64,000 nucleotides of DNA from Eledone cirrhosa (taxonomy: Eukaryota). The notes beneath the pieces were generated by a model. That model had not been told where the DNA came from, did no database searches, and saw only the letters and a program-made list of their open reading frames with translations. The translations under genes and the position numbers were made by a program. Location of the stretch: assembly GCA_964016885.1 (NCBI GenBank), contig OZ024743.1, positions 96,596,001 through 96,660,000 on the forward strand. The letters are read 5' to 3'. Of the stretch, positions 1 to 64,000 are shown one piece after another (within the stretch, counting starts at the first letter, position 1; the number at the start of each line of letters is the position of its first letter).

Positions 1-28534: not shown

Positions 28535-29485
28535 TTAAATATAAAAACTTTAAAGTAAACTGTTTTGTAAGATAGAGCAAGAGCCAGTTTCAGTGTGGGC
28601 CTCAGTAAGAATGGACTAGAGAAAGTTTAAGGAGCTAGTACCTGAAAATGGGGGAGGGAGCTTCTCATGGAGTGAGAGGTATGCTATATGATATCTGCAT
28701 GTGGGCACCAATGTTGTATGGCAGTGAGATATGGGCCTTGACTACTAGGATCTGCATTGGCAAGTGAGAGGTGGGTGTGTGGTGTGAGCAGGCTGAGAGA
28801 ATGACTCTGTATAGAAGGAACCCAATGTGGTATGCAATAGAGAGAATTGCAATAGTATAGATGTGTTATGTGTAGATGACAGCAATATCTGGGTGGGGGT
28901 CCATGGAGTTGTCATTTCCCATGCTTTCCTCCACCCTTCTCTCTCCCACATCACTTCTTTTAACCACACGGTACCTGTCACAGTCTCATGACATACTTAT
29001 TATCTCTCCCATGACATTATGTTGTTGTCTGCCCTATTCTTATTTACCCATAGCATCATACTTATCATTCTTCCTAGCTCTCCCCATCATGTGACCCTAT
29101 ATATGGGTGTGTGTTTATATTTATTGTTTATGTACCATAACTTAGTGGTTGATGGAAAGAGATTGATAAAATATGTACTGCACTTGAAACAAATAAGTAC
29201 TGGGGTTGATATAATTGACTAAATTCTTTAAAAGTCTCTGCTTTAGCATCACTAAAATCAGTGAAAGAATAACATTATAAAAAATATGTGGGCACACACA
29301 CACATAACATTTGGTTCATTTACAAAGCATTGAAATTTAAAAATATGTTTTGCTTTTTGAAAAGCTTCCACAATGCAGATGAACTATAAATAATAATAAA
29401 CAATGCTGGATAAAATACCCCTGGGAACAGAAAAATGTGGACAGAAATGCATGTGGAAATTGAACCATGCATTTGTCATGTATAT

Positions 29486-29589
<104 letters not shown>

Positions 29590-30419
29590 CCACATTGACT
29601 TATGTACAGTATCTTTCTATCAAACTTACACTGCCATGACTTTGGTTAAACTGAAGCTATGGCAAAGACACTTGCCCCAGCATATGGACATTGGAATCAG
29701 ATAAAAAAAGGATCTGGTTTGTAAAGTGAACCTCTTAACTAGAAGGTCATACCTGCATGAAAAATACATTTTTGTTCATCAATTTCTGAATTTGACACTC
29801 ATTTATTTATAGGATAGATTGAGTATTCTTTTCAGAACCAATTCTGTTTCTTTTCCTTCTAATCTGTTCTCAGGTAAATTTGAATAGTCATTTGAAATTG
29901 AACAGAAGTTTTTATCTTCAGCAAATTTTGGATTCAATGTCAATAGTCACATAGTAACATCAAGAGCTGTTGTTATACAAATAAATCTTAACTAATTTCC
30001 CTTGACATTTGTTGGCAATAGTGTTTATATTTCAACTTTCAATTATATTAAAATGTTATTGTTTTTTTATTTAAAGATATTATCTTTCTATTTTTAATTT
30101 CTCTACAGTTTTCCTTTTTGTTTCAAAAATTTTATTGCTGGAAACTATGTATTTGTGATCGTAACTGGTTCATGTCTGGCTGTATATATGTGTGTTGTCT
30201 GCATATGTTATTTTAACGTAAACATCCAGCTTAATTTAGGTGCAGTTTATTCTATTTTTATTTGATCAATCGTTGTTTCCATTGTTTTTCTCTTGCCTCA
30301 GTGTGACCAACATAGTTGTGTGTATAAAGTATTGGTATTGGACACCTTGGGAGTTGAAGGGTTCAAATACTCTACAGGCATTTTGCTGTTTCTGCTCAGA
30401 ACTTTCTATATTACATAGA

Positions 30420-30590
30420 TGTAAGCATGGCTGAGTGGTTAAGGAGTTCATTTCACAACCAGTTTGTTCTGTGTTCTGTCTTGCTGCATGGTAACTTGGG
30501 CAAGTGTCTTCCACTATAGCCTCAGTTTGACCCATGATTGACAAGTGGAATTTGGTAAATGGAAACTGCAGAAGCCCACAACCCACGCAT
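30420..30590 (+). mobile_element. tRNA-derived SINE family C (degenerate)
   Basis: A-box TGGCTGAGTGG and CORE-like CTTGGGCAAGTGTCTT. Relatives lie near 7510-7655, 29630-29760 and 40660-40790. Confidence 0.6.
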
Positions 30591-31031
30591 GCACGCACAC
30601 ATGCATGTTCGCACACACACACATGCGTGTGTGTTTATATTGATTATTTATATAGGGAGAGGTGTCTCCAACACACCTGCCTCTACGAAACAAGTTCACA
30701 TTTATGTGGTTGCTTAACCTATTAGAAATAACAACCAAATCTTCCTAAAATCACACTCTACTGTCTAAAATGAATAATGCATTGGACTATGCAGTTTTTC
30801 ATGTTACATCTAAAATGTAACATCTAAATAGTAACATCTAAAATGCTTTTTGATCATAGCTCTGTTTGATTTGCATTTAGAACTGCATTTAGAACTACAA
30901 TTTGCCCTTAAACCTCTTTAGGGTTCATGAGTTAGATTACATTACAATATGCTTTAGTCCTAACACCAACAATGCCCACTCCTCCATTCTAGTTATAAAT
31001 TAAGTTCATTACTATACCACATACTTATTAA

Positions 31032-31252
31032 CCCTTTAGCACTTAAACCGGCCATATCCGGCCAGAATTTTCTCACCTCTTTCTGTTCAAATCAGACCTA
31101 ACCAGCCACTCATACTGATGGCAAGATATTGTTCTCAAAATGAATAATATCAAAATCTCATAGATTTTGATATTATGTGAGGTAATATGTAAGATAAAAT
31201 CTTTACTGTGAAAATACAATAGTAAATATAGAGTAGTATGAATGGTAAAGGG
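31032..31252 (-). mobile_element. TTAA MITE family A
   Basis: TTAA|CCCTTTAGCAC...GGTAAAGGG|TTAA with matching body. Confidence 0.85.
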
Positions 31253-31399
31253 TTAAGTGAATGTAATTTAACCGAACCTGTCTAGTATTACATGGCTTGT
31301 CAGGTCATCCTACAACTCTCACTCTTGACCCAGTCAGTAGAAGCTGGTTCTACAGTTCATCTATCTTCACATAACCAGAGAATCACTGTTCAACAAGCA

Positions 31400-31798
31400 T
31401 TTGGATTGGTAGAATTAGTAGAGCGTCAGACACCATGCTTTGCAGCATAGAATTACAGCCCTTTCTGGTCTGAGTTCAAATCCCACCAAGGTTATCTTTG
31501 CCCTTCATCCTTACGGGGTCAATAAAATAAAGAACCAGTAATGGGGTCAATTTAATTGATTTTCCTCCCTCAAATTGCTGGCCTTGTGCCTAAATCAGAA
31601 ATCCTTGTTTAAATTTCTTTGCAGCATAGAGTTACGGCCCTTTTCCGTCTGAGTTCAAATCCTGCTGAGGTTAGCTTTGCCTTTCATCCTTATGAGGTTG
31701 ATAAAATAAAGTACCAGTAATACACTGGGGTCAATTTAATCGACTTTCCCCTCTCCCAAAAAATTGCTGGCCTTGTGCCTACAGTAGAATTCATTATT
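31400..31798 (+). mobile_element. Two tandem SINE family A copies
   Basis: 31400-31602 (full) and 31615-31798 (5'-truncated), each with B-box GAGTTCAAATCC, core and CTGGCCTTGTGCC end. Confidence 0.85.
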
Positions 31799-32667
31799 TA
31801 CATCTTACTTTCTCAAATGTGATACTTTATATACACACACTCATGCATAAGCATATATGTATGCTTTTTTATACAATCACACACATGCTCAGTCATAAAT
31901 TGACTCACATATACATACATAGTGTCATCAAAATTGTGACTCACATATACATACATAGTGTCATCAAAATTGGGTCTTTTAATACTGTTTGTGCCACATT
32001 TGTGACAATAACATCTGTTGAATGTTTTCGAAACTTTTCTTTAATTGTAGTTAGACCTTGTAGGGTAAAACAGAGTCGCCTGTGTTAATGCTTGAAAACA
32101 AAGAACATGCAATTGAGAGAGGCCAACTATTTCAACTAACCTATATAAACAGATAAAGAATTAGCTGCCGTATATATGCATTGACCAAGAAAGAAATCTT
32201 TTTGCATTGATTAACCCTTTAATTACCACATTTACCATGAAAGACACTGTCTACAATTTCCAAAACATTTTGAAAATTGTGAAGACTTTGGAGGAATTTA
32301 GTTATATAACAGATTTCCTCATTATGAGGCTGGTGTTTGGAGCAAAGCATAAGATTTATTTTTACATGAAATTATATTGGAAGGTTCATAGATGGATACA
32401 AACATATCAAAATAAACAGTTTTGTATTTTAAAACCTGGAACTGTTTCATATAGTTTGGTATCAAAATGGTTAATTTACAAACTTTTTTTTTGCTTTACT
32501 GGTTTCAGTTGTTGACACCACCTTGTGGCACCACCTTGAATATGCTAATCGATCCTATTAACCCAAATACATATTTCAAAGTTTGTTTCTTATCTTACCA
32601 TGGTCTATTTGCTGGCCCACTAAATTATAAAGTAGAAAAACAGATGCATATACATGTGCATGCATTC

Positions 32668-32707
<40 letters not shown>

Positions 32708-32711
<4 letters not shown>

Positions 32712-33000
32712 TTTCATCATTTCATTTTACGTCCGCTTTTCCCTGCTTGCAAGGGTGGGACAGGAACTGATTCTGGCATGATTTCTACAGCTGGATGCCC
32801 TTCCTAACACCAACCTCATTTACAGTGAGTGCTGGGTGCTTTTTTGCCGTGGCACCTCCACGGCCACTTTGCAGTAAACTGGAGTAATGTGAAATAAAGT
32901 GTCTTGCACCAAGGAGACAACACATCACCCGGTCTGAGAATTGAACTCACAACCTTTCGATTGCAAGGCTAATGCTCTAACCACTAAGCCATGTGCCTCC
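32708..33000 (-). mobile_element. tRNA/CORE-like SINE with RTE-derived tail
   Basis: A-box TGGCTTAGTGG, B-box GAGTTCAATTC, CAAGACACTTTATTTCACATT core. The tail is near-identical to the RTE 3' UTR (19340-19405). Confidence 0.82.
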
Positions 33001-33191
33001 ATTTTATACCCCCCACTCTCCTGAGCGTGAATTTAATAAACATTTATCGTACTGCCTCTCTGTTCTGTCCCTGTTCAATTTTTCATTATATATATATATA
33101 TATTTTTTTTTTTTGGTAAACGGAATAGAAAATGCATTTTCTATTCCGTTTACCAATATATAATAACTTGTGTGTTACACCTCTATTCTTT

Positions 33192-33230
<39 letters not shown>

Positions 33231-33396
33231 TTAAGGATACTATTTGTGGTTATGCATATACAAAAACCTTTTGTAGTTATATATATTTTTACAAACCCTA
33301 AATAGTGATAGGCAGTAATATATTACTACTTTATTACCAGTAAGATAAATAGCTCAATGTAATAACATCAGTTGTTTTACAGAGCAGTTATATATT

Positions 33397-34013
33397 AGTT
33401 ATAAGAATCAAAGTTCTGTTCAAATCATTTATATGCTTACAATTGTTTTCTCCAAACCGAGGTTTGGATTCTTTGGAGCAATTTATTAATGAATGATCAC
33501 ATATATGACCTCCTTTTCAACCCAAGAGACATACAGATACATATGCATATATTGTTGCTTGGTGGGTCGACATCCATTATAACATTTAGCATGGCAGTAT
33601 ACATTTAAAGATTACATTCATATCAAAAGATAAAATACAACATGAAATTAATGCGATAGGATAGTCAGAAGCAGTTAGTGTGTGCAATAGTTACACGTGT
33701 GGCAAGCACGTGTGTCTTATTTATATAATATTATAGTGCGGCTGACTATCCTATCGCATTAATTTCATGTTGTATTTTATCTTTTGATATGAATATAATT
33801 TTTAAATGTATACTGCCACGCTAAATGTTATAATGGATGTCGACCCACCAAGCAACAATATATGCATATGTATCTGTATGTCTCTCGGGTTGAAAAGGAG
33901 GTCATATATGTGATCATTCATTAATAAATTGCTCCGAAGAATCCAAACCTCGCTTTGGAGGAAACAATTGTAAGCATATAAATGATTTGAACAGAACTTT
34001 GATTCTTATAACT
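33397..34013. repeat. Fold-back insertion with ~270-bp inverted arms and ~73-nt spacer
   Basis: 33397-33668 is the reverse complement of 33742-34013 with few mismatches. It ends in (TA)n. Confidence 0.95.
33930..33976 (+). ncRNA. Type I hammerhead ribozyme with variant core (CCGAAGA)
   Basis: TGCT-CCGAAGA-A-TCCAAA-CCTCGC-TTTGGA-G-GAAA-CAATTG-TA-AGCA. The mirror copy at 33434-33480 is further decayed. Confidence 0.65.
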
Positions 34014-34201
34014 TATATATATATATATATATATATAAATGAAAGGTATAGAAAACATTGTAGCGAAAAGCCAACCGTATTCAATAATATATATGTATAT
34101 ATATTCTGGACTTTTTTTATTTAAAAAAATTTTTTTTTTTTAGTCCAGAATTAGCCGTCGAAACGGCTTGAGCTCAGCCGTCGGGGTCCTACTCGTTCCT
34201 A

Positions 34202-34266
<65 letters not shown>

Positions 34267-34390
34267 GTAAAAGTTCTATTTAAATTGTTGGGATACAACA
34301 TGCAAATAACTGATATAAAGCACTCAACAAATTTCGGGAGTAAAAATACGATATATTAACAAATGGAAACTATATTTATAAAACCATATT

Positions 34391-34453
34391 TATTTCATTA
34401 TACATTTCAAGGACACCAAGTTAAATTATGGTGTGCTTTCATCAGATAAAATA
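34391..34453 (-). ncRNA. Type I hammerhead ribozyme
   Basis: TATTTTAT-CTGATGA-AAGCACACCA-loop-TGGTGTCCTT-GAAA-TGTA-TA-ATGAAATA. Stem II has 9/10 pairs. Same family as 24072 and 24286. Confidence 0.78.
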
Positions 34454-35407
34454 TAATATAGATCAGTTTTATAAATAAATATTGACATACCCTTAAAGAA
34501 TGCGACCATTCCTGTTGGAAGCTCCCGGATAGTGGGGTTATAAATTTATTCATACTATTATGCAAATTAGTGTTGGATATTTTTAAATCACAGTAGATTT
34601 AAAATAAGCCGTTGGGGTATGCAGAAAGGGAAAGAGAAAAAAAAGAAAAAAGCAAACTTTAAGAGGAAAATAAGAAAACAAGAAAAAAAGAAAGAGAAAG
34701 AGAAGAAAAAAAGAACAAAGGAAAGAGAAAGCCCTAAGTGATAGGTTGTTGTATTAGCATAACTTTTAAGATGAAGTGAAAAAATAAATATTTTTTGGAT
34801 GAGTAAAGTAAATAAGCGTGAATGGAAAATAAGCGTGAATGGAAAACGAATTTTAACCAGTGTTTAAATCTGATTAAATGTTTAGTTTACCAATTAAATT
34901 ATCCATCAAATTATTGAGATCTATACATTAAAAGTTGAGATCTATATATTATTAAAAAATCTATATATTATTAAAACCCATATATTATTAAAAGAATTTA
35001 TTCATATATATATACATACGCACACATATATACATATATAAATATATATATATACCTACACATACCATACACATAGATAAAGGACTTTTTATGTATAAGA
35101 TATAGGAATTTTCCTAAACTCATAGATTTTTCTGAGAAACCAGAGAAAAAACCCGGAGAAAAACATTTCTATGTAATAGCAAAACAGCGTGAAGGAAATT
35201 AAGTTATTTACTTATATTAAATGTTATAAATCTCAAGATAACAAAGGAAATTTAAGATTATAGAAACCTTATGTTATAATACAAACCTTATATTATAAAT
35301 TTTATATTTACTAAATCCACCTGTTATGTAGTTGTGACTGTTATTATATAAGTTTGTTTATCACGAACCTTAAGGAAACCCTTATAACCTAGTGCATTTG
35401 AATTGTA

Positions 35408-35445
<38 letters not shown>

Positions 35446-35496
35446 ACTCACACATATATACACATAGACATAGATACGCATACAGGTAGATATGAA

Positions 35497-35560
<64 letters not shown>

Positions 35561-35627
35561 AAGGTTTAGCAAATAATGAAAAAGTTTCAAAATAAATTTT
35601 AAAAAATTGACTTTACCTACTATAGTT

Positions 35628-35711
35628 ACCTTTACCGATCGGTTTCGAATCCCAAAAATAAAACGGAGACCATACGGCCTTCGTTGCAAAGAAAGATTCT
35701 CGTCAGAAGGT
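35628..35711 (-). ncRNA. Type I hammerhead ribozyme, intact core (unit 1)
   Basis: ACCTT-CTGACGA-GAATC-(43 nt with an inner 9/10-bp helix)-GATTC-GAAA-CCGATCGG-TA-AAGGT. All core nucleotides and three stems are present. Confidence 0.9.
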
Positions 35712-36110
35712 TCTTTTCATTCAAAGAATATAAAATTCCTGAATTTAAATCACAAACTAGCGCTATCAAAACTGTTCCTGGGATGAGAGTGGATGATGTA
35801 GAAACAGGTTTATCAAGGGCCGAAGCAAAGATAGAGGCAAAAGGAGGTAGGTCAAACTAGCCACAGCTATTGCTAGCAGCAGTCAGAACGACCAAATTTG
35901 TTTTCAACGTTAGTGGAGGTAGTAGTAATAGGATATACGTTCCTTCACGCACAAGGCACCAAGGTACGCATGTATTGTCCAACCAAATGCCAGTGTGGTT
36001 CAATGGCGGGTTAATAAATTAACGAGCCAGAACAAATATAAACAAGGTTTAGCAAATAATGAAAAAGTTTCAAAATAAATTTTAAAAAATTGACTTTACC
36101 TACTATAGTT

Positions 36111-36194
36111 ACCTTTACCGATCGGTTTCGAATCCCAAAAATAAAACGGAGACCATACAGCCTTCGTTGCAAAGAAAGATTCTCGTCAGAAGGT
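36111..36194 (-). ncRNA. Type I hammerhead ribozyme, intact core (unit 2)
   Basis: Same as 35628-35711, with one substitution in the stem II extension. Confidence 0.9.
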
Positions 36195-36725
36195 TCTTTT
36201 CATTCAAAGAATATAAAATTCCTGAATTTAAATCACAAACTAGCGCTATCAAAACTGTTCCTGGGATGAGAGTGGATGATGTAGAAACAGGTTTATCAAG
36301 GGCCGAAGCAAAGATAGAGGCAAAAGGAGGTAGGTCAAACTAGCCACAGCTATTGCTAGCAGCAGTCAGAACGACCAAATTTGTTCTCAACGTTAGTGGA
36401 GGTAGTAGTAATAGGATATACGTTCCTTCACGCACAAGGCGCCAAGGTACGCATGTATTGTCCAACCAAATGCCAGTGTGGTTCAATGGCGGGTTAATAA
36501 ATTAACGAGCCAGAACAAATATAAACAAGGTTTAGCAAATAATGAAAAAGTTTCAAAATAAATTTTAAAAAATTGACTTTACCTACTATAGTTACCTTTA
36601 CCGATCCTTGTTTATATTTGTTCTGGGTCGTTAATTTATTAACCCGCCATTGAACCACACTGGCATTTGGTTGGACAATACATGCGTACCTTGGCGCCTT
36701 GTGCGTGAAGGAACGTATATCCTAT

Positions 36726-36780
<55 letters not shown>

Positions 36781-36824
36781 CATATATACACATAGACATA
36801 GATACGCATACAGGTAGATATGGA

Positions 36825-36913
<89 letters not shown>

Positions 36914-37333
36914 TATATACAGTACATAGTATAATTGAAGTACATAATATATAAAAATGAATTATATTACGATTTGGAAATATATTCCTACAATTATAAG
37001 CAATATAACTTTAGAGCAATATAATTTTAAAAAATTACAGAATATTTTAAGATATAATTTTAAAATAAGAATATGTCTAAAATAATTCAGTATAAAATTT
37101 AAATTTTTTTTATATAATATTTAACTCTCAGTATGTTTAACTTAATTTTATAACTATATGGGAAATTTTCAAAAATAGGAGAAACTTTTCAAAGAAAATA
37201 TTTTCCCCTTTTAAGAGCTTTCAGTATGTTTATATAGGAAAATTTTTTTTTATATTTGAGAGTTTAAGCAGTCAAATGAAGTAATCTAATGATTTATCGA
37301 TAGGTTCAATATATTAATAGAATTAATTATATA

Positions 37334-38605
37334 TTACATTTTAAATTTATATTTAAATGTTGAGTTCAATCTATGTCTGCAGCAACTGAAGAGATTGCTT
37401 CTTACATTTAGGGAATTTTTGCTTTTTAATATAAAGAATATTTCATCTATACAAAGATCACAATTTTCTGAAGAGGAGTTAAAAGGAGTAGCTTTTGAAA
37501 TAATATTCCAAAGTAACGAATATTTAACGTTCTTTAATTTGAGGTCCCATAATAAGCTAGATAGAGAAGTTGATGTTTTGTTTAAATGCGTAAAAGAGCT
37601 TTTATGGTTATTAAAACGAGATTTAAAATCTGTGAAAGTAGATCCTACATAATTAAATGAATTTAAATTAGTTATTACATTACAATTATATACTATATTT
37701 TTAGCTAAGCAATTGTTATTTAACGGACAATTAGATTTATTTCTACAGTTACATTTATCAAATTGGATATTGCTGGGGTTATTAGTGGTATTTTGGCTAG
37801 GTTTTAAATTTCTATTATTAATTCTATTAATATTCTGCGCTAAATTTTTGGTGGATGAATAAGTTAATTTTATAGTATGTCTATTAAAAATTGAGTAATA
37901 TCTATGTGTTCTCGGGAAGCATTTGTCAAGAGCTTTAAAGAATAGTTTAGCAATAGGAGTTTTAATATTTAATGAGAAAGGAAGAGCAAACCATAATATA
38001 TTCCTAGTTCTATTTCTTTTTTTGTTTTTCGAATTATTGTAAGGTTTTCTATTATAGTTGTTAAAATTGTTAGGATTATGGTTATTTGTTATATTATTAT
38101 TATCAATGTATTTAATTTTATTTCTATATCCAGCTCTACCTAACGCTTCATTGTAATAATGGGCTTTATCATCAAATATATTCTTATTAGCTGAAATTCT
38201 AGAAATGCGTTGCTGTACAGAATTCACTATAGTATTTTTAACGGATCTGGGGTGATTAGAGTTAAAATTAAAGTAGTTTAAGTTCTCGTTTAGTTTGTGA
38301 CAAGGATAATGAAGACATGTGTTAAGGTTTAATGTTACATCTAGAAAATTAACTATTTTATGGTTATTCTCTATTTCTACTTTTAGATTAAGGTAATTAA
38401 AAAATTGTATAATTTCTTTTCTTTTCCTATTTAATTCACAGTTATTATTTTCGATAAGTAAAAGCATGTCATCACGATATAAACCTCCGGTCATCTCAGG
38501 TATTTTTCTATGTAGAGAATTATTTATAAAGAGGCCCACAAGATCCGTTACCTGAGCGGAATCGGATGATGCCATAGTGATATCGAAATTATTATTTCTA
38601 TCTGC
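37334..38605 (-). pseudogene. 5'-truncated Penelope-like element ORF (RT C-terminal half + GIY-YIG endonuclease)
   Basis: FDITMASSDSAQVTDLVG, LYRDD, VNFLDVTL, SNHP, CNCRNKSNCPLNNNC, IVY..YVG..FKSRFNNH, CDLCIDE, CRH. Uninterrupted for about 420 codons. The first ~55 aa of the tracked ORF is read-through of adjacent repeats. Confidence 0.9.
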
Positions 38606-38607
38606 TC

Positions 38608-38638
<31 letters not shown>

Positions 38639-38858
38639 ATAGATCAGATAGGGTATGGTAAAATACCAGGTGGACCATAACTCACCAGAGTACTCGATAC
38701 TTGGGGTAGTAGAGTGGGTAATATGAAAAGATTCAGGACCCGACAGCTGAGCCAGCGGGGTTCTGAATCTTTTCATATATATATATATATATGTGTGTGT
38801 GTATATATATATATATATATCATCATCATCACTGTTTTACGTCCGTTCTTCCACGCTA

Positions 38859-38895
<37 letters not shown>

Positions 38896-39056
38896 ATGTT
38901 GAAAAGGTAACACACTAGAGAGAGATAGTGTGCCATCAATAAAACAGGGAAAACTACCAGTGTATGGAATCTATAATCTATGGAAGGCAGGGTAGACACA
39001 CAATAATTAAAAATATAAATTAAAATGTATATACGCACCTCTATAACTATATAACA

Positions 39057-39137
39057 CACGCGTACAGATCCAAAGAGATCTGTTTCGCCAGAAAGTTGTT
39101 GACTGAAATGGAATAGCCTATGGGTCATTAGCGCGTG
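39057..39137 (-). ncRNA. Degenerate type I hammerhead ribozyme
   Basis: CACGCG-CTAATGA-...-GGC-GAAA-CAGATC-TCTTTG-GATCTG-TA-CGCGTG. Stems I and III are perfect 6-bp matches. Core G5 is mutated to A. Confidence 0.7.
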
Positions 39138-39420
39138 CAAGACTATACATTCCAGACGACTCTAAGAGAATCTAAAGCGACCGTCCAGCTACACGCGGCA
39201 GAGAGATGTCACACCGTGTTGAGGGCAGTGAACCAGTGGTATCTGAAGAACGAGCTGTATGAAAGGGCAGCCCAAAAACCACTCAAAGAAGTGTGCTCAA
39301 CCAAACAGAGAGAGAGGAAAGACTGTTATAAGGAGCAAAATATCACGATAAATACACGTGTGTGCGCGTGTATGTATATATATAGAGAGAGATATATCAT
39401 CATATATATTTATATATCAC

Positions 39421-40465
39421 AATGATCATCATCGTTTAATGTCTGCTTTTCCATGATTGCATGGGTTGGACAGGTCCTTCTCAGCATGGCATATCTCCAC
39501 ACATCGCAATCCTTCATCATCACCTCTGTGAGTCTCAGTGATTTGAAGTCAGATCGCACAACCTCTGCCCAGGTCTTTCTTGGTCTACCTTCACTGTGGC
39601 TTCCTTCCACTGACACTTTTTCACCCACTAGCACTTTTTCACCCAATGATCATTGTCCATGTGCATCACATGTCCAAATAAATGCAGTCTTCTCTCCTGC
39701 ACACCACCTTGGATTCCTCTTAAATCCAGCTTCTTCCTCAGCTCATCCAAGCTCTGCCTTTCTCTCACAATTACATTGCACATCCAATGGAGCATCGTTA
39801 GTTCATTTCTCTCCAGTCTGCCCATGTTTCACTACCATGCAGCATCACATGTCCTCCACAGTCACAGCCCATGTTTCACTACTATGCAGCACCACATGTC
39901 CTCTGCAGTCACAGCCCATGTTTCACTATGATGCAACATTGCACTTTGCACACAGGCATCATAAAGTCGTTCTTTTGTACGTAAGAAACCTTTTGTGGTC
40001 AAAAGTGGGAGTAACTCTCTGAACTTTTTCCATCCTCTCCTTACTCTAGCTATTATGCTCTCAGAGCACTTTCCTCCATTACTAATTATGTTGCAGAAGC
40101 TATCAACCACTTCTATGGGTCGTCCTTCCTGTGACTAGAATAGGTTTACATAACTGGCTATTTCCCCTCTGTTACTGCTGTGCATCTTCTACAAATAAAA
40201 GTTTCCCTTCCTGTTAGTCTACCTGTTATCCCACTACATCTCTTGTGTACCCAAGATTTACATTGTGTACATAATATGGAGTTTATGTCTACTCCTTTTC
40301 TACATATTGAGCAAAGCCACTTCCCTGAAGGAATCAAGGTCCTATCTTCCCTTCTACTCACTAGCACTTTAAGTTTGGCTAATTTTATTCTCAGGTCTTT
40401 TGATTCTAAATTCTGTTTCCATCTTTGGAACTTATTTTCTAAATCTTTAATAGATTCAACTATAA
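39421..40465 (-). mobile_element. Truncated RTE LINE copy
   Basis: Encodes CSICRKGVDINSILCTQCKSWVHKRCSG, GWKKFRELLP, HHSETW and GRPRKTW. (GAT)n tail. Internal ~48-bp tandem duplication at 39825-39930. Confidence 0.88.
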
Positions 40466-41373
40466 GTTTGTATGTATGTATGAAGAGAGAGAGAGAGAGA
40501 GTTTGAAGTCACCACTATCTTTTCTTCGGAAAATACCATGTACACAGAACAGTGAAACATTAACTAATTGAGCACTCAATACATATGGGCAGGGGTGTTG
40601 TATTTTCCAAAAGTATACATTGGCAGTGATTTCAAAGTATCAGCAATGGGGCACAATTTCCATCTATCAAATATCACACACAAAACTATAGTTGAAGCCC
40701 ATTTCCTAAGGTACTACACAGTTGGACAGAACCTGAAACCCCCTTACTGCAGAGCTCAATTCTTAACCACACAACTATGTTTAGTAGATAAAATCAAATT
40801 TTTGACTCAATCAAACAGATAATTATTTTATTTTGTTTCCCCTTATCTTTTGTTTGATCAATGTTTTTGTGATATACAGAAGAAACAGCTGAATTGAAGC
40901 TAAAAGTATCATCCCTTCTGGCTGAATGCTCTGCTTACTAAACTATCAATTGACATCTAATCATTTATATTCAATACTAATGACTGATTAATACCCATCA
41001 ACAGAAACATTAAATGTTGTAATCTGAACATGATCCAAAATGAAGATCGTCATGTAATTATTTAAGTCTTCAATGTACAATGCAATAGCTTTTATGTTGT
41101 ATTTAACAGTAATTATCTACTAGTGAAATTTGCAATATTGTCATTTCAAATAGAAAGAAATTTGGGGTTTAGATAGAAGGAAATCTTATTGATTTTTCAC
41201 TGATATTCATTAACTCAAGATTGACTCAGACATTATCCCATTATCTGATATTAATATAAACTAGGATACTAATTCTGTATAAGTAATAAGCTGTTCAGTC
41301 TCTGGCAGAGATAACAGGTTCAAACCAGAACTGATCTTGAAAGTTTCGGTTCTGCATCTATTTGATTGCTTCA

Positions 41374-41595
41374 CCCTTTAGTATTTACGTTACTCTATTA
41401 TATACTATTGTATTTTTGTAATAAATGCTTTATCTTACATAATTATCTCACATAATATCGAATCTACGATATTTTGATGTTATTTATTTTGAGGACAATA
41501 CCTTAACATCAGTATGAGCAGTCAGTTATGGCCAGTTTAGACAGAAAAGGGTGAGATAATTCTGGCCGGATATGGCTGGTTTAAATGTTAAAAGG
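41374..41595 (+). mobile_element. TTAA MITE family A
   Basis: Body matches 9201-9417. Termini are slightly eroded. Confidence 0.8.
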
Positions 41596-42968
41596 TTAAA
41601 CATATTTCATGAGAGATTAAGTTGCTAGAATACTGACCACAAAGTCATAGGTTCAAATTATTTTATAACCATTGTTATTTTTACCCTCTCAAGTAACTTT
41701 GCTTCTTCCTTCCTTGTTCTCTGGATCTGACTTTCACACCAACCAGTGATGTCACAGTAGTTATCTCATGACTTAACCCTTTCATTACCATATTTTTAAT
41801 GAATGACTCTCTTTCTTAATTTTCAAATAATCAAGAATTTGGAGGGATTTAGTAATGCTTTGTCATTTTTAAAACTGCCGTTTGGAGCACAGCTCCACAA
41901 AATTCTTTTATAAAATCATGATGGAAGGGTTTTTGATGAATATAAATTTAATATCTTAGGATCAGGGGCAGACTCTGGAAATTTAGTATTAAAAGGGACC
42001 ATGTTGACATTTTTATTTGCATGCATTTAATTTGCATATTTGTATTATTGGTGCAATGTCTCTGCTCCATATATGGAGACAATAGGTTCTACTATTACCT
42101 TATAAGTGAGTATGATTTTATTACTATAGTTGGTTATTATCTAATCTAATAGACTCTCATGTCTTTTGTAAAACATCAGATGGGTGTTGCTACATTGAAC
42201 AGAATGGTGAATGCATTATTACTCTGGGAGATAGTGTGAGTGATATGCTGTAAGAACCAGTCCAACTCAAAAGGGCTTGTTCTTCAAGATGGTCCTCTCC
42301 ATTCCAATCACACAAAGTAGGGACATTTTTCAATGATAAACCTATTGGAGAGCCACCAGAATTTAGTTAGCTTGCACTCTTTGGCCTCTTGCACAAAGGA
42401 GTCTGGATCTGATGCTAGTAGAACGGACATCAAACTGCAAAAAGGAGTTGATATTATAAACAAAAACAACCCACATATTATACAAGCATGAATAAAAATC
42501 ACTTGCAAAAAAAAAACAAAATACAAAATATTTTATTTTTATCAAGAGATTGCTGGAACCAAACTTAACTGGAGTTAAAACTGAACAAATTAAATGAACC
42601 TGTTTAACAAAAACAAACTAAAAATGAAGATATAGTGAATTGTGAATTAATACATTCTTAATTAAGCTTTTGTTGATCGAGAATTAAATTAACGATAGTA
42701 TTCATGCCACTAAAAGCAAATCTGCTGATTTTAAAATGAAGGTGTTTCAGTATAAATCTTTAAATTCATCTTATCAATTAAAACGTCTGCTTAATTTAAA
42801 ATGAATTGGAAATGTATTTTATTCTTATATACCTAGAGGTAAGAAATTGACTCAAGATCGAAATTAAATATTTTTTTCATCATTAGATTCAATGAAATGT
42901 ATTTCTTCTTAAATCAAATATAAGTATTCCTGTTATCTTCTCTAATAAACAACATTTGACTTTTACAG

Positions 42969-43065
42969 ATGGAAAGTATCTTGGACCGTATGCAAGATGA
43001 AAATACTGGAGTACCTGTGAAAACTGTAAAAAGTTTCATGTCGAAAGTCCCCAGTGTTTTTACAG
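42969..43065 (+). CDS. RGS7: Internal coding exon of an R7-family regulator of G-protein signalling (RGS7/RGS6/EGL-10-like), start of the DEP domain
   Basis: ttttacag|ATG...ACAG|gtatgt, 97 nt, phase 0/1. Translates to [32 protein letters not shown](G), against recalled vertebrate RGS7 [33 protein letters not shown]. The symbol is family-level only. Confidence 0.92.
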
Positions 43066-43157
43066 GTATGTAACAATATTTTGTTTCTTTTTTTTCGTTA
43101 TTCAGCTACAATGAGTCATTTGTTGGTAAGACAGTGCAAAATAAATTGTGTCAATGA

Positions 43158-43480
43158 GGCACTCTGTCGATTACGGCAAGTGGTTCAGTTGATCCAATCA
43201 ACAGGATAGCCTGCTCATGAAATTAATGTGCAAGTGGCTGAGTATTCCACAGACACACATACCATTTACGTAGTTCTCAGGGAGATTCAGTGTGACATAG
43301 TGTGTAACAAGGCTGGTCCTTTGCACTACACATACAATTCATTTTTGCCGGCTGAGTGAACTGGAGCAATGTGAAATAAAGTGTCTTGCTCAAGGACACA
43401 ATGTGTCACCGGTAATCGAACTTGTGACCTTACGATTGTGAGCTAAATACCCTAACCACAAAACCACATGCCTTCACCCT
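43158..43480 (-). mobile_element. tRNA/CORE-like SINE with an alternative tail
   Basis: Head and core match 32880-33000 (CAAGACACTTTATTTCACATTGCTCCAGT). The tail matches 7685-7850. Confidence 0.8.
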
Positions 43481-44240
43481 GTGTTAATAAAGTGAAGTAA
43501 CTACAGCTGAGAAGTGACACTAATCTTATATATTCAACTTTCTATTCCATATTAATTATGTTTATTATTAGAGAAAAGCAGAGGAATCTAGAGAACTGTA
43601 AATGTCTACCACAAGTGATGCCTCAGGACCATGGTAAAAATATCATGGCTTGACCAGATCATGAATGAATAGGTCTTGGAAAGGTTCGGGCTGAGCAATC
43701 TATGGGATACCATTACCGTAAGATGGTAGTTGTTCAGCCATGTACTATAAATGTTCACAAACAAATCAGTTAGAACCTCTCTTGAGTTAATACCAGACAG
43801 ATATTTCAAAGGACCAGGTAGGCATTGCTCTGGCGGGCATGAGCCTGGTAGAATATGGACAATTTCAGGTAATCATGAACTTGGTAGGCATGGGCTTGAC
43901 AGGATATAGGTCTGGCAGAATATGGGCTTATAATGGCTCACAATCATGATGTATAGCAATCGCACGATATTCAATGATCCATAGAGAACTAGAAAAGCTA
44001 ACTGTTAGCAGTTATACTTTAGGGTTTCTTGTACTATATCCCAGCTAGCATTTTGTAATTCCTTTTCCAGTGCCTTCCTTTAACAGTCTTTCATGCCACA
44101 GGTGCATTTTATTCAGGCAGCTTTGGGATAAATCATCTGAGTATTTTCTGATTGAGTGGAATTTGTACGAACTTCTAAGTAACAATGGGTTGATTCATCA
44201 ATTGATTCATGATATGTGTGTGTATATAGAGCTATTAATT

Positions 44241-44440
44241 ATGTGATAAACAACACAAGACAATTATTCCATTTACCAGAGGTTTCAAGAAGACAGACAA
44301 GCTCAACACAGACGTCTGAAATTGCTCATCAGAATGAACATTTCATTCTGGTGAGCGATTTCAGACGTCTCTGTTGAGCTTGTCTGTCTTCATGAAACCT
44401 TTGGTAAATGGAATAATTGTCTTATGTTGTTTATTACATA
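44241..44440. repeat. Fold-back (~98-bp arms, 3-nt loop) with a degenerate hammerhead-like motif
   Basis: 44241-44338 vs 44342-44440. Minus strand reads TTCATT-CTGATGA...GAAA-CCTCTGG-TA-AATGGAA, with weak stem II. Confidence 0.85.
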
Positions 44441-46115
44441 TGTGTGTGTATATATATATATACACACACACACAGATATATATATATATCATTTAGGTTT
44501 GTAGTCACAATTATGTTGTCACAATTATGAGCAACACATCGTTACCAGCGTATTCTGGCAATGCTAAATTGTGGTTTGCCCAGCTAGATTCGTATTTTGC
44601 TGCCAACGGAGTACAGGCAGCACAGTAAAAACTACATGTGCTAATCAGTGGAATTTGCACTTCGCTGGCAACTACAGCAAAGGACATCCTCGCAGATCCT
44701 CCACAAAGCACCTCCCACGAGTCTCTGAAGACAGAGGTACTGCGTAGGGGGACAGTAGGTCGTCTGAGAGTAGATTCCGATCCTTATTAGAAGATGAAAA
44801 TCTGGGGGACAGAACTCCTTCAGAGTTTTTACGGCGTATCCGAGAACTCAGGGATGCTGTGCCTGAAGACAGTTCCTTTGTAAAGAAGTTATTCTTCTCC
44901 CAATTGCCAACCAATGTGCAAACCTTATTGGCGAATACGGTTGACACCAGTTCTATAGAACAAATTGCTGCCTTTGCGGACAGAATTATGGAATTTTGTA
45001 GGGAACCTACCTCGGCTGATTCAGTCATTGCCTCTACTATTCTTAAAGAATAGCCTTCCTCACCTAGTGAGGAAGCCATGTTGAGAGCTATTGACGGGTT
45101 AACACGTCAAGTAGCTAAACTGTGTCGTGATCGAGCGCCACCTAGGTGGTATTCACAAAGTCAGTCTTTTTCTTCTCATCGACGTACCAACTCCCCCGCC
45201 AACAGTTCTTCTTTGTGTTGGTACGATGCCCGTTTCCATGATAAGGCACAACATTATATTAAGCCCTGCTCTTTTGGGGCATCGGAAAACTAAGTTTGGA
45301 GAGTCTGAGCATGGCAGACCTCTCCCTTAACATTTCACCTTATCGTGCTTTCTTCATCAGAGACCGAGTCTCAAACAAGTCATGGTCGACACAGGATCAA
45401 GTTGCTGTATTTGGCCCTTACAGTTCAGCTCTACCAAGCCAACTTTTTCCGGCATTTCTTTGTATACAGTGAACCAGTCTCCTATAAAAACCTATGGACA
45501 GATATCTTTATCATTGGACCTAGCTTTTCGTCGAGATTTTAAATGGATTTTCTTCATTGCCGACCTACCTCATCCTATTCTCGGCGCGGATTTCTTACAC
45601 CACTATTCACTTTTGATAGATGTCAGGAAACAGAAACTTGTGGATAGTACCACATCCTTATCTACGCCTACTCGTAAATCTACTGCTGCTTCTGTCAGTC
45701 CGTTGTTTTTTTGTGGCTGCCGCTGGAAACCAGTTTAATGCACTCCTTACTTCGTTTCCCGAGTTAATGGATATTTCATTTAAACTTACCCAGGCAGTCC
45801 ATTTGGCTCAACACTTCATTACAACGACTGGTCCACCTGTTTTCTCTCATCCATGAAGGTTGGCTCTGGATAGACTAAAAAAAGCCCGAGACGAGTTTGA
45901 GCACATGCTCCAGCTCGGTCTTATACGACCTTCCACCAGCCAATGGCCATATCCACTGCATTTGGCTCAAAAGGGTGAGACGGATTTTAGACCGGTAGGA
46001 GATCACCACACCTGATCGTTATCATTTACCCAACTTACAGGATTTTTCATCTGTTCTGCATGGATGCACAATATTTTTCAAAATAGATCTAGTACGTGTA
46101 TACCACCAGATACCC

Positions 46116-46985
46116 ATGAATCCAGAAGATATACCAAAGACAGCCATGACCACCTCCTTTGGTTCATTTGAATTCCTGTCCATGCCTTTTAGCTTGCGGA
46201 ATGCCTCTAGTACGTTCCAACGTTTTATCGATGAAGTCATGCGTGGATTGGATTTTGTGTTTGCTTATGTGGATGACCTCCTAATAGCCAGTGACTCAGC
46301 TGAACATCATCATCAACATCTATCTCAGTTATTTCAACATCTTCAATCTTACCAGGTCAGAATCAACCCAGCTAAATGTGTGTTTGGTACAGATTCACTG
46401 GAATTTCTAGGACATCTTATAGATTCAGAAGGCATTCGACCTTTGCCATCTAAGGTGGAAGCGATTCAGCGAATCGCACCTCCCACCTCATTGAGGCAGT
46501 TACATCATTTCTTAGGATTAATCAACTTTTATCGTCGTTTCATCCCTAACTGTGTAGACAAGTTGTTTCCCTTGACACAGTTTTTAAAGGCGGCGAAAAA
46601 GAAAGATGCTCCCATTTTACTTTCTGCCGATGATTTGCAATCTTTAGAATCCGTCAAGTCCAAAATAGTTAAAGTTTCCTTCCTGGCTCATCCTTTTGCG
46701 AATGCGAGGCTATCCTTAACTGTCGATGCGTCCGACCATGCTGTCGGAGCAGTCTTGCAACATACAATCAACCACCAGTTTCAACTACTGGCGTTTTTCT
46801 CACGCCAACTAAAACTAGCAGAGCAACTTTACAGTACTTTTGAGAGAGAGCTTTTAGCAGTTTATCTTGCTGTGAGACACTTCCACCATCTTCTTGAAGG
46901 TCGGGAGTTCACGGTATTCACAGACCATAAATCACTCACATTCGCTCCTCAATCTCGGTTCGACAGATACTCTCCGAGGGCATAG
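46116..46985 (+). pseudogene. Gypsy pol: RT/RNase H fragment
   Basis: [50 protein letters not shown]. Confidence 0.92.
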
Positions 46986-47333
46986 AGGCATTTGGATTTC
47001 ATCAACCAGTACACCAGTGACATTCGTCATATAGCTGGAGCTGCCAATGTACCCGCGGACGCATTATCTCGACTTTCTGTGTGTGCCCTTGCGTCTCCTG
47101 AACATATGGATTTGGTTGCCATTGCGACTGAACAACCTTCTTTGGATTCTCTGGATACTTCTTCTACCCAATTTTCCTGCTGTAAATTTTAATATTTACC
47201 TCTTCCGTCTGCTGAAGGGAAAATTCTTTGCGACATTTCTACTGGCTCACCCAGACCACTTGTTCCAGTTTGTCATCAGCGTACCATTTTTGATGCACTT
47301 CATTCCTTTTCGCATCCCGGCATAGCTGCCACG

Positions 47334-48209
47334 GTGAAGCTCATCACAGCCCGATTCTTCTGGCCTAACATGCGTCATTTAATCAGCGGTTGGGCACGTT
47401 CTCGTTTGCAGTGTCAGCGCTCTAAGGTTCATCGGCATGTTCGCGCTCCTCTTGGTAAATTCAGCTCGCCGGACGCTCGTTTCCATCACATTCACATGGA
47501 TATTGTTGGTCCTTGGGCCGTGAGTCATGGGTTCACATATATATTGACCTGTATCGATCGTTTCTCTCGGTGGCCTGAAACCATACCCCTAGTGGACATA
47601 ACAGCCGAGTCCGTTGCCCATGCTTTCATTTCCAATTGGGTTGCTCGCTTTGGTGTTCCTTCTAAAATAACCACAGATTGGGGACGCCAGTTCGAGGCTT
47701 CCTTATTTTGTGAAATATCACGACTTTTGGGTGCTCATCACATTCATATGACCAGCTATCACCTAGCCTTCAACGGAATGGTGGAGAGGTTTCACAGACA
47801 GTTGAAAGCTGCACTCCGCGCTACTCCTGATCCGCATCGTTGGACCAAATTTTTGCCAATCGTGCTTCTTGGTTGTCGTTCTGCTGTTAAGACAGATTTG
47901 GGTTTCTCCTCAGCTGAACTTCTTTACAGTACCACGTTGACTCTTCCCAGTCAAATGCTAGCACCGGTTGATTCATCGCTTCTTGATCCAACATATGTCA
48001 CCAGGATTCGTTTTTACTTTTTGGATCTTCCACTAATGAACCCTCGTGACCAGTCTATTTCTTCTGCTGTTCCATCGGACATCTCTACGTGGACACACAT
48101 TTTTATACGGAATAATTTCGTCAAGAGACTGCTTACGTCACCCTATAATGGACCTTTTCGTGTGCTTTTGCACACACCCAAACATATCACAGTGGCGGTC
48201 AATGGTTGA
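47334..48209 (+). pseudogene. Gypsy pol: integrase fragment
   Basis: HMDIVGP, IDRFSRW, ITTDWGRQF, NGMVERFHR (DDE) and GPF motif. Confidence 0.92.
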
Positions 48210-48799
48210 AAAGAGACAATATCCATTGACAGAGCAAAGACGGCTTTCTCTGAAAGTCTCATTACAATGCCTGACACACTTCGTACATTCACTCCCACCA
48301 ACACCTTCACCTCCACCACAAACACCACATACCACACAACCTTATGTCACACGGGGTGGCAGAACAGTAAAATGGCCACATAAATTGTCAAAAACTATAT
48401 ACATTTAACCCCTGGTGGCATTAACAAACTCTTTTCAGGTTCAGATAGAATTAGTGTCAGAAAAGTCTGTACACTGGTGATGTATGAATTATTTGATTTT
48501 GAAGAAACTTTGAACTTACCATTGAGCATTAATTTTTCTCTGCTCCTTTATGTTAACTTTGAGTTATCAGTTTTGTTACATTTACATTTTTTCTGCATCA
48601 TCCTTGTGCAGCAAAAAATGTTTTCTTTGTAAAATGCATTTACTTGTTTTGTGCTTTTTTTTTGCTATTTGCTTCAGTTGCGAGCTCATGTTTTATACAT
48701 GCACTTTCTTGTACCTTTGCTTTGCTCCTCATTTGTTACGGGTTCTTGCATCAATGACCTTTGGTTGGTTATTCGACTTCTCGTCTGAGAGGGGGGACT

Positions 48800-49122
48800 T
48801 GTAGCACTCTCTAGATAAAGGAAAGTAGCTAGAGTTACTTCCCGTAGAATTTTTAGAACATTCCTTGGACTTCCGTTCCAGGTATTATAAAAGAAAGAGC
48901 AAAGGGCAATCTTCCTCTCTCTTAGGCAGCGGGCTCTTGAACTGACCACACTGAGCACAAATATGTTAAGCCTTTTCCAATCCTATCTTGCATTTCAGGA
49001 TTACATTTCTATCACTTCACAAGGTATGTTTTATAACCAATTTGTAATGCACACACCACAATAAAAATGCAAATTGTTATTGATACTTGTTTGAGATATT
49101 CGTCATGTTTCACTTTATTACG
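48800..49122 (+). repeat. Putative 3' LTR
   Basis: TGTAG directly after the PPT, TATAAAA at about 48886, AATAAA at about 49060. The right end is uncertain. Confidence 0.6.
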
Positions 49123-49994
49123 TTGAATGTAGAGAGGTAATTCTAACCATAAAAAATCATGTAAAAATTCTTCTATATCTTCTTTCGAATTAAATTAGTG
49201 GTTGGCATGCAGTGGTATTTACCAGAGTAAATAACCGAATGACCAACCCACTAAAAGTCAATAGATAGATTTTATAGGTAAAGCCAACTGGCAGAAGACC
49301 CAGAGCAAGATGCTTGGATAACATCTATGTGCTCAGTTGATCTCAATAGGGGATCCAGCTGGATCAATTGGAGATGATTGTTTCTGATAGGACCCTTTGG
49401 AAGGTATGATTAAGGGCTCTGTCCCCACAATCTTCCCAGGAATAAGTTGGCAAAGAAGAAAAGAAAAAGAAGATTGTAAATGTGAGTAAAATGGAAGTGG
49501 GACTTATATACAGATACAACTCATACATGGGTATATACAGTATATATATATACATGGGTATATACAGTATATATATATATGTGTGTTTATACATTTTATT
49601 TTATTTTTATCTGTTTTTGTTACATTCTATTAGATAAATCGCAGTCAATGAAGAATCCATTCATTCAAGGGCCCTGAATTCCTGGTGGAGTTGTAGGGTT
49701 ACCATCATGACATACAGAATTTCTTAGATATTTAAACCTGGTGGAGCCCATCCCTCTCCAGTTCTGTATACAGCTGATTTCTTCTGGAGAGAGAGGGAGA
49801 GAGAAGTAAAATAGAAGAAAAATGAACTCTGATAGTTTATTTGTTGATCTCAAATTGTGAAAGGCAAAGTTGAACCCAGGGAGCAGGGAGTTGGATTGAA
49901 TACGGTAAAACATTCAAACCAACATTCTAATGACTGCCAGTTTTCTGGCTCTTAGTGGAGTGTGTGACTTGCTCAAGGGCATGACACAATGACT

Positions 49995-50181
49995 GATAAT
50001 AATTGTTTCTACTTTTGGCACAAGGCCAGCAATTATCACAGTGCATTACTGGTACTTTATTTTATCGACCCCATAAGGATGAAAGGCAAAGTTAACCTCG
50101 GCGAGATTTGAACTCAAAACGTAAAGGGCCATAACTTTATGCTGTAAAGCATGGTGTCTGACACTCTACCGATACTGCCGA
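49995..50181 (-). mobile_element. SINE family A
   Basis: A/B boxes, core and tail as in the other copies. Confidence 0.88.
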
Positions 50182-50949
50182 AGACATTATAGGCAATAGA
50201 ACAATTACCTCAACTTCAAACAGACTTTATATGTACTTTGCTTTCATGTCATTCATCTCTGTGACTTTGTTCCCCTCCTCTTCTATTCACAATCAGTATC
50301 CCTTACAATCTAAGCTAATCTGTTTTGAATAACCAGTGTCTAATTATCGTTTACCAGGTACAAGCTAATAACAATTCAAATGCCTGCTTTCTAGTGATTT
50401 ATTGTCTAGTATCCACAACAGCAAGCCTATTATTATGGAACTGGAATGACGTAATATTTAGACACACTTCTAGATGTGTTGTTACTTGTCTAGTTTTACA
50501 TCGTATTACATCTGTGATTCTCTGGGAGTCAGTCTTTCATGTAACCTCAATTTATGGTATTATTAATTAAAGCAAAACTAAATAGAATTAGTTAAACAGG
50601 CTTAAAATACTACTACTACTGCTACTACTACTACTACTACTACTAATAATAATAATAATAATAATGATTTCTTTATTGGCCACAAGGGCTGACATCAAGA
50701 AAAACATCACAGACGGAACAGGACGGTACGATGTGGGTTTTGTGCGTGTAAATATTTTTATTATATATATAAGAAAAGAAAAAAGACATAAAACATATAT
50801 ATATATAAACAATAAAATGAAAATTGAAACAATGAAAAATTCCCCAATAGGGGGGAAACCTCCGAGGGTTACTCGTGGCGAAAACCACACAAAAGACCAC
50901 GGCCACCCTGACTACCAGGGCAAGCGCCCTCTCTCAATTTTTCCATCTC

Positions 50950-53900
50950 TCAAACTACAGACGTATATTTAGAGTTCACTCGGACCATTCTCGCTACATT
51001 CACCCACCTTTCAACAAACTTACTAGAAAGCAGCACTTGCCTCCCCACCCTGATTTTCCTCTTCAAGTGAAACTTGAAAAAATTAATCAGGGATTCGCCG
51101 AAGAGGAAAGTGTTTGTCTTTAACCCTTTTAACCTTGTCCACCACACAATCTCTTTCGCCATGGCCACCAGGCAGATGAAAACCGCCTGCCCTTCCTCCT
51201 CAAAGGAAGACGGCGAGACCATCTGCACAATGGACTCAGTCGACAACCGGATCAGTCCCACACATGACAGCAACTGTTCGACATAGCTCCACAAGTCAGC
51301 AATGCTCGGGCACTGAACGAGTGCGTGCACAACGGTTTCGTCGCTATGCGCGCATCTCGGACAGGCTCGGCTGACGGCACTTCCGTGCCTGTAGAGCTTA
51401 TCTCGAACCGGCAGCGCTCCCCGGTAGCACTGCCAGGCCAGGGATTTTTGGAAGTTATCCATAGGCCCCGGGCTGAAAGTTCTCCGGAAGAGAGCAAGCA
51501 GCTGATCTTCTTCGACGCCCAGGATCTCTCCGAGAACGGCGTCGCTCTTCCCCTCCACTAGTCCTCTATAGAGCGCCAAGGTGGATGTTCCACCGATACT
51601 GGTGCCCAACTGGGAGAGGGCAGTGAGCGCCTGGAGATATTCTAGTTTCCATGCGCTATCCCTCGGTCTTTTTCTGACCCAGGACTGCAGCTCCATCAAG
51701 GAGACGAGCTGTGGGAAAATGTGCCTGGCGAACGGCGACCACACCCATTCACCATCAAGGAAGCACCAGAGATGTCGCATACTCAGCGCATGTTTGCGCA
51801 TCATCAGCCATGGCATGCCCAGTCCTCCACGCAACGGGTGTTGACAGCAGATGGATCATCTGACCATGGGAGCGCGTCCCTTCCATAAAAAGCGGAAGAG
51901 GAGGCGCTCCATTTTGGTGGGAGTTGGGCCGGGGCAGGGACGACGGTGAGGCAGGGATGACGGATGCGATGTACGCATTCGCCACCTCCGCCCGGCCTTT
52001 CAGGGACAGCTTATTCTCAGCCCATTTCTGGGTGAGGGAGGCCACCCTGCTCGTCATCTCTTTCTAGTTATTCTCCATCTGGAGGTCCGGTCCGAACCAG
52101 ACCCTGAGCAATTTAACCGGTCCGTCCGTCCAACGCCCCACGACGCTGTCGGACGGCATGGACTTTCCTCTCCAGGTGCCTAGCTGCAAGCCCACCGACT
52201 TTTCCTGGTTTATCTTTGCTCCTGTCACTGCTTCGTATTCCTTGAGAGCGGTGCCGAGCATCTGGACGTGTCTGATGCTTGACACCACCACGGTGACGTC
52301 ATCAGCGTAAGCCGACTCGGATCTCCCGCATCCTAGTTCGCGTGGGACGCCCCTCATCGCCCCCAGTTTGTGCAGTAACGGCTCGAGAGCCAATACGTAC
52401 AAGAGGGACGAGAGGGGACAACCATGTCGGACTGAGCGCATAATGCTGAACGGCTGCGACAGGTGACCGTTCACCCTCACAACTGAGCAGATGTCGCTAT
52501 ACATTGCTGCGATCCAACGCCTGAAAACGGGCCCAAAACCGGCTGCCTCGAGGACCGCCGCCAGGTACCGATGGTCGACCCTATCGAATGCTTTGGATTG
52601 ATCCAAGTTGATCAGGGCCCCACCCTTGCCAGTTTCCTTAACCACCCTCTCTATGATGTATCGCATGAGGTGGAGGTTGTCGTGTATGGATCTGTCCGGA
52701 ATGGCGCTTGTCTGCGCCTCTCCCACCAGACCCTTGACGACAAGCGCCAACCTCGTTGCTAACACCTTGGCCAAAATCTTGAACTCTGCGTTTAGCAGGG
52801 TAATGGGCCTGAAATTATCAATAACATCCCCCTTGTTCGGGTCTTTTCTCAGCAGCGCCACTGCTCCCCGGCTCACAAAACTGGGAATGCTCCCATTCTG
52901 CTGCCAGTTGCAGTAGACGTCTGCCAAGAGGTCACCGAACAAGTCTGGCATAAATGCATAAAGCTCGTAGGGCAGACCATCTAAACCTGGCGATTTACCT
53001 CTTGTGCAGTTAGCCATCGCTTCCCGTATTTCACCGGCTGTTATTGGCTTTTCGCAACACTGTGCTGCGGTCGTCGAGAGCCGAGGCTTCCGTCGAGGTA
53101 TGCACTGAAGTCCATGCCCCGATCCGGGCCACCGCTGCTCCCGAACAGTTCAGCAAAGTGCTGCTGAAAAGCTTCACACATCCGCTCGGGTTCGAGCATC
53201 ACGCACCCGTTTTGGTCAGACAAAGACCGAATTGTGGCTTTATTGCCACGTCGCGCCTCTGCCACCCGGGCCCATTGGACGGCTTTTGTTCCCTCGTGTT
53301 TCAGAGCACGTGCTCTAGCTCTGACAATGCAGCCTTCGTGTTTTGCGTTGAAGAATTGGTCGAGTGCCAATCTCGCCGCAAGCACGTCGGTTGCGATGCC
53401 TGTCCTAAACGCCTCTTCTAGCTTTCTGACTAGCTCTCCCTCTACTCTATTTTCCTCTATCACTACTCCTTTGCTAAATCTAATCGACTCTACTTTAATT
53501 GCCCTTTTCAGGGCGAACCACCACCTGTTGTTGACGACCGCTCCCGTCAGTGCCCGCTTAACTTATACGCTAATCCGGTCTCTGTAGGCCTTGCGCGCCG
53601 GGAAAGACGCGTTCAGCTTCCAGTAACCAGGTCCTTGTCTATGAAGTCTGTCTATGTCAATCTCACAGATCACAAATTTGTGGTTTGTGTAGTCGACTAT
53701 TTTAAATTGTGGACAACTTATACTAGCCTTATCTAGTTCCCTGCAGAATACCCTATCTAGATACGATCTGGATGACCCGATGCGGTTTGTCCATGACCAC
53801 ATTGGCACATTCGGGTGATCCAGTCGATACCTGTCAGACAGTTCAAAACGTCTGAGCAGGTTGGTGAGGCTCTTGCACCCTCCTCTCCTATCCACTAGCC

Positions 53901-54359
53901 CCACACGATCCCAGCGTGCATACAAGATACCGTTCCAGTCGCCCACTAACACTAAAGAGCGGGACGTTCCAAGAAAGGTCTCTAGACGTCTGAAGAAATC
54001 TGGCCGTCCTGCCCCTGTTGGGGCGTAGACAGCTACTAGCCTGAAAGCATTGCCTTCGCTGCCGGTCACGTCCAGCACCACTGACTTACCTTCTGGGTCC
54101 AGGAAGATGGCCCGTATCGCGAGATCCAAGCCTCTCCGAAAACGGATGGCAACCCCTCCCCCGATCCTGGATGGCTGGGAGATGCGTATACATCGTAGCC
54201 GCCGAAGATCGGTGCGAAGGCCCGTGCCTCGGAGATTCTGGTTTCACTGATGGCCACCACATCTATGTTTAGTGACCTGAGGTCATTGAGCAGGTGACCC
54301 TGCTTCCAAGATGACCCCAGGCCATGTGCATTTATACTGCCTATTCTGAGTACAGCCAT
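50950..54359 (-). pseudogene. Tx1 ORF2 (APE-RT-zinc finger), broken into at least 6 frames
   Basis: Track ORFs 54066-54395, 53563-54129, 53041-53463, 52064-53017, 51755-52057 and 50950-51834 are collinear. ATG at 54359. Confidence 0.92.
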
Positions 54360-54391
54360 GTTGGATGAGAAACGGGGAAAATGAGAAAGGG

Positions 54392-56439
54392 TCACTTACC
54401 TTGTTCGTGTGGTGAAGGGACAGTAGAACCGTCCCTTTCGCTGGTCATGGGTGTTTCCAAGAGGATGTCAGTGTATATCCTCTTGGTAACCGTCCCTCTG
54501 AAGTCTCCAACTGCGTTGGGGAATTTTTGTTTTAAAGGTTTGTATTGTTCTATTGAGATTTCGATGATGCTTATGTTTGTCGTGAGAGTTCTTGGTGTTG
54601 GTGGGGTGTAGTAGTTTTTTTCCGTGTTGTCTGTGTGCAGCTTTATATATTTTATGAGTTCTTTTTTTGCTATGTTTATGGCTGTGTACTTTTTGGGGGG
54701 AGGGGTGATTTTGTTGCCGTTTCTTCTTGATGCTGTTTGGTGTGTGTGTCTTGTTGTGTTTGCGTTGTTGGTGTTTGTGGTGGTGTTGCTGCAAGTTTCC
54801 TTGCTGCCTTTACCCCTCTTTGTATGCCTTCGCTTTTGGAGGGTGAATCTAAGGGTTTTTTTGTTTTTTGTTTTTTGTGGCAGACTGTTTGCCACGTCAC
54901 TCCTGCCTCAAACTCCATGTCGGATTCTGTGGCATCTGGGAGGGGTATGTGCTCCACGGCTGTTGGTGGTGGTAGTGGAGCCCTCTTCGGCAATGTTGTT
55001 GCTGGTGTAGCTATTTCAAATGTAGCTATTGGTGTTGCCACTACTGATGATGCTGCTTTAGTTATCCGTGGCCTTGGTACGGGTGCTACGGACGTTGCCC
55101 TCCTACTCACCGTGGAAGGGGCTTCTTCGTTTGTTGCCTGTCCTGCTCTTGATAGCAGCGAACCAGGTATTGGAAGGAGAGGGGCCCTCTTCGGTGTCTT
55201 CTGCGGGCAAAAGGCCCTGAGGTGACCTTTCGACCCACAGAGATAACATTTTGGCCGTCTTCCTTCTACACTTATAGGGAGTTGGAGTCCTTCCTCAAAG
55301 TCTATGATATCGGGGATAGCCTCGATACATTCCTGGTCAGTTTGTATAAGCATTTGCATGCCTATACCTGACCAGTTCTCTCTCCCTATTTTTTCTACCT
55401 GCAGCATGGTCGCCCTGTTCTCAATTCCAGCAAGGACAGACACGGCCAGCCAAGGTATGGGCACGTTGGGTGGGACCTGGGTCACTTTGACCCTCACAAT
55501 TTTCTGCCCGCAGTAGGAGGGCACCAAGATTAACTCCTCACTCTTTAGGGTTTCCAAAGAGTGAGACTTTGCTTCCTGGGGGGTGGCGAAAAGTACATCT
55601 ACTGTGGCGTACTTTCTGCCACGGGTGATGTGGGTTTTGCGTGCCCAGACGCACCCCAAGGCCTTTTGGATTTGAGCCTCCATGGCTCTCTCCACTCGAT
55701 GTGAGATTTTGCTTACGGTGCGGTAAGTCACGGTTCGTAGCTGTTGGTCCTTGAAAAAATCGGGTGGAGGTTTCAAGGAAACTCTATTTGCGCTTCTTGT
55801 CACCATGGCCCTTGCGACTGCCATCTCCTCCTCTGTGACTAACACTGTCTCCATATTTCGGGCGACACCTGCAAAAGAAGTGGTCCCCTTTTCAGCAGCA
55901 CCACTATTGCTGCCGCTACTGGTCTTACTGGTGGTGCTGAGGTCGCTATTACAGGTATCGGTGTCATTGTTGTTCTTTTCGCTGGTACAGTTGTTGGTGT
56001 TGTTTTCGTTGATACTGTTGCTGCTGTTACTGTTATTGTGGCTGTTGTTATTATTGTTGTTTTTGTTGATACTGTTCCTACTATTATTGTTGTTATTGTC
56101 ATTGTTATTGTCGTTCTCGACCTTACCGCTGTTATTTTTGTTATTGTCGTTCTCGACCTTACCGCTGTTATTTTTGTTATTGTCGTTCTCGACTTTACCG
56201 CTGTTATTTTTGGTATTGTTGTTGGTGATGTTGTTGGTGTTATTGTTGGTGTTGTTTGTGTTAGAAATATTTCGTAATTTTAAATCTGTAACAATCTTTT
56301 TTTCCTTTGTAATATTTTCGTTTATATTTACCTTCTCTGGACCGCTGTCTTGTTGACATGCTGATAAAGTCTCACTCTCTCTGTGTTGTCTGACAGCGCG
56401 CTCTCTCTTTTTTGTGTTATCCATGTTGAAACTTTTCAA
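54392..56439 (-). CDS. Tx1 ORF1 (Asn-rich N-terminus, CCHC knuckle), one probable frameshift near 54870
   Basis: 587-aa ORF with CYLCGSKGHLRAFC and NNKNNSGKVEND x3. It continues in ORF 54392-54895 to EQGK*. Confidence 0.82.
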
Positions 56440-56640
56440 AAAATATTTTTACACAAATACGAATACGACACCCCGTAAAGGGGTGCCGTATTATTTACTA
56501 GTGAACCCCTGTATTAGGTGGATCACTTCTTCTAAACTTTTATCAAATTTAAAACTTGAATAAAAGGTTTAGAACGGTTGAAAAAGAGGTAAAACGTTGA
56601 AAAAGACTGGAGGCGATAAGAAGCGCGGCTTCACCAACCA

Positions 56641-56847
56641 ATAATAATAATAATAATAATAATTGTTTCTACTTTTTGGCACAAGGCCAGCAATTACACA
56701 GTGCATTACTGGTACTTTATTTTATCGACCCCATAAGGATGAAAGGCAAAGTCAACCTCAGCGAGATTTGAACTCAGATCGAAAAGGGACGTAACTACGC
56801 TGGAAAGCATGTCTGACCCTTTACTGTTACTGCCAATTCACCGCCCT

Positions 56848-56848
<1 letters not shown>
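56641..56848 (-). mobile_element. SINE family A sandwiched between two Tx1 elements
   Basis: A/B boxes, core and (ATT)n tail, with (AAT)n on both sides. Confidence 0.88.
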
Positions 56849-56889
<41 letters not shown>

Positions 56890-59451
56890 TTCTTTATTGG
56901 ACACAAGGGCCAGAACATAAAGGACACTACAAACACAAGGACAATGGGGATTTACATGAAATTGAGTAAAAAAGATATAACAAAAACAATACAATTATAA
57001 CAATAAATTTTCCCCAATAGAGAGGAGTACCACCCAAGGGTGACTCAGAAATTCCACTAATCCTAAACCACCCTACACTCCAAGAACCCCCTATGAGCCA
57101 CCCCTTTCCTCTCTGAACCATCCAACCTACAGGTACATAGTTAGAGTAGGCCCATTCACATGGGACATCCTTGCTACGTCCACCCACCTTTTAACCAATG
57201 GAATGCAAAAAAGGCTTCTAGACACCTGAAGATATCTGGCTGTCCAGCCCCAGCTGGAGCATAGATGGCCGCCAGTCTAAAGGCACCACCTTCACTATTG
57301 TTCACATCCAAGTCCAGGCCGTTCCTAAATAGCACTGCCACCTCCCCTCCCATTCCAGGCCAACTAAAAAATGCAAAGATCTCATAGTCATTAAAAATAG
57401 GGACTGTGCATATGTGTTAGAAATCCTGGTCTTGCTGATGGCAGTCACATCCATATCTAGTGACCTGAGGTTGTTCAGTAAGCAAACTTGCTTCCAGGAG
57501 GAGCCCAGGCCACAAACATTTTTGCATCATCCTACATTTATGACAGCTATGTTGATTGGTTTGTTAAGAGAGAAAAAAGAGGAGGGCTACTTACCCTCTG
57601 GGTGCTATTTGTTGTAGTTGCTGTTGAGGTCCTATTGTTGAGAGCAAAAAGCACTTAAGTTTCCAATTTTTCTGCAAAATTGACAGTGGGCCTTTTGTCC
57701 TGCATAATGGCCCTTAGCTGAAGGCCAACTAGAAGGCAAATTTGTCTGAGATCTTTTCAACCTTCTCTGGTTTGATCTTGGAGAAATATCTCTAGACTGA
57801 TGCCAGGCCAGTTCTTCCTTCAGTTTCTCTTTACACCGTGGAGCATTTCACTTCCCTCTTGGACTATGCAAGCTAGGTTCCACCAGATGTCTATTTCTAG
57901 CAGGACCCTAGCAATGCAGATATTTTGTGTCTTCTTCTCATGTGAGAAGGAAACAAATTAAATTTGTCCTTTTTGCAGAGGACCACAAAGTACTTTTTTG
58001 CAAGGGCCTCGCTAATGAAAAGCACTGATATGCTCCCAAACTGATTGGACCTTGACATGTGCTGGATGTCCAGCATTAAACCATTTAGAGCTGGGATGGT
58101 TAGGCCACCTCTGTCTTTCTGGACTTAAAGCCAATACATCTATAAATCAGAGTTTCTCTTCTCTGTTGCTGCCAACACCACAGGCGGACATTTATGGTGG
58201 TCCAGGTTTTACCAACTTTTGCTGCCTTATCCAAACATTCCACTCTCTTAGTGATGTCCATGTGCAAAAATTCTACAGTTGTTGCAGCTGTTGCTGTGAA
58301 CGTGCATTTGTTACCGTTGTTGTTGCTGTTGTTATTGTTGTCATTGTTTCTGCTGCTGCTGCTGTTATAGTTGTTTGTTTTCTTTGCTGCTGTTGCTGCT
58401 GTTATTATTGTTGTTGCTGTTGTTATTGTTGTTGTCATTGTTTCTGCTGTTGCTGCTGTTTTTATTGTTGTTGCTGTTGTTATTGTTATTTTTGTTGTTG
58501 TTGTTGTCTCTGTTGCTGCTATTGTTGTTGTTGCTGTTTTTGTTGTTGTCTCTGTTGCTGCTGTTGTTGTTGTCTCTGTTGTTGCTGTTTTTGTTGTTGT
58601 CTCTGTTGTTGCTGTTGTTGTTGTCTCTGTTGCTGCTGTTGTTGTTGTCTCTGTTGTTGCTGTTGTTGTTGTTGATGTTGTTGTCTCTGTTGCTTCTGTT
58701 GTTGTCTCTGTTGTTGCTGTTTTTGTTGTTGTCTCTGTTGCTGCTGTTGTTGTCTCTGTTGTTGCTGTTTTTGTTATTGTCTCTGTTGCTGCTGTTGTTG
58801 TTGTTGATGTTGTTGCTGTTTTTGTTGTTGTCTCTGTTGCTCCTGTTGTTGTTGCTATTTTTGTTGTTGTCTCAGTTGTTGCTGTTGTTGTTGTTGAAGT
58901 TGTTGCTGTTTTTGTTGTTGTCTTTGCTGTTGCTGTTGTTGATGTTGTTGCTGTTTTTGTTGTTGTCTCTGTTGCTGTTGTTGATGTTGTTGCTGTTTTT
59001 GTTGTTGTCTCTGTTGCTGCTGTTGTTGTTGTCTCTGTTGCTGCTGTTGTTGTTGTCTCTGTTGCTGCTGTTTTTGTTGTTGTTGTTGTTGTCTCTGTTG
59101 CTGCTGTTCTTGTTGTTGTCTCTGTTGCTGCTGTTGTTGTTGTCTCTGTTGTTGCTGTTGTTGTTGTTGTCTCTGCTGTTGCTGCTGTTGTTGTTGTCTC
59201 CGTTGTTGCTGCTGTTGTTGTTGTCTCTGTTGCTGCTGTTTTTGTTGTCTCTGTTGCTGCTGTGTGGTTGTTGTTGTCTCTGTTGCTGCTGTTGTTGTTG
59301 TCTCTGTTGCTGCTGCTTTTGTTGTCTCTGTTGTTGCTGTTGTTGTTGTTGTCTCTGTTGCTGCTGTTGTTGTTGTCTCTGTTGTTGCTGTTGTTGTTGT
59401 CTCTGTTGTTGCTGTTGTTGTTGTCTCTATTGTTGTTGTCTCTGTTGTTAC

Positions 59452-59493
<42 letters not shown>

Positions 59494-60570
59494 CTCTGTT
59501 GCTGCTGATGTTGTTGTCTTTGTTGTTGCTGTTGTTGTTGTCTCTGTTGTTGCTGTTTTTGTTGTTGTCTCTGTTGCTGCTGTTGTTGTTGTCTCTGTTG
59601 CTGCTGTTGTTGTTGTCTCTGTTGCTGCTGTTGTTGTTGTCTCTGTTGCTGCTGTTGTTGTTGTCTCTGTTGTTGCTGTTTTTGTTGTCTCTGTTGTTGT
59701 TGTCTCTGTTGTTGCTGTTTTTGTTGTTGTCTCTGTTGCTGCTGTTGTTGTTGTCTCTGTTGCTGCTGTTGTTGTTGTCTCTGTTGTTGTTGTTGTCTCT
59801 GTTGTTGTTGTTGTCTCTGTTGTTGCTGTTGTTGTTGTCTCTGTTGTTGTTGTTGTCTCTGTTGTTGTTGTCTCTGTTGCTGCTGTTGTTGTTGTCCCTG
59901 TTGCTGCTGTTGTTGTTGTTGTCTCTGTTGTTGCTGTTTTTGTTGTTGTCTCTGTTGTTGTTGCTGATGTTGTTGTCTCTGTTGTTGTTGTCTCTGATGT
60001 TGCTGTTTTTGTTGTTGTCTCTGTTGCTGCTGTTGTTGTTGTCTCTGTTGCTGCTGCTGCTGTTGTTGTCTCTGTTGTTGCTGTTGTTGTTGTTGTCTCT
60101 GCTGTTGTTGTTGTTGTCTCTGTTGTTGCTGCTGTTGTTGTTGTCTCTGTTGTTGCTGTTGTTGTTGTTGTCTCTGTTGTTGCTGTTTTTGTTGTCTCTG
60201 TTGTTGCTGTTGTTGTTGTTGTCTCTGTTGTTGCTGTTTTTGTTGTTGTCTCTGTTGCTGATGTTGTTGTTGTCTCTGTTGCTGCTGCTGTTGTTGTCTC
60301 TGTAGTACAGGTAGTGGTAACTGGTGGGATTGGTGACCTTTCAGTCATTGTAACGTGGCAGCTACTTGAAAGCAGAAGCGCATGTCTCCTCCATTTTCTT
60401 TTTAATGTTTGCAGGCATGAACAGTAAAAGTATTATGGGGTTGTAAGTGAGAGGGCAATGTATGATGTCTAACAGTTTGTAACAAAATTATAACAATAAA
60501 TCTTATGTAAACCTGTGAAAGTTAATAAAACTTACAGTTTGATGTGCACACACATCTTGATAGACTCAAC
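56849..60570 (-). mobile_element. Second, older Tx1-like LINE with most of ORF2 deleted
   Basis: 3' end similar to 50645-50900. APE start at 57230-57550 parallels 54050-54360. ORF1 remnants (ITKRVE, GKTWTTINV) parallel ISHRVE and GRKYATVDV. The 5' boundary is approximate. Confidence 0.72.
58278..60303. repeat. 2-kb (GTT/GCT/GTCTCT) triplet-based satellite
   Basis: Directly visible. The minus strand reads TETTT(T/A)n. Confidence 0.97.
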
Positions 60571-60577
60571 AGCAAAG

Positions 60578-60752
60578 ATAATAATGGTTTCTTATATAGG
60601 CACAAGGCCAGCAATTTGAAGGAAGGGGAAAATTGATTAAATTGACCCCAATGCATTACTGGTACTTTATTTTATCAACCCTGTAACGATGAAAGGCAAA
60701 GCTAACCTTTGCAGGATTTGAACTCAGACCATAAAGGACCATAACTCTCTAT
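60578..60752 (-). mobile_element. SINE family A (5'-truncated)
   Basis: B-box, core and tail present. Confidence 0.85.
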
Positions 60753-62149
60753 AATACTTTGTTTTTAAAAAGTCCAAGGAAATAAAAAAAAAAAACAACC
60801 TTCTTCCTTCAAAATATCTATAGCAATTCATTTTAATAGAATCACTTATTGAGTATTTTATCTTTACTGATAGTTTAACTATTCAGCAAACATTTTGTAA
60901 TTAGCAGTCTGCCTTCATGAAACATCCATATATCAATAAGAAATGATAAATGTTGTGAAAAGTAATGGAATAATATTTTTGGGTCATGCGTTGAAAAAGC
61001 TTGAAAGTGACTGGGTGAGAGGAGTGATAGAAATGAATGTGGAAGGAAGTTGAGGAAAGAAGACCAAGAAAAACATGACTAAAGATGATGGAAGACTAAA
61101 TAAAAGCTAGGGTATTGGCGATGCTGATAATAATGGCCAAATGGAAATGCTTGTGATGGGACTCATGGGGTTAACTTCTGCTATAGCAGAGAAAATAGCC
61201 TTAAAATGCTGTTTGTTGTATTCATGTTTTGAGAAATACACTTTCCTTTCTTGAAAAATTATTAGGTACATATCAGAACACATGTATAGGAATGGTCAAG
61301 GTTAATAAATCTTGTGTTAATGCTCAAACAATATTTTCAGATCCTAACTTTGCTATTTTCTAGGATGTCCATTTTGTCTATCTGAATAGGCAAGTTTTCA
61401 ATGCTAGCAGATAAGTGGTTGTATATAATTCCAGTTCAACCAATTATAAATGAGATGGTGGATACATTCTTCAGCTGCCATAATTTTCTTAATTCAACAG
61501 CTAAGTCATTGTTATTTGTTAGCTTTTCAGTGCACTTCTGCACAACATTATGATTATTTCATTTTGGTATGTCACTTATTAATAAGACCATTGTCATGGA
61601 AAACAATGTCCATGTATTATGTGCTATTAAATGGTCTCTTTGTATTGTCATTTACAAAGGTAGATGAAAGTTCACATGAATACCACAAAGCTTTTTGTTC
61701 TTTAAAACACTGAAACTTGGTTATCAGTTATATATAAAAGCAGCTTTACTATGTTACTGCACTTCCAAGTATATTTCTAAGGAGTTAATGTTGGACATCT
61801 GATGCAATGTGATGTTTTCTTTCAGAAAATATTTCACAGTTGTAGATAATGCTTTCAATATACTTCACATTAATGGTTTCTCCCTGAATAGTTGTTACTT
61901 CTGCTTCCCAATTTATGCTGGTTAGTTTATCTAGACTCGAGTTCCACTTTTATCTATATCGGGCATTCAGTTTGCAGAAGTATTGGCCATATATAGTCAT
62001 ATCTTTATGGTTGTCCACCAGATGTTTTATATGCATTGTGAACCTTCCAGTATCTATTCCAGATCTTTGCATTCTGAGTTCAAATTCTGCTGAGGTCAGC
62101 TTTGCCTTTCAGGCTACATAAAATTATAATACCAATCAAGTCCTCAGAT

Positions 62150-62164
62150 TACTACTACTACTGA

Positions 62165-62201
<37 letters not shown>

Positions 62202-63600
62202 ACTACTGCTGCTGCTGCTTGTCAGAAGCAATAGTCTCCAATTGATCCAGCTGGATCCACAAGTGAGGCCAGCTGAGCTCATGGATGTTATCCAACCATC
62301 TTACCCAGGGTCTACCCTTAGGTCTCCTACCAGTTGGTTGTGCTTGTAAAATCTGTCCAGCAATTTTTTGTTGAGATATTCTAGCCACATGTCTTTAATA
62401 TCAGAACTGTAATCTCTCAATTCAGAGAAACAGTGGCTCTACCTAAGTGACTCTTTCATCTTTAAACTACACACTCTGTTGAGTTATGTTACTCCAAAAG
62501 TCCTTCAGAGCAACCATATTTCGGTTGATTGTATTCAGAATCATATTTTTGGGGGTCATTACTGAAGATTCATGGCCATAGACAAGAATTTGGATGCAAT
62601 AGCATCCACATATCTGTTCCTTACTTCTTTATCTGCCAGTACTTCCCAATTTATCCTGTAGGTGGACCTGGACATGCTGGCTTGGTGGGCTTCATTGGCT
62701 TTAAGTAGTCTTAGGCTGCAGATAACTAGATGGTGATCAGTTGACAACTCAGCCTTTCTTGTAACATGAACATCCAGAACAGGATCAAAGAGGTCAGAGA
62801 CATTAACAAAATCAATTATTGATCTCTCTTCCTGATCCTCTTATACCACATGTATTTATCAATGTCTTTGTGCTGGAAGTTGTTCATAATAAACACCCAC
62901 TACTAGAAGAGAAGTCTAATAAGGTCTCTCCATTCGCATTTAGATCGGGATTGCTGTTCCTTCCAATCACTCCTTTCCATGTTAGACAGTCACTGCCAAC
63001 TTGTGTATTGAAGTCTCCCATTAAGATTTATGGTTCCCTCTTCATTACATCTCATGGTGCAATGATTTCATCATGGAAGGATCTGCATTCGGGTTCTGAT
63101 TGGTGCATACATTTTCCCCAATCACAGAGACCTATCTTTCAGCCGAAGATTCAAGAGGTGAATCTCCTTGCTTAATAGGATCCAGTCTATAACACATTCT
63201 TACAGCTGGGGACTAGTGAGTAAGCCCACTCTTGCCTGTGCAGTCTTTACTGGCACCACACCTGAATAGTGGAGCTTCTATCTTCCATCCAAATCTACAG
63301 TATCAGAGCCACAGAACTTTGTTGAGGAAACCATGACTATATCCAGCCAGTAGAATTTGGCCTCCTCCACTAATTCCTGCTCATTGCCAATAACGGTTGT
63401 AATTTCCAGTTACCAATTGTCAATATTTTCTCCCTTCTGGACCTTCTTTAGGGTCCCAGGATACATAATCTTTGCACTTCCATCCTATGCCTCCCAGGAA
63501 GGTTACGATCCATCATCAGTTATTGCAGCATTGGATGGAAATTGCAATATATTTTGTGAACAGCCCCTTCTATCTAAGGCCTGAACAGGTCCCATGTTAT
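62150..63600 (-). mobile_element. Degenerate, internally deleted RTE-clade LINE
   Basis: APE remnants (GDFNT, STDHHLV) and C-terminal TGRRPKGRPWVRWLD. (CAG)n/(TAG)n at the 3' end. Confidence 0.7.
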
Positions 63601-63757
63601 CCTACATGAAGGACGATCTGGTATGACTATTTTGGTTGTGTCTAGCCATATCGCAATTTTTTGGTGGTCATATTCATACCAGTCACCAATTTGGTACTTT
63701 TCTCTGACCTGCAAAGACTAGGCTTTTTTAGATACAACCTTTTCTCACCTCATAGTA

Positions 63758-64000
63758 GTGAGAGGTTTGTTGGGATCTAATTGTGTTACCCTTACATTAC
63801 ATGGTTGTGAGAGGTTTGTTGGGATCTAACAGTGGAACCCTTATCACATGGTTGTGAGAGGTTTGTTAGGATCTAACTGTATTACCTTTACATCACATGG
63901 TTGTGAGGGGTTTGTTTGGATCTAACAGTGTTACATCACATGGTTGTGAGAGGTTTGTTGGGATCTAACCCTTACATCACGTGGTTGTGAGAGGTTTGTT
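63758..64000. repeat. 41-49-bp minisatellite, at least 5 copies, runs off the window
   Basis: Constant CACATGGTTGTGAGAGGTTTGTTGGGATCTAA plus a short variable segment. Confidence 0.92.

What the first reader, a model, noticed from the sequence alone, without database searches (positions are those of the whole stretch)
35556..36728. Candidate 483-nt retrozyme: tandem non-coding unit with one intact hammerhead per copy
Seen: 2.2 near-identical 483-bp units, each with a complete type I hammerhead on the minus strand (CTGACGA, GAATC/GATTC, GAAA, palindromic CCGATCGG, UA site, ACCTT/AAGGT) and no ORF. Known: metazoan non-LTR retrozymes are tandem hammerhead-bearing repeats that self-cleave to monomers and circularise, and are thought to be mobilised by PLEs. 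Inference: a young family yielding a 483-nt linear/circular RNA. Copying through two intact ribozymes suggests rolling reverse transcription of a circle. I cannot establish novelty without a search.
Basis: partly seen in the sequence, partly recalled or inferred. Interest (0 to 1): 0.85.

Follow-up and report, generated by a model that had tools for sequence, protein, structure and literature searches.

The report
Hammerhead retrozyme with two fixed ends
This is one copy of a young, non-coding jumping repeat that carries a hammerhead (self-cutting RNA) motif and sits in TA microsatellites, often as two back-to-back arms ending at two fixed points, the same footprint as the Penelope-type retrotransposons of this genome, whose enzymes likely copy it, probably from a circular RNA.

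Summary
Real and correctly classed. The array sits in a (TA)n inside the 3' UTR of an unrelated Hydra-clade Penelope-like element (PLE). The genome has 1,196 exact copies of the ribozyme's 3' half. None of 100 position-ordered copies runs into a PLE ORF, so it is a non-autonomous retrozyme and not a pseudo-LTR. Ribozyme core and stems are conserved, with compensatory changes. Copies end at +80 or +188-194 after the cut site, and 46 of 47 resolved inverted insertions pair one end of each kind. The resident Hydra PLE follows the same rule (10 of 11). 5' ends do not pile up at the cut (6 against 4.8 expected), so the template was continuous there: a circle, or an uncut multimer. Cleavage, circles, expression and the partner enzyme are untested. 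New member of a known kind; the scan noted the same two-arm rule in two other genomes.

The parts
35553..36606 (-). Direct arm: 8 nt + two full 483-nt units + first 80 nt of the next unit; 3' end at unit +80, joined to (TA)n
35633..36115 (-). The one monomer this locus could release (cut to cut, 483 nt, 38% GC); +1 of the unit numbering is 36115
   Evidence: release is predicted
36116..36598 (-). Upstream full unit
35628..35711 (-). Complete type I hammerhead, predicted cut 35633/35632
36111..36194 (-). Complete type I hammerhead, predicted cut 36116/36115
36594..36606 (-). Partial third hammerhead (part of stem III and 3' strand of stem I only; cannot cut)
36606..36727 (+). Inverted arm, unit +69 to +190, 3' end joined to (TA)n; 1-nt overlap with the direct arm at 36606
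35499..35557 (.). (TA)n target, left part
36726..36746 (.). (TA)n target, right part
37334..38609 (-). Host element: 5'-truncated ORF of a Hydra-clade PLE (RT C-terminal part with YRDD, CxCx5C linker, GIY-YIG-like endonuclease)
34262..37333 (-). 3' UTR of the host PLE, interrupted by the retrozyme; ends at +143 after its own hammerhead, in (TA)n
34393..34451 (-). Host PLE's own type I hammerhead, unrelated in sequence to the retrozyme's

Best explanation
This is a non-autonomous hammerhead retrozyme, a 483-nt non-coding unit dispersed in hundreds of (TA)n sites, that is likely copied by the reverse transcriptase-endonuclease of a Hydra-clade Penelope-like element, probably from a self-cleaved and re-ligated RNA circle. 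Steps: (1, inferred) a tandem copy is transcribed; the hammerheads cut out a 483-nt monomer and a host ligase closes it. (2, ends shown, enzyme inferred) the PLE protein nicks (TA)n and primes reverse transcription inside the RNA at one of two fixed places, +80 or +188-194, each at a short UA match to the target. (3, shown) copying runs through the cut site without preferential stopping, at a roughly constant rate of about 0.0023 stops per nt, giving 0 to 10 or more units. (4, structure shown, mechanism inferred) in about half of the insertions the other target strand is primed at the other fixed site and the two cDNAs are joined back to back, mostly over 0-4 nt of overlap. The window copy is one such event: a 1,054-nt +80 arm and a 122-nt +190 arm. 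Confidence about 0.95 for retrozyme, 0.8 for Hydra-type PLE machinery, 0.6 for the circle.
For: Dispersed young family: 2,118 candidates, 40 scored, full units 97-100% identical; 310 exact +80/(TA)n junctions; 1,196 ribozyme halves. Non-autonomous: 0 of 100 position-ordered arms continue into coding sequence, 91 of 100 cross at least one unit junction; subfamilies down to about 76% identity keep a unit of about 480-487 nt. Ribozyme selected: departures from the majority base 0.1-1.1% in core and stems against 4-8% in the body of the unit, 94 insertions; 5 of 15 pairs with compensatory changes. Two-site rule: 46 of 47 resolved unique inverted insertions pair +80 with +188-194, binomial P about 1e-9 or lower; no 190/190 pair among the 51 distinct places listed (my reading of the list). 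Both arms belong to one subfamily: 1.0% cross-arm against 5.8% median between insertions. The resident Hydra PLE has two fixed ends (+46-56 and about +143 after its hammerhead), both into (TA)n, and 10 of 11 head-to-head pairs are mixed. No excess of 5' stops at the cut: 6 against 4.8 at +1..+12, 144 arms. Two-armed insertions with 10+1 and 5+4 near-identical full units, plus partial ones.
Against: No cleavage, circle or expression data. The hammerhead has a minimal palindromic stem III and its fold lies 2.1 kcal/mol above the predicted minimum. Minimal PLE hammerheads cut poorly as monomers (PMC4209133), 8 of 9 predicted Xenopus retrozymes did not cleave (10.64898/2026.07.22.740005), and the Anolis Poseidon protein used uncut RNA as its main template (PMC11167929). 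The circle is not unusually self-paired (z -1.3). No autonomous PLE with sequence likeness to the unit was found; the neighbouring Hydra family is unrelated and its tail is about 87 nt, not 110. Some arrays show post-insertion tandem duplication (L232, L276, L277), which can make multimers without a circle. Poseidon primes without homology to the target (PMC11167929), unlike the UA matches seen here.
Confidence: 0.72

Rival explanations
1. Same element and same PLE enzyme, but the template is an uncut linear multimer transcript of a tandem locus; the ribozyme acts late or in another step, and long arrays are renewed by tandem duplication in DNA.
For: No 5' pile-up at the cut site fits this equally. 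Uncut RNA was the main substrate of Anolis Poseidon in vitro (PMC11167929). Duplication patterns in L232, L276, L277. Arrays of 9-10 units exist that could serve as sources.
Against: Strong conservation and covariation of the ribozyme means cleavage matters, and a cleaving ribozyme on a linear template should leave 5' ends at +1. Only 6 of 100 arms reach 1,046 nt or more, so linear copying alone would shrink the arrays, yet the lineage has lasted to about 76% divergence. Within-insertion variants are mostly singletons, 150 of 169 sites.
Confidence: 0.3
2. The mobilising enzyme is another PLE clade (Neptune, Naiad, Poseidon) or a LINE, not Hydra.
For: (TA)n bias, inverted 5' copies and tails are shared by several PLE clades (PMC8557442). 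No sequence link to a Hydra pLTR was found. I searched the genome with one Hydra protein only.
Against: Hydra elements are very abundant here (61,447 first-look candidates; several families at 26-60% identity in the loci) and show the same two-site, mixed-end rule downstream of a hammerhead. Fixed internal 3' ends with no poly(A) are unlike LINE insertions (general knowledge).
Confidence: 0.15
3. The array is only the pseudo-LTR of an autonomous PLE, seen as 5'-truncated copies.
For: Its insertion anatomy is that of a PLE; a PLE ORF lies 600 bp away on the same strand; 10 of 100 loci have Hydra-like ORF pieces in their flanks.
Against: The neighbour is the host, not the parent: relatives run straight through the site without the array and share no sequence with the unit. 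Copies extend 5' into more unit, never into an ORF; 39 of 47 non-inverted 5' ends abut TA-like sequence.
Confidence: 0.04
4. A satellite or minisatellite spread at DNA level (unequal crossing-over, DNA circles, Helitron-like copying), with the hammerhead a passenger.
For: Tandem form; a few duplicated loci (C17 near 7.69-7.70 Mb, L227/L228).
Against: Fixed 3' ends, random 5' ends, polarity tied to the ribozyme strand, independent (TA)n flanks and a selected ribozyme all point to target-primed reverse transcription.
Confidence: 0.02

Closest known systems
Metazoan non-LTR retrozymes (PMC7229834: passages and Discussion read; bioRxiv 10.64898/2026.07.22.740005: parts 1-3 of 5 read, main text to the end of the Discussion)
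   Same: Short non-coding tandem unit, one type I hammerhead per unit, low GC, dispersed as monomers to multimers, co-resident with PLEs; proposed there to be PLE-mobilised through circles.
   Different: 483 nt is above the 170-400 nt of the 2020 paper but inside the 51-972 bp of the 2026 preprint. Long stem II with minimal stem III. RNA not shown here. The text I read of either paper does not describe fixed two-site ends or inverted arms (terms 'inverted', 'truncat', 'microsatellite' occur 0 times in PMC7229834). Unlike the Xenopus cases in the preprint, no parent pLTR was found.
Hydra-clade and other EN+ Penelope-like elements (PMC8557442: passages and the Hydra section read)
   Same: 5' truncation, partial tandems, inverted 5' copy, a 'tail' often at one end only, (TA)n targets, hammerhead near the end.
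   Different: No ORF; the tail is about 110 nt rather than 30-40 bp; the mixed-end rule is counted here (46 of 47).
Poseidon of Anolis carolinensis (PMC11167929: parts 1-2 of 4 read, whole main text)
   Same: Two internal reverse-transcription start sites downstream of a hammerhead, bounding the tail; both target strands are cut and extended.
   Different: There the sites are adjacent, lie in the ORF, show no homology to the target and no strand preference; here they are 110 nt apart, sit at UA matches to (TA)n, and the two arms of one insertion use different sites.
PLE hammerheads and the circle hypothesis (PMC4209133: part 2 of 4 read)
   Same: Small palindromic stem III; proposal that circles template more-than-unit copies.
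   Different: Those motifs lie in pLTRs of autonomous elements.
L1 twin priming
   Same: Both target strands prime on the RNA and give a 5' inversion joined by microhomology.
   Different: In L1 the second site is variable and the arms barely overlap; here it is fixed and the arms often copy the same unit positions.

Membership tests
Type I hammerhead ribozyme | CUGANGA, GAAA and UH core with stems I-III, stem I open | tested here: met
   core invariant in 10 subfamily representatives
Type I hammerhead ribozyme | Structure kept by compensatory change | tested here: met
   5 of 15 pairs changed on both sides, 94.7% of cells paired, 0 of 500 shuffles reach the covariation score; the shuffle ignores relatedness; 10 of 12 representatives used
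Type I hammerhead ribozyme | Match to an Rfam hammerhead model | tested here: not met
   no hit at gathering score or at E up to 10
Type I hammerhead ribozyme | Self-cleavage | not testable with these tools
   needs in vitro transcription
Metazoan non-LTR retrozyme | At least two consecutive tandem units each with a complete type I hammerhead | tested here: met
Metazoan non-LTR retrozyme | Non-coding, low GC, dispersed multi-copy | tested here: met
   (38% GC)
Metazoan non-LTR retrozyme | Unit of a few hundred nt | tested here: met
   483 nt: above the 170-400 nt of PMC7229834, within the 51-972 bp of the 2026 preprint
Metazoan non-LTR retrozyme | Expressed as linear and circular monomer RNA | not testable with these tools
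Metazoan non-LTR retrozyme | Highly self-paired circle | tested here: inconclusive
   63% paired, -103.0 kcal/mol, z -1.3 against 60 shuffles
Pseudo-LTR of an autonomous PLE | Repeat joined to an RT/GIY-YIG ORF | tested here: not met
   0 of 100 position-ordered arms; none in the loci either
PLE-type insertion | Fixed 3' ends with a tail, 5' truncation, inverted 5' copy, microsatellite target | tested here: met
Hydra clade (host element at 34262-38609) | DKT, RWK-like motif, CxCx5C linker, C-terminal EN without CCHH, CxxC and CxH around E and N, hammerhead, (TA)n target | tested here: met
   read from translations of the window ORF and full-length relatives L091-L093 against PMC8557442 section 11; RWR in place of RWK
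Hydra clade (host element at 34262-38609) | Placement in an RT phylogeny | not tested
   no reference PLE set at hand; Pfam gave no hit for the window fragment; the Atlas gave PLE-like clusters only

The most novel reading that the evidence does not exclude
PLE integration is an asymmetric two-primer reaction: one complex primes the two target strands at two different fixed RNA sites flanking the tail, on one circular template, which explains at once the tandem pseudo-LTRs, the inverted 5' copies and the one-sided tail of Penelope-like elements; this retrozyme is a minimal 483-nt substrate for it and an independent lineage that has kept its ribozyme without a sequence-related parent.
Probability: 0.4. 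Interest if true: 0.7.

Novelty: new member of a known kind. Interest (0 to 1): 0.45.

Why it matters
That animal retrozymes are moved by PLEs rests so far on co-occurrence and pLTR similarity (PMC7229834; 10.64898/2026.07.22.740005), and how PLEs make their tandem and inverted structures is described as undefined (PMC8557442). Here a retrozyme and an autonomous Hydra PLE of the same genome leave the same countable footprint: (TA)n target, two fixed ends after the ribozyme, one of each per inverted insertion. That gives sharp predictions and a short RNA for the existing in vitro PLE assay. The element class, the tail and the two start sites are all in print, and the scan has seen the rule in two other genomes, so the gain is mechanistic support and not a new system.

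Tried and rejected
1) 5' ends piling up at the ribozyme cut, suggested by the first, similarity-ranked loci: not seen in the position-ordered sample (6 against 4.8 at +1..+12; 12 against 8.7 at -10..+12). 2) The neighbouring PLE as parent: rejected, it is the host of the insertion. 3) The duplicated ~50-nt stretch on both sides of the array as a target-site duplication: rejected on the sequence; the order of its pieces fits a tandem repeat of the host UTR, and some empty-site relatives show double hits there. 4) Rfam: no hammerhead hit; the MIR841 and MIR1435 hits below threshold only reflect the inverted arm. 5) Pfam on the window PLE fragment: 0 families. 6) Sequencing runs: no RNA holder listed; three runs kept as contigs were laid and gave no piece spanning the insertion. 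7) Search for an autonomous partner by patterns shared across subfamilies and by ORFs in flanks: none joined to the unit. 8) Excess of first-pass stops of the +190 arm at +30..+80 (11 of 46, rate ratio 2.5, p about 0.01) would fit collision of two enzymes on one template, but the window was chosen after seeing the data, so I treat it as a hint. 9) A Pol III B-box-like reading of the stem II/GAAA stretch (consensus recalled): not kept in diverged subfamilies, dropped. 10) Literature searches listed no paper stating the mixed-end rule; supplements were not read, those of the preprint are closed, and subscription papers are not covered. 11) Earlier-finding look-ups by place and by sequence were empty.

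Full report
OBSERVATION. The window has a tandem array at 35553-36606 with period 483 and 2.2 copies; the copies differ at three positions. On the minus strand each full unit ends in a type I hammerhead: stem I ACCUU/AAGGU, core CUGACGA, stem II GAAUC/GAUUC extended by a 45-nt hairpin, GAAA, a two-pair palindromic stem III, and a GUA cut triplet. Two are complete (35711-35628, 36194-36111); the third position (36599/36598) has no core. The last 122 nt of the flagged region, 36606-36727, are an inverted copy of unit positions +69 to +190, counting +1 as the first base after the cut. Both outer ends join (TA)n. There is no ORF of 120 aa within the unit. Rfam finds no hammerhead. The hammerhead fold is 2.1 kcal/mol above the minimum-energy fold of that stretch.

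SURROUNDINGS. A 5'-truncated PLE ORF lies on the same strand at 38609-37334. Full-length relatives (743-aa frames in L091, L092) carry DKT, RWR, a CxCx5C linker and a C-terminal endonuclease without CCHH, the marks given for the Hydra clade (PMC8557442); no tree was built. Its relatives align to the window on both sides of the array and lack it, so the array is inserted in a (TA)n of this element's 3' UTR, which continues to its own hammerhead (34451-34393) and ends at 34262. This PLE family shares no sequence with the unit: of the 39 loci other than the window's own (L032-L060, L091-L100) two had short AT-rich hits and the rest none.

FAMILY. The host genome is 3.0 Gb; I did not determine the organism. 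A unit search gave 2,118 candidates, 40 scored, full units 97-100% identical. Exact patterns gave 1,196 ribozyme 3' halves, 310 junctions of +80 to (TA)n, 104 forward-strand junctions of the +190 region to (TA)n (the reverse count is inflated by the variable gap), and 926 read-throughs of +80 across subfamilies; reversed controls were 0. Subfamilies reach about 76% identity and keep units of about 480-487 nt. I mapped the first 100 of the 310 +80 ends in genome order. None continues into coding sequence; 91 cross at least one unit junction. Of 47 non-inverted arms, 39 abut TA-like sequence at the 5' end. Ten of the 100 loci hold Hydra-like ORF pieces in a flank, none joined through unit sequence; this test used one Hydra query.

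RIBOZYME UNDER SELECTION. In 94 position-ordered insertions, departures from the majority base are 0.5% in the core, 0.4% in stem I, 0.1% in stem II and 1.1% in stem III, against 3.0% in the stem II extension, 4.0% at +81..+190 and 7.8% at +191..+400. Among 10 of 12 subfamily representatives (two with an internal deletion or duplication left out), 94.7% of cells pair and 5 of 15 pairs change on both sides; the shuffle control ignores relatedness.

END RULE. Of the 100 arms, 52 have an inverted arm at the 5' end. Three were cut by the fetch and two were duplicates (L134 is the same insertion as L133; L228 duplicates L227). Of the 47 left, 46 end at +188 to +194 and one at +80 (binomial P about 1e-9 even if +190 were chosen 60% of the time). 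Longer fetches added three more mixed cases (L271-L273); another 80/80 case is L062. Among 51 distinct +190 places listed no two lie back to back. The +190 ends fall at 188, 190-191 and 193-194, each a TA step of the unit. At the inversion joint 31 of 52 overlap by 1-4 nt and 11 are blunt. The two arms differ by 1.0%, like units within an arm (0.8%) and unlike the median between insertions (5.8%); these figures include gap-placement noise. The autonomous Hydra family has two fixed ends too, +46-56 and about +143 after its hammerhead, and 10 of 11 head-to-head pairs are mixed; three of these span whole elements with TA runs between the arms. In print, PLE insertions often have an inverted 5' copy and a tail at one end only (PMC8557442), and Anolis Poseidon starts reverse transcription at two internal sites bounding the tail (PMC11167929).

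TEMPLATE. If cut linear RNA were copied, 5' ends should gather at +1. They do not: 6 stops against 4.8 expected at +1..+12 among 144 arms, and the stop rate of +80 arms is flat along the unit. My first impression of a pile-up came from similarity-ranked loci and is withdrawn. The template is thus continuous across the cut, either a circle or an uncut multimer. For the circle: the ribozyme is under selection; single two-armed insertions hold 10+1 and 5+4 near-identical full units plus partial ones; 150 of 169 variable sites covered by three or more copies are singletons; and most arms are short (6 of 100 reach 1,046 nt), so arrays need a way to regrow. Against: uncut RNA was the main template for Poseidon, 8 of 9 predicted Xenopus retrozymes did not cleave, a few arrays show later tandem duplication, and the circle is not unusually stable (z -1.3). 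I put the circle at about 0.6.

COMPARISON AND NOVELTY. It meets the sequence criteria for a metazoan non-LTR retrozyme; the RNA criteria could not be tested. That PLEs mobilise retrozymes through circles is a published hypothesis, and a 2026 preprint derives retrozymes from PLE pLTRs. Six literature searches listed no statement of the mixed-end rule; supplements and subscription papers were not seen. Two earlier notes of this scan describe the same two-arm rule for hammerhead repeats in other genomes; I had counted it here before reading them, and they are not independent support. Verdict: new member of a known kind, with a useful mechanistic footprint shared with the resident Hydra PLE. Interest 0.45.

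Noticed in passing
window 34262-38609: Hydra-clade PLE family, very abundant (61,447 first-look candidates for its endonuclease part), with open frames up to 743 aa and a 3' UTR of about 1.7-2.1 kb that itself contains (TA)n targets.
   Followed up: partly
window 24034-24388: Short two-armed insertion of Hydra-type terminal sequence with two hammerhead-bearing arms, both ending at the near site (the one unmixed pair of 11).
   Followed up: partly
window about 34140-34200 and about 38690-38760: Pieces of another high-copy small repeat with a hammerhead-like 3' half and a long palindromic stem III, also in (TA)n; very deep in the laid runs.
   Followed up: no
window about 18130-18210 (+): Hammerhead of a further family, similar to motifs in L059 and L062.
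   Followed up: no
L081, L106, L111, L123, L205, L259: A repeat family with a hammerhead-like motif whose core reads U at position 3 and A at position 8 instead of C and G (a known compensating pair, recalled), with a stem I and cut site resembling this retrozyme's and its own fixed ends in (TA)n.
   Followed up: partly
L211, L243, L256, L271-L274: A very young subfamily about 91% identical to the window unit, with units identical between loci and longer arrays (up to 11 full units) than older copies; older arrays may have collapsed by recombination.
   Followed up: partly
L062; L133/L134: Rare insertions with both arms ending at +80; in L062 the flanks are mirror images too, suggesting a fold-back repair event.
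   Followed up: no
L007, L008, L073, L075, L081, L143, L229: Several other Hydra-like PLE families (34-57% protein identity to the neighbour family), at least one with its own distinct hammerhead upstream of the ORF; candidates for the mobilising partner.
   Followed up: partly
window 19608-22626, 45331-48209, 50950-56448: Broken retrotransposon ORFs: a LINE with endonuclease and RT, an LTR-type pol region, and a second LINE-like element with an upstream ORF; named by eye from the translations, not by search.
   Followed up: no

Follow-up and report, generated by a model that had tools for sequence, protein, structure and literature searches.

A chain of four retroelements at ATT repeats

In the window, by which we mean the whole 64-kb stretch of Eledone cirrhosa contig OZ024743.1 analyzed here, four retroelements, namely SINE-A, Tx1-2 (decayed), SINE-B and Tx1-1 (near full length), lie on the minus strand and are joined via ATT linkers; all features given below are on that strand. 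SINE-A (60586..60752) belongs to the long form of the dominant SINE, which is the older one, and is truncated at the 5' end; its best matches among 99 collected near-full-length copies are 85–88%, and its ATT-ended 5' flank shows microhomology. A linker consisting of ATTATTAT only (60578..60585) separates it from Tx1-2 (56890..60577), an old, decayed Tx1 copy. The next linker, (ATT)13AT at 56849..56889, comprises the Tx1-2 tail and the SINE-B 5' duplication and leads to SINE-B (56664..56848), a full-length copy of the short form of the dominant SINE, 97% identical to its nearest copies. By eye, A-box-like (56835-56824) and B-box-like (56775-56764) segments can be seen in SINE-B, which closes with a Tx1-like terminal segment (56691-56664). 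Finally, (ATT)8 (56640..56663) joins SINE-B to Tx1-1 (50666..56639), a Tx1-type LINE of full or near-full length (5974 nt), and this is followed by (ATT)7 (50645..50665) and then about (AGT)12, together spanning 50608..50665, namely the Tx1-1 tail and the rest of the host microsatellite.

The four stacked minus-strand elements, three junctions and three quoted 3' ends reported in the initial annotation are thus all present in the sequence; its junctions near 60578 and 56849 stand, but that given as 56641 is one base off and lies at 56640/56639. The first of the three linkers is only ATTATTAT. On both strands of the window, there are 11 runs of (ATT)≥3, and the three with at least seven units are all inside the chain; together with the genome-wide enrichment of ATTATT described below, this argues against a chance association of the chain with ATT runs.

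Tx1-1 is 95.8% identical to another full copy. Its ORF1 frame of 582 codons (54679..56424) contains a visible CCHC zinc knuckle (55248-55207), which scores under the curated cut-off of Pfam zf-CCHC (E 0.0046). ORF2 (50953..54359), with endonuclease, reverse transcriptase and zf-RVT, contains in-frame stops and is disrupted by frameshifts at three places (near 54150, 53100 and 51930); intact relatives were seen at the loci L101, L104 and L105. Near the 3' end, a hairpin with a CUUGU loop is predicted at 50678..50691 (pair probabilities of ~0.8), with an A-rich spacer after it. Tx1-2, furthermore, carries a 2-kb AAC-rich minisatellite in the ORF1 region (58318-60303) and an endonuclease remnant (57207-57520); codons ~130–1115 of its ORF2 are deleted, and the 3' UTR is retained, including a hairpin remnant with the CTTGT loop and one broken pair (56897..56913). 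Its best relatives are 72–81% identical over the 3' UTR span, and the majority of 15 Tx1-2-related 5' ends are also located behind ATT-rich runs. When Tx1 5' ends at six loci were searched for ribozymes and known RNA families, only repeat-driven miRNA matches were obtained.

Clade placement of the Tx1 elements

The domain set of the L1 group/Tx1 was found in these elements: a CCHC knuckle in ORF1, and an APE endonuclease, reverse transcriptase and C-terminal zinc motif in ORF2. The closest solved structure to ORF2 is LINE-1 ORF2p (E 2.5e-57; 3e-22 for R2), and the Tx1 rows are set apart from the CR1, RTE and Dong rows in the tree with a support of 99/99. Of L1, CR1, RTE and R2/R4, it is hence L1 that ORF2 is nearest to. 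In a reverse transcriptase tree of unlabelled rows, the Tx1 families group, with a weak support of 83, on the side of L345, L348 and L353, whose U2 flanks are the Keno-like signature. Where one Tx1 family had initially been proposed, we found at least four young Tx1 families, i.e., a clade with a common target. One metagenome scan found no relatives outside octopods, and a second gave relatives of 25–45% identity only; in the 30 of these 80 loci that were inspected, the hairpin motif was not found, and a single unrelated ATT run was noticed.

Insertion of Tx1 behind ATT

Genome-wide, ATTATT directly precedes 95 of 98 exact Tx1-1 5' ends, whereas in 600 kb sampled systematically only 0.09% of positions are so preceded. 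The top Tx1-1 5' ends are all behind ATT runs (30/30), as are the full-length copies of four Tx1 families, a set overlapping those 30 ends, in which the 5' flank is ATT-ended in 45/45, one with a one-base variant. A Tx1 element has been regarded as target-specific when more than 20% of its flanks carry one target type (PMC4494074), a level well exceeded by 95/98. The targeting of (ATT)n by Tx1 is therefore borne out, and the outcome that would have spoken against it, Tx1 5' flanks without (ATT)n enrichment, did not occur.

ATT might instead represent the element's own 5' end; this was dropped as the sole explanation, since young truncated copies (L090, L109, L308, L330, L332 and L333) are likewise behind ATT runs, which indicates that ATT is the target and not part of the element. 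For full-length Tx1 copies, whose 5' junctions are always in ATT phase, co-transcription of upstream AUU is possible, and annealing of this AUU to the target is the probable reason for the phase. Target-site duplications (TSDs) with non-ATT letters were readable at L327 (18 bp), L329 (~13–15 bp), L215 (~21 bp) and L089 (18–21 bp, reaching into a SINE head), and readable Tx1 duplications are about 13–21 bp overall. Some full-length Tx1 copies (L301 and L315) permit a TSD of 3–7 bp only. ATTAT lies within 26 nt of only 20/62 apparent 5' truncation points; many of these are in copies that are old, interrupted or missing internal sequence and whose ends are uncertain.

The dominant SINE and its insertion footprint

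The claim that this SINE is the most abundant one agrees with its being the highest-copy repeat in the 600-kb sample; its read depth relative to Tx1-1 is ~1000:1, a rough figure from a reduced-representation library. It is short, non-coding, interspersed and flanked by TSDs. No tRNA match was found by ARAGORN or Rfam, and SINE-B had no Rfam hit above the gathering score; a weak U2 match (E 0.78) was discarded. The SINE may resemble the Deu/Nin superfamily, which has a central Deu domain. In the octopus, the main SINEs have been named tRNA-Core and tRNA-Deu (PMC8967140).

Among 22 intact copies in the systematic sample, 18 have a TSD of at least 11 bp (median of 15 bp; 8.7% in shuffled pairs), and nearly all TSDs begin with ATTAT. 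This motif is present in the upstream flank of 19/22 copies (background of 4.9%; 4/22 when examined 60 nt further up), and its antisense in 1/22. Only four of the 22 copies are within ATT arrays, whereas young Tx1 copies occupy such arrays; (ATT)n targeting thus needs amendment as regards the SINE, for which a single ATTAT is enough. The long ATTAT-starting duplication abuts the 3' end of the element in SINE and readable Tx1 insertions alike. A second SINE with an RTE tail of ~209 nt serves as an internal control.

Comparison of 3' ends and candidate partners

The last ~25 nt of the SINE resemble Tx1 ends with about 70% identity. When 14 LINE ends (four Tx1 and ten other families) were compared with the three SINEs of the window, three Tx1 ends scored 27–30 (p about 0.001 against genomic 32-mers), while the best non-Tx1 end, an unrelated CR1, scored 20–23; the fourth young Tx1 family reached just 17–21, which is not above that CR1 end. 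Tx1 thus outperforms the ten other families, and the better match in another clade that would have contradicted the initial annotation did not turn up in this non-exhaustive survey, for which families were taken from 600 kb and from 20 of the 150 endonuclease matches that had been scored. The segment is shorter than the 35–61 bp shared at 72–95% by bivalve SINE/LINE pairs (PMC11481361); short as it is, we regard the SINE and Tx1 3' ends as homologous on the basis of sequence.

The 3' hairpin with the CUUGU loop is common to at least four young Tx1 families with compensatory change: its pair probability is 0.64–0.92 in three young families, and two pairs are compensatory between families. This covariation represents one evolutionary event, attained by 12 of 500 shuffles with five distinct rows, and folding z-scores of the whole Tx1 tail are weak (−1.7 to +0.2). 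In the SINE, folding predicts a hairpin for the terminal 40 nt on their own (p 0.97) but none once the terminal 60 nt or the entire RNA are considered (p ≤ 0.03), so the check for a shared stem-loop came out in favor of Tx1 but not of full-length SINE RNA. A "missing link" SINE bearing the complete Tx1 hairpin was also sought, with 0 exact matches.

Given the similar 3' end and the common insertion footprint, the SINE is likely mobilised by Tx1 enzymes. Would a very young CR1 with (ATT)n ends, or the abundant RTE, move it via tail–target microhomology? SINEs are usually partnered by CR1 and RTE (PMC3747384); copies of the ATT-tailed CR1 family are near-identical with an intact ORF2 of 957 codons, and RTE occupies 6.2% of the 600-kb sample. 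Their ends are, however, unlike the SINE end (scores of 9–14, p 0.1–0.45; 9–12 for the ATT-tailed CR1), and neither shows the long ATTAT TSDs: among 17 truncated copies of the ATT-tailed CR1, four have matches of ≥11 bp, all in simple or tandem repeats and one starting with ATTAT, while long TSDs of RTE (2/14) are both within TA repeats. SINE TSDs, furthermore, begin with A, not with T as described for RTE-partner SINEs (PMC6007223), and RTE here already has its own tail-sharing SINE. A partnership with CR1 or RTE, sharing neither tail nor insertion footprint, is largely refuted by the latter and appears very improbable. Dong-type elements occur in the same arrays in opposite orientation, have only one ORF, which lacks an APE domain at its N terminus, and have (AAT)n ends with no match to the SINE; CR1, RTE and Dong were accordingly ruled out as the SINE partner on tail and footprint.

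A LINE of another lineage, unsampled or extinct, that makes long TSDs and ends in AUU might also have moved the SINE; SINE and Tx1 would then co-occur via ATT pairing, and their likeness would be a relic or convergence. Pairing between tail and target could indeed yield ATTAT-starting TSDs with any LINE (PMC6007223), and the shortness of the shared segment, the hairpin not predicted in SINE RNA, the different array lengths used by SINE and Tx1 and the limited survey would all suit this idea. Among the junctions examined (Tx1, ATT-tailed CR1 and RTE), nonetheless, long ATTAT TSDs were seen only in Tx1. By motif match in the 600-kb sample, moreover, 26/81 ATT arrays directly follow SINE or Tx1 ends, the other recurring ends being a CR1 family and one unidentified repeat. 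We therefore consider another LINE lineage unlikely as compared with Tx1.

Growth of the chains

At L048 and L213, the order TSD-SINE-TSD-SINE-TSD with two SINEs of 94% identity was observed, and such triplicated TSDs indicate that an earlier junction was re-used for insertion. At L089, the Tx1 TSD copies a pre-existing SINE head. The claim that each insertion creates the next target therefore stands as far as re-targeting of earlier junctions is concerned but needs amendment, because 5' junctions grow as well and arrays extend at both ends.

Instead of serial insertion, read-through co-transcripts might have inserted as a unit, or the chains might result from tandem duplication of DNA. Indeed, the C1 array with at least 10 copies of one Tx1 family and nine identical (ATT)5 linkers looks like a DNA-level duplication, the phase of the 5' junctions hints that upstream sequence was transcribed along with the element, and apart from one ATT-rich case, a later Tx1 was never seen to split the unique TSD of a SINE. 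The four elements of the window, on the other hand, differ strongly in age; Tx1-1 has various neighbors (SINE, several Tx1 families, Dong-type or none), the L089 duplication includes a SINE head, and the triplicated TSDs flank non-identical SINEs. A non-serial origin of the chains is hence rather improbable.

As for ages, short SINE copies in the sample are 1.6–12% from their majority sequence, and identities within Tx1 families range from >99% through 79–85% to young references down to 72–81%; the suggested age comparison, therefore, shows that SINE and Tx1 ages overlap. In the window, Tx1-2 likely came first or near SINE-A, with SINE-A at the Tx1-2 5' flank, and SINE-B and Tx1-1 are likely later arrivals in the Tx1-2 3' tail.

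Discussion

With good though not full confidence, we interpret the chain as four retroelement copies accumulated at one ATT microsatellite via repeated target-primed reverse transcription (TPRT) by an ATT-targeting Tx1 clade, which likely also copies the SINE in trans. In this mechanism, ORF2 would nick the strand opposite ATTAT, and the 3' end freed in this way would prime reverse transcription after pairing with the terminal AUU of the RNA; a second nick about 15–20 bp downstream would give the TSD. Tx1 RNA would be chosen via the CUUGU hairpin and the A-rich spacer, and the SINE would use its ~25-nt copy of that end. Upstream AUU is probably co-transcribed with full-length Tx1 and would anneal to the target. 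Each insertion would leave ATTAT at both junctions, slippage would lengthen it, and both junctions would become new targets.

Microsatellite-specific Tx1 elements are known: Kibi, Koshi and crocodilian Tx1 target (TC)n, (TTC)n, (TTCC)n and (TTTC)n (PMC4494074, PMC3812793). The Eledone elements are likewise two-ORF Tx1-type LINEs specific to a microsatellite but differ in the (ATT)n target, in the 3' end joining the same repeat, in the conserved hairpin and in head-to-tail stacking. Dong, a TAA-targeting member of the R4 clade (PMC3812793), uses the same microsatellite but, as noted above, in the opposite strand orientation and with a different ORF architecture. For crocodilian SINEU and Tx1-Mar, Tx1 mobilisation was inferred from a common target preference and overlapping ages, and some families also have a SINE preference weaker than that of the LINE; SINEU has a poly(A) end, and its case was built on target, age and common 5' heads (PMC4494074). 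Beyond these, the Eledone pair has 3'-end likeness and a common TSD footprint, and its SINE has the highest copy number in the 600-kb sample.

In maize (ZmSINE2/3 with LINE1-1_ZM) and Chlamydomonas (SINEX-3 with L1-1_CR), an L1-group LINE shares its tail with a SINE and has a 3' hairpin that is conserved through compensatory changes; about 45–80 nt are shared, and the algal pair is poly(A)-ended (PMC3472496, PMC3747384). The Eledone pair, in comparison, is from an animal, target-specific and ATT-ended, with ~25 nt shared and a weak SINE hairpin. Just 3 of the 58 listed SINE/LINE pairs with common 3' ends are of the L1 clade, all plant or algal (PMC3472496), and the search of the animal literature turned up no Tx1/SINE partnership of the present kind. 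A 3' stem-loop with a conserved loop and a short repeat after it is also a feature of ZfL2-1/ZfL2-2 and UnaL2, for which assays demonstrated that ORF2 recognizes the loop (PMC4176376); these are of a different clade, and such recognition is putative in the Eledone elements.

In conclusion, the result points to a LINE partner for the octopus SINE and to a footprint by which to test it; SINEs make up ~40% of octopus TE content (PMC8967140), and none was named as their LINE partner in the portions of the literature searched. (ATT)n joins the list of Tx1 targets, and, as in 26 of the 81 sampled arrays, retroposon ends seed microsatellites that are later re-used. We tentatively suggest, as a reading with somewhat less than an even chance, that an animal L1-group element recognizes its RNA stringently through a hairpin, has AUU in place of poly(A), targets ATT, powers the dominant octopod SINE, together with that SINE seeds its own target, and builds nested hubs that it shares with opposite-strand Dong. 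The stringent-ancestor model for the L1 group needs assays (PMC3472496); if our suggestion is true, this idea would be testable in an animal element, as there are intact, near-identical copies, and the young Tx1 copies at L101, L104 and L105 are intact.

The SINE/Tx1 chain and its elements

Four minus-strand elements are stacked in the window with ATT-type junctions, as the initial annotation had claimed: namely, a 5'-truncated copy of the dominant SINE (SINE-A, 60752-60586), a Tx1-type LINE (Tx1-2, 60577-56890), a second SINE copy (SINE-B, 56848-56664), and a second Tx1-type LINE (Tx1-1, 56639-50666). The linkers are ATTATTAT, (ATT)13AT, and (ATT)8, respectively, all read on the minus strand, and Tx1-1 is followed at its 3' side by (ATT)7 and then about (AGT)12. 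Tx1-1 has a CCHC knuckle in its ORF1 frame and endonuclease, RT, and zf-RVT domains in ORF2, which is disrupted by three frameshifts plus stops; Tx1-2 is reduced to its 3' end and a stub of the endonuclease, and inside it lies a 2-kb AAC-rich minisatellite. Intact ORF2s of sister families matched human LINE-1 ORF2p best (E 2.5e-57), and the closest named relative of the Tx1 ORF2, an Argonauta hians protein (71% identity), nests within the clade of E. cirrhosa Tx1 families. The tree, built without labelled Tx1/L1 references, places these families beside U2-flanked elements with weak support (83). Distant relatives on metagenome contigs (L337, L345, L346, L348, and L353) have U2 snRNA sequence in the flank or carry it; such a U2 flank or cargo is a trait described for Keno-type Tx1.

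Elsewhere in the window, we noticed LTR-retrotransposon pol fragments (RT, RNase H, and integrase; 45999-48209, plus strand) and a 500-codon frame (37334-38836, minus strand) with no Pfam match, which is probably a Penelope-like element judging from look-alikes with HTH_animal, RVT_1, and GIY-YIG. Tandem repeats comprise a 483-bp duplication (99%; 35553-36606), 48-bp and 26-bp minisatellites (9622-9995 and 12971-13364), and a 1.5-kb TA-rich array (2-1538).

Targeting of ATT repeats

A Tx1 clade targets ATT repeats. Indeed, an ATT run precedes all 30 fetched Tx1-1 5' ends (the best 30 of 40 scored), and ATTATT, searched genome-wide as an exact pattern, precedes 95 of 98, against a background of 0.09% in a systematic 600-kb genome sample; the (ATT)n enrichment of Tx1 5' flanks, on which the initial annotation depended, is thus present. 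Across four families, the 5' flank likewise ends in ATT in 45/45 full-length copies, in one of them as a variant differing by a single base; this set partly consists of the same loci as the 30. Since six young truncated Tx1 copies likewise sit behind ATT runs, the repeat is the target and not part of the element. Counting against this, ATTAT lies within 26 nt of the apparent truncation point in just 20 of 62 truncated Tx1, but most of these are old or interrupted copies with uncertain ends. We found no ATT-targeting Tx1 described in the open literature searched.

The dominant SINE, which may be of the Deu-domain type and has A-box-like and B-box-like motifs, makes up at least 2.45% of the sample, where its copy depth is the highest (107; RTE, 52; next SINE, 20), and its 22 intact copies there extrapolate to ~110,000. 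Target-site duplications (TSDs) of at least 11 bp flank 18 of the 22 (median 15; shuffled pairs, 8.7%). As a non-circular test of the target, ATTAT was counted in the upstream flank alone and found in 19/22 (background 4.9%); only 4/22 lie in arrays of at least three ATT units (background 0.26%). Among anchored SINE TSDs from all loci (n = 53), ATTAT forms the first five letters in 52-53, which is partly forced by the anchoring, and is preceded by C or T in 42; because these TSDs begin with ATTAT, a large part of what looks like SINE tail belongs to the TSD. Further copies in the window occupy 1977-2162, 7189-7292, 15303-15489, 31402-31789 (a SINE-SINE tandem), and 50004-50179, those at 1977 and 15303 having ~17-bp TSDs starting with ATTA.

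Tx1 TSDs are readable at four comparison loci and start with ATTAT in L327 (18 bp), L089 (18-21 bp), and L215 (~21 bp) and with GTTAT in L329 (~13-15 bp). Some full-length copies (L301 and L315) leave room for a TSD of just 3-7 bp. In PMC3774820, 5' annealing of co-transcribed upstream sequence is postulated for R2; by analogy, annealing of a co-transcribed upstream repeat at the 5' end might yield such short TSDs.

The probable LINE partner of the SINE

LINE ends were compared with those of three window SINEs by end-anchored scoring: of the four Tx1 ends, three reached 27-30 (p about 0.001) and the fourth 17-21, versus 20-23 for the best of ten non-Tx1 ends, taken from an endonuclease-family search and the sample; among the LINE families sampled, none of another clade fits the SINE tail better than Tx1. 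A very young CR1-type LINE (L217-L221 and L237-L266) also ends in (ATT)n and has many identical 3' ends and a 957-codon ORF2, but scores 9-12 and has a different hairpin from that of Tx1, and no clear TSDs were found at these loci. Matches of at least 11 bp occur in 4/17 truncated CR1 copies, each time within a simple or tandem repeat, and just one of the four starts with ATTAT; such matches occur at 2/14 RTE ends, both in TA repeats. RTE forms an ordinary pair with a second SINE family (L185, L310, and L165:756-903), whose 3' ~209 nt are the RTE tail and which often adjoins TA repeats, and this pair served as a control. An RTE-type LINE with a (GAT)n tail lies at 19216-22626 (minus strand), its family occupying 6.2% of the sample; at L058, an RTE 3' piece directly before a SINE is possibly one insertion by template switch. 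The L120 3' end, a single case, joins a Tx1-type 3' UTR to a SINE-type terminus within the shared loop motif and may be a chimera.

In three young families, a hairpin with a 3-4 bp stem and a CUUGU loop is predicted at the Tx1 3' end (pair probability 0.64-0.92), and two G-C pairs are A-U in one lineage (90% of cells paired), although this covariation is one event in five distinct rows and 12/500 shuffles were as high. The SINE end shares this loop, on a stem that lacks one of the pairs; its hairpin is predicted when the last 40 nt are isolated (0.97), but neither in the last 60 nt nor in the complete RNA (≤0.03). Because of this failure and weak whole-tail folding z-scores, the shared stem-loop sought by aligning and folding both ends is no more than plausible, being predicted for Tx1 and, in the SINE, for the isolated 40 nt; stringent hairpin recognition is possible, at slightly less than even odds. 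Activity periods also overlap: short-form and long-form SINEs in the sample differ from their majority by 1.6-12% and 12-13%, the window Tx1-1 start differs from its family majority by 2.4% (median 0.9%), and copies of another Tx1 family are >99% identical. Tx1 is a likely partner of the dominant SINE. We found no Tx1 partner for octopus SINEs described in the open literature searched; the pair may already be named in Repbase, the original 1994 octopus SINE paper, or the 2004 survey of Tx1 targets.

Growth of the chains

Best relatives are 72-81% identical for Tx1-2, 85-88% for SINE-A, and 97% for SINE-B. Tx1-2 probably came early, and the chain would hence have grown at both ends; of the proposal that each insertion makes the next target, re-use of junctions stands and strict left-to-right growth probably does not. 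Such re-use is direct in three loci: at L089, the Tx1 TSD copies the head of a pre-existing SINE, and at L048 and L213 (2/8 adjacent SINE pairs), one unique TSD occurs three times around two SINEs (94% identical). Serial re-targeting of earlier junctions is well supported.

Upstream of 30 Tx1-1 starts, we found SINE tails (9), Tx1 tails (7), Dong-type elements (8), an inverted SINE (1), or none of these (5). Downstream of 30 Tx1-1 tails were Tx1 (9), SINE (3), Dong-type in opposite orientation (9), and unclassified sequence (9); 30 second-family tails were followed by Tx1 (11, nine from one array), SINE (2), Dong-type (1), opposite Tx1 (1), and unclassified sequence (15). By motif match in the sample, ATT arrays directly follow SINE ends in 21/81 and Tx1 ends in 5/81. 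An unclassified repeat end recurs before short ATT runs with TA repeats next (L168, L178, L181, and L189). At G000:C1:423367722-423420000 (L271-L279 and L336), at least 10 full-length Tx1 copies (98.6-99.9% identical) are spaced by ~5.8 kb with nine identical (ATT)5 linkers, and this array looks duplicated at the DNA level.

Tx1 tails often pass from (ATT)n to (AGT)n, (GTT)n, or (CTT)n (window 50608-50665, L063, L105, L267, L280, L283, L290, and L315), giving compound microsatellites where insertions gather. At least two Dong/R4-type single-ORF families (L099, L100, and L103, the last at L103:540-4920), one with an intact 1216-codon frame, furthermore occupy the same ATT/AAT arrays in the orientation opposite to Tx1; two LINE clades thus share one microsatellite, each on its own strand.
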